Shown: positions 1 to 64,000 of the stretch, one piece after another
How the letters are laid out: each line of letters begins with the position of its first letter
Numbering within the stretch: position 1 is the first letter of the stretch
NCBI GenBank assembly: GCA_016784355.1
Contig: JADHUV010000009.1
Location: 8,746-72,745 of the forward strand
Length of the DNA: 64,000 nt
From: Nitrospira sp.
GTDB taxonomy: Bacteria; Nitrospirota; Thermodesulfovibrionia; UBA6902
Reading direction: 5' to 3'
Translations under genes and position numbers: made by a program
The notes under the pieces: model-generated
What the model was told of the DNA's origin: nothing
Databases searched by the model: none
Seen by the model: only the letters and a program-made list of their open reading frames with translations

Positions 1-2
1 TA

Positions 3-584
3 AAGCAGGAAGTAACAGTTGCACACTTGTGGCTTGAGGAAGCCCTGGTCGGTGATAATACCAAGGGGATTGATGCAGTTCTGAAACATGTGGAAACGGC
101 AGAGAGTAAGAATGAGTCCCTTCTAAGTGGTGAGAATGCAGGACTTATTGCGGCTGATGCAGCCCTCAGGGGTGAGTTGTTAAGGATTCGGGAAAGTCTG
201 AAGTCCTTTCACCTGATTGCAAATGACCGCCACATGCTGAGCGGGACAGCAGCGGCCGGATCGGTTCATGACCTCAATTATGATAATGTTTATGAGGGGT
301 TTATTCAGAATGTTCAGAATATTGAATTTCATCTTCAGCACAAGATCAATATATCTTACTCGGTCTTCGGACTAACGCAGTATCTCACGGCGTTTTTTCT
401 AATAATTTTTGCCGGGTCAGCCATGCTGGTAGCATTGCATTACAGGGGCGGCCGGGATCATGCAATGTCAGATCTCAAAGGTGTTTTAATTAAGGATCAT
501 AGCCATGCAGATGGTAGCCCTGATCTTGAAACACCTGTAGACCGTGCCTCAGGTGCTGATGTATCAGGAGTGTCACAGGGCTGA
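3..584 (+). CDS. 3' part of a hypothetical protein with a C-terminal transmembrane segment; the frame is open to the window edge
   Basis: The frame stays open from nt 3 upstream of the listed TTG at 27. One hydrophobic helix (LTAFFLIIFAGSAMLVAL). No motif recognised. Confidence 0.35.
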   Translation, partial: KQEVTVAHLWLEEALVGDNTKGIDAVLKHVETAESKNESLLSGENAGLIAADAALRGELLRIRESLKSFHLIANDRHMLSGTAAAGSVHDLNYDNVYEGFIQNVQNIEFHLQHKINISYSVFGLTQYLTAFFLIIFAGSAMLVALHYRGGRDHAMSDLKGVLIKDHSHADGSPDLETPVDRASGADVSGVSQG

Positions 585-652
585 ATTTAATCATCAATCT
601 GATTTTTCTGTTTAGTATACGCTGATATCCTGTTGAGCTTGCTGCTCAAGAG

Positions 653-1399
653 ATGGTATTGTGTATGCACGATATGAAAGAGCGGATTGATCTTGGCAAA
701 TTTACTGAGGATGGGCTTGAGCGGATGTTGAGTTCTGTATCTCTTGTCGAGGATTCCGGTGCCAGAATTGATTGTATTTCTGCTGTTTTTTCCGGCATTT
801 CTTATAATGAATCCACTCTTGCCGGTAGTGCTGACACCCCTGAGATCTTTGTGGTAAATCTTGCTGCTCTTGATTGCTTCACTTTCATTGATTATGTGGA
901 GGCGATGAGAAAATCGGGGGACTTCAGTGAGTTTAAGGAAAGTCTGCTGACGGTGCGCTACAGAGCAGGTGAAATTTCATATCAAAACAGGAAACATTTC
1001 TTTACAGACTGGATAAATTATAATTCTGCTTCAGTAGTAGATTGTACGGAATTGCTCGGGCAGGGCAGGGCGGTCTGTGCAGAAAAAATATTGAATAATA
1101 AAGATGACGGATCGTTGTATTTACAGGGCGTCCCATGTGTTCAGCGGGACGTTGTTTATATTCCATCAAAGGATATAGATAAGACAGTATTGCAGTCCCT
1201 TAGGACAGGAGATTATATAGGGGTTTATTCTGAGCTTCCGGGGCTGGATGTCTCGCATGTCGGGATATTTATAAAGAATGGTGAAGCATCTTATCTGCGC
1301 CATGCATCGCGTAGACAAGGGAAAGTTATAGATGAGGATTTTATGAGCTACATAAAGAACACGCCGGGTATTGTTGTATTGAGGCCCGAGGGTGAGTAA
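653..1399 (+). CDS. DUF1460/AmiA-like NlpC/P60-fold amidase (candidate anhydro-muropeptide amidase)
   Basis: Cys/His pattern of the NlpC/P60 type (AALDCFTFIDYVEA ... DVSHVGIFIK ... LRHAS). The stop overlaps the ampG start, implying translational coupling. Confidence 0.55.
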   Translation: MVLCMHDMKERIDLGKFTEDGLERMLSSVSLVEDSGARIDCISAVFSGISYNESTLAGSADTPEIFVVNLAALDCFTFIDYVEAMRKSGDFSEFKESLLTVRYRAGEISYQNRKHFFTDWINYNSASVVDCTELLGQGRAVCAEKILNNKDDGSLYLQGVPCVQRDVVYIPSKDIDKTVLQSLRTGDYIGVYSELPGLDVSHVGIFIKNGEASYLRHASRRQGKVIDEDFMSYIKNTPGIVVLRPEGE

Positions 1400-2621
1400 T
1401 AAACTTATACAGGTTTTTTTCAGCCGCAGGATGACGGTTGCTTTTGTTATGGGGTTTGCCTCTGGACTTCCGCTGCTGCTTACGATAACCGTGCTGCAGG
1501 CATGGATGCGGGAGGAGGGCGTGGATCTGGGTGTGATCGGGCTTTTTGCGCTAGTCGGTCTTCCTTATACAGTGAAGTTTCTCTGGGCACCATTTCTGGA
1601 CAGATTTACGATCTCTGTCCTTGGGCGTAGAAGAGGTTGGCTCATGCTCTTTCAGCTCCTGCTGGCTCTTGCAATAGCGGGACTGGGCTTTACTGATCCG
1701 GGACAGAGTCCTATGCTTGTGGCATTTGCAGCATTTCTGGTTACTTTTTTCAGTGCATCTCAGGATATCGTGGTTGATGCTTACCGGCGGGAAGATCTGG
1801 CAGATGAGGAGCTTGGCTTAGGTTCGTCACTCTATGTAAATGGATACAGGGTTGGTATGCTCCTTGCCTCAGGCGGGGGGCTTATCATGGCGGATTTTAT
1901 TTCCTTCTCACAGGTTTACCTTATCATGGCCCTGTGTATGATCCCGGGCATTGTCACAACATATCTGACACCCGAACCGGAGGCAGTTCCCGGAACTCCG
2001 CAGAGCATGAAAGAGGCGGTTATTAATCCGCTTGTAGAGTATTTCAGCCGGAGCGGTGCATTATGGATGCTTGCTTTCATCCTTTTTTATAAGATTGGGG
2101 ATACCATGGCAAGTGCCATGACAACGCCGTTTTACCTTGATATAGGGTTTACCAAGACAGAGATCGGAACCGTGGTAAAGCTTTTTGGCTTCTGGGCAAC
2201 GATTGCAGGCGGACTTGCCGGAGGTATGATTATGCTGAGGCTGGGGATAAATCGTTCTTTATGGATTTTCGGTGTCCTGCAGGCTATTTCTACGGCAGGT
2301 TTTGCGGTGCTTGCTTCTGCAGGAGCACATATCTCTTTGCTTGCTGCAGTTATTGCGTTTGAAAACCTTACGGGCGGCATGGGAACTGCCGCTTATGTTG
2401 CATTTATGGCAAGCATAACAAATAAGAAATTTACGGCTACGCAGTATGCACTGTTGAGCAGTCTTATGGGTGTTCCGAGGGTTTTCGCTGCCGCGCCGAC
2501 GGGTTTTTTTGTCAAAGAACTCGGGTGGTTCAGTTTTTTCATTGCCTGCACCCTGATAGCTATTCCCGGAATGCTCCTGCTTTTTAAATTCGCGCCGTGG
2601 AATGGGAAGAAGGCCCGTTAG
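1392..2621 (+). CDS. ampG: AmpG-family MFS muropeptide permease
   Basis: Multi-TM MFS protein with the AmpG-typical N-terminal block GLPYTVKFLWAPFLDR. Neighbours are nagZ-like and amidase-like genes. Confidence 0.8.
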   Translation: MSNKLIQVFFSRRMTVAFVMGFASGLPLLLTITVLQAWMREEGVDLGVIGLFALVGLPYTVKFLWAPFLDRFTISVLGRRRGWLMLFQLLLALAIAGLGFTDPGQSPMLVAFAAFLVTFFSASQDIVVDAYRREDLADEELGLGSSLYVNGYRVGMLLASGGGLIMADFISFSQVYLIMALCMIPGIVTTYLTPEPEAVPGTPQSMKEAVINPLVEYFSRSGALWMLAFILFYKIGDTMASAMTTPFYLDIGFTKTEIGTVVKLFGFWATIAGGLAGGMIMLRLGINRSLWIFGVLQAISTAGFAVLASAGAHISLLAAVIAFENLTGGMGTAAYVAFMASITNKKFTATQYALLSSLMGVPRVFAAAPTGFFVKELGWFSFFIACTLIAIPGMLLLFKFAPWNGKKAR

Positions 2622-2636
2622 GCAGGAGAATGGCCG

Positions 2637-4121
2637 TTACAGGGATATGGGCATATTCCCTTTAAAAGAGATTTCTCCCATAAGGCAGCGCATTGCCGCC
2701 TGCTGGGCCTGCAGCGAAGAATCATAAGCCGCAATCAAGGTATCTGCCTCCATGAAATGTCTCAGTACATAAGGACTTCCAAATGATATGACAATTGATC
2801 TGCGGAAGGAACTCAATGCCAGCTTTATCATATCTGTATTCAGTGAACTGATCCCCGAGCTTCCGTGCCAGGCGGCAATATTTGTAAATATCCCTACAAG
2901 CAGGATTCCGTCGTGATCAATATTTGATGTCTCATCGGTGAACTTAAGAGGGCATCCAAAGAGCTCTTTAAGCGTTGATATGTCAGGGGAGGTGTCATCT
3001 CCGCAGACCATAAGGCTGATTTTATGAGTATCTTTAAGCGGGACGATATCTTTTGAATTATGTATTAGTGTTATTGAGCGCTCATACAGCTCTGTGAATA
3101 TTGCTTTTGCATCAGTTTCTAAGCGGAAAGCTGTCTGGTCAAGAGGTGTTTTTTTGACATACTCATTGATTCTTGCAGCAGCCTTATCGATTTTTGATTC
3201 GGTCAGTGCGCCGCTTGCGACATCGGCTGCGAGTTCTGAGGCGGCGGTGTCAGCATCATCCGGATGTAATATTATGTCGGCCCCGGCATTAATGCACCCC
3301 GTGGCGGCAGATCCGTATTCCCTGAGGGCATGCATATTAAGGGCGTCTGTCAGGATAAGGCCCGGAAAACCGAGTTCCTCTTTAAGAAGTCCCGTTACTA
3401 TTCGCTTTGAGAGGGAGGCAGGCAGGTGGTCAATAGCGGGAATGCTCAGGTGTCCGAGCATAATGCTGCTTATGCCTGCCTGAATCGCGGCCGCAAATGG
3501 GACGAGATCCTGTGCCCTCAGGTCATTTAATGATTTTGATATCAGCGGCAAATCTATGTGTGAGTCTGTGTCTGTATCTCCGTGGCCGGGAAAGTGTTTT
3601 GCACAACTGATGAGTCCGGCACCTTCAATGGCGCTTATATAAATTTTGCCGAGACCTGCCACGGTTGCAGGGTTATCAGAAAATGCCCGTGTGCAAATAA
3701 TAGGGTTGTCAGGGTTGCTATTGATATCAAGTACAGGGATAAGAGGCATGTTTATGCCTGCCTGTGCTGCTTCCTGGGCAACCATAGTAATTGCCTTTTC
3801 CAGTTGTCTTATTTCAGAGATATTATTTAGATCTGTGGCGGCTGCGACGGCCATTTGTGTGGGGAAATGCAGGGCGCCTTCTAAGTGCTGTCCGACCCCA
3901 CGCTCTATGTCGCATGCAATGACAAGGCGTTCCTTTGCCAGGGTCTGAAGTTCCGCAATGCAGGCTGTAACTTCATCCTTTGTGCCGCCGAAGATGATAA
4001 ACCCGCCGATACCTTTTTCTACGAGCAGGGCAAGGCTCTCACGGTATTTGAGTTTCCCGAGTTCATAGCCATTAAGTCTGCTTATGATAAGGCGGTAATA
4101 TTTTTTATCTGCAGGGGGCAT
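2637..4121 (-). CDS. nagZ: Glycoside hydrolase family 3 beta-N-acetylhexosaminidase (NagZ-like, with an extra C-terminal domain)
   Basis: GH3 signature KHFPGHGDTDTDSH and the LILTDALNM block. At 494 aa it is longer than a minimal NagZ. Confidence 0.75.
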   Translation of the reverse strand: MPPADKKYYRLIISRLNGYELGKLKYRESLALLVEKGIGGFIIFGGTKDEVTACIAELQTLAKERLVIACDIERGVGQHLEGALHFPTQMAVAAATDLNNISEIRQLEKAITMVAQEAAQAGINMPLIPVLDINSNPDNPIICTRAFSDNPATVAGLGKIYISAIEGAGLISCAKHFPGHGDTDTDSHIDLPLISKSLNDLRAQDLVPFAAAIQAGISSIMLGHLSIPAIDHLPASLSKRIVTGLLKEELGFPGLILTDALNMHALREYGSAATGCINAGADIILHPDDADTAASELAADVASGALTESKIDKAAARINEYVKKTPLDQTAFRLETDAKAIFTELYERSITLIHNSKDIVPLKDTHKISLMVCGDDTSPDISTLKELFGCPLKFTDETSNIDHDGILLVGIFTNIAAWHGSSGISSLNTDMIKLALSSFRRSIVISFGSPYVLRHFMEADTLIAAYDSSLQAQQAAMRCLMGEISFKGNMPISL

Positions 4122-4150
4122 CTGACATTATACACAACAGGGAAGGAGGC

Positions 4151-5686
4151 TTACAGTTCCGTACTGTTGAGTTTGTATTTTCTTATTTTATAGCCTATCT
4201 GTCGAGGGGTAATACCCAGAAGTCTCGCGGCTTTGGATTGGTTCCATCCGGTTTTTTCAAGGGACTCCAGTATATTGGCTTTTTCGATTTCTTCAACATT
4301 GGCGCTGAGTGAGCCTGAATCGACCAGTATTTGCGAGGGCTTAAGGCTCAGGGAAACCGGAAGTTCCGATGGGGTGATTTTGTCCACGCCAGTCATTATG
4401 ACAAGTCTTTCTATTGTATTTTCAAGTTCTCTGACATTGCCGGGCCAATTATAACTGAGTAGTACTTGAAGAGCATATTTATCCAGGGAAACCATCCTGT
4501 TATTTTCTTTATTGAATTTATCCAGAAAGAATTCAATAAGTACGGGGATATCTTCACCCCTTTCCCGTAAGGGCGGCAGGAATATGGGTATTACGTTTAG
4601 CCTGTAATATAAATCTTCCCTGAATTTCCCCCGTGCTGCCAGATCCTCCAGGTTCCTGCTGGTTGCTGTAATGATTCGCACATCAACCTTTATGGTGTTT
4701 TCGCTGCCTACCCGCTCGAACTCTTTTTCCTGTAGTACGCGCAGTATCTTAGGCTGCAGTGATACAGGCAGGTCGCCTATCTCATCCAGGAAAATGGTTC
4801 CCGCCTCAGCAAGTTCAAACTTGCCTTTTCTTGAGGCTATGGCACCCGTGAATGCCCCTTTTTCATGTCCGAAGAGTTCTGACTCCAGGAGGCCTTCTGG
4901 GATCGAGGCACAATTAAACTTAATAAATGCTCCTTTGCTGCGGGGGCTCATATAGTGTATGCCTTTGGCGATAAGTTCTTTGCCCGTTCCGCTTTCTCCC
5001 CGGAGCAGTACGGTTGCCTTTGACGGCGCGACCCGGTGCACAGCCTCATATACGCCCTGTATTTTGTCTGACATACCGATCATGTTTTCTATGCGGTATT
5101 TACCCTGTAGCTCTCTTTTCAGGTCTTCTTTTTCATGCTCGATTTCTTCATAACTTTCCCATAGTTTGATAAATTGTGCTATAAGTGAAGCCACGATTGT
5201 CAGGACCCGGAGATCATCATCGACATTACCCAGTTTTTCTGAGTATATTCTATCAACGCTCAGAACCCCGAGGACCTCCTCTTTGAGCATTAAAGGTATG
5301 CAAAGGAAAGAGACCCCTGCCTTTGCCGGTCGAGCCCCTGTTTTATTCAGGAAAAGCGGTTCATTGTCAATATTTTGTATGACCATAGGTCTTTTCTTTT
5401 CAAGTACACGTCCAACAATGCCTTCGCCAATCCTGTATTTACCTTTCTCTATGTTCTTTTTTGTCAGGCCGTGAGCAGCTACAATGCGCAGTTCCCCCGA
5501 AAGAGGATCGAGAAGAAACACGCACCCTCTCTGCATTTCAAGAAGCGTTCCAAGGGTGGACATCACAGACTGCAGGTTTTTCTCCAGAGCGAATGAAGTC
5601 GTCAGTACACGGCTTACCTCTAAAATTGCGGTAAGTTCCCTGTTTTTTTGTACGATCAGGTTGGTTTCTTGTTTGATGACTGACAT
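4151..5686 (-). CDS. Sigma-54-dependent transcriptional activator with an N-terminal GAF domain and a C-terminal Fis-type HTH
   Basis: Walker A GESGTGKE, the sigma-54 contact loop ESELFGHEKGAFTGA, an arginine-finger region, and the C-terminal HTH AARLLGITPRQIGYKIRKY. The N-terminal ~170 aa are GAF-like. Confidence 0.9.
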   Translation of the reverse strand: MSVIKQETNLIVQKNRELTAILEVSRVLTTSFALEKNLQSVMSTLGTLLEMQRGCVFLLDPLSGELRIVAAHGLTKKNIEKGKYRIGEGIVGRVLEKKRPMVIQNIDNEPLFLNKTGARPAKAGVSFLCIPLMLKEEVLGVLSVDRIYSEKLGNVDDDLRVLTIVASLIAQFIKLWESYEEIEHEKEDLKRELQGKYRIENMIGMSDKIQGVYEAVHRVAPSKATVLLRGESGTGKELIAKGIHYMSPRSKGAFIKFNCASIPEGLLESELFGHEKGAFTGAIASRKGKFELAEAGTIFLDEIGDLPVSLQPKILRVLQEKEFERVGSENTIKVDVRIITATSRNLEDLAARGKFREDLYYRLNVIPIFLPPLRERGEDIPVLIEFFLDKFNKENNRMVSLDKYALQVLLSYNWPGNVRELENTIERLVIMTGVDKITPSELPVSLSLKPSQILVDSGSLSANVEEIEKANILESLEKTGWNQSKAARLLGITPRQIGYKIRKYKLNSTEL

Positions 5687-6052
5687 AGTAGTATGATGAT
5701 GAGATGGTAATTTTTTATAGTGATTATGGTATTATACACAAGTGTCCCCGAGTATTTCTTATTCAGGTGTGTATGCGATAATTGATATTTCAGTCACCTC
5801 TATCCCTTTTGTCCATGATCGCATCTTTTATCAACGCAGTTTCCTGCAATTAAAGTTGTCAGGGAATGTGCCGTATATATAGCATAGAAATGAAGCTTTA
5901 GTTAGAAGTATTCGGTTGGGGGGCCTTATCCCTTTTATTTTAGTATAAATTTTTTATATAATAAGGATTACTTGTTTTAAATTTCGAGAATCAGTATATA
6001 TCTGATTGTTAAATATATAAAAGAACGAAAAATAATTTCGATAGAGGTATAG

Positions 6053-8443
6053 ATGGCAAAAGGCTGTTGTGATACAGGAAGAGATGAAAGAATAAAGCAG
6101 TATAGCTACAGTGAGTGGGAGATCGATGATCCCAATGTCAGGAAGTTCAGTCCTGAAGATATTCTTTTTACTCCTGAACATATTGTCAAACGCAAAAAGG
6201 GCGTGTCACTTCTGATTGATCCGAAGTCGCCTAACTGGATAAGTATGAACCAGACAGGTGCTGAAATTATCAAGCTGTGTGATGGTAAACATACTATTTC
6301 TGAGATTCAGGATGCGATATGCAAGAAATACGCTGTCAGCAATAAAAAGCAGGTAAAGGAAGAGGTCTCTCAGTTTCTCAGTGCTGCCGGACTGCTTGAA
6401 TTTGTCTCAGATATAAAATTTGAAAGACCGGCATACCCCGGCAGAAGCAAGGTAATAGCTCCCAAAAAACTCGATGAGCTGTGGATGTACTACACCATGG
6501 CATGTAACCTCAAGTGTAAGCACTGTCTGGTGGATGCGGGCAAGGTTTTGCGCAAAGAGCTTAGCACCGAGGAGTTTATGAAGGTGGTGGACGAAGGGGT
6601 CAAGCTTGGAGTTAAGAGGTTTTATATAACCGGCGGTGAGCCCTTTATAAAAGAAGGGATCTTTGATCTTATTAAATACATCACAAAAACAAAGAAGCGG
6701 GAGCTTATAGTTCTTACCAATGCGACCCTCTTTGATGATGACAAGATAGCTAAGCTGGCAAAGCTTGCCGGCCCGAGACTTCTACTTCAGGTGAGTCTCG
6801 ATGGGCACACTGCGGCCATGCATGACGAACTTCGCGGCAAGGGAAGTTTTGATAAGGCAGTAGACGGGATTAAAAAGCTGATCAGTATTGGCATAACACC
6901 GATTATCTCTACGGCGATCAGCAAGCTGAATGAAAAGGACATTTCAAAGACTTCCAAGTATCTCTCAGGGCTTGGCATTCAGGAGCACAATGTGCTTTGG
7001 ATGCATACGAAGGGTCGAGGTGCAAGTAATATAAGTGATCTTTATATACCCTCTGATGATGTTGCAAAGGCAATGAAAAGAATCAAGAGTGCTTATAAAG
7101 AGCAGGAGATGATCCTGGATAATGTAGAGTCGCTGAAAGTCAGGGTCAGGACTAAAAGAGGCAGAAAGAATGACCTCTGCAATAACTGTTATGAAAAGGT
7201 ATGCGTTAATTCCGACGGGAATGTATATCCCTGTGCATCTCTGAACGGAGATAAGGCGTTTAATGCCGGCTCAGTCAGGAAGAAATCCCTTGAGGACATA
7301 TGGCTTAATTCAAAGGTCATGGATACGGGCCGTAAACTCAGCGTACAGGATAAGGAGGAATGCAGTAAGTGCTACCTTGAATATTTCTGCGGCGGAGGAT
7401 GTACAGCTCATAGTTACTATGCAAGTGAAGTGGATACGGGCAAGGGTTCTATAACTGCGGTTGACCCTTACTGCTCAACCTATAAATCACTTTTTGATGA
7501 CATTATATGGGAGCTCGCTTCTGAAGGTGTCAGGACGTCTAATGATAAGACGGGATATACTGTTCCCCTTGTATATAATGCGATGGATACAAAGCTTCCC
7601 GGACATTTTGGCAAGGGTCTTAAGAAGATTGATAAAAACTTTGATGTCGGCTGTTATCACTGCTCATGTGTTTTATCTGTTGATGTTGAGGGCGATGATG
7701 AGATCTGTAAGCCCGAGATTAAAGGGAATGTTACAAAGACAGTGAAAAAGAAATTTTCAGATGCTGCTTATAACCCTGTTGCGGATTACTATTGTCCTAC
7801 CGGTTATGATCCTAAAGATCTTGCTCATATACCTAAAGAGGTAATGGATGTATCTTACGGCTGCGGAAATCCTGCTGCCCTTGCGGATATAGGCGAGGCA
7901 GAGACCATTGTCGACCTTGGTGCGGGTGGTGGCATTGACTGCTTTATAGCTGCAAAAAAACTTGGACCAAAAGGCAAGGTCATTGGTATAGATCTGACTG
8001 AGGAAATGGTTGTTCAGGCTAGTAAGAGCGCTAAGAAGGTTGCAAAGGTTCTGGGCTATGATGTAGTGGAGTTCAGAGCCGGAAACATAATGGAGCTGCC
8101 GGTTGAGGATAACTCTGTTGATTTAGTTATATCGAACTGCGTTATAAATCTCACGGAAGACAAGTGGCAGGCACTGAGAGAGATATATCGTATTCTTAAA
8201 CCAGGCGGCAGGTTCTATATTTCTGATATAGTTTCGGATAAGCCGGTTCCTGGATACCTGAAGCGTGATAAAGAACTCTGGAATGCATGTCTTTCAGGGG
8301 CACTTACAGATAAGAATTTCAAGGCAACGGCAGATGATGCCGGCTTTAGCAAGGTAACACTGACAAACGGGTATCTTTATAAAAAGGTTGAATTTATCAA
8401 TTTTTACTCGGTAACATTAAAAGGTATCAAACCTAAAAAGTAA
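6053..8443 (+). CDS. Tri-domain fusion: PqqD/RRE-like domain, radical SAM with a SPASM auxiliary-cluster domain, and a C-terminal ArsM/AS3MT-type SAM methyltransferase
   Basis: PqqD-like segment ISMNQTGAEIIKLCDGKHTISEIQDAICKKY. rSAM CxxxCxxC in CNLKCKHC, plus GGEPF. SPASM Cys block CSKCYLEYFCGGGCTAHSY. Methyltransferase motif I VDLGAGGGID, with YGCGNP, SNCVINL and LWNACLSGAL. SD AGAGG upstream of the ATG. Confidence 0.85.
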   Translation: MAKGCCDTGRDERIKQYSYSEWEIDDPNVRKFSPEDILFTPEHIVKRKKGVSLLIDPKSPNWISMNQTGAEIIKLCDGKHTISEIQDAICKKYAVSNKKQVKEEVSQFLSAAGLLEFVSDIKFERPAYPGRSKVIAPKKLDELWMYYTMACNLKCKHCLVDAGKVLRKELSTEEFMKVVDEGVKLGVKRFYITGGEPFIKEGIFDLIKYITKTKKRELIVLTNATLFDDDKIAKLAKLAGPRLLLQVSLDGHTAAMHDELRGKGSFDKAVDGIKKLISIGITPIISTAISKLNEKDISKTSKYLSGLGIQEHNVLWMHTKGRGASNISDLYIPSDDVAKAMKRIKSAYKEQEMILDNVESLKVRVRTKRGRKNDLCNNCYEKVCVNSDGNVYPCASLNGDKAFNAGSVRKKSLEDIWLNSKVMDTGRKLSVQDKEECSKCYLEYFCGGGCTAHSYYASEVDTGKGSITAVDPYCSTYKSLFDDIIWELASEGVRTSNDKTGYTVPLVYNAMDTKLPGHFGKGLKKIDKNFDVGCYHCSCVLSVDVEGDDEICKPEIKGNVTKTVKKKFSDAAYNPVADYYCPTGYDPKDLAHIPKEVMDVSYGCGNPAALADIGEAETIVDLGAGGGIDCFIAAKKLGPKGKVIGIDLTEEMVVQASKSAKKVAKVLGYDVVEFRAGNIMELPVEDNSVDLVISNCVINLTEDKWQALREIYRILKPGGRFYISDIVSDKPVPGYLKRDKELWNACLSGALTDKNFKATADDAGFSKVTLTNGYLYKKVEFINFYSVTLKGIKPKK

Positions 8444-8507
8444 GTTGCGGATATAAGTCCTGAGGGTAATCCCAGGGCAATGGTTCGCAAGAAAAGAGGT
8501 CGGATTT

Positions 8508-9992
8508 ATGAAAGTTACATTAGTCAATGCGCAGGTACTGGATGGCAACAATGTTGTTCCGCCATTGGGGCTTCTGTATGTGGCCGGCTCGCTGGAAGCT
8601 GCCGGACATGAGGTACAGATCTTTGATGCGGATCCCGAACACGAAACAACCATGCTTCAGCAGATCAAGGACTTTAATCCGGGACTGATAGGCATAAGCT
8701 TTCTGACGGTAGCATATGAACGTGCGGAGGGTCTTTGTAAGGCTCTGAAAAAAGTTCTTCCGGATGTAATGTATTGCGCAGGAGGCGTGCATGCCACGGT
8801 CAAGCCTGAAGAAACATTGAAGGCGTTTGACCTTGATTTGATAATTATGGGTGAAGGCGAGCACACCATGGTAGATTTATGTAACAGGCTCTCAAAGAAT
8901 GAGAGTATTGAGGATGCCCCTGGATTGCTTTATCAAAAAGACGGCGCGATTGTCAGGACTGAACCAAGAGAGCTTATTCAGGATCTTGACTCCATACCAT
9001 TTCCTGCCAGACACCTTATTGATATGACCCCGTATCTGAAGCCCCCGGGAATTATCAGGGGTTATGCTGATAAGAATCAGACAACAATAGTGACCAGTCG
9101 AGGCTGTCCTTTTAAGTGTATTTATTGCGGAAGTCATAATATATTCGGCAGAAAGACCAGGCGGCGCTCATATCAGAACGTTGTTGATGAGATTGAACAT
9201 CTTGCTAAAAATTTCGGTATCAGAGGTATATATTATTGTGATGACACCTTTACCCTTAGTTCCAGGTGGGTTAAGGAATACTGTAATGAATTGAAGAAGA
9301 GAAAACTTGATATTAAGTGGGGCTGTCAGTCGAGGGTTGATCAGACAGACAGGGCACTTATGATAGAGATGAAGTCCTCAGGTCTCGTGCAGCTTGATTT
9401 CGGTGTTGAGAGTGGTTCTGAAAAGATACTTAAGGTACTTGGTAAGGGCGGAGCAGGTGACAGGACATCCCAGATCAAGGAATCCTTCAAGCTTTGCAAG
9501 GAACTTGATATTAGGACTCTTGCTACGTTTATCATTGGTAATCCGACAGAGACAAAGGAGGATATCGATGAGAGCTTTGCGGTAGCAAAAGAAATACAGG
9601 CGGATTATACCGCATTTTATTTCCTGACTCCTTATCCGGGTACGGACATTTATGATCAGGCTATTGCAAATGGATGGCTTGATCCGAACCTGCCTTTCTC
9701 TGAGATATGGGCACACAGGCAGCCGGAACTGCCTCTGATGGCTATTACATTTAGTCAGGAAGATTTAAGGGATATCAGACGTAATCTGCAGAATCATTTC
9801 TTCAGAAAAAATTATCTCGTAAGATCAGGGAATATTAGTTTTTATTCCATCCTGTCTACGATATTTTTCAGGAATCCGGGAATATTCCTGACGGCCTTTG
9901 GGAAATTTCTCCGGACCCGTAGGATGGATTACATAGTTGAGACTTTGAATGCTGAGTACTGGAGAATTAAAAAGTATGAGGGTGCAGGTTAA
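8508..9992 (+). CDS. B12-binding-domain radical SAM protein (class B rSAM)
   Basis: N-terminal Rossmann-like B12-binding region (PPLGLLYVAGSLEAAGHEV). rSAM cluster motif SRGCPFKCIYCGS. Lies 64 nt downstream of the fusion gene on the same strand. Confidence 0.85.
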   Translation: MKVTLVNAQVLDGNNVVPPLGLLYVAGSLEAAGHEVQIFDADPEHETTMLQQIKDFNPGLIGISFLTVAYERAEGLCKALKKVLPDVMYCAGGVHATVKPEETLKAFDLDLIIMGEGEHTMVDLCNRLSKNESIEDAPGLLYQKDGAIVRTEPRELIQDLDSIPFPARHLIDMTPYLKPPGIIRGYADKNQTTIVTSRGCPFKCIYCGSHNIFGRKTRRRSYQNVVDEIEHLAKNFGIRGIYYCDDTFTLSSRWVKEYCNELKKRKLDIKWGCQSRVDQTDRALMIEMKSSGLVQLDFGVESGSEKILKVLGKGGAGDRTSQIKESFKLCKELDIRTLATFIIGNPTETKEDIDESFAVAKEIQADYTAFYFLTPYPGTDIYDQAIANGWLDPNLPFSEIWAHRQPELPLMAITFSQEDLRDIRRNLQNHFFRKNYLVRSGNISFYSILSTIFFRNPGIFLTAFGKFLRTRRMDYIVETLNAEYWRIKKYEGAG

Positions 9993-10015
9993 GGCCTGAG
10001 CTTAAACAGATAGAA

Positions 10016-10048
10016 GCCGGGGTGTGTTTTTACCGCCCCGGTTTTTTT
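10016..10048 (+). terminator. Rho-independent terminator closing the two-gene rSAM operon
   Basis: Stem CCGGGG / CCCCGG (10017-22 / 10036-41) followed by T7 (10042-48). Confidence 0.65.
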
Positions 10049-10069
10049 ATCAGCTCAGTCGGTGATCTT

Positions 10070-11449
10070 TTATCGATGGGGCGGGTTTTTTTCGTTCAGA
10101 GCTCCCGCCAATGAATGCGCAAACTCTGAAAGACTTTCATCCCGTGCGCCGAAAATAACATAGGTGTCATGTAGTGCGGCCATATGCAGAATTTCATTTC
10201 TATTTGCAAGGTCAACTGTCTTATTATTTACCCTAATTCCTTCCGCCAGACTCCGGCTTGATATCTCTTTGCTGACAGTTCCCCCAGCGTAATATATCGG
10301 CAGCAGTATGAGCCTGTCGGATATCCTGAGATTAGTAGAAAAAGTTTTTATATACTCATCCTTCATCATCTTCGTAGGTGCATAACCATGGGGCTGGAAT
10401 ATATAGCATATATTGTCCCTGATAGCCGAAGCAGCGCGCATCATGGCCTCTATCTTGTGAGGGTTATGCGCATAATCATCAATGACAAGATGAACTCCGT
10501 CATTTAAGTGGATATCAAAGCGTCTCTCTATCCCCAGAAACTCAGGCAGCACATCGGCTATATCGGCGGCGGGGATTCCGATTTCACTCAGAAGGGCAAT
10601 GCATGACAGTGCGTTATATACATTATATTTTCCCGGGATGGAAAGTGAAAAAGTAGTCTTGTTAATGTTGAACTCAGAGCCAAATGCCATAAAATGAATA
10701 TTCTCTGCTCTGTAGTCAGAGGGCGCTTCGATGGAAAATCCTACAGCATCACTTCTTCGGATTCTGTCCAGGTATACATCATCATAATTGAGCAGGATTT
10801 TTCCCGTGGTATTGTCCATCAGGGTCTGAAACATAGAAGATGTGTGATTAATGGAATGGTGATCGAGGTCCAGATTTAGAATGATTGTATGCTCAGGCTT
10901 GTAATGTATAATACTCCCATCAGATTCGCAGGCCTCGATGACCAGTGTCTCTGAAACTCCGGAAAGTGAGTTGCCTGCACATGAGGGAGATCGGAATTGA
11001 CTTACCCTTCCGCCACCGAGGAAATTAGGAGACAGTCCCAGTCTTTCCATTAAAAAAGCCAGCATGCCTGATACAGTAGATTTACCGCTGGTTCCGGCCA
11101 CTGCAACAGTCCTGAAGGATCGGGTGATATCCGCCAGTAATTCCGGGCGCGTCATAAGGGGTATCCCTATTAATTTTGCCTTGAGTATCTCGGGGTGGTC
11201 AGCCTCGATAGCAGTACTAAACACTGCAAGATCAAGTGACTCATTAATTCCACTGCCGTCTTGTGGAAAGAGTGAAATGCCTTGAGAGGGGAAGAAAGAT
11301 TTCAGGGGGTGCTCGCCGTTATCAAAGGCCCTGTCCGAGCCGGTAATAATATGGCCCTTTTTTGCCATAAATCCGGCCAGTGCGGAGACGCCGCTGCCTC
11401 CTATGCCGGAAAAGAATATTCTGGAGTTCTTCTTAATCATATGAAGCAT
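10070..11449 (-). CDS. Mur ligase family protein (MurC/Mpl-type)
   Basis: N-terminal Rossmann motif FSGIGGSGVSALAGFMAKKGHIITGSD, ATP-binding loop AVAGTSGKST, and a C-terminal Mur ligase domain. It stands alone rather than in a dcw cluster. Confidence 0.7.
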   Translation of the reverse strand: MLHMIKKNSRIFFSGIGGSGVSALAGFMAKKGHIITGSDRAFDNGEHPLKSFFPSQGISLFPQDGSGINESLDLAVFSTAIEADHPEILKAKLIGIPLMTRPELLADITRSFRTVAVAGTSGKSTVSGMLAFLMERLGLSPNFLGGGRVSQFRSPSCAGNSLSGVSETLVIEACESDGSIIHYKPEHTIILNLDLDHHSINHTSSMFQTLMDNTTGKILLNYDDVYLDRIRRSDAVGFSIEAPSDYRAENIHFMAFGSEFNINKTTFSLSIPGKYNVYNALSCIALLSEIGIPAADIADVLPEFLGIERRFDIHLNDGVHLVIDDYAHNPHKIEAMMRAASAIRDNICYIFQPHGYAPTKMMKDEYIKTFSTNLRISDRLILLPIYYAGGTVSKEISSRSLAEGIRVNNKTVDLANRNEILHMAALHDTYVIFGARDESLSEFAHSLAGALNEKNPPHR

Positions 11450-11668
11450 CTATTGTAACGCAATTTACTTATGAATACTCTGACATCTTGTGTATGATGA
11501 ACATCATATATACTTGTAGCTATATTTTTATAAAGTTAAGTCACAACATATGATAGTTCGTTCATAAAGAACGCAATGTTCTGGCAAATCGTGCATTCTT
11601 ATAAGTCTATATATAAGTGCAGGCAGAATATATTTTAATTCGGGAAGATCTACCACTGGAGATTCAAT

Positions 11669-12217
11669 ATGAATGAAGCAGATAATTTTTTTTCAAAGAT
11701 GCGAGGAGGAGCCAAGAGTCCTCCTGTAGTCAGTCTTTCAGAGATATTCCTGTCGTGGGTAGGGGCATTTGCGGGGATATCAGCGGTGGCCTTCATGAAT
11801 TATAATGTGTTTAATGAGTCTGACTTTGTAATGATAATCGGCTCATTCGGTGCGTCTGCCGTCTTGATATATGGAGCGATCAAGAGCCCTCTGGCACAGC
11901 CGAGAAATCTGATCGGTGGACATGTGATATCAGCATTGATTGGAGTAGCCTCTTATCAGATGCTGGGTAGTACTATGTGGCTTGCCTCCGCTGTCGCAGT
12001 GGCTACCTCCATAGCGGTGATGCATGCGACAAAAACCCTTCATCCTCCCGGAGGGGCAACGGCATTAATAGCCGTTATAGGAAGTGAAAAAATACATGCC
12101 CTGGGATATATGTATGCCCTTGTGCCGGTTGGGGCAGGCGCGATTATAATGCTTTTGGTAGCGCTCATAGTTAACAATTGTGCTAAATCCAGGAAGTACC
12201 CTGAGTTCTGGCTGTAA
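11669..12217 (+). CDS. HPP-family integral membrane protein
   Basis: Eponymous motif TLHPPGGATALIAV, with 4-5 TM helices. Confidence 0.8.
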   Translation: MNEADNFFSKMRGGAKSPPVVSLSEIFLSWVGAFAGISAVAFMNYNVFNESDFVMIIGSFGASAVLIYGAIKSPLAQPRNLIGGHVISALIGVASYQMLGSTMWLASAVAVATSIAVMHATKTLHPPGGATALIAVIGSEKIHALGYMYALVPVGAGAIIMLLVALIVNNCAKSRKYPEFWL

Positions 12218-12261
12218 ATACGGCGTCACATTATTATCGATTTATAAATATTAATTGTAAT

Positions 12262-12738
12262 CTATGAAACAGTTATTTTAACGGGTTCACTGATCCAGGT
12301 CCCGTGCAGATTACAGTCTTCTATTGCTTCTATAGTTGCTGATTTCTCAAGTTTTATTTTGAAGGTTGCTGAGGATGCTGTAGTTCCGCCCGCCTTGTAT
12401 TCAGTTCGCGCAATCTCGACTCCGTCTGAAAGCAGCAGTATCATTGTGATCCAATGCTTTGACGTAGTCGGATGCTCGCTCATAAAGCCTACATTAACCG
12501 TCACCTCAAACCATTCTTCTGCCTTGATGGATAATGGACTTTTGATACCCGGGACATGCTTTTTTTCCATGCCGCTGGGGTTGCCATGATTAGTCAGGCT
12601 TTTATAACTTTCTCTGTATGCTCCTGATGGTACTCCGCTGAAAACTGCCTCTGCCTTGTTAGCCGTCAGCAACGCTGCGGTGGTTGCGATCCCCTTTAAA
12701 AAAGTTCTTCGTTCCATTTGTTCTCCTTTTAATAACAT
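12262..12738 (-). CDS. Tat-exported superoxide-reductase-like protein (desulfoferrodoxin centre II fold)
   Basis: Twin-arginine signal MERRTFLKGIATTAALL. All SOR iron-ligand blocks are present: EKKHVPGI, EHPTTSKHWITMI, CNLHGTW. The true start may be the internal Met (MERR...). Confidence 0.7.
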   Translation of the reverse strand: MLLKGEQMERRTFLKGIATTAALLTANKAEAVFSGVPSGAYRESYKSLTNHGNPSGMEKKHVPGIKSPLSIKAEEWFEVTVNVGFMSEHPTTSKHWITMILLLSDGVEIARTEYKAGGTTASSATFKIKLEKSATIEAIEDCNLHGTWISEPVKITVS

Positions 12739-13012
12739 TATCTCAGTTATAAGTATGTGCCCTATTTCTTTATATGATTTTATACGTTATGAATTTAAAT
12801 CCTATGATTTAAATCATGAATTCTCAGATATTATTCCTCGCCACTGTGACAAATTAATGACGGTACTATGATAAGCGGCTTGATTAGCTATAGGGTTTGC
12901 ATGAAGAGGATCTGTATTTCAGTCCCGTTTTTGGAAGTGAAAATTACAGTTTAGCAGCGGGTTGGCCGAAAAGATAATTGAATGCAAGGAAACAATGTGC
13001 TTATATGCCTGA

Positions 13013-13030
13013 TGGGCATGTAAGTTGCAT
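13013..13030 (+). promoter_or_regulatory. Candidate sigma-54 (-24/-12) promoter
   Basis: TGGGCAT-GTAAG-TTGCAT. GG at 13015-16 and GC at 13027-28 give exact GG-N10-GC spacing with flanking GGCA and TTGCA. It lies ~85 nt upstream of the ATG at 13112. Confidence 0.5.
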
Positions 13031-13111
13031 GTACATAAATTGGAAGGTGAACTTAACTCAGGGAGGTAGTAATAGTGCTAATGGACGTTTTTTAAAAGGA
13101 AGGAGGTTGAC

Positions 13112-13450
13112 ATGGTAGATATTAATAACAAGCTGGAATTATGCAGTATTTGCCGGGATGAGTACACATCAATTAATAGCGAGGCTGCACCTGGAGTGAT
13201 ACTCCATGTATGTCAGAAATGCCTCGACCTTGCCAGGGACAATTTTATATGGATCTGCCTCGGATGCGGGCAGGTACACTTTAGATCGAAAAAACAGGTT
13301 ATTGCTGCAACAACAGATTTTGAGCTGAAGCGGGCTTATATGCTTTGCGAAGACCAGACCGTTATACAGGGCATTGATATTTGCATCAGTTGTGATCCTG
13401 AAGGAATTATGGAGTATGTAGAGTCCAATAGATCTGCAGTTGAGTGTTAA
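13112..13450 (+). CDS. Small cysteine-rich protein with four CxxC pairs (double zinc-ribbon-like), function unknown
   Basis: Strong SD AGGAGG 7 nt before the ATG. CxxC pairs CSIC, CQKC, CLGC, CISC. Hairpins follow downstream. Confidence 0.6.
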   Translation: MVDINNKLELCSICRDEYTSINSEAAPGVILHVCQKCLDLARDNFIWICLGCGQVHFRSKKQVIAATTDFELKRAYMLCEDQTVIQGIDICISCDPEGIMEYVESNRSAVEC

Positions 13451-13504
13451 AGGTGTATGACCTGGATTATCATTGATGATTCAGGTCATATGTTTGTAAG
13501 TGTG

Positions 13505-13540
13505 AGAAAAAACAGCCGCTTGTTATAGCGGTTGTTTTTG
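13505..13540. terminator. Bidirectional hairpin terminator between convergent genes
   Basis: AACAGCCGCT-tgttat-AGCGGTTGTT, flanked by an A-run upstream and a T-run downstream. Confidence 0.55.
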
Positions 13541-13566
13541 TATGCAGTGGATTTGCCCGATTAGAA

Positions 13567-15975
13567 TTAATTTTCTGCGGCAAGTTGTGCATTAATTTTT
13601 CGTAGTAGTTGTTTGGGTCCATCAGCTTCAGGGGCCAATGTAATAAGTTTTTCGGCATATGGTCTGGCAGGCAGCCACTTTTTCTCCTGCATATAAAAAA
13701 TTACCACAGCCTGGACAATGCCTGGATCGGTGGTATCAGTCTTATGAGCCAAAAGCATTTCTGAAAGTGCTTCGGTATTTCTGCCTGTATGTCGTAGTGC
13801 CAAAGCATAATTATACCGGATACGGGCGCGATCAGGTTGTAATTCAGTGGCCCGTTTCAGAGATGCTACTGCCTCAGACAGGCGTTTTGTCTCCGAATAT
13901 AATAGGCCGAGAGAGTAGTGGGCCTCCCCGTTGTCAGGCTCAAACTCAAGGATTGCCCCGTAGGTATGCTCAGCATCCTTAGAGCGGTCCTCTGAATTGT
14001 AGAGATTAGCAAGATTGAAATAAGCAGGCGTATAGTCATTGGCAAGTCTGATCGCGGTTTTATATGAAACTTCCGCACTTTCAAGCTGTCCGAGGTTTTC
14101 ATGCAGTATTCCGAGATTGAGGTGTGCTTCCGGGCGGTCTGCTATGGTCTCCTGTGATTCAATATATTGATCAAGGGCAATTTTAAAAGTGGAAAACACA
14201 CTTTCACTGAAAAACTCACGGGGTATCTCTGTAAGGGCACGGGCTACTTCGGTTCTTACCGCTCTTATTTCATCTTTAAGCAGGGGCACGAGCAGGGAGT
14301 ATTTTTTCTCAAGCCCCTCAGGATCCGCGTCTTTAGGTATAAGGATGGATAAACCTTTTACCGCCTCATAGCGCACCAGAGGATCCTCGGCATTAAGCGA
14401 AAGGGCGGTTATATCAATGGAGGCCTTGCCTCGGAAGCGTGAAAGTATATTCAGTGCAGTAGCCCTGATAATAGCCGGTCTGTTATCGTCTGTAATAATT
14501 TTAAATAAATCTGCCCTGACCCCGGGGTTTCCTTTTTGAGCAGCTGCAAATGTCTCTGTCACGTTGTCTTCCGAACGGGATTTTGCATAAGGATACCATA
14601 CATTCATCTGCGTAGCAGCCCATTGCGCAGTTTTATCTTTATGACATCTGTTGCAGGGGTTCGGAATATCCAGTTTGAGTGTGAGATCAGGTCGCGGGAT
14701 CTGAAACTTATGATCACGTCTCGGATCAACGATCATGTATGTAGTCTCCGGCATATGGCACTCAACACACTGTGCGCCTTTAGATCCCTCCTTGTGGAAA
14801 TGATGCATGGGTGAATCATAGTCCAGTTGCTGTACGCCTGTAATCTCTCTTTCGGGTGATGAAGCATGGCATTCTATGCAAAGGTCATTGCCTGGACTCT
14901 TCAGATCTGCGCTATGAGGGTCATGACAGTCCGTACATCTCACGCCCTTCTGATATTTTTTGGACTGGAGAAATGAACCATATACGTAGACCTCATCCCG
15001 TATTTGTCCATCTGGATAATAAAAAGGCTCAGTCAGAACCTGCGGCACATAATGGTCCATAAAGGGTTTGCTGAAAGTATATTCCTCCTGCAGGCCATTA
15101 CGCAGTGAATGGCATCGGGCACAGCCCTCTATTTGAACTCGGGAGGAAATGGCTGACAGGTTAATCGTAAGGCCGGTTTGATTATACGAGTGTTTAGTAT
15201 TCCTGTCAGCAGAACCTGCCCATTCTATATGGTTTGAACCCGGGCCGTGGCAGGCCTGGCAGCCGACATCTATGTCTGACCATGTTGTGCTGAAGGTGTC
15301 GCCTAGAAGATCGTAATTTTTTCGAATATTTGTTGAATGGCATTCAGCACACATATAGTTCCAGTTGAAAAAACGTTTTGTCCAGTGAAATGAATGAGCA
15401 GATGTTATTTTTTCATCAGGATGCAGATGGATCCACTTCTGACCGCCCATATTCCCGGGATGATTATTCCAGGCGATATCCAGTATTTGCATTCGTCCGT
15501 CCGGGAACTTGATCATGTACTGCTGAAGGGGTTCTACGCCGAATACATAACTGATCTCGTAATCGTGCAGCTTGCCGTCAGGTCCATCTGTTCTGGCAAA
15601 GAATTTTTTGTTTTTTTTATAGAATTTTGAGGTTATTCCCTGATGTGTAAATACGGAATCGTTGAAATCTCCCTTTACGGTGTCCTTGTATGCGATGTCC
15701 ATGGCAAGGTCATGATGCGAATTTCTCCATTTTCTGAATTGAGCAGCATGGCACCTGGAGCAAACCCTGTCACGGACATAGCCGGCTTTGGCTGTAAAGG
15801 TTGCCTGGGATGTCTGTTTTTGTAGCTGTTCAGTCTGTGCTGGTTTATCAATGTCAGGGCTGCAGCCTTGCAGGGATGCACCCATTATAAGTATGGTAAT
15901 TAAGAAATAGGATATAAAGTGATTTGACAGTTTGTTCGCCATGGCTTTACATTTTAGCACATTTAAAGAATGCAA
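13567..15975 (-). CDS. Octahaem c-type cytochrome fused to C-terminal HEAT-like and TPR repeats (probable lipoprotein)
   Basis: Eight CxxCH motifs (CSRCH, CAECH, CQACH, CARCH, CTDCH, CIECH, CVECH, CNRCH). Signal peptide with LQGC. The C-terminal ~300 aa are TPR-like repeats. Confidence 0.85.
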   Translation of the reverse strand: MHSLNVLKCKAMANKLSNHFISYFLITILIMGASLQGCSPDIDKPAQTEQLQKQTSQATFTAKAGYVRDRVCSRCHAAQFRKWRNSHHDLAMDIAYKDTVKGDFNDSVFTHQGITSKFYKKNKKFFARTDGPDGKLHDYEISYVFGVEPLQQYMIKFPDGRMQILDIAWNNHPGNMGGQKWIHLHPDEKITSAHSFHWTKRFFNWNYMCAECHSTNIRKNYDLLGDTFSTTWSDIDVGCQACHGPGSNHIEWAGSADRNTKHSYNQTGLTINLSAISSRVQIEGCARCHSLRNGLQEEYTFSKPFMDHYVPQVLTEPFYYPDGQIRDEVYVYGSFLQSKKYQKGVRCTDCHDPHSADLKSPGNDLCIECHASSPEREITGVQQLDYDSPMHHFHKEGSKGAQCVECHMPETTYMIVDPRRDHKFQIPRPDLTLKLDIPNPCNRCHKDKTAQWAATQMNVWYPYAKSRSEDNVTETFAAAQKGNPGVRADLFKIITDDNRPAIIRATALNILSRFRGKASIDITALSLNAEDPLVRYEAVKGLSILIPKDADPEGLEKKYSLLVPLLKDEIRAVRTEVARALTEIPREFFSESVFSTFKIALDQYIESQETIADRPEAHLNLGILHENLGQLESAEVSYKTAIRLANDYTPAYFNLANLYNSEDRSKDAEHTYGAILEFEPDNGEAHYSLGLLYSETKRLSEAVASLKRATELQPDRARIRYNYALALRHTGRNTEALSEMLLAHKTDTTDPGIVQAVVIFYMQEKKWLPARPYAEKLITLAPEADGPKQLLRKINAQLAAEN

Positions 15976-16002
15976 TTGGATTTATATCAGGGTTATGCGG
16001 CA

Positions 16003-16033
16003 TAAAAAAGCACCTGCATTATAAGCAGGTGCT
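16003..16033 (-). terminator. Rho-independent terminator after apt
   Basis: GCACCTGC-attataa-GCAGGTGC, followed on the minus strand by T6. Confidence 0.6.
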
Positions 16034-16106
16034 TTCATTATTACTAAATTACTAAATTTTCTATTGAGAACAGCTGGCTGCGCTGTATACTTCTACAAAG
16101 GTTAGA

Positions 16107-16640
16107 TCAATCTCCCTCAAATTCGGTAAGGCAGTAGATTTTGTAACCTTTTTCTTTTAACTTTGCCGCTCCGCCAACATCAGGGAGGTCTACAATAAAA
16201 GCCATTTCAGCAACTATCCCGCCAAGTTTCTCTACGAGAGCAGCCGCAGCAATTGCTGTTCCGCCTGTTGCAAGCAGATCATCTACGAGCAGGACTCTTG
16301 TGCCCTTTTCGAAGGCATCGATATGGATTTCCATTTTGTCCGTTCCGTATTCAAGCTGATATTCTTCAGTGATTACTTCTCCGGGGAGTTTTCCTGGTTT
16401 TCTGATAGGAACAAAGCCCTTGCCGAGTGTATAGGAGAGAGCACCTCCAATAATAAAACCACGGGCCTCAATGCCGATTACGATATCAAAATCAACTTCT
16501 TCAGTGATGTATCTCTGTGTGAAATTGTCTATCACAAGCCTGAAGCCGACCGGGTCCTTAATAAGTGTTGTGATGTCTCTGAACATAATCCCCTTTTTGG
16601 GGTGGTCAGGTATAGTTCTGATTTTTGATTTTATTGGCAT
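16107..16640 (-). CDS. apt: Adenine phosphoribosyltransferase
   Basis: PRPP-binding motif VLLVDDLLATGGT. Length and overall pattern are typical of Apt. Confidence 0.9.
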   Translation of the reverse strand: MPIKSKIRTIPDHPKKGIMFRDITTLIKDPVGFRLVIDNFTQRYITEEVDFDIVIGIEARGFIIGGALSYTLGKGFVPIRKPGKLPGEVITEEYQLEYGTDKMEIHIDAFEKGTRVLLVDDLLATGGTAIAAAALVEKLGGIVAEMAFIVDLPDVGGAAKLKEKGYKIYCLTEFEGD

Positions 16641-16661
16641 AATAATCTCCTTAATATTGTT

Positions 16662-17426
16662 TTAGCTTGCGCAGATATCTTCATATTCCCGAATCTTCGG
16701 GATTACCTTTAGAAACAGATTTATGACATTACCGGAATTTTTACTCATGGTTGCCTTGATCATTTCCCAGGTTACCGGCTCTTCTTCCTCGTGCCAGCAG
16801 TCATAATCAGTGGACATGGCGATAGCAGCATAGTGAATCTTCTTTTCTCTTGCAAGTGGTGCCTCGGGAACCGAGCTCATGTTTATAATATCCGCATTCC
16901 AGCTTCTGAACATATGGCTTTCGGCCTTGGTAGAAAATCTTGGCCCCTCAATAGTTATAACCGTTTTATCACTGTGATATGTAAGACCCATTTCCCCGGC
17001 GGTCTCAGCCAGAAGGTTCAGGAGGTTCGGACAGAAGGGGTCAGCCATGGATGTATGTACCACCACATCTTCATTGAAAAAAGTCGTTTCTCTTTTTCTG
17101 GTATGGTCTATAAACTGGCTTGGAAATACAAGGTGTCCGGGAGCGATCTCCTGACGTAATGATCCCACTGCGGTGGCGGCAAGTATGTGGGTGCAGCCTT
17201 GTTCCTTTAGCGCCCATATATTGGCCCTGAAATTTACCTTTGATGGATAGATGGAATGGTCTTTGCCGTGTCTTGCGATAATGATGACTTCAGTGCCCTG
17301 TATCGAACCGCAGGTCAGCTCTGAAGAAGGAGCACCGTAAGGTGTTTCCATTGTAATTTCTTTGGCGTCTTTTAGGATGTCCGGGTTATCAAGCCCTGAT
17401 CCGCCGATAATTCCAATCTTGATCAT
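16662..17426 (-). CDS. mtnP: S-methyl-5'-thioadenosine phosphorylase
   Basis: N-terminus IGIIGGSGL, the HGKDH block and the PNP/MTAP fold pattern. Lies directly upstream of apt. Confidence 0.85.
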   Translation of the reverse strand: MIKIGIIGGSGLDNPDILKDAKEITMETPYGAPSSELTCGSIQGTEVIIIARHGKDHSIYPSKVNFRANIWALKEQGCTHILAATAVGSLRQEIAPGHLVFPSQFIDHTRKRETTFFNEDVVVHTSMADPFCPNLLNLLAETAGEMGLTYHSDKTVITIEGPRFSTKAESHMFRSWNADIINMSSVPEAPLAREKKIHYAAIAMSTDYDCWHEEEEPVTWEMIKATMSKNSGNVINLFLKVIPKIREYEDICAS

Positions 17427-17563
17427 AATAACTCCTTATCATGGGGATGTAATTTACAGAAAAAAGATGAACAGTTTTATCAGTGATATATATTTTAGTT
17501 AATTGAGCGCCTAAAAATCAAAGGAGTTTCTTCGGTCCCTGCGTTTGTCGGAAGGGCAGTATG

Positions 17564-18337
17564 CTATATCCGCTTGATCTCATGTGCCATGACCCATGCG
17601 AGCTTATTATCATCCCTTTTGATCTTAAACCAGTCTTTCTTTTCAGATATGATCCTGACTTTCATTCCCCTATATAGGGTGTAATGGGATGTAGCGCTTT
17701 TAAATGGCTCGAATCTCGCCTCAGCGATCTCTGTGATAACCACCGCCTCGCTGTTGAGCAGATTAATACGGTTCGTTATAGCATATAGCAGGGGCAGAAT
17801 AAGTATAAATACAAGAAAAATGAGAAATAGTGAGCGCTTCCTGAAGGCAAATATATACATACGTGCCAGAAATGCAGCAGCGGCCGCAAGCAGCAGAAAA
17901 GAGACTGATAGCGTTAGTTCGTTCAGGGAGAGAAAGCTGAAGAGGTTGAGGAAATGTCTGGACAGGGGGACCTTGTGCTCAGAGATATCAAACGTCAGAC
18001 CGCTTTTTGCATAGTTATAGTTTGAGTTAAGGTCGCTGTCTCTGGGCATAAGTCGTAATGCCCTTTCATAATACAATATGGCCATGCCCGGCTCGTTTAT
18101 TTTAAAATAGCTGTTGCCCATGTTGTAATAGATATTACCGCTCTCGTGGCCGGTCTGTTCCAAAGAGTCATACGCTTTTATAGCCTCAGTATAATTACCT
18201 TCTTCATAATGTGTGTTTCCCTTGTAAAAGAGGTAAGCGGGGTCGCTGCCGGCTTCTTGACAATTGCCGGTATCATATATGAAAACGGACATCATTATGA
18301 AAAAAAGCAGGATGTATTTATCAATATGTTTAAACAT
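17564..18337 (-). CDS. BatE-like protein (TPR repeats, TM segments, C-terminal SH3-like domain)
   Basis: TPR motifs (YYNMGNSYFK.., AILYYERAL) and a C-terminal SH3b-like block KDWFKIKRDDNKLAWV. It is the last gene of the Bat-type operon. Confidence 0.6.
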   Translation of the reverse strand: MFKHIDKYILLFFIMMSVFIYDTGNCQEAGSDPAYLFYKGNTHYEEGNYTEAIKAYDSLEQTGHESGNIYYNMGNSYFKINEPGMAILYYERALRLMPRDSDLNSNYNYAKSGLTFDISEHKVPLSRHFLNLFSFLSLNELTLSVSFLLLAAAAAFLARMYIFAFRKRSLFLIFLVFILILPLLYAITNRINLLNSEAVVITEIAEARFEPFKSATSHYTLYRGMKVRIISEKKDWFKIKRDDNKLAWVMAHEIKRI

Positions 18338-20136
18338 TATTTCAGCCTTTCCAATCTCTCAATCACTTTTTTTAACTCTGTCAGGGACTTTCTCATTGTC
18401 TCCCCTGTTATGGTCGCAGAAGCGTATCTGGCCAAATCACATTGATCCAGTATTGCCTGCAGTTTCTGCATGGTTTCAGTATCAACATCTCTGCCTTGCA
18501 GGATTACTGGTGCTGACTCTGCAGTGATGCCAGCAGATACTATATTAAAACGGTCGCTGATATAGTCCTTTATTATGCTGAAAACAGAGTCATGAAATTC
18601 CGCCGTCATGTTTTTATCAATGAATTTGGCAGCCTCCTTTATGCTAGCCGCAGCCTGATCCGGTGCCTTGAGTCTCCGGGCATATCCGGTGTTATTTTTG
18701 AGGCGCTCAATCTTTTTCCGGTAGAAATAAAATGCGGCCAGGGCGATTAAGGCAGTCAGGTGAATACCGAGATATAGAGGGCTGTTATAAAGGTATTGTC
18801 CGGTTTTCCTTATATCTCCCGGTGACTCCTTGATATAGATAATATCGCGACCGATAGAGTCTTCTGCTGTGCGCTGTACAGTATCCTTCTGGGAATCTAC
18901 TATAACAGCCCTCTTACTGCCCACGGTTTTCGCAACATTTACAGAGAAAGGGCCTCTGACGATTGTCTCGTATTGTGAAGATGCAGGGTTGAAAAAGCTG
19001 AACCTGGCCTCAGGCAGGGCGGTAACTTCATGCGACAGCGGTATAAAAATCTGTTCAAATATTTTCGTGTTTCCGTCCTGCGTGACCTGTGGATCGTAGA
19101 CTTTTATATTGTCCGGTATTTTAATCAGGGGTGAAGTTACGGAAGTAGAATTACCGTTTCCGCTTATGCTGATTTTCATAGTAATCGGATCTCCTGTATT
19201 GACCGAGGCAGGGGAGATGCCTGCCTCCATGCTGAACCTGCCTACTGCGCCGTCGAATCCCTCGGGTCGGTCCTTTTCAGGGAGAGGCAGGACAGATATA
19301 GAGATCCTTTCCGTTGTCAGTTCAATCGGTTCTGCTTCTGACCGCCCGAAAAGATCATTCATGGGATCATTGCCGAAAAAATCATCCAGAGGTGAGCGTC
19401 CGCGCCCCTGGCGTTTTACTATTATACTTGCGCCAAGAACAGCCGGGCCAAGATCAAGAGTGCCTGTCTTGGTAGCATAAAACGTAGTATTGAACTCAAC
19501 TACATCATAGATAACCCCATTTTTTCTCTCCTGGTACTGCCTGGGCTTTCCGAGCTCTTCTACTGAAAAGCCTTCGTATTTAAGCTCCGGATATCTTATA
19601 TTGCGTACACTCAGACCATTTACATAAAGTTTTATTTTCAGGGGGATTTCTTCGTTAATGTAGAGCTCTGTCTTTTCCGGTTCCATAACAAGAAAGATGC
19701 GGTCCTGTGCCGCCTGGTTAGTGCTGCCGCTGCCAGGTGCTGCCAAGCTGGAGACCTCTACTTTCAGGGCATTTGAGGTAAAGGTATCGTTATTGTGTTT
19801 AAAGGAGAAGGGCCCTATAGCAAAGATACCTGTTTTCAGTGCCACTAGCCTGTACATATAGGTTATTGAGGATGTCATTTTACCGTTTACTATTGACATC
19901 TCAGTTGAGGGACCGAGGTATCGGGAGCTAAAACCCTCTATGTCCGGAAGCTCTATCACCGGGACATCGCGAATCTTGTCAAATTTAAAATTGAGCTGTA
20001 TTGCATCTCCCGTCTGAATTATATTTCTGTTTGCGCTTATCTGAAATGCCACATCCTCAGAAAAGGCTGTTGCAGATATCAAAAATATATATAGAAAGAT
20101 AAATATCGTTTTTTTATATTCAGCTATTAATTTCAT
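18337..20136 (-). CDS. BatD-like oxygen-tolerance protein
   Basis: Signal peptide, a large beta-rich ectodomain and a single TM helix near residue 460. Its position between the BatC-like and BatE-like genes fits. Confidence 0.6.
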   Translation of the reverse strand: MKLIAEYKKTIFIFLYIFLISATAFSEDVAFQISANRNIIQTGDAIQLNFKFDKIRDVPVIELPDIEGFSSRYLGPSTEMSIVNGKMTSSITYMYRLVALKTGIFAIGPFSFKHNNDTFTSNALKVEVSSLAAPGSGSTNQAAQDRIFLVMEPEKTELYINEEIPLKIKLYVNGLSVRNIRYPELKYEGFSVEELGKPRQYQERKNGVIYDVVEFNTTFYATKTGTLDLGPAVLGASIIVKRQGRGRSPLDDFFGNDPMNDLFGRSEAEPIELTTERISISVLPLPEKDRPEGFDGAVGRFSMEAGISPASVNTGDPITMKISISGNGNSTSVTSPLIKIPDNIKVYDPQVTQDGNTKIFEQIFIPLSHEVTALPEARFSFFNPASSQYETIVRGPFSVNVAKTVGSKRAVIVDSQKDTVQRTAEDSIGRDIIYIKESPGDIRKTGQYLYNSPLYLGIHLTALIALAAFYFYRKKIERLKNNTGYARRLKAPDQAAASIKEAAKFIDKNMTAEFHDSVFSIIKDYISDRFNIVSAGITAESAPVILQGRDVDTETMQKLQAILDQCDLARYASATITGETMRKSLTELKKVIERLERLK

Positions 20137-20171
20137 CTTACGCCCTGATTCATTTTGAGATAGTCACTGTC

Positions 20172-21014
20172 TTACCAGTCCTTTGCAACTTCCGGATAAA
20201 TTGCAGAGGTATTTTTTTCCAGGTTTCTATCCTCTTCTTTGCCAAACGCTTCAAGCAGTGCCTTGGCCTCATCCGGAGTCATTTGGTCAATTTCTTCTGC
20301 CTGCTCCCCGCTGCCCGTATCTTCTTTCCCGGCCTCATCTCTCTTGGCTGATTTATCATCGGCCTTTTCCTGCTGCTGAGAATCTTCGGAAGGATCCTTC
20401 TTCTCCTCCTCCCCGTTATCCCTTTGTTTTTCCTGATCGGCAGATTCCTGTTGTTCTTTTTCCTGATCTTTCTTGTCGGAATCTTTCTGCTCGTCATCTT
20501 GTGGCGGTTGGCTTTTCAGCTTTTCCATGAGCAGTTTCAACTCCTGCTCTACCAGCTCATAATTATACATGGCATCGGTGTTTTTCTGGTTAAGTTCGAT
20601 AGAGCGTTTGTAATAATCCAGTGCCTCGCCGTAAAATTCAAGAGCGGCCTTTGGGTCGCTTTCGGCAAGGCTGCTTCCGAGATTATATTTTGCATTGGCT
20701 ATGTTGTACGAGGCTTGCTCCTCAACGGATATGTTTTCTGTATTCAGGGCAAGGGTAAAGGCCTCGATGGATTCTTTTAGCTGACCTTTTCTATACAGGG
20801 CTGTCCCAAGGTTGAAATTTATGATCTCCGGGTCAGATTCTTTTATTCGGGCAGACTCGTACATGCTTATGGCTTGATCATAGTTTTCATTCTTGTAATA
20901 ATCATTGCCTCTTTTTACATCACTTGCGGCAGAGGCCGCGAGGCAGTTAGCAGGCGCAAAGGCTGCCAGTATAATGAAAAGCAGTGCGAATATTAAATTA
21001 AAGATCATGATCAT
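20172..21014 (-). CDS. BatC-like TPR protein with an acidic low-complexity C-terminus
   Basis: Signal/TM segment, TPR repeats and a long D/E/K/Q-rich tail. Confidence 0.6.
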   Translation of the reverse strand: MIMIFNLIFALLFIILAAFAPANCLAASAASDVKRGNDYYKNENYDQAISMYESARIKESDPEIINFNLGTALYRKGQLKESIEAFTLALNTENISVEEQASYNIANAKYNLGSSLAESDPKAALEFYGEALDYYKRSIELNQKNTDAMYNYELVEQELKLLMEKLKSQPPQDDEQKDSDKKDQEKEQQESADQEKQRDNGEEEKKDPSEDSQQQEKADDKSAKRDEAGKEDTGSGEQAEEIDQMTPDEAKALLEAFGKEEDRNLEKNTSAIYPEVAKDW

Positions 21015-21021
21015 TTTTCAT

Positions 21022-22047
21022 TTAAAAGTTTAGCCTGTGCTGCTGATCTGCAGGCCCCCTCTCGCTTATAAACAATTCCAGGCATAGCAGTATTAAGGCA
21101 AAAATAAGCAGGATCTGGAAGCGGTCCTCATATTGTTTGGCCATTTTATTTTCAATATCTCTCTTTTCTATCTTAGAGAGTTTTTCATCATATAGAAGCT
21201 CCAGTCCGAATTCTGTTGAGGTGGCCCGGATATAACTGCCCCCGGTCTTCAGCGCGATGCTTTTAAGCGTAGCCTCATCAAGACGGGTTTTTACTACATT
21301 TCCGCTGCGGTCTTTAAGGAATGTCTGTTGCCCCTGACTGTTAATGATAGGGATAAGTTCTCCGTCTGCAGAGCCTATGCCTATCGTATATATCTTTAAG
21401 CCATCTGCACCGGCCTTCTCAGCCATCTCGATCGGCTTGCCCCCATGGTCTTCCCCGTCCGTTATAATGATAAGGATTTTATTTTCCTTGATGCCGCCTT
21501 CGTAACTTTTCATCGCTGTCTCTATAGCACTTGTTATAGAAGTACCTCCTTTTGGGATGGTTCCGATATTCAGGTCGTCCAATGACAACATGAACCCATT
21601 GTAGTCTGCGGTAAGAGGCGCCTGCAGAAAGGAACTTCCGGCAAAGGCAATCAGGCCTATTCGGTCGCCTCTGAGTCGTTTTATGAAATCTTTAACGGCA
21701 AGTTTTGAGCGCTCCATCCTGCTGGGCTTTACATCTGTTGCCAGCATGCTTTTTGAGGTATCAATGGCTATTATTATATCGAGACCGCTTCTTTTGACCT
21801 CACGCCACTGAAAGCCCCACTGCGGACGGGCAAGGGCTATTATCATAATCACAATGGCGCACACCGTAAGTGATATTTTTATTGCCTGTCTCCGCTCGCT
21901 TAATGATATGATGAGATGCCGCAGCAGTGAGCTTTCAGCAAATCTCTGAAGATCTGCGGCTCTTTTTCTACGGGCCCAGAATAAAAAAGCCAGCAGTGCT
22001 GCAATGCCCCATATGAAATGCATGGAATCAGGGCTGGCGAATTTCAT
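21022..22047 (-). CDS. VWA-domain protein (BatB-like)
   Basis: N-terminal TM helices and the MIDAS motif IIAIDTSKSM. Confidence 0.8.
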   Translation of the reverse strand: MKFASPDSMHFIWGIAALLAFLFWARRKRAADLQRFAESSLLRHLIISLSERRQAIKISLTVCAIVIMIIALARPQWGFQWREVKRSGLDIIIAIDTSKSMLATDVKPSRMERSKLAVKDFIKRLRGDRIGLIAFAGSSFLQAPLTADYNGFMLSLDDLNIGTIPKGGTSITSAIETAMKSYEGGIKENKILIIITDGEDHGGKPIEMAEKAGADGLKIYTIGIGSADGELIPIINSQGQQTFLKDRSGNVVKTRLDEATLKSIALKTGGSYIRATSTEFGLELLYDEKLSKIEKRDIENKMAKQYEDRFQILLIFALILLCLELFISERGPADQQHRLNF

Positions 22048-22075
22048 CGTTGGTCTCCCGGGCAGGTAGTGTGCA

Positions 22076-23071
22076 TTATGGCAATCTCCGTAACACAGTA
22101 TTTTTTAATATCATTTCCGCAATGAGCAGCAGTATTCCGGGAATAAGGAACAAGTGAAATATTTCACCGTAAACAGCATAGCCCTCTTCCTCGATATCTG
22201 TTTTTTCCATTTCATCTATCTCTTTGTATATCTCTCTCAGGGAATCTGTATCTGTCGCGCGAAAGTATCGGCCATTGGTCTTGTCGGCCACCTGCATGAG
22301 GATTTCTTCATCTACATCGATCCTCACATTTTTGTATATTGTCCTGCCGAAGGCACTCTTTACGGGGTAGGGTGCAAGGCCTCTGGTTCCGGCTCCTATA
22401 GTATAGACCTTTATGTTTAATGCATTGGCAGCCCCTGCCGCTGTGAGAGGTGAGATCCTGCCGGAATTATTTCTGCCGTCTGTCAACAGGATAACAACTT
22501 TGCTTTTTGCGGTGGAATCTTTGAGCCGGTTCAGGGCCGAACTCAGGCCGGAACCTATGGCGGTACCATCCTCAATCATCCCGGTTTCTATACGCTGCAG
22601 GTTTTGTATGAGCCAACTGTAATCAAGTGTCAGCGGAGCGACAGTATATGCCCTGGATGCAAATGCAACTATGCCTATGCGGTCACTGTAGCGATTGCCA
22701 ATGAATTCCTTTACCACTTCTTTTACAGCGCTCAGCCGGTTGGTCCGTCTGCCCTCAAGCTTGAAGTCTTCGGCCAGCATGCTTGTAGAGGTATCTATGG
22801 CCAGCACTATATCAATACCCTCAGCCTCTATCTTGGCATCCTCCAGCATTTCCTGCGGGCGGGCAAGAGCGATAACTATCAGCAGCAGGGCAAGTATACG
22901 TACGACTATAAGGCTTTTAGCCGTTCTGGTTCTCAGGGTTTGTCCCAGACCTTTAAACATCTTCCCGGAGGGAAAGAGAAGCGCCGGGTGATTTGTCTTT
23001 GTCCTGCTGTATATGCTCAGCGCAAGTACGACAGGTAGAAATAGCAGAAGCCAGGGATCATTGAAATGCAT
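22076..23071 (-). CDS. VWA-domain protein (BatA-like)
   Basis: N-terminal TM helices, MIDAS motif VLAIDTSTSM and a C-terminal TM helix. Confidence 0.8.
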   Translation of the reverse strand: MHFNDPWLLLFLPVVLALSIYSRTKTNHPALLFPSGKMFKGLGQTLRTRTAKSLIVVRILALLLIVIALARPQEMLEDAKIEAEGIDIVLAIDTSTSMLAEDFKLEGRRTNRLSAVKEVVKEFIGNRYSDRIGIVAFASRAYTVAPLTLDYSWLIQNLQRIETGMIEDGTAIGSGLSSALNRLKDSTAKSKVVILLTDGRNNSGRISPLTAAGAANALNIKVYTIGAGTRGLAPYPVKSAFGRTIYKNVRIDVDEEILMQVADKTNGRYFRATDTDSLREIYKEIDEMEKTDIEEEGYAVYGEIFHLFLIPGILLLIAEMILKNTVLRRLP

Positions 23072-23880
23072 CAGTCCTCACCCCTGCCTTTTGCACCCGT
23101 CTCCACAACGAGATGTTCAGCCGAGTCATAACTGCTGCGAATCTCGTCTTCCCCGGGCTGATGTTTAGCAAACTTAACCATATCGCATTGAACAAGAAAC
23201 TCACTCAGCAGTCCCTTATGTGCAGGCTTAAGCTGGTGGGCATTTTTCAGGTGAACAAGAAACTCTTCAGTCGTCATTTCAGGGGCCTTGAAATAAAAAC
23301 GATCCTCCAGGTAGTGCCTGACTATATCTGAAAGCTCGACATAAAACTCCTGCACCCTGCCGCTAGTGATATAGTCTTTTTCCATTAAAACTTTTAAGGA
23401 TTCCAGAGCTGTTTCATGCGGGGGAGGCGGTACGATTATCGGCTCTCCTGCATATTTTTTCTTTCTCAGCATGAAATAAATGATCAGGGCAATGATAAGT
23501 GCTGCAATAGCAAGGATAATATAAATATAACTGAGATCCCGTAAGGAAAGAGGCGGTTTGATATCTTTCAGCAGGGGTGTACCCTCAGTTGCCTGTAGCA
23601 GGCTGGTAACTGTTATATCGATATCAGGCAGGGTAGTTTTCTGCCATGTCTCGCTGTCTTTTTTGCGGAACCTGACGGTATGGCCTTTTAAGGTGTATGC
23701 GGCCGGCTTGAAAGTGCTCATCATATACCAGGCACGATGGGTCTTGGTGAACAGACCGTTGACCGAACTGCCGGATTTATTTATCTCAAGTCCTGCATCC
23801 TGATCTTCAGGCTCCTGAAATCTGATCTCATAACTTCTCGGGGCCGTGACCTCTATTGTATAAGTGATGAGCTCGCCCAC
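23071..23880 (-). CDS. Membrane protein of the Bat/MoxR operon (BatD-N-like ectodomain plus one TM helix); the true N-terminus is probably further upstream
   Basis: Central TM helix IYIILAIAALIIALIIYFML. The same frame is open for 44 more codons upstream, and these encode a signal-peptide-like stretch (see findings). Confidence 0.5.
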   Translation of the reverse strand: MGELITYTIEVTAPRSYEIRFQEPEDQDAGLEINKSGSSVNGLFTKTHRAWYMMSTFKPAAYTLKGHTVRFRKKDSETWQKTTLPDIDITVTSLLQATEGTPLLKDIKPPLSLRDLSYIYIILAIAALIIALIIYFMLRKKKYAGEPIIVPPPPHETALESLKVLMEKDYITSGRVQEFYVELSDIVRHYLEDRFYFKAPEMTTEEFLVHLKNAHQLKPAHKGLLSEFLVQCDMVKFAKHQPGEDEIRSSYDSAEHLVVETGAKGRGED

Positions 23881-23995
23881 ATTGGCGGAGTGTTTATCGA
23901 CGGTTGCTGTTATCGCAGGTACGGCAGGCTCTTCGGCGTAGAGGTTACCGATAAAAATAAGGAGCAGACAGAGTATCAGGGGCGCAGTTTTTATC

Positions 23996-24871
23996 TCACA
24001 CCCGCCTTTCCCTCATTCTGAAAAAAGAGTAGAGGGCACGTGTGTAGGGTTCATCCGTTTTCACAGCAATATGGTCTACATTGACTGAACGGAAGAGCGC
24101 CTGTCGCTCCTGAACCATCCTGGCCGCATTTGCCTCAAACCGGGTTCTGACGGCCTTATTTGAAGTATCGACAAGAAATCGTTTTCCTGATTCGGCATCT
24201 TCAAGCTCGGTTAAGCCCATATTCGGCAGGCTCAATTCCCTTGGATCGGTCACCGAAACAGCTATAAGGTCATGTCGTTTATTGGCGATTGAGAGGGCTT
24301 TTTTAATATCCTCGGTATAAAAGTCAGAGATTATAAAACATATGGATTTTCTGCTGGTAGTACGATTGAGATACTCCAGTGCCCCGGCTATGTCAGTGCC
24401 GGTACCTGTCGGCCTGAAATACAGCGCTTCCCTGATAATTCTTAATACATGACGCAGTCCTTTTTTTGGAGGAATAAATTGCTCTATGCGGTCTGTAAAG
24501 GATATCAGTCCTACCCTGTCGTTGTTTTTTATAGCGGACATGGCAAGAACTGAGCAGAGTTCTGCCGCCAGTCGGTTTTTCAGTCTATTTACGGTTCCGA
24601 ATGCTGACGATGCTGAGATATCAAGCAGGAGCATTATGGTCAGTTCCCTTTCCTCCATAAACTTTTTGATAAAGGGGTGACCGGTTCTAGCTGTTACGTT
24701 CCAGTCAATAGAGCGAATATCATCGCCGGGCTGGTATTCTCTGACCTCTTCAAACTCCATTCCATGTCCTTTAAACACGCTATGGTAATGGCCGGCAAAG
24801 ACATCTGTGGCCATACGGGAGGTAGTGATCTGAATCCGTCTTATGTTCTTCAGAATTTCTTTGGGTATCAT
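23996..24871 (-). CDS. DUF58-family protein (MoxR-associated, VWA-like)
   Basis: Conserved block EFEEVREYQPGDDIRSIDWNVTAR. It sits directly downstream of the MoxR ATPase gene. Confidence 0.8.
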   Translation of the reverse strand: MIPKEILKNIRRIQITTSRMATDVFAGHYHSVFKGHGMEFEEVREYQPGDDIRSIDWNVTARTGHPFIKKFMEERELTIMLLLDISASSAFGTVNRLKNRLAAELCSVLAMSAIKNNDRVGLISFTDRIEQFIPPKKGLRHVLRIIREALYFRPTGTGTDIAGALEYLNRTTSRKSICFIISDFYTEDIKKALSIANKRHDLIAVSVTDPRELSLPNMGLTELEDAESGKRFLVDTSNKAVRTRFEANAARMVQERQALFRSVNVDHIAVKTDEPYTRALYSFFRMRERRV

Positions 24872-24902
24872 ATTATATAGCGGAACCTGTCATAACAATG
24901 AA

Positions 24903-25898
24903 CTATGGAACTTCCACTTCATCAAAAATCTTTTTAATTATGTCATCAGAGGTTTTCTCTTCAGCCTCGGCCTCATAGCTGATAATTACCCTGTGCCGCA
25001 GGACATCGGGACCGATTGTTTTTATGTCCTGAGGTGTTACATAGCCGCGTCCCTGAATAAAGGCATAGGCCTTGGCCGCGAGGTTCAGGTTAATGGTTGC
25101 CCTTGTTGAGGCACCGTAGGATATGAGGCCTGCAAGATCCTTGAGGTTATATTTAAGGGGATCTCTTGTTGCAAAGACTATATCTAGGATGTACTTCTCA
25201 ATTTTTTCATCCATATATATCTCATTTACTACCTGTCTTGCCCTTTTTATATCATCTGGAGAAATGACCGGCAGGACCTCATTGGTTTTGTCTGTAAAGG
25301 CCATGCGCTTCATGATCTCATGCTCCTCCTCCATGGTCGGATAGGTGACGTTCAGTTTAAGCATGAAACGGTCAACCTGTGCCTCTGGAAGCGGATAGGT
25401 TCCTTCCTGTTCTATGGGATTCTGGGTCGCCAGAACTAAAAAGGGATCATCAAGCGGAAAGGTGTTTTCCCCAATGGTGACCTGGCGCTCCTGCATGGCC
25501 TCAAGCAGTGCGCTCTGAACCTTTGCGGGTGCTCGGTTAATCTCATCTGCAAGTATGATATTGGCAAAGATAGGCCCCTTTTTAGTGGTAAATGTACCGT
25601 CCTTGGGGTTGTATATGAGTGTACCGAGCAGATCAGCCGGAAGCAGATCAGGGGTGAACTGAAGCCTCTGAAAACTGGTATTTAAAGCCCCGGCCAGGGT
25701 TTTTACTGAGAGGGTCTTGGCCAGACCAGGCACTCCTTCTATCAGGACATGGCCGTTTGCCAGTACTGCGACCAGGAGTCTTTCTATAAGATACTTCTGT
25801 CCTACTATTACTTTTTCCATCTCTGAGACAAGTGCATGTACAAAGGAACTCTCCTGACGCACCTTCTCGTTTATTGCAAGTATTCCGGCATCAGCCAT
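24903..25898 (-). CDS. MoxR-family AAA+ ATPase
   Basis: Walker A LIEGVPGLAKT, Walker B ILADEINRA and the LATQNPIEQEGTYPLPEAQVDRF block. Confidence 0.9.
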   Translation of the reverse strand: MADAGILAINEKVRQESSFVHALVSEMEKVIVGQKYLIERLLVAVLANGHVLIEGVPGLAKTLSVKTLAGALNTSFQRLQFTPDLLPADLLGTLIYNPKDGTFTTKKGPIFANIILADEINRAPAKVQSALLEAMQERQVTIGENTFPLDDPFLVLATQNPIEQEGTYPLPEAQVDRFMLKLNVTYPTMEEEHEIMKRMAFTDKTNEVLPVISPDDIKRARQVVNEIYMDEKIEKYILDIVFATRDPLKYNLKDLAGLISYGASTRATINLNLAAKAYAFIQGRGYVTPQDIKTIGPDVLRHRVIISYEAEAEEKTSDDIIKKIFDEVEVP

Positions 25899-26078
25899 AT
25901 ACTGTTACCTCCTTGAAAATAATTATATATTGAGTACCTGCAGCAGTATTTAGCCGTCAGTGACATTATTTTAGTTCATTTTAAAAAAAGACGTATCAAA
26001 TTTCAAGAGAGGACTGTTTGACATAGGTCTGGCCATATTTTAAACTTCATAATAATTTCTGAGGATTATCTATACTTT

Positions 26079-26792
26079 ATGAATAAGTCTGTCAAAGACC
26101 CTGAAAAAATACAGTCCATGTTTTCTACTATTGCCGGACGTTATGACCTTCTGAACCGTGTGTTGAGTCTCGGGATAGACAGGTACTGGAGAAAGCTTGC
26201 AGTCAGGCAGTTAAAGGGAGGCCCGGATGCGCATTTTCTTGATGTTGCAACAGGCACGTGTGATGTTACTTTGGAGATTATTAAGCAGTGTCCGCCAGGG
26301 GTAAAGGTGACGGGCGTGGATTTCAGTGAGGGCATGCTCGAGTTTGGACGGGAAAAAATCATCAATGCAGGTCTGCAGGAGAGAGTAAATATACGTTTTG
26401 CTGATGTGACGGAGTTACCGTTTGAGGACGGCAGTTTCGACAGCTGTATTATTGCCTTTGGCATAAGAAACGTCCAGGATTATAAAAAGGGGATATCAGA
26501 GATGGCAAGGGTGGTTAAAAAGGGCGGTAAGGTCGTGATATTAGAATTTACGACTGCTCAAAACAAATTTTTAAAGATGCCGTATGAATTTTATATAAGA
26601 AGGGTTCTGCCGTTTATCGGCGAGTTGATATCTGGTAAAAAAGGTGCTTATAAATATCTGCCTGCATCAATGCTTGAGTTTCCGCCACCGGAAGAATTGA
26701 AGATGGCCATGGAAGAGACAGGCCTGAAAGATGTTGTTTTCAATAAACTGACATTCGGTATTACGGCTGTACATGTGGGCACGGTAGTATGA
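26079..26792 (+). CDS. ubiE: Demethylmenaquinone/ubiquinone C-methyltransferase
   Basis: Start of the UbiE family signature (FSTIAGRYDLLNRVLSLGIDRYWR) and the SAM motif LDVATGTCD. Confidence 0.85.
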   Translation: MNKSVKDPEKIQSMFSTIAGRYDLLNRVLSLGIDRYWRKLAVRQLKGGPDAHFLDVATGTCDVTLEIIKQCPPGVKVTGVDFSEGMLEFGREKIINAGLQERVNIRFADVTELPFEDGSFDSCIIAFGIRNVQDYKKGISEMARVVKKGGKVVILEFTTAQNKFLKMPYEFYIRRVLPFIGELISGKKGAYKYLPASMLEFPPPEELKMAMEETGLKDVVFNKLTFGITAVHVGTVV

Positions 26793-27439
26793 CCGATACT
26801 CTGGCAGTTTTGACAAAAGGTCTCGAAGAGCTTGGTATAAAGTGCAGTGAAGATCGTTTGCCTATGTTTGATACCTATCTTCTACAATTAAAAAAATGGA
26901 ACAAGACATATAACCTGACCTCTCTTAATAGAGATGCGGACATTGTTATTAAACACTTTCTGGATTCACTGCTGTACTTAAAGGTAATTCCGGCCGGTGC
27001 CTTAGTCATAGCAGATCTTGGAAGCGGCGCCGGATTTCCCGGTATTCCCTTGAAGATCGCCAGGCCCGAACTTGATATCACCCTGATAGAGCCGACAGGT
27101 AAGAAAGCAATTTTTCTGAGGCATGTTGTCCGGGAGCTGGGGCTGGAGGGTATTCAGGTGTGTCAGGAGAGAGTGGAAAATCTTGGAAGTGTTCATTTAA
27201 ATCACTATGACATTATGGTGACTCGTGCTACCTTCGGCCTTAAGGAGTATCTGGAGCGTGCATCTATATATATAAAGCCGGGGGGATTTCTTGTGGTAAG
27301 TAAGGGACCGGCGGTCGAGCAGGAGATAGAGGACTCGGGCGTTCAGGAGATGATAATGGAAATCCTGCCGGTTAATCTGCCGGTGACAGGGGATCATCGA
27401 AGGCTTATCAGCCTTTCCTGTGCTAAAATATCTTCATGA
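26789..27439 (+). CDS. rsmG: 16S rRNA (guanine527-N7)-methyltransferase RsmG
   Basis: KWNKTYNLTSL, IKHFLDSL and DLGSGAGFPGIPLKI blocks. Start and stop codons overlap with both neighbours (ATGA junctions). Confidence 0.8.
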   Translation: MTDTLAVLTKGLEELGIKCSEDRLPMFDTYLLQLKKWNKTYNLTSLNRDADIVIKHFLDSLLYLKVIPAGALVIADLGSGAGFPGIPLKIARPELDITLIEPTGKKAIFLRHVVRELGLEGIQVCQERVENLGSVHLNHYDIMVTRATFGLKEYLERASIYIKPGGFLVVSKGPAVEQEIEDSGVQEMIMEILPVNLPVTGDHRRLISLSCAKISS

Positions 27440-28041
27440 AATCTTATGTAGTTGCCCTCTCAGGTGCGAGCGGAGCTGTACTGGGAGTACGGCTTGTAAG
27501 GGAGCTTCTGGCCTCTGGATGCAAGGTATATATCTGTCTTTCCAGGCAGGCCTTTTTTATTCTAAATACCGAGGCTGGAATTGATTGGGCCGGTTCTTCA
27601 ACTGCTGAGAGCGAAGAGAAAATAAGGGCGCATTTTGGTTCGGATAATATCTATTATTTCAGTGACACTGATCTGGCAGCTCCTTTTTCAAGCGGGTCCT
27701 TTATTACAGGCGGGATGTTCGTAGTTCCATGTTCAATGAAGACCCTTTCCGGAATTGCTCATGGTTACGCCAGTAACTTAATTGAAAGGGCGGCGGATGT
27801 GACTATTAAGGAGGGACGCAAACTCATCATTGCCCCTCGTGAGATGCCGTTTAGTGCCATACATCTGGAAAATATGCTTAAGCTTGCTCGGATTGGAGTC
27901 ACTGTTGCCCCGCCTGTTCCGGCCTTTTATCAGGGTCCTGAGCATATTGAAGACATCATTAGTTTTATAGTGGGAAAGCTGCTTGACAGTGCAGGAGTAA
28001 AAAATAATTTGTTTAAGCGCTGGAATCAGGAAAAGCGTTGA
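27436..28041 (+). CDS. ubiX: Flavin prenyltransferase UbiX
   Basis: N-terminal SGASGAVLGVRL, PCSMKTLSGIAHG and the RERKLIL-type block (KEGRKLIIAPREMP). Confidence 0.85.
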   Translation: MKSYVVALSGASGAVLGVRLVRELLASGCKVYICLSRQAFFILNTEAGIDWAGSSTAESEEKIRAHFGSDNIYYFSDTDLAAPFSSGSFITGGMFVVPCSMKTLSGIAHGYASNLIERAADVTIKEGRKLIIAPREMPFSAIHLENMLKLARIGVTVAPPVPAFYQGPEHIEDIISFIVGKLLDSAGVKNNLFKRWNQEKR

Positions 28042-29107
28042 TGGTGCTGCCAGGTCCGTCCTGGTGTGAGTCATAAATCTCCCTGAACGTCTCTGAAAGT
28101 TCCGTAAATGCTGAAAGTATATCCGGATCAAAGTGTTTCGGCATTGTTCTGCCGTCACCCTCAATCAGGATTTTACAAACGTCTTCATGGGTTATTGCTG
28201 ATTTGTACGGTCTCATGCATCTCAGTGCATCATATTGATCGCATATAATAACAATTCTTCCTTCCAGCGGGATATCACTGCCTTTAAGTCCATTAGGGTA
28301 TCCGCTACCGTCCCACCTTTCGTGATGCTGCAGCGCTATGGTGGATGCCATTTGAAGGATAGGGTGAGGCGAGTCGGCCAGGATCTTGTGGCCTATGGTT
28401 GTATGAGATTTCATTATATCAAACTCTTCTCTGGTAAAGGTCCCGGGCTTTAAGAGTATATTGTCCGGTATTCCTATCTTTCCTATATCGTGCAGGGTGC
28501 TTGCATAGGTAATGGCATCAATGAAATCAACGTTTTTATTCAGGTACTCGGATATCTTGTTTGCATAGAGCCCAATTCTGGATATGTGGGAGCCCGTCTC
28601 AACGTCTCTGAACTCTGCTACCGAGGTCAGTCTTCTTATTACTTCTCTGCTGAGATTGAAGATTTCTCTTGTCTGTTTTCTGACGGTCTCTTCAAGGCGC
28701 TGTTTATAGTCCTGCTCTACCTGCAGGAGTTCGCAGTATCTGCGGGCCTTTTCCACGGTGTCTATCAGATATTCAGGATTGTAGGGCTTTGTGATAAAAT
28801 CAAACGCCCCCTTTTTGATAGCTGCGATTGCCACATCAAGTTCGGCATATCCGGTCATGAGTATAATCGGCATTGCCGGTAAAATGGCATGAACCTTTTC
28901 AAGCAGTTGAATGCCGGACATCCCCGGCATCTTTATATCAGTAAGAATAAGCCTGGTATCAAGAGTGAGAGCCTTTTCCACCGCATCCGGCCCGTTGTTG
29001 CAGGGAATTACATTATAACCGTACTCTCTTAGCAGTGCCGCCGCCGTCTCCAGTACATAGGGGTCATCATCTACGACTATGATAGTGCCTTCAATCTGAA
29101 CGGTCAT
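28013..29107 (-). CDS. Response regulator with an HD-GYP phosphodiesterase output domain
   Basis: REC domain (IVVDDDP ... LTDIKMPGMSG ... KP). HD-GYP motifs HDIGK and HHERWDGSGYP. The 3' end overlaps the convergent ubiX by 29 nt. Confidence 0.85.
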   Translation of the reverse strand: MTVQIEGTIIVVDDDPYVLETAAALLREYGYNVIPCNNGPDAVEKALTLDTRLILTDIKMPGMSGIQLLEKVHAILPAMPIILMTGYAELDVAIAAIKKGAFDFITKPYNPEYLIDTVEKARRYCELLQVEQDYKQRLEETVRKQTREIFNLSREVIRRLTSVAEFRDVETGSHISRIGLYANKISEYLNKNVDFIDAITYASTLHDIGKIGIPDNILLKPGTFTREEFDIMKSHTTIGHKILADSPHPILQMASTIALQHHERWDGSGYPNGLKGSDIPLEGRIVIICDQYDALRCMRPYKSAITHEDVCKILIEGDGRTMPKHFDPDILSAFTELSETFREIYDSHQDGPGSTINAFPDSSA

Positions 29108-32100
29108 TTAACTGAGCACCTCTCTGATTTTGCGAACGAGCGTATATGGAGAAACCGGTTTAGATATGAAATTATGATCGTCTTCAAGAATGCCTTTTGC
29201 ATGTATCATGGCCTCTGTATAGCCGCTTGTAAATATGGCCTTAATAGCCGGTGAGTGTTTTTTAATTTCATCATAGGCATCTTTACCGCTTTTCTTGGGC
29301 ATGACAACATCGAGCAGCAATAGATTTATAATATCGCTGTGTTCTTTGAACTTGTCAATGGCATCCTGCCCGTTAACCGCTTCAATGACGGTAAACCCGA
29401 ACTCTTGCAGTATTGCTTTTTGGGCAACTCTGACATTTTTATCATCTTCCGCCAGCAGTATTGTCTCGCTGCCCTGCAGGTTGTTCATTGAAGAGAGTTC
29501 TGTAGCAATCTCAGACTTTTCCTGCATAAGAGGGATATATATTGTAAATAATGCCCCTTTTCCAGGCGAACTGTTTACATCAATATAGCCTTTATGCTGT
29601 TTAATTATACCATAAGACATTGCCAGTCCCAAACCGGTCCCTGTTCCTGAGGGTTTGGTTGTGAAAAAGGGTTCAAAGATCTTCGAGATATTTTCTTTTT
29701 TAATTCCTTTGCCTGTATCTTTGATTGTTATAAGTGCATATTCTCCTGATTTGCATACTGTGTCTGAATGTTCATAGGTTGCCTCGATTTTGTGTCGTTT
29801 TGTTTCGAGAGTTATGGTTCCGCCTTCCGGCATTGCATCTCTGGAATTGGAGGCCATATTGATAAGGATCTGTTCTATCTGTCCGCTGTCACCGAGCACC
29901 GTAAGGGGTAACATGGATATATTCGTAATGATATCGATGTCTTCCCCTATGAGTCTGGGCAGCAGTTTTGCTGTCCTGCTGAGCAACTCATTTAGATCAA
30001 GAGGCTTAAGGGAAAGTGTTTGATCTCTGCTGAAGATAAGAAGTCCCTGGGTCAGTGAAGCACCACGCTCTGTCATTGCCAGAATCTGATTAACATGGTA
30101 TAGCAATGGATCGTCCTGGTTAAGCTTCATGCGGATAAGGTTGCCATATCCTATTATAGCGGTCAGCAGGTTATTGAAATCGTGGGCGATGCCCCCTGCA
30201 AGTTGTCCGACTGCTTCCATCTTTTGAATGTGACGAAGCTGGTCCTCAAGCTTTTTATGCTCGGATATGTCCTCTATCAGGGCAAAGCTGTATTTAAGTT
30301 TATTTGCCGCATTGCGGACGGCCGTGACAGAAAGTTTTGCCCATAGAATGCTACCGTCTTTTCTTATATAACGTTTTTCCAGCTTATAGCTATCCTGTTT
30401 TCCATCAAGCATATCTTTTAATGCAACAATATTTTCATCTCTGTCTTCGGGGTGTGTTATGGCGGCGAAATTTGTCTGCAGCTCTCCCTCGTCATAACCC
30501 AGCATATTATGTAAAGCCGGATTTAATTCGATCAGGGTGCCATCCGGACTTGTTGTACACATACCTACAGGCGAGGACCTGAAAATAGTACTGAACCTTT
30601 CTTCTGCTGCCTGTGCCAGTTCACGGTCGCTGATATCGCTTACGATGCACATAATCACATGGCGCTGGTTAATTTCCATTATGCGCATATTGATTTCTAC
30701 GGGAAATACAGCCCCTGTCTTTCTTCTTTGGTGCAGGCCAATAATTGGTGTATCGCGATTTTTCTTCAGAGATTCCCTGAGTAATACGGAGAGCTGTTCT
30801 GAATCACTTAAAGGATGAAGTTGCATGAAAGGCATGCCCTTAAGCTCATCCTCGGAATAAGTGCTCATCTTAGAGGCCTTGCGGTTGCAGTCTATAATGA
30901 TCATTGTATTATCGTCTAACAGGTATACGGCATCATTTGATTCTTCAAATAATAGGCGGTATTTATTTTCTGACTCTTCCAGGAGTTTAATAGTCTGAAG
31001 CCTGTCTATCTCTGACTCGGCACGGTGTGAGAGCAGCTTGAAAAGAGATCTCGCCATCTGTTCATCTTTCATCGGCTTATCATCCATGACGGCAAGGATG
31101 CCTGTAATCTGACCGGAATTATTATATAGTCGGGTTCCTATGTAACTTTCTACCTCCATGTCAAAAAGGAGATAGTCTCCTGGAAATAACTGCTGCACAT
31201 TCTCAGGAAAAAAACAAAGAGACTCTTTCAATACCTTTTCGCAGGGGGTGTCTGCGAGCTTGTACTCAAAATTATCAATTATGCTGCCGCGCGCATATAC
31301 CGCGATAGTGCGTACTGTATCCGGTCTCTCGGGAACTATATTGCCAATGAGGGCATAGCGGGTATCCAGAGTTTCAGCTATAAATGTTGTCATGGAGTGG
31401 AAAAGCTGCTCACCTGTTTTTGTTGATATATGTTCCGCGACATGCCGCAATATGTCTTCGGCCTTTTTCCGTTCGGTGATATCTCTGATAATGCCCAGTA
31501 AATATTTTTTGCGGTTCAGTTCAATAAGTGAGTTGTGTATATCCGCATAAAAGATGCTGCCGTCTTTTCTTTTAAACGGAATATCCCGGGCCGCGAAGAT
31601 TTCATTTCTGGCCTGCTTCTCAAATTGCTCCAGTACAAACGGCAAGTCATCAGCCGGGTGAATATCATGTATTTTCAGGTTCAGGAGTTCATGCATACTG
31701 TAACCAAGCATATGAAGCATTTCTGTGTTGCAGGTATGGAATTTTTTCGTATTTATGTCGACAGCCAGTATCCCGTCCATTGCATTGTCAAAGATGGCCC
31801 TGAACTTGCCTTCTGAGTCGCGAAGTTCCATCTCTGATGCCTTCTGCCGGGATGTATCTTCTATAGTGCCTACATGAGTTCTGCTGCCAGGTGTCTCCCC
31901 CTGGAGTGTAATTGCACGTGCATGAATCCATTTGATCTCTCCCCCAGGGGTAACCACCCTTCCTGTATGGGAAAACTCTTCTTTGCTACTCAGGTATGCA
32001 CTCCATGCAGCCAGAGCATGCGGCCGGTCATTGGGATGGAAGGAATTGCACCAGCCGTTTTGGGTAATCTCCTGGAGGCTGAGTCCCGATATTTTCTGCC

Positions 32101-33076
32101 ACAGCCTGTTGGCATATATAGTATTGCCGTCCTGGTCTGCCAGGAATATTCCAATGGGCGCAGCCTCACTCAGCATCCTGAATTGTGCTTCACTTTTAAT
32201 CAGCTGCTGCTCTATCTGCTGGCGCTCAGTAATATCTCTGATAATGCCGATATTGCCGATCGCATTACCTTGTTCATTTAAGAGTTTCAGTGCATACATC
32301 TCACCGATAAAAATTTCCGAGTTTTTGCGTCTTAGCCTGACCTCTATGATCTCGCCCTTATGGTTTTCGTTTATATCAAAAACGGTATCGCCAGCACTGG
32401 CATAACTGTGGTCATCGGCATAAATTATTCTGGCGCTTTTCCCTAAAATATCATTTGCAGAATATCCGAAAACGTCAAGAAGTGCTGGTTCATTTACATT
32501 CACAATTATCCTGTCTTTGTCAGAAACTATTATTACGTCCCTGAAACTCCTGAACAAATTTTCGCCTAACTGCTCGCTTGCTGAAAGACTATTGTGTAGT
32601 GTCTTGTCCGTCTTATCAGGTGCAGCGGCATGAAGTGCCGGATCTTTTTCATTGGATTGTTCAGGTGGAGTTACCGCTTCAGGGCTATGTGGTGAGGTAA
32701 GGGTTGTATCATGCTCTGCCATTACTTCATCTAAAAGGGTCAGCAGTTGGTCCTCTGAGACCGGTTTAATTATAAAACGGGAAGCACCGAGAGAAAGTGC
32801 GAGAAGTTCATTTTTTGAATCTGTATAGGCAGCTGTATAAAAAATAAATGGAATGCCCCGGAGCTGTGTGTTAGACTTGAATTTCTGACAGAGCCTGAAA
32901 CCGTCAAGCTCCGGCAAAAGAATATCCGATATAATCATGTCAGGTTGTGATGCCTTGGCAGACTTAAAAGCCTCATCTCCGCTGGAGGTTTCGGTTACCT
33001 GATGGCCGCCTTTTTTTAGTCTGGCCTTTAGTTTTGATCTGGAGGTTGTGTTTGCATCTGATATTAATATGTGCAC
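29108..33076 (-). CDS. Hybrid sensor histidine kinase: N-terminal REC, multiple PAS domains, a GAF-like region, HisKA/HATPase and a C-terminal REC
   Basis: H-box GGIAHDFNNLLTAI. N/G boxes (NSRDAM, DTGKGI, GTGLGL). PAS-type repeats throughout. REC domains at both termini. The stop abuts the ATG of the HD-GYP regulator (TAAATG). Confidence 0.85.
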   Translation of the reverse strand: MHILISDANTTSRSKLKARLKKGGHQVTETSSGDEAFKSAKASQPDMIISDILLPELDGFRLCQKFKSNTQLRGIPFIFYTAAYTDSKNELLALSLGASRFIIKPVSEDQLLTLLDEVMAEHDTTLTSPHSPEAVTPPEQSNEKDPALHAAAPDKTDKTLHNSLSASEQLGENLFRSFRDVIIVSDKDRIIVNVNEPALLDVFGYSANDILGKSARIIYADDHSYASAGDTVFDINENHKGEIIEVRLRRKNSEIFIGEMYALKLLNEQGNAIGNIGIIRDITERQQIEQQLIKSEAQFRMLSEAAPIGIFLADQDGNTIYANRLWQKISGLSLQEITQNGWCNSFHPNDRPHALAAWSAYLSSKEEFSHTGRVVTPGGEIKWIHARAITLQGETPGSRTHVGTIEDTSRQKASEMELRDSEGKFRAIFDNAMDGILAVDINTKKFHTCNTEMLHMLGYSMHELLNLKIHDIHPADDLPFVLEQFEKQARNEIFAARDIPFKRKDGSIFYADIHNSLIELNRKKYLLGIIRDITERKKAEDILRHVAEHISTKTGEQLFHSMTTFIAETLDTRYALIGNIVPERPDTVRTIAVYARGSIIDNFEYKLADTPCEKVLKESLCFFPENVQQLFPGDYLLFDMEVESYIGTRLYNNSGQITGILAVMDDKPMKDEQMARSLFKLLSHRAESEIDRLQTIKLLEESENKYRLLFEESNDAVYLLDDNTMIIIDCNRKASKMSTYSEDELKGMPFMQLHPLSDSEQLSVLLRESLKKNRDTPIIGLHQRRKTGAVFPVEINMRIMEINQRHVIMCIVSDISDRELAQAAEERFSTIFRSSPVGMCTTSPDGTLIELNPALHNMLGYDEGELQTNFAAITHPEDRDENIVALKDMLDGKQDSYKLEKRYIRKDGSILWAKLSVTAVRNAANKLKYSFALIEDISEHKKLEDQLRHIQKMEAVGQLAGGIAHDFNNLLTAIIGYGNLIRMKLNQDDPLLYHVNQILAMTERGASLTQGLLIFSRDQTLSLKPLDLNELLSRTAKLLPRLIGEDIDIITNISMLPLTVLGDSGQIEQILINMASNSRDAMPEGGTITLETKRHKIEATYEHSDTVCKSGEYALITIKDTGKGIKKENISKIFEPFFTTKPSGTGTGLGLAMSYGIIKQHKGYIDVNSSPGKGALFTIYIPLMQEKSEIATELSSMNNLQGSETILLAEDDKNVRVAQKAILQEFGFTVIEAVNGQDAIDKFKEHSDIINLLLLDVVMPKKSGKDAYDEIKKHSPAIKAIFTSGYTEAMIHAKGILEDDHNFISKPVSPYTLVRKIREVLS

Positions 33077-33136
33077 GTTTTTAAATATCCTTTATCGACC
33101 CCTGTTAACACAAATAAGGCAAAAGTCTGTTGAATA

Positions 33137-35548
33137 TCAGCTTTGTTCATGCATTACCATTTTTATCATTTCCAGCAGGGCACTGGGTGATACCGGTTTT
33201 GAGAGAAAGTGCAGTCCGTTGTCTAGCAGCTCTTTTTTCTTAATATTATCTGCTGTATAGCCGCTTGTGAAGATAATTTTTATATGAGGATCCAAGGTCT
33301 TGATTTCTTCATATGCCTCTTTGCCATTTTTAACCGGCATTATTACATCAAATAAAAGAAGCGTTATATTGTCCCTGTTAATCATGAATTTAGCGATAGC
33401 ATCCTGTCCATCTGCTGCCTCGATAACAGTGTAGCCGTACTCTTCCAGGATGAACTTTAAGGCCTCTCTAACTTCATCTTCATCCTCAGCAAGAAGTATT
33501 GTGCCGGTACCGTTGGGCGGGTCAGGCAATGTCTTTGTTTGTTCAATATGCTTAGGTTGTTTTGCTGCCGGGATCAGTATCCTGAAGGTAGTGCCGCCTT
33601 TAGGCTCGCTGTATACATTTATATAGCCCTTATGCTGTTTCATTATCCCGTATGCCATGGAAAGGCCGAGCCCTGTGCCCTGACCGACATCTTTTGTGGT
33701 AAAAAAAGGCTCAAATATTTTTTCTTTTGTGTCGGTGGTCATGCCGGAGCCTGTATCACTGACGGATATAAGGGCGTATTTTCCTTCCCTGCCGTATCCG
33801 TGAGTCTGTTTAAACATACTGTCAATAGTAAAGAGGGAGATTCCAATGGTAAAAGTTCCCCCGTCAGGCATGGCATCACGGGCATTGGAAGCAAGGTTGA
33901 TAAGTATATGCTCGATTTGACTGATATCAGCCATTACATAGAGTTCGTCTTCAGGGATCTGGATTTTCATCTCAATGTTTTCACCGAGCATTCTTTTTAG
34001 CAGTTTCTCCACTCCTGCCAGCAAAAGGCTGAGCGAGACAGGCTGTATATTCATGACCTGTTTTCTGCTGAATGCAAGAAGACTCTTTGTCAGTAATGCC
34101 CCGCGATCTGAAATTGTCAGTATCTGATTAATGTAGTGCATCATATTATCATTTTCTGGAAGTTTCATTCGCAGCAGGCTGCCGTAGCTTATAACAGCGG
34201 TCAGCAGGTTGTTGAAATCGTGGGCGATACCCCCTGCAAGCTGGCCGACCGCCTCAAGCTTTTGAGAGTGTTGAAGCTGCGTTTCCAGCTTATTCTGTAT
34301 TGTAATATCCTTTATATTGATCAAAGCTACTGCCTGCTGATCTATTTCTATCGTAACATAGCTAATATCTGCCTGGAATACAGTGCCGTCGTGTCTTATA
34401 ACAGAAATGTCATGAATTATTACGGGACTGCTATTGTCGCTTGCTGCACGCTCAGCTTCTATAAACTTAAGGTCCTCTGGTGTATGAATATCACTAAGCA
34501 TCAGTGATGTAAGTTCTTCCGTACTGTAGCCAAGCATCTCAGTAAGAGTACGGTTACCGGTTATGGTCTTATTTATCTCAGGATTGATCAGCAGTATTCC
34601 GTCTGCTGCATTATCAAAGATTGCCCGGAATCTGGCCTCTGACTCTTTTAAATCTCTGTTTGCCTTTTTGTACTGGGTCGTGTCATGTCCGATAGCTATG
34701 GTGCCTATTATCCTGGAGTTATTGTCGGTCATGGGACTGATATTCCATATAATGTGCCGTGGCTCTTCCGAGGGGGTGAAGACCGGGCATTCAAAGTCCT
34801 TAACTTCCGCCCCGGATATAGCTTCATCGACCTTAGCTGTAAATGCCTTTGAGTATTCGCCTTTAAGGCATAAATTGAAAAAATTCTTTCCGAGGACATC
34901 TTCTTTTTTTCTGCCGAATATTTTTTCCGCCTCTTGATTGAACTCGGTAATCGTCTGGTCCGTTGATATGCAGACTATGGAGCAGGCAGCATGCTCAACC
35001 AGGAGCCGGAAGCGTGCTTCGCTGGCCTGCAGTTCGCTTTCTTTTTGCTTCAGGGCGCGGTGCTCTTTCTCAAGCTCTTTCAGCTTTTTATCAAGTTTGT
35101 TTGAGAGGCGATTATCGTACATTTCCATCAATACGGGTGTTGGGTTACTTGGATGTTCCGGGACCTTCAGCGAATTGTTTTTAAACGTTAGAATAATCTC
35201 ATTTATTATCTTGAGAAACTGGTCATTTTCAAGCGGCTTGATTAAAAATTTTGATGCCCCGAGTGAAAGTGCAAGCTGCTCGTCTTTAGGATCAGTATAG
35301 GTGGCTGTATAGAAGACGAAGGGCACTTTGCTGAGAGTGCTGTCCTGCTTGGCCATGCGGCAAAATGTGAAGCCGTCCATTTCAGGCATGAGTATGTCTG
35401 ATATAATCATTTCCGGAAGGAACTCTCTCGCTATCTTCAGGGCTTCTGCACCATTTGCTGCACCCCTGACTTCATAGCCGGCAGATTCCAGATTTTTTTT
35501 TAGTATAATCCTGGAGTCTTCAGTGTCTTCCGCGATAAGAATTCTCAT
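33137..35548 (-). CDS. Hybrid sensor histidine kinase: N-terminal REC, a coiled coil, two PAS domains, HisKA/HATPase and a C-terminal REC (paralogue of the downstream kinase)
   Basis: Same H-box GGIAHDFNNLLTAV, N/G boxes and REC domains at both ends. The N-terminal REC shares the unusual block FYTA.YTD...E.LALSLGAS.F.IKP with the neighbouring kinase. Confidence 0.85.
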   Translation of the reverse strand: MRILIAEDTEDSRIILKKNLESAGYEVRGAANGAEALKIAREFLPEMIISDILMPEMDGFTFCRMAKQDSTLSKVPFVFYTATYTDPKDEQLALSLGASKFLIKPLENDQFLKIINEIILTFKNNSLKVPEHPSNPTPVLMEMYDNRLSNKLDKKLKELEKEHRALKQKESELQASEARFRLLVEHAACSIVCISTDQTITEFNQEAEKIFGRKKEDVLGKNFFNLCLKGEYSKAFTAKVDEAISGAEVKDFECPVFTPSEEPRHIIWNISPMTDNNSRIIGTIAIGHDTTQYKKANRDLKESEARFRAIFDNAADGILLINPEINKTITGNRTLTEMLGYSTEELTSLMLSDIHTPEDLKFIEAERAASDNSSPVIIHDISVIRHDGTVFQADISYVTIEIDQQAVALINIKDITIQNKLETQLQHSQKLEAVGQLAGGIAHDFNNLLTAVISYGSLLRMKLPENDNMMHYINQILTISDRGALLTKSLLAFSRKQVMNIQPVSLSLLLAGVEKLLKRMLGENIEMKIQIPEDELYVMADISQIEHILINLASNARDAMPDGGTFTIGISLFTIDSMFKQTHGYGREGKYALISVSDTGSGMTTDTKEKIFEPFFTTKDVGQGTGLGLSMAYGIMKQHKGYINVYSEPKGGTTFRILIPAAKQPKHIEQTKTLPDPPNGTGTILLAEDEDEVREALKFILEEYGYTVIEAADGQDAIAKFMINRDNITLLLFDVIMPVKNGKEAYEEIKTLDPHIKIIFTSGYTADNIKKKELLDNGLHFLSKPVSPSALLEMIKMVMHEQS

Positions 35549-36050
35549 TGATACAGATCCCTTTACCCTTTTGATTGGATATATAAGGCGTCGATTAAAT
35601 AAATGGGTTTAATAAAGCCGCTACATTCTATGACCGGAAGATTTTTTCAAATCTAACGGTATCCTGTTTTTGCCCATTATAAACGTTGTGTTGTTCCCGG
35701 TCCCTTTGCGTCTAACAACATTGCCTTATATAATATTGGTTCAGATATATATATCATATGTAAAATCATAGCAGAAAATTTCGAGAATTCATATGGCTAT
35801 TGAAACTATTTATATATAACAGAGGCTTCGCCTGACATGCCTGTAATTTTAATGTTTCCTTTTATAATCTGATACTAAGGGGTTTGCATTAAACAGTGGA
35901 TATCTGAAGTAGAGTTGAATATATCGATCTAATATGGTTAAATACTCAACCTGAGAGCCGGTTCTATATTTACAGAGTATGGCGGCTTATACCAATAGAA
36001 GAATACAGATGCAAAAATTAATATCGTGATTACTGAAAGGAAATTTAACT

Positions 36051-37127
36051 ATGTATAACGTAACTCTAATACCCGGTGACGGCACCGGACCAGAAATTTG
36101 TGAGGCTGTAGTAAGGGTGCTTGAGGCAACGGGTGTTTCATTTAGCTGGGATGTCCAGAATGCCGGCGAGGAAGTTTACCATAATGAAGGCAATCCGCTG
36201 CCGGCCAGAGTGCTTGATTCAATAAGAAAAAACAAGATTGCGATCAAGGGTCCGATTACTACACCAGTCGGTACAGGGTTCAGGAGCGTAAATGTAGCCC
36301 TCAGGCAGGAACTGGATCTGTATAGCTGTGTGAGGCCATGCAAGACTTATGAAGGGGTCAGGACAAGGTTTGATCATATTGATCTTGTTATATTCCGGGA
36401 AAATACGGAAGACCTGTATGCAGGTATAGAGTACGAAAAGGGCTCCGAGGGAGTTGCTGCTATGATTGATTTAGTAAAAAAACATTCCGGAAGGGATATT
36501 CGTCCTGATTCCGGCATAAGCATCAAGCCCATATCTGTTTTCGGGACTGAACGCATTGTCAGAGCGGCCTTTGAGTATGCAAGGCAGAACAACCGCAAGA
36601 AAGTCACATCGGTTCATAAGGCTAATATTATGAAGTACTCTGACGGACTGTTTCTTGAGGTCTCAAGAAATGTTGCAAAGGACTACCCTGATATTGAGTT
36701 TGATGATAAGATTATTGATAATATGTGCATGCAGCTTGTTCAAAAGCCAGAGCTTTATGATGTATTGGTACTTCCTAATCTATATGGTGATATCGTATCT
36801 GATCTGGCGGCCGGCCTGGTTGGCGGGCTTGGAATGGCACCTGGTGCCAATATTGGGAAAGACTGTGCTGTATTTGAGGCAACCCATGGAAGTGCGCCTA
36901 AGTATAAAGGGCTGAATAAGGTAAATCCCCTTGCCGTACTCCTGAGCGGAGAGATGATGCTCCGTCATCTGGGGGAGATCGAGTCAGCCGACAGGCTTGA
37001 TAAGGCAATTGCAGATGTCATAAGAGAAGGGAAGGATGTCACCTATGACATGAAGCCTTCCCCTGATGACCCGGGCGCAGTGACAACTTCGGGTATGGCA
37101 GATGCGATAATTGCAAAAATGAAATAA
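36051..37127 (+). CDS. Isocitrate/isopropylmalate dehydrogenase family enzyme (probably NAD-dependent isocitrate dehydrogenase)
   Basis: N-terminus [11 protein letters not shown], the [10 protein letters not shown] block and [19 protein letters not shown]. Confidence 0.75.
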
Positions 37128-37130
37128 TAC

Positions 37131-38393
37131 ATGGATCCCGACTCGTTAAGTTTTATAGTCATAATAATTTGTATTGTTTTTATAGCACTTCTTTCTAGTT
37201 CTGAAGTTGCGTTTATATCCATTAATCGGATAAGGCTCAGGCATCTTGTAGAAACAGGGGATAAAAATGCCGAAATTGCCCAGAAAATCAGGGATGAGCA
37301 TGACCGCCTTTTCAGCGCTGTAATTCTTTCCGGGAATCTGTTTACTGTACTTGCAACCTCTATAGGCACCGCACTTGCGATCAGGCAGCTTGGTCCGGAT
37401 ATCGGTATTATTGTAGCTACGGTTGTGATGACAGTGCTTACGGTAATCTTCGGTGAACTTGCCCCTAAGACCTTTGCTGTAACTCATGCAGAAAGCATTT
37501 CTTTGAAATTTGCCAAACCCATACTCTTTTATATCAAGCTGATCTCTCCTTTGGTTTTTATTTTTAATAAAACTTCTAATGGCATTATCAGAATTATCGG
37601 GGGCGAGGTTAAGCCTACTCCTCAGATGCTCACAGAAGAGGAGATGAAGTCCATGATAAATTTGTGCGGAGAAGAGGGTACACTTGAGAAAGAAGAGACC
37701 GCGATGCTGCACAATGTTTTTGCGTTTGGAGATAAAAAAGTCACAGAGGCAATGGTCCCGAGGACGGAGATTACAGCTATATCAGAAGATGCCGAGGTCA
37801 GCGAGGTTCTTTATCTTGTAAGTGAGCAAGGTTATTCACGCTACCCTGTAATAAAAGAAACCATGGATAATATAATAGGCCTTGTGTATGTCAAGGATAT
37901 TGTGCGCAAAATGGCAGTGGAAAATGTCCCCTCAGATACCAGGATTAAAAAATTTATACGTGATGCATATTATATACCTGAGAGTAAGATGGTTACAGCT
38001 TTGCTTGATGATATGCAGAAGGACAAGTTTCAGATAGCAATAGTTGTTGATGAGCATGGTGGTACGGCCGGACTGATTACCCTGGAGGATATAATGGAAG
38101 AGATAGTCGGGAGTCTGCAGGATGAATTTGAGGCTCTGGAGGCTGAAAAAGAAGTTGAGATCGTTGATGAAAGAACATTTGTTGTTTCGGGTAATACCGG
38201 GATTGATGAGATTAATGAGTTGATCGGAATTGAGCTGGATGATGAAGAATTCCATACGATTGGCGGCGTATTATTTGGGCTGTTCGGGCATCTTCCGAAG
38301 GTTGGAGAACAACTGCGTTATCACGGTTTAAGGTTTTTAATCCTGGAGATGGACAGCAAAAAGATTGAAAAAATCAAAATAACCAAGCTTTAG
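37131..38393 (+). CDS. CNNM/DUF21-CBS-CorC_HlyC family membrane protein (hemolysin-family/Mg-Co efflux-like)
   Basis: N-terminal 4-TM DUF21 region, a CBS pair and the C-terminal CorC/HlyC block (HTIGGVLFGLFGHLPKVGE). Confidence 0.85.
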   Translation: MDPDSLSFIVIIICIVFIALLSSSEVAFISINRIRLRHLVETGDKNAEIAQKIRDEHDRLFSAVILSGNLFTVLATSIGTALAIRQLGPDIGIIVATVVMTVLTVIFGELAPKTFAVTHAESISLKFAKPILFYIKLISPLVFIFNKTSNGIIRIIGGEVKPTPQMLTEEEMKSMINLCGEEGTLEKEETAMLHNVFAFGDKKVTEAMVPRTEITAISEDAEVSEVLYLVSEQGYSRYPVIKETMDNIIGLVYVKDIVRKMAVENVPSDTRIKKFIRDAYYIPESKMVTALLDDMQKDKFQIAIVVDEHGGTAGLITLEDIMEEIVGSLQDEFEALEAEKEVEIVDERTFVVSGNTGIDEINELIGIELDDEEFHTIGGVLFGLFGHLPKVGEQLRYHGLRFLILEMDSKKIEKIKITKL

Positions 38394-38440
38394 CTTCCGG
38401 TTTAATTATGACTGTATGTCTCTATATAGTTACTGCAATA

Positions 38441-39166
38441 CTATTTAATTCGATCTACCCATAACGCAGTTGCGCCTGAAATCGCTGCCGGCATTGCTAT
38501 GAAGTTGATAACTGGTATAATCGCCAGAATTGTCACGGCAGCACCAAATCCCATAACCAGACTTTTTCGCGATCGCAGTTGATTCCTGCCCTCGGAAAAG
38601 TATATCCGGTTGTTCTCCATGGGATATGAGGTGAACTCAAGCGCAAGCATCCAGGATGTAAATAGAAACCACACAGCAGGAAAGAAAAGGCTCGCAAACG
38701 GCAGGAGCAGAAGTAAGAGTACTGCCAGGCTGCGTAATACAAAGTATCCCAGCTTCTTTGACTCATTGATAATGGAAGGGATAATGGTGCTTAAAAAACC
38801 GATATTATCTGAATCCGAGTGAGTCCTGCCTTCAAGTATAGCCTCTGTTTTTTCTGCCAGGAGACTGTTAAATGGTGAGGCAATAAGATTGGCGAGCAGC
38901 AGAAATGTGAAAAATATCACGACCATTATCAGTGTATAGAATAGGATCCATAGAAAAATTGCAGTGATGTCTGTCCACCAGCTGTTTTGAGGCAGGAGCC
39001 AGTTTAGAAAAACCTCATACTGGATATAACCTGTATAGATTGCAGCGGTGAAGAGTATGGCATTGATAATAAGCGGTATGTAAACATAGGGTCGCAGTTC
39101 GGGTCTTGAAATAAGTTTAATTCCCTTTAATCCATAGCGAAACCCTGCAAAAAAATCAGTTAACAT
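38441..39166 (-). CDS. EI24/CysZ-like integral membrane protein
   Basis: About 240 aa with a 4-TM topology and overall resemblance to CysZ/EI24 proteins. No diagnostic motif verified. Confidence 0.45.
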   Translation of the reverse strand: MLTDFFAGFRYGLKGIKLISRPELRPYVYIPLIINAILFTAAIYTGYIQYEVFLNWLLPQNSWWTDITAIFLWILFYTLIMVVIFFTFLLLANLIASPFNSLLAEKTEAILEGRTHSDSDNIGFLSTIIPSIINESKKLGYFVLRSLAVLLLLLLPFASLFFPAVWFLFTSWMLALEFTSYPMENNRIYFSEGRNQLRSRKSLVMGFGAAVTILAIIPVINFIAMPAAISGATALWVDRIK

Positions 39167-39182
39167 GAGAGGCGAAGGCTGT

Positions 39183-39506
39183 TTATTGGAAGTGTCCCAG
39201 GCATTTCATATAAGACTCAGGCGGGTTGATTATCGAGAGTCCCACACTTGTAGTAAAGCCGTGCGGAGGTGTTACATAGGACCACTTGATTTTGCATTCA
39301 AGAAGTTGTGTTTCTCCGGAAGGAAGAACAAATTTAAGGCTGGCCTGTGTGTCACTGGAAAAAGTAATAGGTTTTTTTGCCGGGGCAGTGATGAGGTATA
39401 TTCCCTCGTCAGAAAGATTTTCAATCGAGCTTGCAAAGCTTTCCTCTCCTACCTTCAGTCTGGCATCGAGGTTAACTATTTTTCTTTTGGCTTTTCTGGT
39501 GTCCAT
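39183..39506 (-). CDS. PilZ-domain protein (c-di-GMP receptor type)
   Basis: RxxxR (RKAKR) and N-x-S-x-x-G (NLSDEG) motifs at the canonical spacing. Confidence 0.7.
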   Translation of the reverse strand: MDTRKAKRKIVNLDARLKVGEESFASSIENLSDEGIYLITAPAKKPITFSSDTQASLKFVLPSGETQLLECKIKWSYVTPPHGFTTSVGLSIINPPESYMKCLGHFQ

Positions 39507-39564
39507 TTTTATATTCTAACATATTATTTTTACTATGAAGCAAGGGTGGGAAGGAATAGGGGGG

Positions 39565-40449
39565 TTAGGGGTTAGGGAAGTATTTTTTGCAGTTTTGTAA
39601 TTCCTGGTGCAGGGTTCCCTGGAGAAAACCTTCGGTGATGGCTTTTGTACTGTTTAAAGAGACATCGGCGGCCCGGGGGGCGGGGGTGTTTATATCTCTT
39701 TGGAGGCACTTGTGAATTTGGACCTCCGGCATATGGAAGATATCCTTTATGAGTAAGCCGAAGTCGTATCTTGAGATTCTCTCAGCGCCTCCGAGATGAA
39801 ATATGCCTCCATTAAATTCGAGAGCCAGCAAGAGTCCATCGGCCGCCCTGTTAACGCATAGCGGGGTTCGAAACTCATCTGTAAATATTTTCAGGACTTT
39901 GCCCTGCCTCATTGCATTAACCATAGATAAAAGTGCTGAAGATCCATGGGGCGAGGGAGGGCCGAACATTAGCGGCATTCTGCAGACCACGGACTTTGGA
40001 TATGCTCTGAGTACTTCCTGTTCCGCCCTGACTTTCTGTTCTCCATACACGCTAAGCGGATCTGTGGGGGCATCTTCAGAATATGGCGCACTGCGGCCAT
40101 TAAATACCAGATCGGTAGATGTGAAAATATAGGGAATATCTTTTTCGCAGCATAGTTTTGCAAGCATAACCGGTACTGAAGCATTGATCTCTGCGGTCTC
40201 GTGTACATACTGCTGGCAGTAATCAGGGTTAGTGGCAGCAGCGGTGTGAATAACAGCATCCGGGCGGATAGTGTGGAATAAAGAGTTAAGTTCACGGTAG
40301 TTGCACAGGTTTATATTGGAGATATGTGCTCCGGGAATATCTATGTCATTGGAACCTGCAAGGCCGAATACATCCCATTTGTCAATGGCAGACCGGATTG
40401 TGTGCCATCCCAGAAATCCGCTGGCACCTGTGATAAGGAGCTTTTTCAT
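39565..40449 (-). CDS. NAD(P)-dependent sugar-nucleotide epimerase/reductase (RfbD/extended SDR-like)
   Basis: N-terminal TGASGFLGWH Rossmann motif and the YGEQK catalytic Y-x3-K. Confidence 0.7.
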   Translation of the reverse strand: MKKLLITGASGFLGWHTIRSAIDKWDVFGLAGSNDIDIPGAHISNINLCNYRELNSLFHTIRPDAVIHTAAATNPDYCQQYVHETAEINASVPVMLAKLCCEKDIPYIFTSTDLVFNGRSAPYSEDAPTDPLSVYGEQKVRAEQEVLRAYPKSVVCRMPLMFGPPSPHGSSALLSMVNAMRQGKVLKIFTDEFRTPLCVNRAADGLLLALEFNGGIFHLGGAERISRYDFGLLIKDIFHMPEVQIHKCLQRDINTPAPRAADVSLNSTKAITEGFLQGTLHQELQNCKKYFPNP

Positions 40450-40465
40450 AAGAGTGATTTATTGA

Positions 40466-40879
40466 TCATAGTTTGTTCAGGGTGAAATAGCCGAGAAACA
40501 ACTGTCTCTTGCCAAGCTGGTAATAAAATCTGCCTATATATGACCTGCCTGAATGCAGGCATCTCAGGTAGTCCCGGATTCCCCGGAGGGGAGGGAAATT
40601 TTTCTTGATCCCATAATTTATCACTACTGCATCACAGAAATCCAGATCTCTGCAACTTCCTTTTGAAATGACAAAGTGCCCCCATGTAAGACCGAAAATT
40701 TTATTATAACCAAAGGCACTGCTGCCGTTTTGCGAAAATACTTTAATGTGAGAGAGAAATCTGTAACCCGGGATCAGCAGGATGTCCACAAGGTATCGTC
40801 CTGAAAGTTCGTTGATATCTACGGGCGCAGCATCGATAAACTTTGCTCGCAAAGCGGGATAATTACTGGACCTAAACAT
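40466..40879 (-). CDS. Hypothetical protein
   Basis: ORF on the same strand, 16 nt upstream of the SDR gene. No motif recognised. Confidence 0.35.
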   Translation of the reverse strand: MFRSSNYPALRAKFIDAAPVDINELSGRYLVDILLIPGYRFLSHIKVFSQNGSSAFGYNKIFGLTWGHFVISKGSCRDLDFCDAVVINYGIKKNFPPLRGIRDYLRCLHSGRSYIGRFYYQLGKRQLFLGYFTLNKL

Positions 40880-40898
40880 GGTCTCTATTATATAGAGC

Positions 40899-41636
40899 GT
40901 GATGGAAAATGGTACAATACTGTCCGGGTTGATGAGTCATGCCCAATCGTTTAAATTTCTTAATGGAGAGTGTCTTGAAATGTTAAGTCAGATCCCGATG
41001 GATAAAATTGAATACGTACTTTTGGACATGGACGGCACCCTGCTGGATCTATATTTTGATGATTATTTCTGGGGTCATCTGGTGCCGGAAAAATATGCGG
41101 AAAAACATGAGATAACATTTGGTGCTGCAAAGGAATATCTTTACAGTACATATAAGTCTCATGAAAAAACCCTGAACTGGTGTGATATTGATTTCTGGTC
41201 ACGGGAGCTTAAACTGGATATCCCGGCCTTGAAAGAGCAGATAAGGCATTTAATAGAGGTGCATCCGAATGTAATAGATTTTCTTAAACTTATGCGCAAG
41301 AGAAAGAAGAAAATCTATATACTGACGAATGCACATTATAAGACAGTAAAAATAAAGTTTAGAAAGACGCAAATAGGGGAGTACTTTGATGAAGTGCTTT
41401 GCTCTTTTAATGTAGGTCACCCCAAGGAAGACCTGCAGTTTTGGGAAAAGGCACAGAAAAAGCTAGGGTTTGGCAAGGCAAATTCGGTCTTTATAGATGA
41501 TACTGAGGACGTGCTGAAGACCGCCAGAGAGTATGGTATGAAATATCTTTTATTTAAGTCCCGGGCCAGTTCAAAACTCAAGCCCAAGGAGACGACAGAG
41601 TTTTTGACAATCAATAATTTCAGCGAACTTATGTAG
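40899..41636 (+). CDS. HAD-superfamily hydrolase (nucleotidase-like)
   Basis: HAD motif I LLDMDGTLLD, motif II LTNA and motif IV FIDDTEDV. Confidence 0.7.
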   Translation: MMENGTILSGLMSHAQSFKFLNGECLEMLSQIPMDKIEYVLLDMDGTLLDLYFDDYFWGHLVPEKYAEKHEITFGAAKEYLYSTYKSHEKTLNWCDIDFWSRELKLDIPALKEQIRHLIEVHPNVIDFLKLMRKRKKKIYILTNAHYKTVKIKFRKTQIGEYFDEVLCSFNVGHPKEDLQFWEKAQKKLGFGKANSVFIDDTEDVLKTAREYGMKYLLFKSRASSKLKPKETTEFLTINNFSELM

Positions 41637-41668
41637 TCTTTAAGTTGCCGCTCAGGCATACTGGCTTT

Positions 41669-41696
41669 AAAACCCGGCTTTTACGGCCGGGTTTTT
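41669..41696. terminator. Bidirectional hairpin terminator
   Basis: AACCCGGC-ttttacg-GCCGGGTT with an A-run before and T5 after. Lies between convergent genes. Confidence 0.55.
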
Positions 41697-41722
41697 GCCT
41701 TATTAATTATATAGTGGGGGCG

Positions 41723-42006
41723 TTAAACTTTTTTCATGAGGAGAAAGGTTGCACCTTCTTCTGTCTTTATCGCCTTAAATACTTCACAGGACATACATGA
41801 TGCCTGCTTCATAGCAAAATCGCCCTGGACCTTGCCTCCACAGAATGTGCCTGCAACTGCCCAGCATATTCTGCCGCCGTTTTTGCCGCTGTTTGCACCA
41901 TTGCACGAGGTGTCTGTTGCCGCAGGGCACACCCCTAACTCCGCTGTTTTTTACCGCCGGCTTCTCGCCCGCAATCCTTTGATTCCCAACAATTTTTTTT
42001 TGCCAT
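41723..42006 (-). pseudogene. Two-CW-type cysteine-rich small protein gene interrupted by a 1-nt frame shift at an A6 run
   Basis: The N-terminal frame reads MAKKNCWESKDCGREAGGKK then stops (TAG at 41935-37). The C-terminal frame reads TAELGVCPAATDTSCNGANSGKNGGRICWAVAGTFCGGKVQG...; the ORF track lists its 69-aa part, which starts at the GTG at 41932. SD GGAGGG at 42013-18. One extra A in the run at 41947-52 would fuse both halves. Confidence 0.6.
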
Positions 42007-42027
42007 TTCCATCCCTCCAATTTAATT

Positions 42028-42044
42028 TATATATATATATATAT
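42028..42044. repeat. (TA)8 dinucleotide microsatellite just upstream of the two-CW gene
   Basis: TATATATATATATATAT read directly, 22-38 nt upstream of the ATG at 42006. Confidence 0.9.
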
Positions 42045-42131
42045 CGGCAAAAAAATGAGAAACATTAGGCCGTTGAGTAGAAAGATTAAAATAAGATTAA
42101 AGACGTTGTGAAAAAAGGGGGGGCATAAGAA

Positions 42132-42170
42132 ATAACAGCAGGGCAATCGATATAGAAGCCCTGCTGTTAT
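42132..42170 (-). terminator. Long hairpin immediately downstream of rho (possible terminator)
   Basis: 13-bp stem ATAACAGCAGGGC / GCCCTGCTGTTAT. On the minus strand it is followed by a C7T6 tract rather than an immediate U-run. Confidence 0.4.
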
Positions 42171-42181
42171 ATTTAAATAGG

Positions 42182-43462
42182 CTATTTATTCATTCGGTCA
42201 AGAAATTCCTTGTTGTTTTTTGTTCCAGTGATCTTGTCCAGAAGGAATTCCATGCTCTCGATTGTGCTGAGTGAGTGCAGGACCTTTCTGAGTATCCACA
42301 TTCTCTGAAGCATCTTCTTCTCTACAAGCAGCTCTTCTTTACGTGTGCCTGAGGAATTGATATTTATAGTCGGGAAGATGCGCTTGTCAACGAGTTTTCT
42401 ATCGAGGTGCAGTTCCATGTTTCCGGTTCCCTTGAACTCTTCAAATATGACATCGTCCATACGGCTGCCTGTATCAACAAGGGCTGTGGCCATGATAGTA
42501 AGACTGCCGCCTTCCTCGATATTACGGGCAGTTCCAAAGAATCTTTTTGGTTTCTGAAGTGCATTTGAGTCCAGTCCGCCTGAAAGTACTTTACCACTTG
42601 CGGGAATTACAGCATTGTAGGCCCTGGCAAGTCTAGTGATTGAGTCCAGCAAAATTATAACATTCTTACCAGTCTCAACCAGACGTTTTGAACGCTCTAC
42701 AACCATTTCCGCAACCTGCAGATGTCTCTGAGGCGGTTCATCAAAGGTAGAGCTTATTATCTCTGCATTTACCTGTCTGCTCCAGTCAGTTACCTCTTCC
42801 GGTCTCTCATCAATCAGAAGAATTATCAGGTGCGCATCCGGGTGGTTTGTTGTTATTGCTTTTGCGATTGACTGCAGCAGCATGGTTTTACCGGTTCTTG
42901 GTGCCGCAACGATCATCCCACGCTGGCCCATACCGATCGGACTTACAAGTCCCATGATCCTTGTGCAGTACTCATCCTTGTCATATTCAAGGTCTATGGG
43001 TTCTGTAGGATAGTATGGAGTAAGGTTGTCAAATAGTGGTCTCTCAATGCTCTCGTCCGGCGGTTCATGATTGACTGCCTCAACTTTTAGAAGGGCGAAG
43101 TATCTTTCACTTTCCTTAGGAGGTCTGATCTGGCCTGTTACAAGGTCTCCGGTGCGAAGTGTAAACCGTCTTATTTGAGAGGGAGAGACATATATATCAT
43201 CCGGCCCCGGCAGATAACTGTAATCAGGTGAACGGAGAAATCCAAAGCCGTCCGGCAGGATTTCTAACACGCCTTCCCCGAAAATAAGCCCCGTCTTTTC
43301 TGTCTGCGCCTGTAAAATAGCAAACATCAGTTCCTGTTTTCGCAGGCCTCGGGCACCCTCTACGTTGAGTTCCTTGGCCAGTTTGGCCAACTCATCCGGA
43401 GTTTTATCTTTAAGTTCCGAAATGTTCATACCATCTCCTTGCTTCTTACGTTTGTTCACCAT
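42182..43462 (-). CDS. rho: Transcription termination factor Rho
   Basis: RNA-binding N-terminal domain (GFGFLR), Walker [18 protein letters not shown] and the C-terminal [18 protein letters not shown] block. The likely true start is the internal MNISELK. Confidence 0.95.
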
Positions 43463-43898
43463 GGAATTGTACCGTCCTATTTAGCGGGAATAAATAATTT
43501 TTGAAATATGTTGTGGAGGTTTTAACCTTTCATTGCAATAAAGATTGCAGGAAAAGCAGAGTAGTTAATTACGAATACTATATCAGATCTAAGATTTTTG
43601 TCAATACCTCCGTATGGCTACAGTATTAAGTATCTTTCTGTTATTAAGAAAGATACATTGCTACTGCAAGTAAGGCAAATATCCCCTCGGTGAATAGTTG
43701 CTTTAATAGTCTGTGAAAAAGTGGTTCTGCTTCCGGGGACTTTCAGTTGTATTTCTTTTTCGTATTCTCATCCGTATGTATTAGCAGGCGGACTTTACTT
43801 TCAATGTTATTATTTTATTTCAGTCAGCCTCGCTTGTCAAGGGGGTAAGCTGCTGAACATGATTGATTTTTTAAGGACACTTTGTAACAATATACAGC

Positions 43899-44255
43899 AT
43901 GTCCAATCAGTCTGCAAGTGAGTATATAATGGTATTTATAACCGCGCCTAATGAGGGTGAGGCCGAGAAAATCTCATATGCCCTGCTTGAGGCAGGTCTT
44001 GCCGCATGTGTAAATATCGTCCGGAATATACGTTCAATATATCGGTGGCAGGGCAAGATTGAAGATGAGACTGAGATTCTTATGATCGCCAAGACTCAGA
44101 AATGCAGGTTTGGGGAGTTAGAGGAAATGGTGCGTCAGCTTCATAGTTATGAAGTTTCGGAAATTATTGCGGTCTCGATCGCGGAGGGTTCAGCGCCCTA
44201 TCTTCAGTGGATCAAGGAGCACACAAATTTAGACACCGGAGGTATGACACGATGA
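43899..44255 (+). CDS. cutA: Divalent-cation tolerance protein CutA
   Basis: LAACVNI ... S.YRWQGKIE.. E.. L..KT pattern, ~110 aa. Confidence 0.85.
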   Translation: MSNQSASEYIMVFITAPNEGEAEKISYALLEAGLAACVNIVRNIRSIYRWQGKIEDETEILMIAKTQKCRFGELEEMVRQLHSYEVSEIIAVSIAEGSAPYLQWIKEHTNLDTGGMTR

Positions 44256-44728
44256 GTGACAATGAATCAGAGGGCCTGGAGAAGGAACTGGACGGCTATA
44301 AAAAGAATATACTTGAGGTAAATAAGGGATGGCTTGAGTGGGAGAAGGACCTTATTTTTAATGTAAGGACTCAGATGGGTTATGAGATAGAATATGATGC
44401 CAAGATGCAGTGGGGATGTTCACCCACTGAAACCCTGCTGGCAAGTGTCGCCGGATGCATGGCTATAGATGTTTTTTATTTTCTTCAGAAGATGCGTGCA
44501 GAGATAACGGAGTTTAAGATAGATTACTCCGGTGTAAGGAAGGCCGATCCACCCCAGTATTACAAATCCATTGATCTGTTGATAAAAGTAAAGGGTGAGG
44601 GCCTTACCCCTAAAAAGCTTGACCGCGCCATAGCCCTGTCACATGATAAATACTGCTCTGTTTACAATGCACTGAGAAGTGATATTGACGTTAATGTCAG
44701 GTATGCCTTAAATGACGAAAATTCCTAG
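44252..44728 (+). CDS. OsmC/Ohr-family protein
   Basis: OsmC-like pattern (GCSPTETLLASVAGCMAIDV ... HDKYCSVYNAL). I prefer the ATG at 44252, which overlaps the cutA stop (ATGA), over the listed upstream GTG at 44207. Confidence 0.7.
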   Translation: MSDNESEGLEKELDGYKKNILEVNKGWLEWEKDLIFNVRTQMGYEIEYDAKMQWGCSPTETLLASVAGCMAIDVFYFLQKMRAEITEFKIDYSGVRKADPPQYYKSIDLLIKVKGEGLTPKKLDRAIALSHDKYCSVYNALRSDIDVNVRYALNDENS

Positions 44729-45075
44729 GGCGATATCAATTCGCTTTTCAGCCATGCTTTAAAGTCTTCTGTAAGGGTGTACATCCCTGAATTAGTCTCG
44801 GCTGACTGAGTATCGAGAACACCCTGGAAAAACTTTTCCGGGATGTCATAGATATAGCCTACTGTCTTGCAGATAATTGCTCTCAGCTGCATTATTACCA
44901 GCGCAGGCTTGTCATTTACATGGTCAACATACAACATATACCCGTAGGTGATATCTGCGGGATTGTCCTTGTCAACTGCACGAGGATCAATAAACATTGC
45001 AGGTGTAATATCCCACCGTATTTCATTGATTATATTGGGACTGTCTTTTAGTGTTTCAAATTTTATATTATCCAT
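44725..45075 (-). CDS. Hypothetical protein
   Basis: 116-aa ORF with no recognised motif, convergent with the OsmC-like gene. Confidence 0.35.
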   Translation of the reverse strand: MDNIKFETLKDSPNIINEIRWDITPAMFIDPRAVDKDNPADITYGYMLYVDHVNDKPALVIMQLRAIICKTVGYIYDIPEKFFQGVLDTQSAETNSGMYTLTEDFKAWLKSELISP

Positions 45076-45238
45076 GGGGTCTATTATATACTGTTTTTAT
45101 CATCTATGGATGATATCGGTGAAAAGCTGATATAATTCTTTGAATCGGCCCGCCTTTCTCCGGGAGTGGATGCTTCCCGCGCTGCAATAGAAAGCCGGTC
45201 TGCCTAATAATATCCTGATATAAAAAGGAGCTTTCATT

Positions 45239-45580
45239 ATGGACTGCCTGTTCTGCAAAATTGTCAGAGGGGACATCCCCGTAAAAAAGGTGTATGAAGA
45301 TGACAGGGTGCTTGCATTTGAGGATTTAAATCCGCAGGCCCCGGTGCATATTCTGGTAATACCCAAAAAGCATATCTCAACCTCGCTCGACGTAACTGCT
45401 CAGGATAATGAGACTATCGGGCTTATGCTGCAGGCGGCCAACCTGATTGCCAGAGAGAAAGGGGTTGCGGAAAAGGGGTTCAGGCTAGTCATAAACTGTA
45501 ACTCGGATGCCGGGCAGACGGTCTTTCACATTCACCTTCATATGCTTGCTGGTCGTAAGATGCAGTGGCCGCCGGGCTAG
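45239..45580 (+). CDS. HIT-family (HinT-like) nucleotide hydrolase
   Basis: Histidine triad HIHLHML, and N-terminal CLFCKI. Confidence 0.9.
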   Translation: MDCLFCKIVRGDIPVKKVYEDDRVLAFEDLNPQAPVHILVIPKKHISTSLDVTAQDNETIGLMLQAANLIAREKGVAEKGFRLVINCNSDAGQTVFHIHLHMLAGRKMQWPPG

Positions 45581-45616
45581 TAACTAGTCCATATGCTGAA
45601 TTAACAGGAGCTTTAT

Positions 45617-46300
45617 GTGTCCGAAAAAAAAGATTATCGCGGGATACTGCTCAGGATGTTTGAGGCCGCTGAAAGGAAATTTGGTCAGCTGAACTGGTGG
45701 CCTGGAGATACCCCTCTTGAGATATCAGTGGGTGCGATTCTGACCCAGAACACAAACTGGGGTAATGTAGAAAAGGCCATAGCGGCATTGAAAAAAGCAG
45801 GGGTCATGAATGCGGCGGCCCTGCACGGGATGCCTGTGGAGAGACTTGCGGTTTTGATTCGCCCTGCAGGTTATTACAATATTAAGGCAGCACGTCTGAA
45901 AAATTTCCTTAAGTTTCTGCATGACAATTATGGCGGACAGCTTGAAAATATGAGAGAAAATAATCTACCTGTACTGCGCAGAGAACTGCTTAGTGTTAAT
46001 GGAATAGGCCCTGAGACAGCTGATTCCATACTCCTTTATGCGCTTGAGAAACCGGTTTTTGTCATAGATGCCTATACCATGAGGATCTTAAAGAGGCACG
46101 GCCTGACATCTGAGGCTGGATCTTATCATGGACTACAGTCACTGTTTTATAACTGCCTAGAGCCGGATGTGAAGATTTTTAATCAGTTTCATGCCTTTTT
46201 CGTGATGCTCGGCAAGGAATATTGCCGCCCTAAGCCTCAGTGCGAAGGCTGCCCTCTAGTGGATTTGTCCGGTGCTCCGGCTCAGCCGGGCCGGGCATAG
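45617..46300 (+). CDS. Endonuclease III-related HhH-GPD superfamily protein
   Basis: HhH motif region LLSVNGIGPETADSILLYAL and the catalytic-Asp context VIDAYT. The C-terminal Cys cluster CRPKPQCEGC has only three Cys visible. Confidence 0.7.
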   Translation: MSEKKDYRGILLRMFEAAERKFGQLNWWPGDTPLEISVGAILTQNTNWGNVEKAIAALKKAGVMNAAALHGMPVERLAVLIRPAGYYNIKAARLKNFLKFLHDNYGGQLENMRENNLPVLRRELLSVNGIGPETADSILLYALEKPVFVIDAYTMRILKRHGLTSEAGSYHGLQSLFYNCLEPDVKIFNQFHAFFVMLGKEYCRPKPQCEGCPLVDLSGAPAQPGRA

Positions 46301-46306
46301 TTTTCC

Positions 46307-49012
46307 ATGGGAAAGACTCGCCTTTACATATCACCCCCCGGGACCTCACAAAAAGCCAGTAATATATTTAAGGAGTTACTTTCGCGGATTAGCGGAAATG
46401 ATTTTTCACGTGTACTTTATCTGGTGCCTGATATGCACGTGATGTCTGATGTGAAAGACCAGTTTCTGGAGTTTATGAAAGATGCCGGCAGAGGAGATGC
46501 ATATATACCTTTTAAGTTAATCACGCCCGGCCGTCTCGCACTTGAACTGCATGATGATTATGCTTCTTCAAAGAGGGTTATCTCAGATGAGATAAGGACA
46601 CTGATGCTCAGTGAGTATCTAGGGGATACCGGCATGGGTTACGCCCGGATACTGTCCGGGCTGCTTAGAAAAATCCGGTATTATGCAGCAGATGATCTGC
46701 TGGTAGTTCGGGATAAAATTGCAGAACTGATTATCGAGGATATGGCCCGTGAGAGAGCAATCGGCGCGATTGATCTGCTTTTGCGATATACGGAACAGCT
46801 TAGGGTTATGGGACTGATGGATACGGAAGATGTATTGCTAGAAAGCATTAGTCTTATTTCCGGGCATCTGGCACCTGAGATACTTATCATTGGCGGTTTT
46901 TATGATCCTGCCCCTCTGGAAATGAGGCTTATCAGCGCCTTGATAGCCAGGGCAGGCGCGGCGCTGATCATGTCTGAAGAAGGAACCGGTATTGAATATC
47001 ATGTGCGTGAGTCCTTCAATGCGGATATCAGAAGGCTTGAGTCTGCGCAACGTGGTGCCAGTCCGTATTTTTATACATTTCCTTCCAGGGAGGAGGAAGT
47101 TGAGGGTATTGCCAGAGAGGTAAAGAGTCTTATTCTGCAGGGTGCTTTACCATGGAAGATAACTGTCTGCTTTCCAGTATCGCCTGCCTACACCTCGATG
47201 GTGCGAAGGGTGTTTGCGCGCTATAAACTACCTTGCAGCACAGGGGAGATGAATGCCGCTTCTGCCGGCATAATAGCCGCTTTAAAGGATCTGATAATCT
47301 GTGTGGAAGAGGATTACCCGAGAACCGCATTTTTGTCTTTATTGATTGCTCCGTGTTTCAATGCGATCTCTGCTGAAGTTAAGGACCATGCACTTAATTT
47401 TGCGTACAGGGCGGGTATTGTCAAGGGCCGGAAAGGCTGGCTTTCTGCACGGGAAATCATAATAAATACGGGAGCCGGGGAAGACCTCCGGGAACTGGAG
47501 ATCCTGGATGCCTTTCAGAGGGAAACAGGGCTGTTGATAAAGATGATTGACGGGCTTAAGGCCACAAGAGATCTGAATTCTTTTATTGCTGCATTTGAGG
47601 AAACCCTTGGCCGCCTGGGTTTTTTCACCTGTCTGCGTGATATGGAAAGTGAAAAGCAGGGTGAGGGACTGACACAGGCTCTCGCACTAAAGCTGCTGGA
47701 GCTTCGCTCTATGGCGCATTATTATAATAATGATTTGCGCCGTTCTCAGACACCATGGTTTTACCTTAAAAACCTTCTCTCAGGCATTACGATAAACAGT
47801 GATTCCAGAGACGGGGTAAGGGTGCTGCCCTTTGAAGCCGCCGCCGGAATAGAGACAGATACCCTGTTTTTAGGCGGGCTGGTTGAAGGGGATCTGCCGT
47901 GCAGCCCTGAGATGGATCCGGTACTGCCGGAGTGGGTCAAGAAGAAGCTTGGACTGCCTAATGTAGATTTTTATATGGATCGGCAGAGGGCTTATTTTAA
48001 GCGACTCTTAAACCTTCCGGCAAGAGAGCCGTACCTGTCTTGTCCGGCTGCTGAGGGTGAGAAGGTGTTTTTGCCGTCACCATATCTTGACTGGGAGCAG
48101 GTCCGTCCGGCCCCGGAACTTGATATTTATACAGAGGAAGATGTTCTTGTCAGCATAGGCGCCTCTAAAAAAATGTCTGCGCCTCTTCAGGAGATGGGTA
48201 ATGACGGGGTATCAGATATTAAAACACAGGAGCTGCTTACGCAAAGAATAAAAGGTATGGCGCGCGGGAGCCTTCGTGTTACGGATCTGGATTTTTACAG
48301 GAAATGTCCTCAGCGTTTTTATATTGAAAAAGTTTTAGGGCTTGAAGTTGAGCTCCCGCCGAAATTTGAGGTTGAGGCTAGATTGTGGGGCAGTCTGGCT
48401 CACACTGTCATGGAAAATACTTTTGCAAAGGGCGATGTAAAGATGAGTGCCCTTGAGGCCGGACTGAGCGCTGGCCTTGATAAAGCACTGCTGCGTTTTC
48501 CTCTCGGACACTTTTGGGAGCTCGTTGCCAGGGCCGTCTTCAGTAAGCTGGCACCTCTTATCATAGAGCGTGAGGCTGCCCTGAGGGAGGAAGGTTACAG
48601 TCCCTGTGCCGTGGAGCAGAAGGTGAAAACCGGTTTAAGTGAGATGCAGATTATCGGCAAGGTAGACCGTGCTGACCGTCTCGGGCAGGATGGCCGTAAA
48701 ATTGTTGAACTGATTGATTACAAGACCGGGGCTGTAGATCGGGACAGTCTTCAGATCCCCCTTTATATTCATATGTGGAAAGAGCAGTTCGGGGAAGAAG
48801 TCAGCAGGGCGGGATATTATTCTTTAAAGGACGGTTCAGTTCAGTGGTATCCGAAAAAGGGCTCTATGGATGAATACGTTCAGGCGGCAATGCAAAAAGT
48901 GGACAAAGTTATTAGCGACATATTAAATGGCTATTTTCCTTCCGTGCCTGCCGGACCCGGGGAATGCAAATTTTGCTGTAATGCTTCGATTTGCAGGGTT
49001 GGGGCTGAATAA
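46307..49012 (+). CDS. AddB-like helicase-nuclease subunit (degenerate ATPase, C-terminal PD-(D/E)XK nuclease with an Fe-S Cys set)
   Basis: No intact Walker A (PPGTSQKAS). Nuclease block GKVDRADRL ... ELIDYKTG. The 1+3 cysteine pattern (FYRKCPQRF ... CKFCCNASIC) is typical of AddB. Confidence 0.7.
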   Translation: MGKTRLYISPPGTSQKASNIFKELLSRISGNDFSRVLYLVPDMHVMSDVKDQFLEFMKDAGRGDAYIPFKLITPGRLALELHDDYASSKRVISDEIRTLMLSEYLGDTGMGYARILSGLLRKIRYYAADDLLVVRDKIAELIIEDMARERAIGAIDLLLRYTEQLRVMGLMDTEDVLLESISLISGHLAPEILIIGGFYDPAPLEMRLISALIARAGAALIMSEEGTGIEYHVRESFNADIRRLESAQRGASPYFYTFPSREEEVEGIAREVKSLILQGALPWKITVCFPVSPAYTSMVRRVFARYKLPCSTGEMNAASAGIIAALKDLIICVEEDYPRTAFLSLLIAPCFNAISAEVKDHALNFAYRAGIVKGRKGWLSAREIIINTGAGEDLRELEILDAFQRETGLLIKMIDGLKATRDLNSFIAAFEETLGRLGFFTCLRDMESEKQGEGLTQALALKLLELRSMAHYYNNDLRRSQTPWFYLKNLLSGITINSDSRDGVRVLPFEAAAGIETDTLFLGGLVEGDLPCSPEMDPVLPEWVKKKLGLPNVDFYMDRQRAYFKRLLNLPAREPYLSCPAAEGEKVFLPSPYLDWEQVRPAPELDIYTEEDVLVSIGASKKMSAPLQEMGNDGVSDIKTQELLTQRIKGMARGSLRVTDLDFYRKCPQRFYIEKVLGLEVELPPKFEVEARLWGSLAHTVMENTFAKGDVKMSALEAGLSAGLDKALLRFPLGHFWELVARAVFSKLAPLIIEREAALREEGYSPCAVEQKVKTGLSEMQIIGKVDRADRLGQDGRKIVELIDYKTGAVDRDSLQIPLYIHMWKEQFGEEVSRAGYYSLKDGSVQWYPKKGSMDEYVQAAMQKVDKVISDILNGYFPSVPAGPGECKFCCNASICRVGAE

Positions 49013-49014
49013 TT

Positions 49015-52000
49015 ATGAGTGATTATCTGGATACAGGCAAGAGCATAATGATTTCTGCGCCGGCCGGTTCAGGCAAGACCGAAAAGCTTGCGAGGCGTTA
49101 TATCTCATTGCTTGGCAGCGGGGTTCCGGTGGAGAGAATCCTGGCGGTCACTTTTACGGATAAGGCAGCGGCAGAGATGAAGCAGCGCATTCTAAGGATT
49201 CTCGGTCGTGAGGATAAGGTTTTGTTTGCCAGTCTCAGAGAAAGGCTGCCAATGATGCGGGTTTGTACTATTCACTCTTTCTGCGGTTCATTGCTAAGGC
49301 GTTTTGCCTTTGATGCCACTGTCGATCCAGGGTATACAGTAAGCGATGCTGTTGAAGCGGAAATGATCTGGGAGGGGGTGCTCTATGATGTCCTGATGCA
49401 GGCAGAGTCTGATCCGCAGCAGAAAGTATTCTTTCAGCATATTCTGAGCGAAAAGGGCTTCCGGGGTCTGCATTATTTCAGAGACACCATGAATGGCCTG
49501 TATGCTAGAATGCCGTTCTCTCTGGAAGCAGGGCTATGTGAGATATCCGATGAGATCTCTGAATCTGATATTGAGGAGTTACGGTTATGGGAGGGAGTAA
49601 GCAGTACGCTTGACTGGTATGAGGGCTATATAACCGGCGCCTCCCCCGGTCTTACATCGACAATGGAGGGCATGTTTCTGACATCTGTGAAAGAACCCCG
49701 AAAAAGGGCGGTAGCAGAATTAAAGCATGTACCTGATTACGGTGCCTGGGCGGAACTTATGCACAGGTTTTGGCGTGATGCGCAAACTAAGGTAAACCGT
49801 GTAAGGGCCGCAGAGATGCTGGATATTTTCCATAAGTGTCTCTCACGCTACACGGCATTTAAAAAGTCACGGAGTATCCTGGATTTCAGTGACCTGGAAT
49901 ATCTGGCCTGCCGGATGCTGATGGATAACCCGGAGTGGGCCAATATTCTCTATGCCTTTGATGAAAACACAGACCATCTTCTGGTAGATGAGTTTCAGGA
50001 TACGAACAGTTTCCAATGGGCCATTATAGACCGCCTTACCGAGGAGTGGAGGGCCGGGATGGGTTCTAAGCGGGAAGGGGGAATAAGGCCGACAGCTTTT
50101 TTTGTTGGAGATGTAAAGCAGTCAATATATTTCTTCCGTGGTGCCAATGTAGAGATATTTCACGGCGCCAGGGAGAAAATGGAAAAATGGCTCGCTGATG
50201 AATTTAACTACATTGAGGTAAAGGAAAATTACAGGAGCAGGCCGGCCATTATAGATTTTACGAACAGGGTTTTTTCCAGGATCATGAAGACCGGAGACAG
50301 CGGTGCCCCCTGGGAGTCCCGTTATACGGAGTTTGTGGCATGCAAGCCGGGTTCTGGTGAAGCCGGCAGTGTGGAAATTATTATTTTGCCTGAGGAGAAA
50401 ATTCCTGTTGCAGAGGCAAAAAAGAATGAGGGAGATTTAATCGCACGCCGCATAAAAGGATTGGCCGGTACTCACATGGTAGCGGACAGCGCTTCTGGCA
50501 GACAACGGCCCTGTACATATTCTGATATTGCAATATTGCTGAGTAAGAGGACTCATTTAAGTGGATATGAGCAGGCTCTGAGGAAACATAATATCCCTTT
50601 TGTAGCGGTCAAGGGAGTCGGGTTTTATCAGGAGTATGAGATAGGTCTGCTGAGGTCACTGATTTATTTTTTGACCAATCCCTCTGATGATTACAGCTTA
50701 TATGTACTATTGAAGGGGCCGTTTTTTGTGATGAGGGAGAAGACTGTTCTTGGTCTGGTAAATATTCAGGGTGGCTCTTTGTATGACAAGATATGCAGTG
50801 CGGATGGACTGGAGGCAGCCGGGATATTGCAAAAGTGGCGTGCCTGGCTGAAAACCAGATATCTCTCAGAGATTATCGGGACTGCAATGGTTGAGACAGG
50901 AGCCTGGCGTTATTTCCATACTCCTCAGCAGCGGGCTAATATAATAAAGTTCATAAGTATACTTGAGGGGCTTGAGTCAGATGGGAAGTCCATGATAATG
51001 ATCAGGGATTTTCTTGAAAAAACGGAAAGCAAAAATCAGGAGCCCAAGGCTAATGTGAGCGTCAGGGGAATGGAGGCTGTAAAGATAATGACCGTGCATG
51101 CCTCTAAAGGCCTTGAGTTTCCTATAGTTATATTGCCGGGACTGGAGGAGGCGTTTTCGGCCAGGGCGGGCGAGAGTCTTGTATTTGAGCGGGAAGGCAG
51201 CTTTTTCTATAAGTATGAATCGGAAGCCTCGCTGAGAAAACTGGATGAGGATTATATATTACAGGCCGCACGGGAGATGGAGGAGCAGAAGAGGCTGTTT
51301 TATGTCGCGGCAACAAGGGCGGAAGAGGCGCTGGTCCTGGTCGGACGGTGGACTGAAAGGGACAATAATTGCATGGCATATCTAAGAAAGGGGCTTGGCC
51401 TTCAGCTTAATGATGGCGGGGTTACAGTGTCTGATGACTTTGAGGGTCTATCGATATTGAGTGAAGAAGATGTGGCAATGCTGTATAGTCACAGCACTGT
51501 ATCCGGGGAATCTGCCCGGCCTGAAAAGACCATAGCCGTGCTTGCTTCTCCTGTATCAGTGCGCACACCCTGGGTCAGCGTGACGGCGGAACAGGAGATC
51601 ACGAATGCACTCGACAGCGATTCCGGAGGGCTTGGTGATCTTATACATCGATTACTGGAAAAGGTCTCCCTGGGCTTGCTTCAGGAAAAGGATATTTTGT
51701 CAGACGCTGGTATTATGCTGGAATTAACGGGTTATTTTTCTGAGCTGAAAGAAAAGAAACTGTGTATCATTTCTAATGAGATTAAGGTGATGAAGGCAAG
51801 CGGTGCGTGGGAAGAAATAGTAGTACCGCGTAAAGATTCTTTTGCTGAGCTTCCATTTGTTCTGCGCAGCGGAAGCGTAGTATACAGCGGCAGAATAGAC
51901 CGCGTGATACGCTCGGGAAGTACATACAATATTTATGATTATAAGACGTTTCCGGTGAACAAGGCAGATTTAAAAGAGGTAAGCAAGGCATATAGTGAAC

Positions 52001-52104
52001 AGCTTCGGATATACAGGATGGCGGTTGAGAGACTCTTCGGTGTGTCCGGGGTGAAAACCTTTTTGGTCTTTACCGGCAGCGGAGATGTACTGGAGGTGAA
52101 ATAG
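49015..52104 (+). CDS. AddA-like UvrD/Rep-family helicase with a C-terminal nuclease domain
   Basis: Walker A APAGSGKT, VDEFQDTN, the YRS motif, TVHASKGLEF, and the C-terminal GRIDRV ... IYDYKT nuclease motif. Confidence 0.8.
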   Translation: MSDYLDTGKSIMISAPAGSGKTEKLARRYISLLGSGVPVERILAVTFTDKAAAEMKQRILRILGREDKVLFASLRERLPMMRVCTIHSFCGSLLRRFAFDATVDPGYTVSDAVEAEMIWEGVLYDVLMQAESDPQQKVFFQHILSEKGFRGLHYFRDTMNGLYARMPFSLEAGLCEISDEISESDIEELRLWEGVSSTLDWYEGYITGASPGLTSTMEGMFLTSVKEPRKRAVAELKHVPDYGAWAELMHRFWRDAQTKVNRVRAAEMLDIFHKCLSRYTAFKKSRSILDFSDLEYLACRMLMDNPEWANILYAFDENTDHLLVDEFQDTNSFQWAIIDRLTEEWRAGMGSKREGGIRPTAFFVGDVKQSIYFFRGANVEIFHGAREKMEKWLADEFNYIEVKENYRSRPAIIDFTNRVFSRIMKTGDSGAPWESRYTEFVACKPGSGEAGSVEIIILPEEKIPVAEAKKNEGDLIARRIKGLAGTHMVADSASGRQRPCTYSDIAILLSKRTHLSGYEQALRKHNIPFVAVKGVGFYQEYEIGLLRSLIYFLTNPSDDYSLYVLLKGPFFVMREKTVLGLVNIQGGSLYDKICSADGLEAAGILQKWRAWLKTRYLSEIIGTAMVETGAWRYFHTPQQRANIIKFISILEGLESDGKSMIMIRDFLEKTESKNQEPKANVSVRGMEAVKIMTVHASKGLEFPIVILPGLEEAFSARAGESLVFEREGSFFYKYESEASLRKLDEDYILQAAREMEEQKRLFYVAATRAEEALVLVGRWTERDNNCMAYLRKGLGLQLNDGGVTVSDDFEGLSILSEEDVAMLYSHSTVSGESARPEKTIAVLASPVSVRTPWVSVTAEQEITNALDSDSGGLGDLIHRLLEKVSLGLLQEKDILSDAGIMLELTGYFSELKEKKLCIISNEIKVMKASGAWEEIVVPRKDSFAELPFVLRSGSVVYSGRIDRVIRSGSTYNIYDYKTFPVNKADLKEVSKAYSEQLRIYRMAVERLFGVSGVKTFLVFTGSGDVLEVK

Positions 52105-52865
52105 TGGGAAGACCGCTTGGGCAGCATTTTCTTTTTGATAAAAATATACTGAAAAAGATAATCAGGTATTCGGGAATAACAAAAAAAGATACGGTTGTTG
52201 AGATCGGGCCTGGACTCGGTCCGCTGACAGCCCTGCTTGCTGAAAGTGCGGGGAGGGTGGTGGCGCTGGAAAAGGACCGGAAGCTCATAGACCGGCTTTC
52301 TGAAAATCTTAAGGGGTATGACAATGTCGAGATCGTAAGCACGGATGCCCTGAAGTATCCATACGAAACACTTGGTGATAGTTTCAGGGTGGTTGCAAAT
52401 ATACCCTATTACATTACCACTCCGATAATCTTTAATCTGCTTGAATACCGGGCCTCGCTTAAAAGTATGACCCTGCTGATGCAGAAGGAGGTAGGGAGGC
52501 GAATTGTTGCAGTGCCGCCCGGCCGTGAGTACGGTGTACTCTCGATTTCTACGCAGCTATATACCCGTCCTGAGCTTAAGTTTACGGTCTCCAGGAAGGC
52601 CTTCTCTCCGCCGCCGGCAGTTGATTCTGCTGTTGTTCATTTCGATGTTTCGCCGGTGCCCTTGTATGATGTGGGGGATGCACAGTTGTTTCGCTCTATA
52701 GTGAAGGCCTGTTTTTCTCAGCGCAGAAAAACCATTCTCAATGGTCTGAAGGCCTTTGAGGGAATCAGGGAGGCACTGGATGCAGCTGGTATTGATCCTG
52801 TTGTCAGGCCGGAAACGCTCTCCATAGACAAGTTTGCAGATCTTGCCCGATGTCTGCGTAAGTAA
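52104..52865 (+). CDS. rsmA: 16S rRNA (adenine1518/1519-N6)-dimethyltransferase
   Basis: LGQHFL start, EIGPGLGPLT SAM motif and the NIPYYITTPI block. Its GTG start overlaps the AddA stop by 1 nt. Confidence 0.9.
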   Translation: MGRPLGQHFLFDKNILKKIIRYSGITKKDTVVEIGPGLGPLTALLAESAGRVVALEKDRKLIDRLSENLKGYDNVEIVSTDALKYPYETLGDSFRVVANIPYYITTPIIFNLLEYRASLKSMTLLMQKEVGRRIVAVPPGREYGVLSISTQLYTRPELKFTVSRKAFSPPPAVDSAVVHFDVSPVPLYDVGDAQLFRSIVKACFSQRRKTILNGLKAFEGIREALDAAGIDPVVRPETLSIDKFADLARCLRK

Positions 52866-53103
52866 ATTTTTTTTACAGCCTCTCGAGAACACTTTTTGTG
52901 TATAATTGTCATAGCAAATTCAATGCCTGATTACTGTAAATATGTTTTACAGTAGGCGTTTTATGTCCCTGTAACCTACGCTTTTATTGGTTTTGCGAGA
53001 TATATTTATGTGTAAATATCCTTTACAATCAAGCAGGAACCCCCTCTGTGTGCTGTTTTTGAAACTTTTTTAACACCCCCTAAAGTAAATTTCTTTTACA
53101 GCC
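52860..53103. promoter_or_regulatory. Array of four GTAAA-N5-TTTAC(A) inverted repeats spaced 73-76 bp apart, upstream of the S8 protease gene
   Basis: Copies are centred at 52869, 52943, 53019 and 53092. Copy 2 extends to TACTGTAAA-tatgt-TTTACAGTA. Copies 1 and 4 are 20/21 identical over AAGTAAATTT[T/C]TTTTACAGCC. Confidence 0.6.
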
Positions 53104-53177
53104 GAAGAAGAGTTACTAAGAGCCTGAAAGCCGGAAAGGCCTCAAGGCAAATGAGATGAAATTAGGGAGGTAGTCCT

Positions 53178-55367
53178 GTGTATAATCGAATGGTTCGTGT
53201 ACTTTCTTGTATGGCAGTTGTGCTGATACTGGCCGGTTATTTTTCATTCGCTTATGCAGAGTATGTGCCGGGTGAGGTTCTGGTTAAGTACAGGGACGGC
53301 AGCATGATATCTGAGAGTACGCTTTCCGAGGATGCCGGAATACAGCAGAAAAAGGATTTCCGTGCGATCCGGCTGCATCACATGGCGCTTCCGGAAAATA
53401 TGTCAGTGCAAGAGGCAATAGCAATTTATCAGCAGGATCCCAATGTTGAGTATGCAGAGCCCAATTATATTGTTGAAATAAATACTATTCCGGATGATAC
53501 TGATTTTACAGGTTTGTGGGGCATGCACAATGAAGGACAGACTGGGGGAGCAGTAGATGCGGATATTGATGCCCCTGAGGCCTGGGAACTTACTGTCGGA
53601 TCCGAAGATGTCATTGTGGCGGTAGTTGATACAGGGGTGGTTTATACACATCCGGACCTTAGTGCAAATATATGGACGAATTCCGGAGAAACCAGCTGCG
53701 TCGATGGTATTGACAATGATGGTAACGGCTATATTGATGATTGTAATGGCTGGGATTTTGTCGGCAGTGATAATGATCCTACAGACTATAATGGACATGG
53801 CACGCATGTAGCCGGAACTATTGCTGCGGTAGGAAATAATGCAGACGGCGTTAGCGGTGTGATGTGGAGAGCAAAGATTATGCCTCTTAGATTCCTGGGT
53901 GTAAATGGCACAGGCACTACCGCAGATGCTGTATCAGCGATACTTTATGCCTCTGCCAATGGCGCTCATGTTATAAACAATAGCTGGGGCGGCGGTGGAT
54001 ATAGTCAGGCATTGAAGGATGCTATAGATGCATCAGATACGGTGGTGGTATGCGCTGCCGGCAATAGTGGCAGTAATGTTGAGAGCACTCCATTTTATCC
54101 CGCCAGTTACACGAGTTCCAATATTATCTCTGTTGCCGCTACAGACCACAATGATCAATTGGCTGCTTTTTCCAATTATGGCATTACGTCCGTAGATATA
54201 GCCGCCCCCGGCGCTGGTATATACAGCACTGTACCGGTAATTGGCTATGGGGCACCGGTTACTGTTTACAGTCAACAGAGTTTTGAGGGTGCCTCCGGTG
54301 AACTTCCGCTGCTGGGCTGGAACCGGGGCGGAGCAAATTCCTCCTGGTCAGTTACGAGCGGTACCGGTACAGATGGAAGTAACAGCCTTGAGGACAGTCC
54401 CGGGGCTGACTATAGTAACAGCACTGGCTCCTGGGCAGGTTATATGACCCCGATAACCTCGGTGAAGGACAATATATACACTCTAACATTCAGCTGGAAG
54501 GGTGAGCTGGAAAATTATTTTGATTATCTGGATATTAACTATTCTCTGGACGGAAGCTCCTGGGACTGGGTTGATTACCGTACGGGCAGCACCAGTGGAG
54601 ATTTTGAGTCAGACTCCTCTGAGGATCTTACAAGCATTGCGGAGTCTTATGATGAATTTTATTTTGGCTTCGGTATTACTGCTGATAGCTCCGTAACCAG
54701 CGAGGGTGTGAGCATTGATGATATTGAATTAACTAGAACTCCTCTGCGGATTAGCAGTTACGGCTATTCAAGTTATAACGGGACATCCATGGCCGCTCCT
54801 CATGTGGCCGGGGTTGCAGGGCTTGTCAAGGCGCTGCATCCGGAATTTTCCAATCTGCAGATTCGGAGTGCGATAATAAACAGCGTAGATGTAAAAGCGG
54901 ATCTGGTGGGAAGTATCGCAACCGGAGGCAGACTGAATGCCTATGGGGCCCTTGTTGAAACGAATATCGATGTTATCAGTGATGGCAGCGGTGACAGTGA
55001 AACTGTTGTAGTGCCGGGAAGCAACTCAGGTATAGTTGAGGCAGCAGCCGGCGGTGGCGGCGGCGGTGGCGGCTGTTTTATCGCAACTGCGGCATACGGA
55101 AGTTTTATGCACCCGTATGTCAGGGATCTCAGAGAGTTCAGGGATGATTATTTATTGAGCAATTATCCGGGCAGGCTTTTTGTATATATGTATTACAAGT
55201 ACTCACCGCCTGTAGCGAATATTATAAAAGACAGCGAAGGCCTGCGGTTTGCATCAAGGATATTGCTGGCTCCAGTTGTTGCAGCAGTTACGATGCCTTA
55301 CCATGTACTGACATTAATGCTTGCAGGGGGTTTCATCTATATGCTCCGCCGCCGCAGAGTCCGGTAG
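53178..55367 (+). CDS. Secreted subtilisin-like (S8) serine protease with an inserted beta-rich module and a Gly8-CFIATAAYGS C-terminal anchor domain
   Basis: SD GGGAGG plus a GTG start. Signal peptide, then an I9-like propeptide. Catalytic D (VAVVDTGV), H (HGTHVAG) and S (GTSMAAPHVAG). An insert of ~190 aa lies before the Ser motif. The C-terminus is GGGGGGGGCFIATAAYGS ... hydrophobic helix ... RRRRVR. Confidence 0.9.
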   Translation: MYNRMVRVLSCMAVVLILAGYFSFAYAEYVPGEVLVKYRDGSMISESTLSEDAGIQQKKDFRAIRLHHMALPENMSVQEAIAIYQQDPNVEYAEPNYIVEINTIPDDTDFTGLWGMHNEGQTGGAVDADIDAPEAWELTVGSEDVIVAVVDTGVVYTHPDLSANIWTNSGETSCVDGIDNDGNGYIDDCNGWDFVGSDNDPTDYNGHGTHVAGTIAAVGNNADGVSGVMWRAKIMPLRFLGVNGTGTTADAVSAILYASANGAHVINNSWGGGGYSQALKDAIDASDTVVVCAAGNSGSNVESTPFYPASYTSSNIISVAATDHNDQLAAFSNYGITSVDIAAPGAGIYSTVPVIGYGAPVTVYSQQSFEGASGELPLLGWNRGGANSSWSVTSGTGTDGSNSLEDSPGADYSNSTGSWAGYMTPITSVKDNIYTLTFSWKGELENYFDYLDINYSLDGSSWDWVDYRTGSTSGDFESDSSEDLTSIAESYDEFYFGFGITADSSVTSEGVSIDDIELTRTPLRISSYGYSSYNGTSMAAPHVAGVAGLVKALHPEFSNLQIRSAIINSVDVKADLVGSIATGGRLNAYGALVETNIDVISDGSGDSETVVVPGSNSGIVEAAAGGGGGGGGCFIATAAYGSFMHPYVRDLREFRDDYLLSNYPGRLFVYMYYKYSPPVANIIKDSEGLRFASRILLAPVVAAVTMPYHVLTLMLAGGFIYMLRRRRVR

Positions 55368-55521
55368 GGCGTTACCTTTAATCACAGACATACTCACGTT
55401 TGAATTGGCATACACTTTTTGCGTATATTAGGTGCTGCAGAATGATACTGCATTCATTTAATTAGTCCTGAATTGCGGGTGGCCAACATTCAAATGCTAG
55501 CCATATTACTTTATTACTTTT

Positions 55522-57393
55522 ATGAACATAGATAAAAAATACGATATTCTTGTCATTGGTGCCGGACATGCCGGATGTGAAGCGGCCCTTGCCTCTGCAC
55601 GCATGGGACTGAAGACGGCTATTTTTACTATAAATGCTGATAATATCGGGCAGATGTCCTGCAACCCCGCGATTGGAGGTCTTGCCAAAAGTCATCTGGT
55701 CAAAGAGATAGATGCACTGGGCGGTGAGATGGCCAGGATCACTGATAAGGCCGGCATACAGTTTAAGGTATTAAACCGTAGCAAGGGCCCGGCGGTCTGG
55801 GCTACTCGCGTGCAGGCTGACAGGGCTCTTTACCGCAGGCATATGAAGGACTCGCTTGAGCAGCAGGAGAGGCTTGATATTGTTTCGGAGAGCGTGGAGG
55901 AGATCCTGGTTGCGGATGGTCTGATAACTGGTATCAAAAGTTCACTTTGTCAGTACAGTGCCGAAGCGGTGATTATTGCAACCGGTACATTTTTAAATGG
56001 ACTGATTCATATTGGAAGAAAGAGTAAGCCTGCTGGCAGGGCAGGTGAGCCGCCTTCGCTGAATCTCTCAAAAAGTCTTTCGGAAAAAGGTTTCCGCATC
56101 GGTCGATTAAAGACCGGAACTCCACCCAGGATAGCCAGAGATTCTATAGATTTTTCAGTGATGGAGGTGCAGGATGGTGAGGTTCCGCCTCCGCCAATGT
56201 CATTGTTTACGGATGAGATTGTAAACACCCAGCTTCCCTGCTATATGACTTTTACTAATGAGAATACGCACAGGATCATAAGGGATAATCTTGACTCCTC
56301 ACCATTATACAGCGGAGTTATTAAGGGTATAGGTCCCAGATACTGCCCGTCCATCGAGGACAAGATAGTGAAATTTTCCGATAAGTCCCGTCATCAGGTA
56401 TTTCTAGAGCCGGAGGGTATTGATAGTGATGAATACTACGTCAACGGCATATCCACAAGCATGCCTGAAGAGGTTCAGCTGCAGATGGTCAGGAGTATCA
56501 GCGGGCTTGAAAATGCAGTGATAAATAAACCCGGTTATGCGATTGAATATGATTTTGTCTATCCGACTCAGCTGCACCTGACGCTCGAGACAAAACTCGT
56601 TCAGGGGCTTTATCTGGCCGGGCAGATTAATGGGACCTCCGGATATGAAGAGGCCGCAGCTCAGGGCCTGCTTGCCGGTATAAATGCGGCGCTTAAGATT
56701 AAGAAAAAAGCCCCCTTTATCCTTGGCCGGGATGAGGCATATGCCGGAGTGCTTATAGATGATCTGGTTACAAAAGGGACGAGTGAGCCCTATCGTATGT
56801 TTACCTCCAGGGCAGAGTACAGGCTTCTGCTAAGGCAGGATAATGCAGATCTTCGTCTTCTGGAAAAAGGACACGGACTCGGTCTAATCAGCGATGAACA
56901 GTATGAGCAGTTTCTATCCAGAAAGGACGCAATATTCCGTGAGCTTTTGAGGATAAAAAAAGTTATGGTCAGGCCGGAGCAGATTAATCCTTTGCTTGAT
57001 GCCAGGGGCGGCTCTATTATTAGTGAGAGCGCTGCTTTTTATAAGCTGCTGAAGCGGCCTGAATTATCTTATGCAGACATCGCTTCTGTGGTGAACACGG
57101 AGGAATTGGCGCCCGAGGTGATTAATCAGGTAGAGATACAGGCGAAATACAGCGGTTATGTCAGAAAGCAGGCAGAGCAGGCGGAAAAGTTCAGAAAGGT
57201 GGAGGACAGGATTATTCCTGAGGAAATTAATTACTCAGAAGTAAGCGGATTGTCCAGAGAGATCCTCGAAAAACTTCTGGAGGTCAGGCCTCTTAATATA
57301 GGTCAGGCTGGCAGGATTCCTGGTGTGACACCTGCGGCCGTATCTGCATTGATGATAGCTGTCAGCAGGATGAGTCGAGAAGAAAAGAAGTAA
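55522..57393 (+). CDS. mnmG: tRNA uridine-5-carboxymethylaminomethyl modification enzyme MnmG (GidA)
   Basis: FAD motif [12 protein letters not shown], the NPAIGG block, [11 protein letters not shown], and [17 protein letters not shown]. Confidence 0.95.
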
Positions 57394-57410
57394 GCGCCAG
57401 ATTTGTTAAT

Positions 57411-57459
57411 AAAAAAAGCCGGCATTTTCTTGTTATTGGTCAAACAGAAAATGCCGGCT
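57411..57459 (-). terminator. Hairpin terminator for the tetrahaem cytochrome gene (it also lies downstream of mnmG)
   Basis: 13-bp stem AGCCGGCATTTTC / GAAAATGCCGGCT. A T7 run follows on the minus strand. Confidence 0.6.
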
Positions 57460-57468
57460 TCATATTAT

Positions 57469-58041
57469 TTAATGCTCGTGTTTAAGCGGGAAATGTTCAT
57501 GAACATTCTTTAGCCTTTCTTTGAAATCAAACTTGTACTTTGGATCAAGTTTTTCATTGAAAGGACTTTTGCCGCCGTGACATCGCAGGCAGATTGCTTC
57601 ACTTTCAGAAGGAATCTGCAGCCCTGCAGCCTTTACATCAGCCAGTTTATGCTTTTTGTCTTTCTTCATTATCTTGGAATAATCGCTGCCTGCACCATGA
57701 CATGATTCACACTGAACTCCCGCGAGTTTTGGAGTTGCCTCGATGCTGGTAAAGCCGGTGGCCTCGCCGTAGCCGGTTGTATGGCATTCAAGGCACTCAG
57801 GATCTGCGGTGTAATCCTTTGCAGGATCGAGCCCTGCCTTTGTCTTTTCCTCTGCTTTTATTCCGGGTTTCAGGTTTTCAAAGCTGTTAGCCATGGAAGT
57901 TTCATTCCATGACTTAAACTGCTTTATGTGACATGCCTTGCATTTTTTTGCTCCGATATAATCGGCATTAGCGTCTACGGCTGAAAAGTACAGCGATAAA
58001 ATGAATACGGATACTGCAATTGATAATAATTTTTTCACCAA
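57469..58041 (-). CDS. Periplasmic tetrahaem c-type cytochrome
   Basis: Signal peptide and four CxxCH motifs (CKACH, CLECH, CESCH, CLRCH). Confidence 0.8.
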   Translation of the reverse strand: MVKKLLSIAVSVFILSLYFSAVDANADYIGAKKCKACHIKQFKSWNETSMANSFENLKPGIKAEEKTKAGLDPAKDYTADPECLECHTTGYGEATGFTSIEATPKLAGVQCESCHGAGSDYSKIMKKDKKHKLADVKAAGLQIPSESEAICLRCHGGKSPFNEKLDPKYKFDFKERLKNVHEHFPLKHEH

Positions 58042-58129
58042 TTCACCTCTTTAAGATAGATTTTTTTCTTAATTTACAATAGCAATTAATTGTGAATTAT
58101 CTGTGAATAGCATATGGACAAGAAAAAAA

Positions 58130-58198
58130 TGGCGGCGGAGGCAGGATTCGAACCCACAGCCTTGCGGCCAATGGTGTTCAAGGCCCGGCACTTCCTCC
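58130..58198 (-). pseudogene. Decayed/truncated tRNA-Ser-like sequence (69 nt)
   Basis: The 3' portion ...GGCC-GCAA-GGCT GTGGGTTCGAATCCTGCCTCCGCCGCCA matches the variable arm, T-arm, acceptor 3' strand and CCA of the tRNA-Ser at 59736-59821. The D-arm and the 5' anticodon-stem strand are missing, and the acceptor pairs at only 5/7. Confidence 0.5.
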
Positions 58199-58279
58199 AT
58201 GATCACCTAACCCGCTGATTCCTTTATGTTTTAAAAATTTGGCTTTTCTCTTGCATCATCTGGTGTCGGCTTAAATTAG

Positions 58280-58301
58280 AAAAAAATGTCTGCAGACATT
58301 T
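58280..58301 (-). terminator. Rho-independent terminator after the channel gene
   Basis: Perfect 18-bp palindrome AAATGTCTGCAGACATTT, with a T-run following on the minus strand. Confidence 0.55.
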
Positions 58302-58418
58302 TATATGTTAAAAAGATGTGCTTTAGCCAATATATACAACGGCTATTATATTATCATGAAAGATGAAATATTTACAATCGATTGCGCCCTTCCCGCTGCC
58401 TGCTGCAGTGTACTGTCC

Positions 58419-59315
58419 TTAAGAGGGAGTGCGTAAATCTTTTATCTCGGCAGCGAACTCAGCATTGACCGCTGTCCCTGCGTCAACGGCCTCTTCGTGC
58501 CGGGCCGGCTTGATGTGTTCGCCCGGGCTGCCGCAGTAAATACAGCAATTATTCTCAAAAATTTTTTTCCTCAGTTCATCAGAAAAGCCGGACGCAAGGA
58601 CCCCGGCGGGCAGCGCAAACATCGCTATCCCGAGCATCGCTATAAATGCACCGACAATTTTTCCGGTAATGGTAATCGGATAGATATCGCCGTAGCCGAC
58701 AGTGGTCAGGGTGGCGACTCCCCACCACATTGCCGCCGGAATACTCGAAAAAGCCTCCGGCTGGGACTCGTGTTCAAGAAAGTAAATGAGGCTTGATGAG
58801 ATAATCAGAAGCATAAACAGGATAAAGGCGTTTACTGCCAGCCCCTCTTTTTTTGCTCTAAGTACATTGTTAAGCGTTTTAAAAGACTCAGAATAACGGC
58901 CGAGTTTAAACAGACGGAAAAGTCTGAACAGCCTTACAGCCCTGAGTATCCTTCCGTCAAGGTCCGCAAACAGCAGGAAGAAGGGAACTATAGCCAGCAG
59001 GTCTATTATGGCCATGGGTGTAACCATAAACCTCAGTCTTCCTATAACAGGCCTGCTGAACTTCTCGTGCACTGTGCAGGACCATACTCTCAGGATATAT
59101 TCTATGATGAAGACGGCTATGGATATAGTGTCAAGAATTATAAACAGGTGATAGTATTCAGCGTGAATGCTCTGAACCGTCTCGAGTATTACGCAGACGA
59201 CATTTATAGCGATAAGAGTGACGATGAATATGTCAAATATCCGGCTCGGAAAATCATTGTCCGAGGACTTATCCAGTATTTCGTTTACTCTCTTTTTGAT
59301 TTTGTTCTTATTCAT
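58419..59315 (-). CDS. Voltage-gated-type potassium channel (6-TM Kv-like)
   Basis: K+ selectivity filter TLTTVGYGD, and an S4-like arginine ladder RILRAVRLFRLFRLFKLGR. Confidence 0.85.
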   Translation of the reverse strand: MNKNKIKKRVNEILDKSSDNDFPSRIFDIFIVTLIAINVVCVILETVQSIHAEYYHLFIILDTISIAVFIIEYILRVWSCTVHEKFSRPVIGRLRFMVTPMAIIDLLAIVPFFLLFADLDGRILRAVRLFRLFRLFKLGRYSESFKTLNNVLRAKKEGLAVNAFILFMLLIISSSLIYFLEHESQPEAFSSIPAAMWWGVATLTTVGYGDIYPITITGKIVGAFIAMLGIAMFALPAGVLASGFSDELRKKIFENNCCIYCGSPGEHIKPARHEEAVDAGTAVNAEFAAEIKDLRTPS

Positions 59316-59453
59316 ATTTTCATATATACAGACACGGTCAATGGCCTGTATAAATATATCGAGTCAGTTTGCGATTAACTTTAATGCTCCCTGCGTTCAT
59401 CCCCATGCAAGATTGCTCAAATATCACTGGACTTCCCCCGCTTTTGTAGACAC

Positions 59454-59628
59454 TCACCCGGTTGCATTTTCAGCTAATTCGTAGTCCTGCGGGCTGATGT
59501 ACCCGAGATAGCTGTGACGCCTCTTTGAATTAAAGAACATTTCGATATAATCGAAGATGTCACTCTTTGCTTCATCACGGGTATCGTAGATCCTCCAGGC
59601 GGGATGATCTAATTTTGCATGATCTCAG
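59454..59628 (-). mobile_element. C-terminal remnant of an IS3-family transposase (OrfB)
   Basis: My own translation gives DHPAWRIYDTRDEAKSDIFDYIEMFFNSKRRHSYLGYISPQDYELAENATG*, which matches the conserved IS3/IS150 integrase C-terminus (..F.YIE.FYN..R.HS.LGY.SP..). There is no upstream catalytic region, and a stop codon lies directly 5' of the fragment. Confidence 0.65.
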
Positions 59629-59735
59629 GACATAAAGCCCGATCTGCCTTTGACCGCTGCACTATAGTTAATGAAGAAAATTTTAAGAATCCATCGGGAA
59701 AGGTTTTTAAGCGCCTTGAAGGCAGAAGAAAAAAA

Positions 59736-59821
59736 TGGCGGAGGAGGTAGGATTCGAACCCACGGATCTTTCGATCAACGGTTTTCAAGACCGCCGCCAT
59801 CGACCACTCGGCCACTCCTCC
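59736..59821 (-). tRNA. tRNA-Ser (anticodon UGA), CCA encoded
   Basis: GGAGGAG acceptor pairs with CTCCTCC. D-arm GCCGAGTGGTC.... Anticodon stem GCGGT/ACCGT with loop CTTGAAA. Long variable arm. T-arm GTGGG-TTCGAAT-CCTAC. 86 nt. Confidence 0.9.
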
Positions 59822-59872
59822 GTAATTTTTTCTTATTTTACAGTTACATGATAAAACTGTGTATCTATATAA

Positions 59873-61195
<1,323 letters not shown>

Positions 61196-61302
61196 TTAGA
61201 CATGTACTAAGGTAAGAGAAAATATTCTAAAAATCAATAGCGTGATAAAAAAAGCAGGCATTGCCTATGCATTTAGGTGTTTTTATAGTAATATGAATAA
61301 TT

Positions 61303-62148
61303 ATGACTCAAACCATTAAAAAACTATTTCAGGCAATTATCCTGCTGTTTCTTTTAATCCCTGCTGTGTCTAATGCCTTTACCGTAACTTACCAGCCAGC
61401 AGAGCCGAGGCAGGGGGATGTACTCTTTGTGAAAATTGTTACTGAAAATGCCGGTTCTGCCGAGGCTGAGTTTCAGGGTAAAAAATATAGTTTCGGAAGG
61501 GTTGATCAGAAGCACCTGATTGCGCTGCTGCCGATTGATATTTATACATCGGCCAAAGAATATGATCTTCAAGTGGTTCATAACGGGGCTAAGAGTGTTG
61601 TAAATATAAAGGTGCATGCCCGCGAGTTTGATACTATTGAACTGACCCTGCCTGAGGGCAAGGTTGATCTGAGCCCTGATAGTCATAAACGTGCAGCTAA
61701 GGAATCGGTGATGCTGAAGAAGGTATGGGAAAGCGAGTCTGAAAGGACCTGGAACACCAGGTTTGAAAGGCCGATTAATACTGAGATTTCCACGCATTTC
61801 GGTACAAAACGCATTATGAATAAAAAGAGAACCAGTGTTCACAGGGGTATGGATTTTCGCGGAAAAACGGGAACCCCTGTTCAGGCCATTAATAACGGGA
61901 CGGTTATTTTGACTGACGATCTTTTTTTCGGCGGCAATACAGTGGTACTAGATCATGGTATGGGACTGTACTCAGTTTATATGCATCTTTCCAAGTTTAC
62001 CGTAACCAGCGGGGATATCATTAATAAAGGTCAGGAAATCGGTCTTATCGGAAATTCCGGGCGGGCTACAGGGCCTCATCTGCATCTAAGCGTAAAGCTG
62101 CACGGCACCAGTGTTGATCCTCTGTCTCTTATTGATCTTGACCTCTAA
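61303..62148 (+). CDS. M23-family metallopeptidase
   Basis: Signal peptide, HRGMDF, and the GNSGRATGPHLHLSV motifs. Confidence 0.85.
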   Translation: MTQTIKKLFQAIILLFLLIPAVSNAFTVTYQPAEPRQGDVLFVKIVTENAGSAEAEFQGKKYSFGRVDQKHLIALLPIDIYTSAKEYDLQVVHNGAKSVVNIKVHAREFDTIELTLPEGKVDLSPDSHKRAAKESVMLKKVWESESERTWNTRFERPINTEISTHFGTKRIMNKKRTSVHRGMDFRGKTGTPVQAINNGTVILTDDLFFGGNTVVLDHGMGLYSVYMHLSKFTVTSGDIINKGQEIGLIGNSGRATGPHLHLSVKLHGTSVDPLSLIDLDL

Positions 62149-62196
62149 TTTTTTTCATATCCCCTGACGGATATCTTTTGGATAGTAAATGAAAAT

Positions 62197-63456
62197 ATGG
62201 ATTTATATTTAATAATTATTATTGCGGGCTATTGCCTTGTCTCAGGATTCGGATACTGGCTTGATTACCTGAATCTTGTTCACCTGGGTAAATTCGGGGC
62301 TGTTATCCCTGAAGAGTTCGAGGGGCATATTGATCAGGATCTGCTCGTAAAAACCAGTGCCTATAACATCGAAAACGCGCGGTTTGGTTTTGTATCATCC
62401 ATATTTAACAATGCAGCGGTGCTTACGTTTATGCTGGTGCTGCTCAATATATACAATAACTGGATCAAATCCTTAGACCTTTTCTTTATAGCATCGGGCA
62501 TAGTTTTTTTTCTGCTAATGACATATGCGGAAACTTTAATCTCAATGCCGTTTAGCCTGTATCACACGTTTAGAATAGAGAACCGGTATGGTTTTAATAC
62601 TATGACTTTCAGGCTCTGGATTATTGATGCCTTAAAATCATTGGCGGTTTCCACCATTCTTCTGGCACTTTTAGTATCTGCAGGTCTGTATATTATTCAG
62701 AAGAGTCCGGATCTTTGGTGGTTATGGCTTTGGAGCTTTTTTCTGTTTTTCAGCATCGTTATGATGTATGTAGCTCCATATGTTATTGAGCCTCTTTTTC
62801 ACAAGTTCAGCCCGATCGGCGATGAATCGCTTGAGTCTGATATCAGGGGGCTTATGGAGAAGGCAGGGATTAAGGTGAGTCGGGTGTTTAAGGTAGATGC
62901 CTCCCGCCGGACGCGACATACCAATGCTTATTTCACCGGTATTGGAAGGGTGAAGCGTATTGTTTTGTATGATACGCTGCTTGAGACTATGGACAGGGAG
63001 GAGATCCTGGCAGTTTTGGCCCATGAGGCAGGTCACTGGAAGAAGAAACATCTGCTGAAGCACCTTGTTACAAGTGAGGTGTTCGCACTGGTGATTTTGT
63101 ATATTGCCTGGCACGTGCTGAAGAATGATATGCTGTCCGGTATTTTTCATTTGACAAACGGGACCTTTTTTTCCGAGGCAGTGCTTCTGGGTTTTGTGGC
63201 CTCCATACTCGCCTTTCCTCTGGGGCCGGTATTTAATTATATTTCGAGGAGGCATGAAGAAGAGGCGGATAGATATTCGTATGAAATGACGGGCAGCGGT
63301 GAGGGGATGACAGGCGCATTGGTAAAGCTGTCTACGGATAATCTTTCAAATCTTCATCCTCATCCACTGTATGCGCTTTTCCACTATTCTCACCCTCCAG
63401 TTCTTCAGAGGATCAGAGCAATAAAGGGGTTTAGCCGGGCGGACTCTCCGGATTAA
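62197..63456 (+). CDS. M48-family (Ste24/HtpX-like) integral membrane zinc protease
   Basis: HExxH in LAHEAGHWKKKH, multiple TM helices and the C-terminal HPP..R motif. Confidence 0.85.
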   Translation: MDLYLIIIIAGYCLVSGFGYWLDYLNLVHLGKFGAVIPEEFEGHIDQDLLVKTSAYNIENARFGFVSSIFNNAAVLTFMLVLLNIYNNWIKSLDLFFIASGIVFFLLMTYAETLISMPFSLYHTFRIENRYGFNTMTFRLWIIDALKSLAVSTILLALLVSAGLYIIQKSPDLWWLWLWSFFLFFSIVMMYVAPYVIEPLFHKFSPIGDESLESDIRGLMEKAGIKVSRVFKVDASRRTRHTNAYFTGIGRVKRIVLYDTLLETMDREEILAVLAHEAGHWKKKHLLKHLVTSEVFALVILYIAWHVLKNDMLSGIFHLTNGTFFSEAVLLGFVASILAFPLGPVFNYISRRHEEEADRYSYEMTGSGEGMTGALVKLSTDNLSNLHPHPLYALFHYSHPPVLQRIRAIKGFSRADSPD

Positions 63457-63494
63457 GATTGTAATTAGAATATCGTTTTGTTATATTTCTGAAG

Positions 63495-64000
63495 ATGACG
63501 AACTGGATACTGCAATCAAATGTTCATACTTTTGATGGAAAAGTCCTGCTGACAGCGGGTACTGAACTGACAGATTCCGTGTTTCAGGAAGTTATCAGGT
63601 CCAATTCTGATGCTCCCTATAAAAGTTATAACCTGCTTCAGTATAGTGGGATAAAAAAAGATCTCCTGGAATATATGGCAACCCCCCCGTATGACCGGAT
63701 ATTTGATGTAGGGGATAAATATGCAGAATTTATACAGATCGTGGAAAGCATATCTTTGATAGAACCGGTCCTGCAGTCTCTGGATTTTTTGAAGGTCCAT
63801 GATCCGTATACTTACAGACATACACTTACGGTATTCGCCCTTTCCTCTCTTGCCGCTTTATACCTTATAGATGATTTTCATGAACGTGTAAGAGAGGCAT
63901 CGTCAAGTCCATCGCATGATATAGGAAAGATGTGTGTGTCACAAGTTATCTTACAGAAAAGCACACCTATGACAATGAAAGAAAGAGATATACTTGTTCA
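63495..64000 (+). CDS. HD/HD-GYP-domain protein, 5' part (runs off the window)
   Basis: My own translation from the ATG at 63495 is MTNWILQSNVHTFDGKVLLTAG ... VHDPYTYRHTLTVFAL ... SHDIGKMCV.... The frame is open to nt 64000, and it is absent from the ORF track because it has no stop. Confidence 0.6.
   Translation, partial: MTNWILQSNVHTFDGKVLLTAGTELTDSVFQEVIRSNSDAPYKSYNLLQYSGIKKDLLEYMATPPYDRIFDVGDKYAEFIQIVESISLIEPVLQSLDFLKVHDPYTYRHTLTVFALSSLAALYLIDDFHERVREASSSPSHDIGKMCVSQVILQKSTPMTMKERDILV

What the first reader, a model, noticed from the sequence alone, without database searches (positions are those of the whole stretch)
58130..59821. 1.6-kb islet (Kv-type channel plus IS3 transposase remnant) bracketed by tRNA-Ser(UGA) and a decayed 69-nt tRNA-Ser copy
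Both tRNA-like sequences are on the minus strand in direct orientation. The intact tRNA's 3' end faces the islet, and the partial copy lies at the far end.

The copies share ...GTGGGTTCGAATCCT[A/G]CCTCC[T/G]CCGCCA. The similarity continues ~10 nt past the CCA: on the + strand both read AAGAAAAAAATGGCGG. The partial copy retains a variable arm (GGCC-GCAA-GGCT) and traces of the 5' acceptor (GGAGGAAGTGCCG), but it lacks the D-arm and the 5' anticodon-stem strand.

Between the two tRNA sequences are a complete voltage-gated-type K+ channel gene with its own terminator and a 58-codon C-terminal fragment of an IS3-family transposase next to the intact tRNA.

The geometry fits either an old tRNA-targeted insertion whose mobility genes have decayed, or a former tandem tRNA-Ser pair split by insertion, with one copy then eroding.
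Basis: partly seen in the sequence, partly recalled or inferred. Interest (0 to 1): 0.5.

Follow-up and report, generated by a model that had tools for sequence, protein, structure and literature searches.

The report
Decayed gene islet at tRNA-Ser
A 1.6-kb piece of extra DNA carrying a potassium-channel gene and a dead transposase fragment sits just after a serine tRNA gene in an uncultured Nitrospirota bacterium, bracketed by the tRNA and a broken copy of its 3' part; this is the familiar scar of an old insertion at a tRNA gene, and it is ordinary.

Summary
An intact tRNA-Ser(UGA) lies at 59736-59821 (-). A non-functional copy of its 3' part lies 1.6 kb downstream in direct orientation, and the two bracket a Kv-type K+ channel gene and an IS3 transposase remnant. 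The repeat spans 67 nt at 84% identity, with a 36/38 core that runs 10 nt past the CCA.

Six related Thermodesulfovibrionia MAGs (serS 77-80% identical) have serS, tRNA-Ser, cytochrome c554-like and mnmG with nothing in between. None of 14 relatives has a second tRNA fragment. The flank beside the partial copy is native intergenic DNA; the flank beside the intact tRNA is not.

The two copies differ mainly in the variable arm, at positions that co-vary among functional orthologues, and base pairing is kept. They therefore look like two different functional alleles rather than a fresh duplicate that decayed.

My best reading (confidence about 0.6) is the attL/attR-like scar of an old integrative element at tRNA-Ser. 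The integrase was probably lost in the deletion that also truncated a secondary IS3 insertion, leaving the channel gene as surviving cargo. No integrase or integrase remnant is present, so the mechanism is inferred.

This is a known kind of feature and of low interest. In other samples of the same population, a different IS interrupts the channel gene.

The parts
59873..61156 (-). serS (seryl-tRNA synthetase), the native left neighbour
   Evidence: Pfam tRNA-synt_2b 2.7e-48 and Seryl_tRNA_N. Used as the anchor for relatives.
59736..59821 (-). Intact tRNA-Ser(UGA). Its 3' end faces the islet.
   Evidence: ARAGORN; Rfam tRNA 57.6 bits. Its 3' half matches the tRNA-Ser(UGA) of relatives.
59726..59792 (-). 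Left direct repeat (attL-like): tRNA positions 30-86 plus 10 nt downstream (TTTTTTTCTT)
   Evidence: blastn: 67 nt, 83.6% identical, E = 4e-13. 36/38 core at 59726-59763.
59673..59725 (.). Inserted DNA of unknown origin between the repeat and the IS remnant
   Evidence: No similarity to relatives' tRNA-cytochrome spacers. No Pfam hit. Similarity to IS3 copies here is weak and unconvincing.
59419..59672 (-). IS3-family remnant. It comprises the orfB C-terminus (clean codons 59457-59624, in-frame stop 59625-59627, decayed codons to about 59672), the stop codon at 59454-59456, and the right terminal repeat ending ...GTCCA at 59419. The 5' part of the IS is deleted.
   Evidence: Pfam rve_2 7.3e-11. 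Homologues are named IS3 family transposase, 82-84% identical. DNA homology with two independent copies (L090, L091) stops exactly at 59419.
58419..59315 (-). Kv-type six-helix K+ channel gene (298 aa), the surviving cargo
   Evidence: Ion_trans 2.6e-37 and Ion_trans_2 5e-15. Matches solved KCNQ/Kv1/Kv4 channels at 1e-36. S4 RILRAVRLFRLFRLFKLGR and filter TTVGYGD are read from the translation. The best non-self homologue is 61% identical.
58278..58302 (-). Terminator-like hairpin (AAAAUGUCUG/CAGACAUUUU) with a U-run after the channel gene
   Evidence: 20-nt perfect palindrome and fold. Not flagged by the consensus scan.
58120..58185 (-). Right direct repeat (attR-like): non-functional copy of tRNA-Ser(UGA) from the anticodon stem/loop to CCA, plus TTTTTTTCTT
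   Evidence: Not a tRNA by ARAGORN, Rfam or folding. It is the Thermodesulfovibrionia type of Ser(UGA).
58186..58198 (-). Possible trace of a 5' acceptor strand (GGAGGAAGTGCCG); uncertain
   Evidence: 11/15 match to the tRNA 5' end. Null p is about 0.03 (local alignment) and about 0.003 (positional).
58042..58119 (-). Native spacer, promoter and leader of the cytochrome gene
   Evidence: Aligns with the tRNA-cytochrome spacer of relative L012, score 21 against a null of 11.3 +/- 2.2, p = 0.003.
57469..58041 (-). Multihaem cytochrome c554-like gene, the native right neighbour
   Evidence: Pfam Cytochrome_C554 1.7e-26. It lies directly after tRNA-Ser in relatives L004, L007, L009, L010, L011 and L012.

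Best explanation
The 1.6-kb stretch is the decayed remnant of DNA that entered the chromosome at the 3' part of the tRNA-Ser(UGA) gene, most likely through a tyrosine-integrase element that carried its own copy of the tRNA 3' part.

Such an integration leaves a functional tRNA at one end (59736-59821) and a displaced, functionless 3' fragment at the other (58120-58185), in direct orientation. The fragment here starts at the anticodon stem/loop, which is one of the usual crossover sublocations. An IS3-family element later inserted inside the element. A deletion then removed the IS's 5' part together with whatever lay between it and the tRNA, which is the usual place for the integrase gene. What remains is the IS right end, a Kv-type K+ channel gene with its own terminator, and the two diverged att-like repeats. 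The islet is now immobile.

**Shown:**
- the repeat;
- the non-functionality of the distal copy;
- the empty site in relatives;
- which flank is native;
- the identity and right boundary of the IS remnant;
- the identity of the channel.

**Inferred:**
- the involvement of an integrase;
- the order of events;
- that the deletion removed the integrase.
For: 1. A direct repeat of 67 nt at 83.6% identity (E = 4e-13), with a 36/38 core extending 10 nt past the CCA. It has the configuration required of tRNA-borne islands: an intact tDNA plus a 3' end-fragment downstream in the same orientation (criteria in PMC4383910).
2. Six relatives with serS 77-80% identical have tRNA-Ser(UGA) followed after 79-442 nt by the cytochrome c554-like gene and then mnmG. 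They have no channel, IS or tRNA fragment.
3. The flank beside the partial copy aligns to the native spacer of L012 (p = 0.003). The flank beside the intact tRNA matches no relative.
4. Differences between the two copies are concentrated in the variable arm (6 of 13 columns against 4 of 51, Fisher p = 0.003). They fall at stem positions that co-vary among functional orthologues, and pairing is kept (GATC/GATC against GGCC/GGCT). This is expected if a host-borne and an element-borne 3' part were brought together. It is not expected from neutral decay of a fresh duplicate.
5. Similarity begins at the anticodon stem/loop. Islander catalogues this as the commoner crossover sublocation, 2083 of 3919 islands.
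6. The IS3 remnant has an intact right end at 59419 but lacks its 5' part. Its truncated side faces the intact tRNA.
7. The channel's nearest homologues are only 61% identical. Those that carry a name, or whose context I examined, are mostly archaeal; none is named Nitrospirota.
8. In other samples, the same population carries another IS inside the channel gene, so the islet tolerates disruption.
Against: - No integrase gene or recognisable integrase remnant lies in or beside the islet.
- No intact relative of the element was found, and no empty-site allele in the same species. Metagenome and viral pattern scans gave 0 hits. No serS between 81% and 100% identity exists in the protein collection, so no close relative is sampled.
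- None of the relatives examined has an integrase next to this tRNA.
- In the textbook model the displaced fragment is the host's own. Here it is the intact gene's 3' half that matches relatives best, including the same GATC variable stem as L004. The partial copy also carries changes at positions invariant in orthologues.
- The 10 non-coding nucleotides after the CCA are identical in both copies although the variable arm differs. This fits a crossover at the extreme 3' end better than one in the anticodon loop.
- GC content and tetranucleotide composition of the islet are typical of the window.
- The repeats are diverged, and the interval is below the 2-kb minimum that Islander uses.
Confidence: 0.6

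Rival explanations
1. Acquisition without an integrase. A DNA fragment from a related Thermodesulfovibrionia donor, already carrying a tRNA-Ser(UGA) gene or fragment next to the channel gene, entered by homologous or homology-facilitated illegitimate recombination. The donor locus may itself have been an occupied, already decayed site. The tRNA and its T-run (the 16 identical bases CCGCCATTTTTTTCTT) would have served as the anchor.
For: - The partial copy is the clade-specific type of tRNA-Ser(UGA): 4-bp variable stem with a tetraloop and a CCTRC T-stem.
- The composition of the islet matches the host.
- The longest perfectly identical blocks are the 15-nt T-loop block and the 16 nt spanning the tRNA 3' end plus 10 nt downstream.
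- There is no integrase remnant.
- The intact tRNA is entirely of the native type.
- A possible 5' acceptor trace suggests the copy was once full length.
Against: - No donor-like locus was found. The nearest channel homologues sit in archaeal contigs with no tRNA next to them.
- Sixteen bases is a very short anchor for homologous recombination.
- The geometry is equally the classical att geometry.
- The 5' trace has only p of about 0.03.
Confidence: 0.2
2. A former tandem pair. A lineage-specific tandem duplication produced two tRNA-Ser(UGA) genes. The channel gene and IS then inserted between them, and the second copy lost its D-arm by internal deletion and decayed.
For: - The copies are in direct orientation, and each is followed by the same TTTTTTTCTT.
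- A possible 5' acceptor trace lies upstream of the partial copy.
- More distant relatives (L017, L018) do carry two tRNA-Ser genes in tandem after serS.
Against: - None of 12 closer relatives has a second tRNA or a remnant of one at this site.
- The tandem partner in L017 and L018 is Ser(GCU), which the partial copy does not resemble: alignment score 20, against 27-35 for the Ser(UGA) genes of the 12 closer relatives.
- Variable-arm differences are paired and in excess (p = 0.003). The second copy would therefore have had to stay functional and diverge for a long time before decaying, which requires more events.
- This model does not explain how the insert arrived exactly between the copies.
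Confidence: 0.15
3. Chance resemblance. The 69-nt element is not related to the tRNA.
For: The T-loop motif GGTTCGAATCC is common to many tRNAs and tRNA-like sequences.
Against: - 67 nt at 83.6% identity with E = 4e-13 within the window.
- The similarity covers the anticodon loop, the variable arm architecture, the T-arm, the acceptor 3' strand, the CCA and 10 nt of flank.
- There is no other hit in the 64 kb.
Confidence: 0.01

Closest known systems
Genomic islands and prophages integrated in tRNA genes by tyrosine integrases (the class catalogued by Islander, PMC4383910); attR-type tRNA gene fragments (PMC9897764)
   Same: - An intact tRNA gene at one end.
- A displaced 3' end-fragment of the same tRNA downstream in direct orientation.
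- Inserted DNA between them.
- An empty site in relatives.
- A fragment that starts at the anticodon stem/loop and runs to the tRNA 3' end.
   Different: - No integrase gene.
- The interval is only 1.6 kb, below Islander's 2-kb cut-off.
- The repeats have diverged (84% over 67 nt).
- It is the distal fragment, not the functional gene's 3' half, that departs from the clade's tRNA sequence.
Cis-mobilizable elements (CIMEs): att-flanked remnants of integrative elements that have lost integration and transfer genes (definition in PMC6323972)
   Same: Cargo DNA flanked by attL/attR-like repeats, with no recombinase or transfer genes, apparently derived by deletion.
   Different: - CIMEs are defined by intact att sites that a related ICE can still use. 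Here the repeats are imperfect.
- No cognate integrase or ICE is known, so mobilisability is unsupported.
- CIMEs are described mainly in Streptococcus, not in Nitrospirota.
IS3-family insertion sequences
   Same: - An orfB C-terminus (rve_2).
- 82-84% identity to other IS3-family fragments.
- A terminal repeat ending in CA, whose boundary coincides with that of two independent copies.
   Different: - It is only about 250 nt of the right end, with an in-frame stop.
- orfA, the catalytic core and the left end are gone.
- It cannot account for the 67-nt repeats, because IS3 elements make 3-5 bp target duplications (established knowledge).
Prokaryotic six-helix voltage-gated K+ channels of the KvAP type
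   Same: - An Ion_trans domain.
- An S4 helix with Arg at every third position.
- A TVGYGD selectivity filter.
- E of about 1e-36 to solved Kv/KCNQ structures.
   Different: - It has a roughly 40-residue C-terminal extension, with a CCIYC motif, that the nearest homologues (about 268 aa) lack.
- Function was not tested.

Membership tests
tRNA-integrated genomic island (Islander criteria, PMC4383910) | Intact tRNA or tmRNA gene at one end | tested here: met
   tRNA-Ser(UGA) at 59736-59821 (-).
tRNA-integrated genomic island (Islander criteria, PMC4383910) | Cognate tDNA fragment in the same orientation: an end fragment, with the 3' fragment lying downstream of the gene | tested here: met
   58120-58185 (-) matches tRNA positions 30-86 plus 10 nt, downstream of and in direct orientation with the gene.
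tRNA-integrated genomic island (Islander criteria, PMC4383910) | Tyrosine integrase gene within the interval | tested here: not met
   Only the channel ORF and the IS3 fragment give Pfam hits. Stop-free segments of the remaining DNA give none.
tRNA-integrated genomic island (Islander criteria, PMC4383910) | Length of 2-200 kb | tested here: not met
   Repeat spacing is 1606 nt.
tRNA-integrated genomic island (Islander criteria, PMC4383910) | Absent from the same site in related genomes (empty attB) | tested here: met
   L004, L007, L009, L010, L011 and L012 all have tRNA-Ser directly followed by the cytochrome gene. No same-species empty allele was found.
Cis-mobilizable element (CIME, PMC6323972) | Lacks integration and transfer genes | tested here: met
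Cis-mobilizable element (CIME, PMC6323972) | Intact attL and attR usable by a related element's integrase | tested here: inconclusive
   The repeats are 36/38 identical in the core and 56/67 overall. No cognate integrase is known, so usability cannot be judged.
IS3 family insertion sequence | DDE transposase (OrfB) with an rve-type C-terminus | tested here: met
   rve_2 7.3e-11. Homologues are annotated as IS3 family transposase.
IS3 family insertion sequence | Complete element: orfA, catalytic core, both terminal repeats and a short target duplication | tested here: not met
   Only the last 56-72 codons and the right end (59419) remain.
Voltage-gated-type (6TM) K+ channel | Ion_trans domain with an S4 Arg repeat and a TVGYG selectivity filter | tested here: met
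Voltage-gated-type (6TM) K+ channel | Voltage-dependent K+ conductance | not testable with these tools
   Needs electrophysiology.
Functional tRNA (for the partial copy) | Cloverleaf recognised by tRNA models | tested here: not met
   No ARAGORN call. No Rfam tRNA match at E<=10. The minimum-energy fold is not a cloverleaf, z = -1.3. The D-arm and the 5' strand of the anticodon stem are absent.

The most novel reading that the evidence does not exclude
The islet is not inert. Either it is a minimal att-flanked passenger that a resident or incoming tRNA-Ser-specific integrase can still excise and move, which would make it a CIME-like element in Nitrospirota. Or it records the delivery of an archaeal-type Kv channel gene into a bacterial lineage by a tRNA-targeted element, with the tRNA fragment retained because it now serves the neighbouring cytochrome or channel transcripts, for example as a processing or termination signal.
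Probability: 0.08. Interest if true: 0.35.

Novelty: new member of a known kind. Interest (0 to 1): 0.14.

Why it matters
It matters little beyond annotation.
- It marks tRNA-Ser(UGA) as an insertion site in an uncultured Thermodesulfovibrionia lineage.
- It shows that this lineage's Kv-type channel gene is accessory. The gene is absent from the site in relatives and is interrupted by an IS in part of the population.
- It gives a worked example of a tRNA fragment that should be annotated as an att-type remnant rather than as a tRNA or pseudogene of unknown origin.
- The excess of paired differences in the variable arm is a small, reusable argument for telling an att remnant (two alleles brought together) from a decayed duplicate.

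Tried and rejected
- **Empty-site allele in the same species.** I scanned metagenome contigs for the predicted junction CCTACCTCCTCCGCCATTTTTTTCTTGTCCATATGC and found 0 hits.
- **Parent of the partial copy.** I scanned for its variable arm plus T-arm and found 0 hits in metagenome contigs and in viral contigs.
Islet GC is 0.439 against 0.448 for the window. Tetranucleotide distance is unremarkable: 65% of same-size windows are at least as far from the window average. Channel GC3 is only slightly high. The test is uninformative.
- **Integrase or other remnants in the non-coding parts.** Pfam on all stop-free segments of 20 aa or more found nothing credible.
- **Extending the IS remnant towards the tRNA.** Alignment to L090 and L091 gave weak, unconvincing similarity upstream of about 59672.
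- **Full-length copies of the IS.** The protein search returned only short fragments. There is no other copy in the window.
- **Context of the nearest channel homologues (P0002, P0040).** They are chromosomal and lie downstream of an archaeal cdh operon. No tRNA or mobile genes are nearby.
- **Integrases beside tRNA-Ser in relatives (L005, L013, L014, L015).** None was found.
- **Closer relatives through serS.** Nothing lies between 81% and 100% identity.
- **Partial copy as a relic of tRNA-Ser(GCU), as in L017 and L018.** Rejected.
- **17-nt near-repeat 58062-58078 / 59826-59842 as evidence of a larger duplication.** Not significant for AT-rich sequence, and neither copy is conserved in relatives.
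- **Rfam K_chan_RES hit inside the channel gene.** It scores 30 bits against a threshold of 51. I read it as protein-coding similarity of the pore region, not an RNA element.
Full report
**What is in the sequence**

ARAGORN finds a single tRNA in the 64-kb window, tRNA-Ser(UGA) at 59736-59821 on the minus strand. Rfam's tRNA model scores it 57.6 bits. About 1.6 kb further along the same strand lies a second tRNA-like stretch.
- The repeat finder reports 58120-58157 and 59726-59763 as a 38-nt direct repeat with 36 identities.
- blastn of the region against the window extends this to 67 nt at 83.6% identity (58120-58185 versus 59726-59792, E = 4e-13), with no other hit in the window.
- In tRNA terms the similarity runs from position 30 (the last bases of the 5' strand of the anticodon stem), through the anticodon loop (CTTGAA), the variable arm, the T-arm, the acceptor 3' strand and the CCA, and on through 10 further bases (TTTTTTTCTT).
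- That decamer occurs three times in the whole window on both strands, all in this locus.

The distal copy is not a tRNA. ARAGORN does not call it, Rfam does not match it even at E<=10, and it folds no better than shuffled sequence and not as a cloverleaf. Such matches occur 11 other times in the window, and a local-alignment null gives p of about 0.03. I treat the trace as possible, not established.

**What lies between the copies**
- *Channel gene.* The ORF at 58419-59315 (-) is a six-helix K+ channel.
  - It matches Pfam Ion_trans at 2.6e-37 and solved KCNQ, Kv1 and Kv4 channels at about 1e-36.
  - It has an S4 helix with Arg at every third residue and a TTVGYGD filter (translation).
  - A perfect 20-nt palindrome followed by a U-run (58283-58302) follows it.
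- *IS3 remnant.* Next to the intact tRNA, frame translation gives DHAKLDHPAWRIYDTRDEAKSDIFDYIEMFFNSKRRHSYLGYISPQDYELAENATG.
  - This spans 59457-59624 (-), 56 codons, and matches Pfam rve_2 at 7e-11.
  - Its best homologues (82-84% identical) are IS3-family OrfB C-termini.
  - Weaker similarity continues upstream across an in-frame stop to about 59672.
  - Two independent copies of this IS (L090, L091) align with the window through the stop codon and 34 further bases. All three then diverge after ...GGGGGAA(G/C)TCCA. This fixes the outer end of the right terminal repeat at window 59419.
  - The IS right end is therefore intact. Everything 5' of the last roughly 72 codons has been deleted, and the truncated side faces the intact tRNA.
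- *No recombinase.* No integrase, and no recognisable protein remnant, is present in the remaining non-coding parts.

**Comparison with relatives**

The window comes from an uncultured Nitrospirota (Thermodesulfovibrionia-like) MAG. An NCBI contig of GCA_014382155.1 is 99.95% identical. A serS-anchored scan of species-representative genomes returned a dozen relatives with serS 72-80% identical.
- Twelve of them have tRNA-Ser(UGA) directly after serS.
- In six (L004, L007, L009, L010, L011, L012) the next genes are the cytochrome c554-like gene and then mnmG, as in the window. Only 79-442 nt separate tRNA and cytochrome, and there is no channel and no IS.
- No relative has a second tRNA fragment near the gene.
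- The 88 nt between the partial copy and the cytochrome start align with the 79-nt spacer of L012 (score 21 against 11.3 +/- 2.2 for shuffles, p = 0.003). The 88 nt following the intact tRNA match no relative.

The DNA from just after 59726 down to the partial copy is therefore an insertion into an ancestral tRNA-cytochrome spacer.

No closer relative exists in the data. The protein collection holds no serS between 81% and 100% identity. Scans for a same-species empty junction found nothing.

**Origin of the second copy**

I aligned the 3' parts of the intact gene, the partial copy and nine orthologues.
- The orthologues are invariant except in the variable arm, whose 4-bp stem changes by paired substitutions (GATC/GATC, GGAC/GTCC, GAGC/GCTC, GACC/GGTC and so on).
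- The partial copy differs from the intact gene at 10 of 64 aligned positions. Six of these fall in the 13 variable-arm columns (Fisher p = 0.003).
- Its stem reads GGCC/GGCT, which still pairs: two paired changes and one G-U.
- The other differences hit positions invariant in functional orthologues: anticodon-loop A38, the anticodon-stem 3' strand, the T-stem and acceptor position 70. Two of them would break pairs with the present 5' half, so they look like decay.

The simplest reading is that the two copies were already different functional alleles when they came together, and that the distal one has decayed by roughly 10% since. That is what integration of an element carrying its own tRNA 3' part produces. 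It is not what a fresh tandem duplication followed by neutral decay produces.

The partial copy is nevertheless of the clade's own type: short variable stem with a tetraloop, and a CCTRC T-stem. It resembles Ser(UGA) of these relatives far more than Ser(GCU) or Ser(UGA) of other phyla. Its source was therefore this lineage or a related one. This agrees with the islet's unremarkable GC content and tetranucleotide composition.

**Mechanism**

The geometry is the signature of tyrosine-integrase islands in tRNA genes (PMC4383910; PMC9897764). It consists of an intact tDNA, a 3' end-fragment downstream in direct orientation, and similarity that starts at the anticodon stem/loop. I therefore favour, at about 0.6, the following history:
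1. An integrative element entered at tRNA-Ser.
2. An IS3 element inserted within it.
3. A deletion running from inside the IS towards the tRNA removed the IS 5' part and the adjacent element genes. The integrase plausibly lay there, since in such islands it usually sits next to the tRNA.
4. The channel gene survived as cargo.

The integrase step is inferred, because nothing of an integrase remains. Three observations fit the textbook model poorly:
- The intact gene's 3' half, not the displaced fragment, is the one that matches relatives best. It even shares the GATC stem of L004.
- The ten non-coding bases after the CCA are identical in both copies although the variable arms differ. This would suit a crossover at the extreme 3' end (CCGCCATTTTTTTCTT).
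- None of the sampled relatives has an integrase at this tRNA.

These points keep alive an integrase-free alternative: recombination of a fragment from a related donor, anchored on the tRNA and its T-run (about 0.2). No relative has a second Ser(UGA). The tandem partner seen in more distant relatives (L017, L018) is Ser(GCU), which the fragment does not resemble. And the model needs a long period of functional divergence before decay.

**The cargo**

The channel's only 100% match is itself. The next best hits are 61% identical or less, and those that carry a name are mostly Theionarchaea or Methanofastidiosia. Two of the best hits sit downstream of an archaeal cdh operon, near archaeal translation and tRNA-modification genes, with no mobile context.

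Native genes of this lineage are themselves only 45-80% identical to their orthologues. The identity level alone therefore does not prove transfer. The phyletic pattern of the best hits suggests it.

The gene is dispensable in at least part of the population.
- Contigs from several samples break inside it at 59185-59190.
- They continue into the two related ends of another IS (GTCGATTTCCAGC... and GTCGAGTTCCAGC...) with a 6-bp target duplication.
- Other contigs cross the site uninterrupted, like the window.

**Verdict**

The feature fails two formal criteria of an active island (integrase and length), and its att-like repeats are imperfect. It is therefore best described as a decayed islet, conceptually close to a CIME (PMC6323972), but with no evidence that it can still move. 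It is a new example of a well-known kind and of low general interest.

Noticed in passing
window 59185-59190 (inside the channel gene); L002 9973-10021; L084 9670-9720: In other samples of the same population the channel gene is interrupted by a different IS. Contigs from both sides leave the window sequence at 59185/59190 and continue with related inverted ends (GTCGAGTTCCAGCACAAATCCCCAGG... and GTCGATTTCCAGCTTAATTCCCCACC...), implying a 6-bp target duplication AGTATT. L087 and L001 cross the site uninterrupted. No copy of these ends is in the window. The IS family was not identified.
   Followed up: partly
window 58278-58296 (-): The tail of the channel terminator (GACATTTTTTTCT) repeats the tRNA 3' end plus flank (GCCATTTTTTTCT). 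CATTTTTTTCT occurs three times in the 64 kb, all on the minus strand within this 1.7-kb locus. It could be a coincidence of terminator tails or a third, very decayed att-like site.
   Followed up: partly
window 58062-58078 and 59826-59842: A 17-nt near-repeat (16/17). On the minus strand it reads TGTAAA(T/A)TAAGAAAAAA, once upstream of the intact tRNA and once in the cytochrome leader. Neither copy is conserved in relatives, and for AT-rich sequence the match is not clearly beyond chance.
   Followed up: partly
L007 2379-2820; L009 6449-6667; L005 11736-12059 and the same position in L006: The spacer after tRNA-Ser(UGA) varies among relatives. L007 holds a small ORF that looks like a GIY-YIG nuclease (read by eye, not tested) behind a palindrome. 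L009 holds a long inverted repeat that looks like a miniature element. L005 and L006 have a small c3/c7-like cytochrome gene in place of the c554-like one.
   Followed up: no
window 58587-58700 (-): An Rfam hit to K_chan_RES, the RNA-editing signal of animal Kv channels. It scores 30 bits, well below the 51-bit threshold. It lies in the pore-coding part of the gene, so I read it as protein-coding similarity rather than an RNA element.
   Followed up: no
window 53178-55367 (+): A subtilisin-like protease (Peptidase_S8) ends in a Gly run followed by CFIATAAYGS and a hydrophobic, basic tail. This looks like a C-terminal sorting signal. It was not examined.
   Followed up: no
window 59873-61156 (serS) and 58419-59315 (channel): The lineage is sparsely sampled. 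No serS between 81% and 100% identity exists among 5.8 billion clustered proteins. Assemblies of this population repeatedly break at the tRNA or inside the channel gene.
   Followed up: yes
window 58419-58540 (channel C-terminus): The channel has a C-terminal extension of about 40 residues (ENNCCIYCGSPGEHIKPARHEE...) that its closest homologues (about 268 aa, covering about 87% of the query) lack.
   Followed up: no
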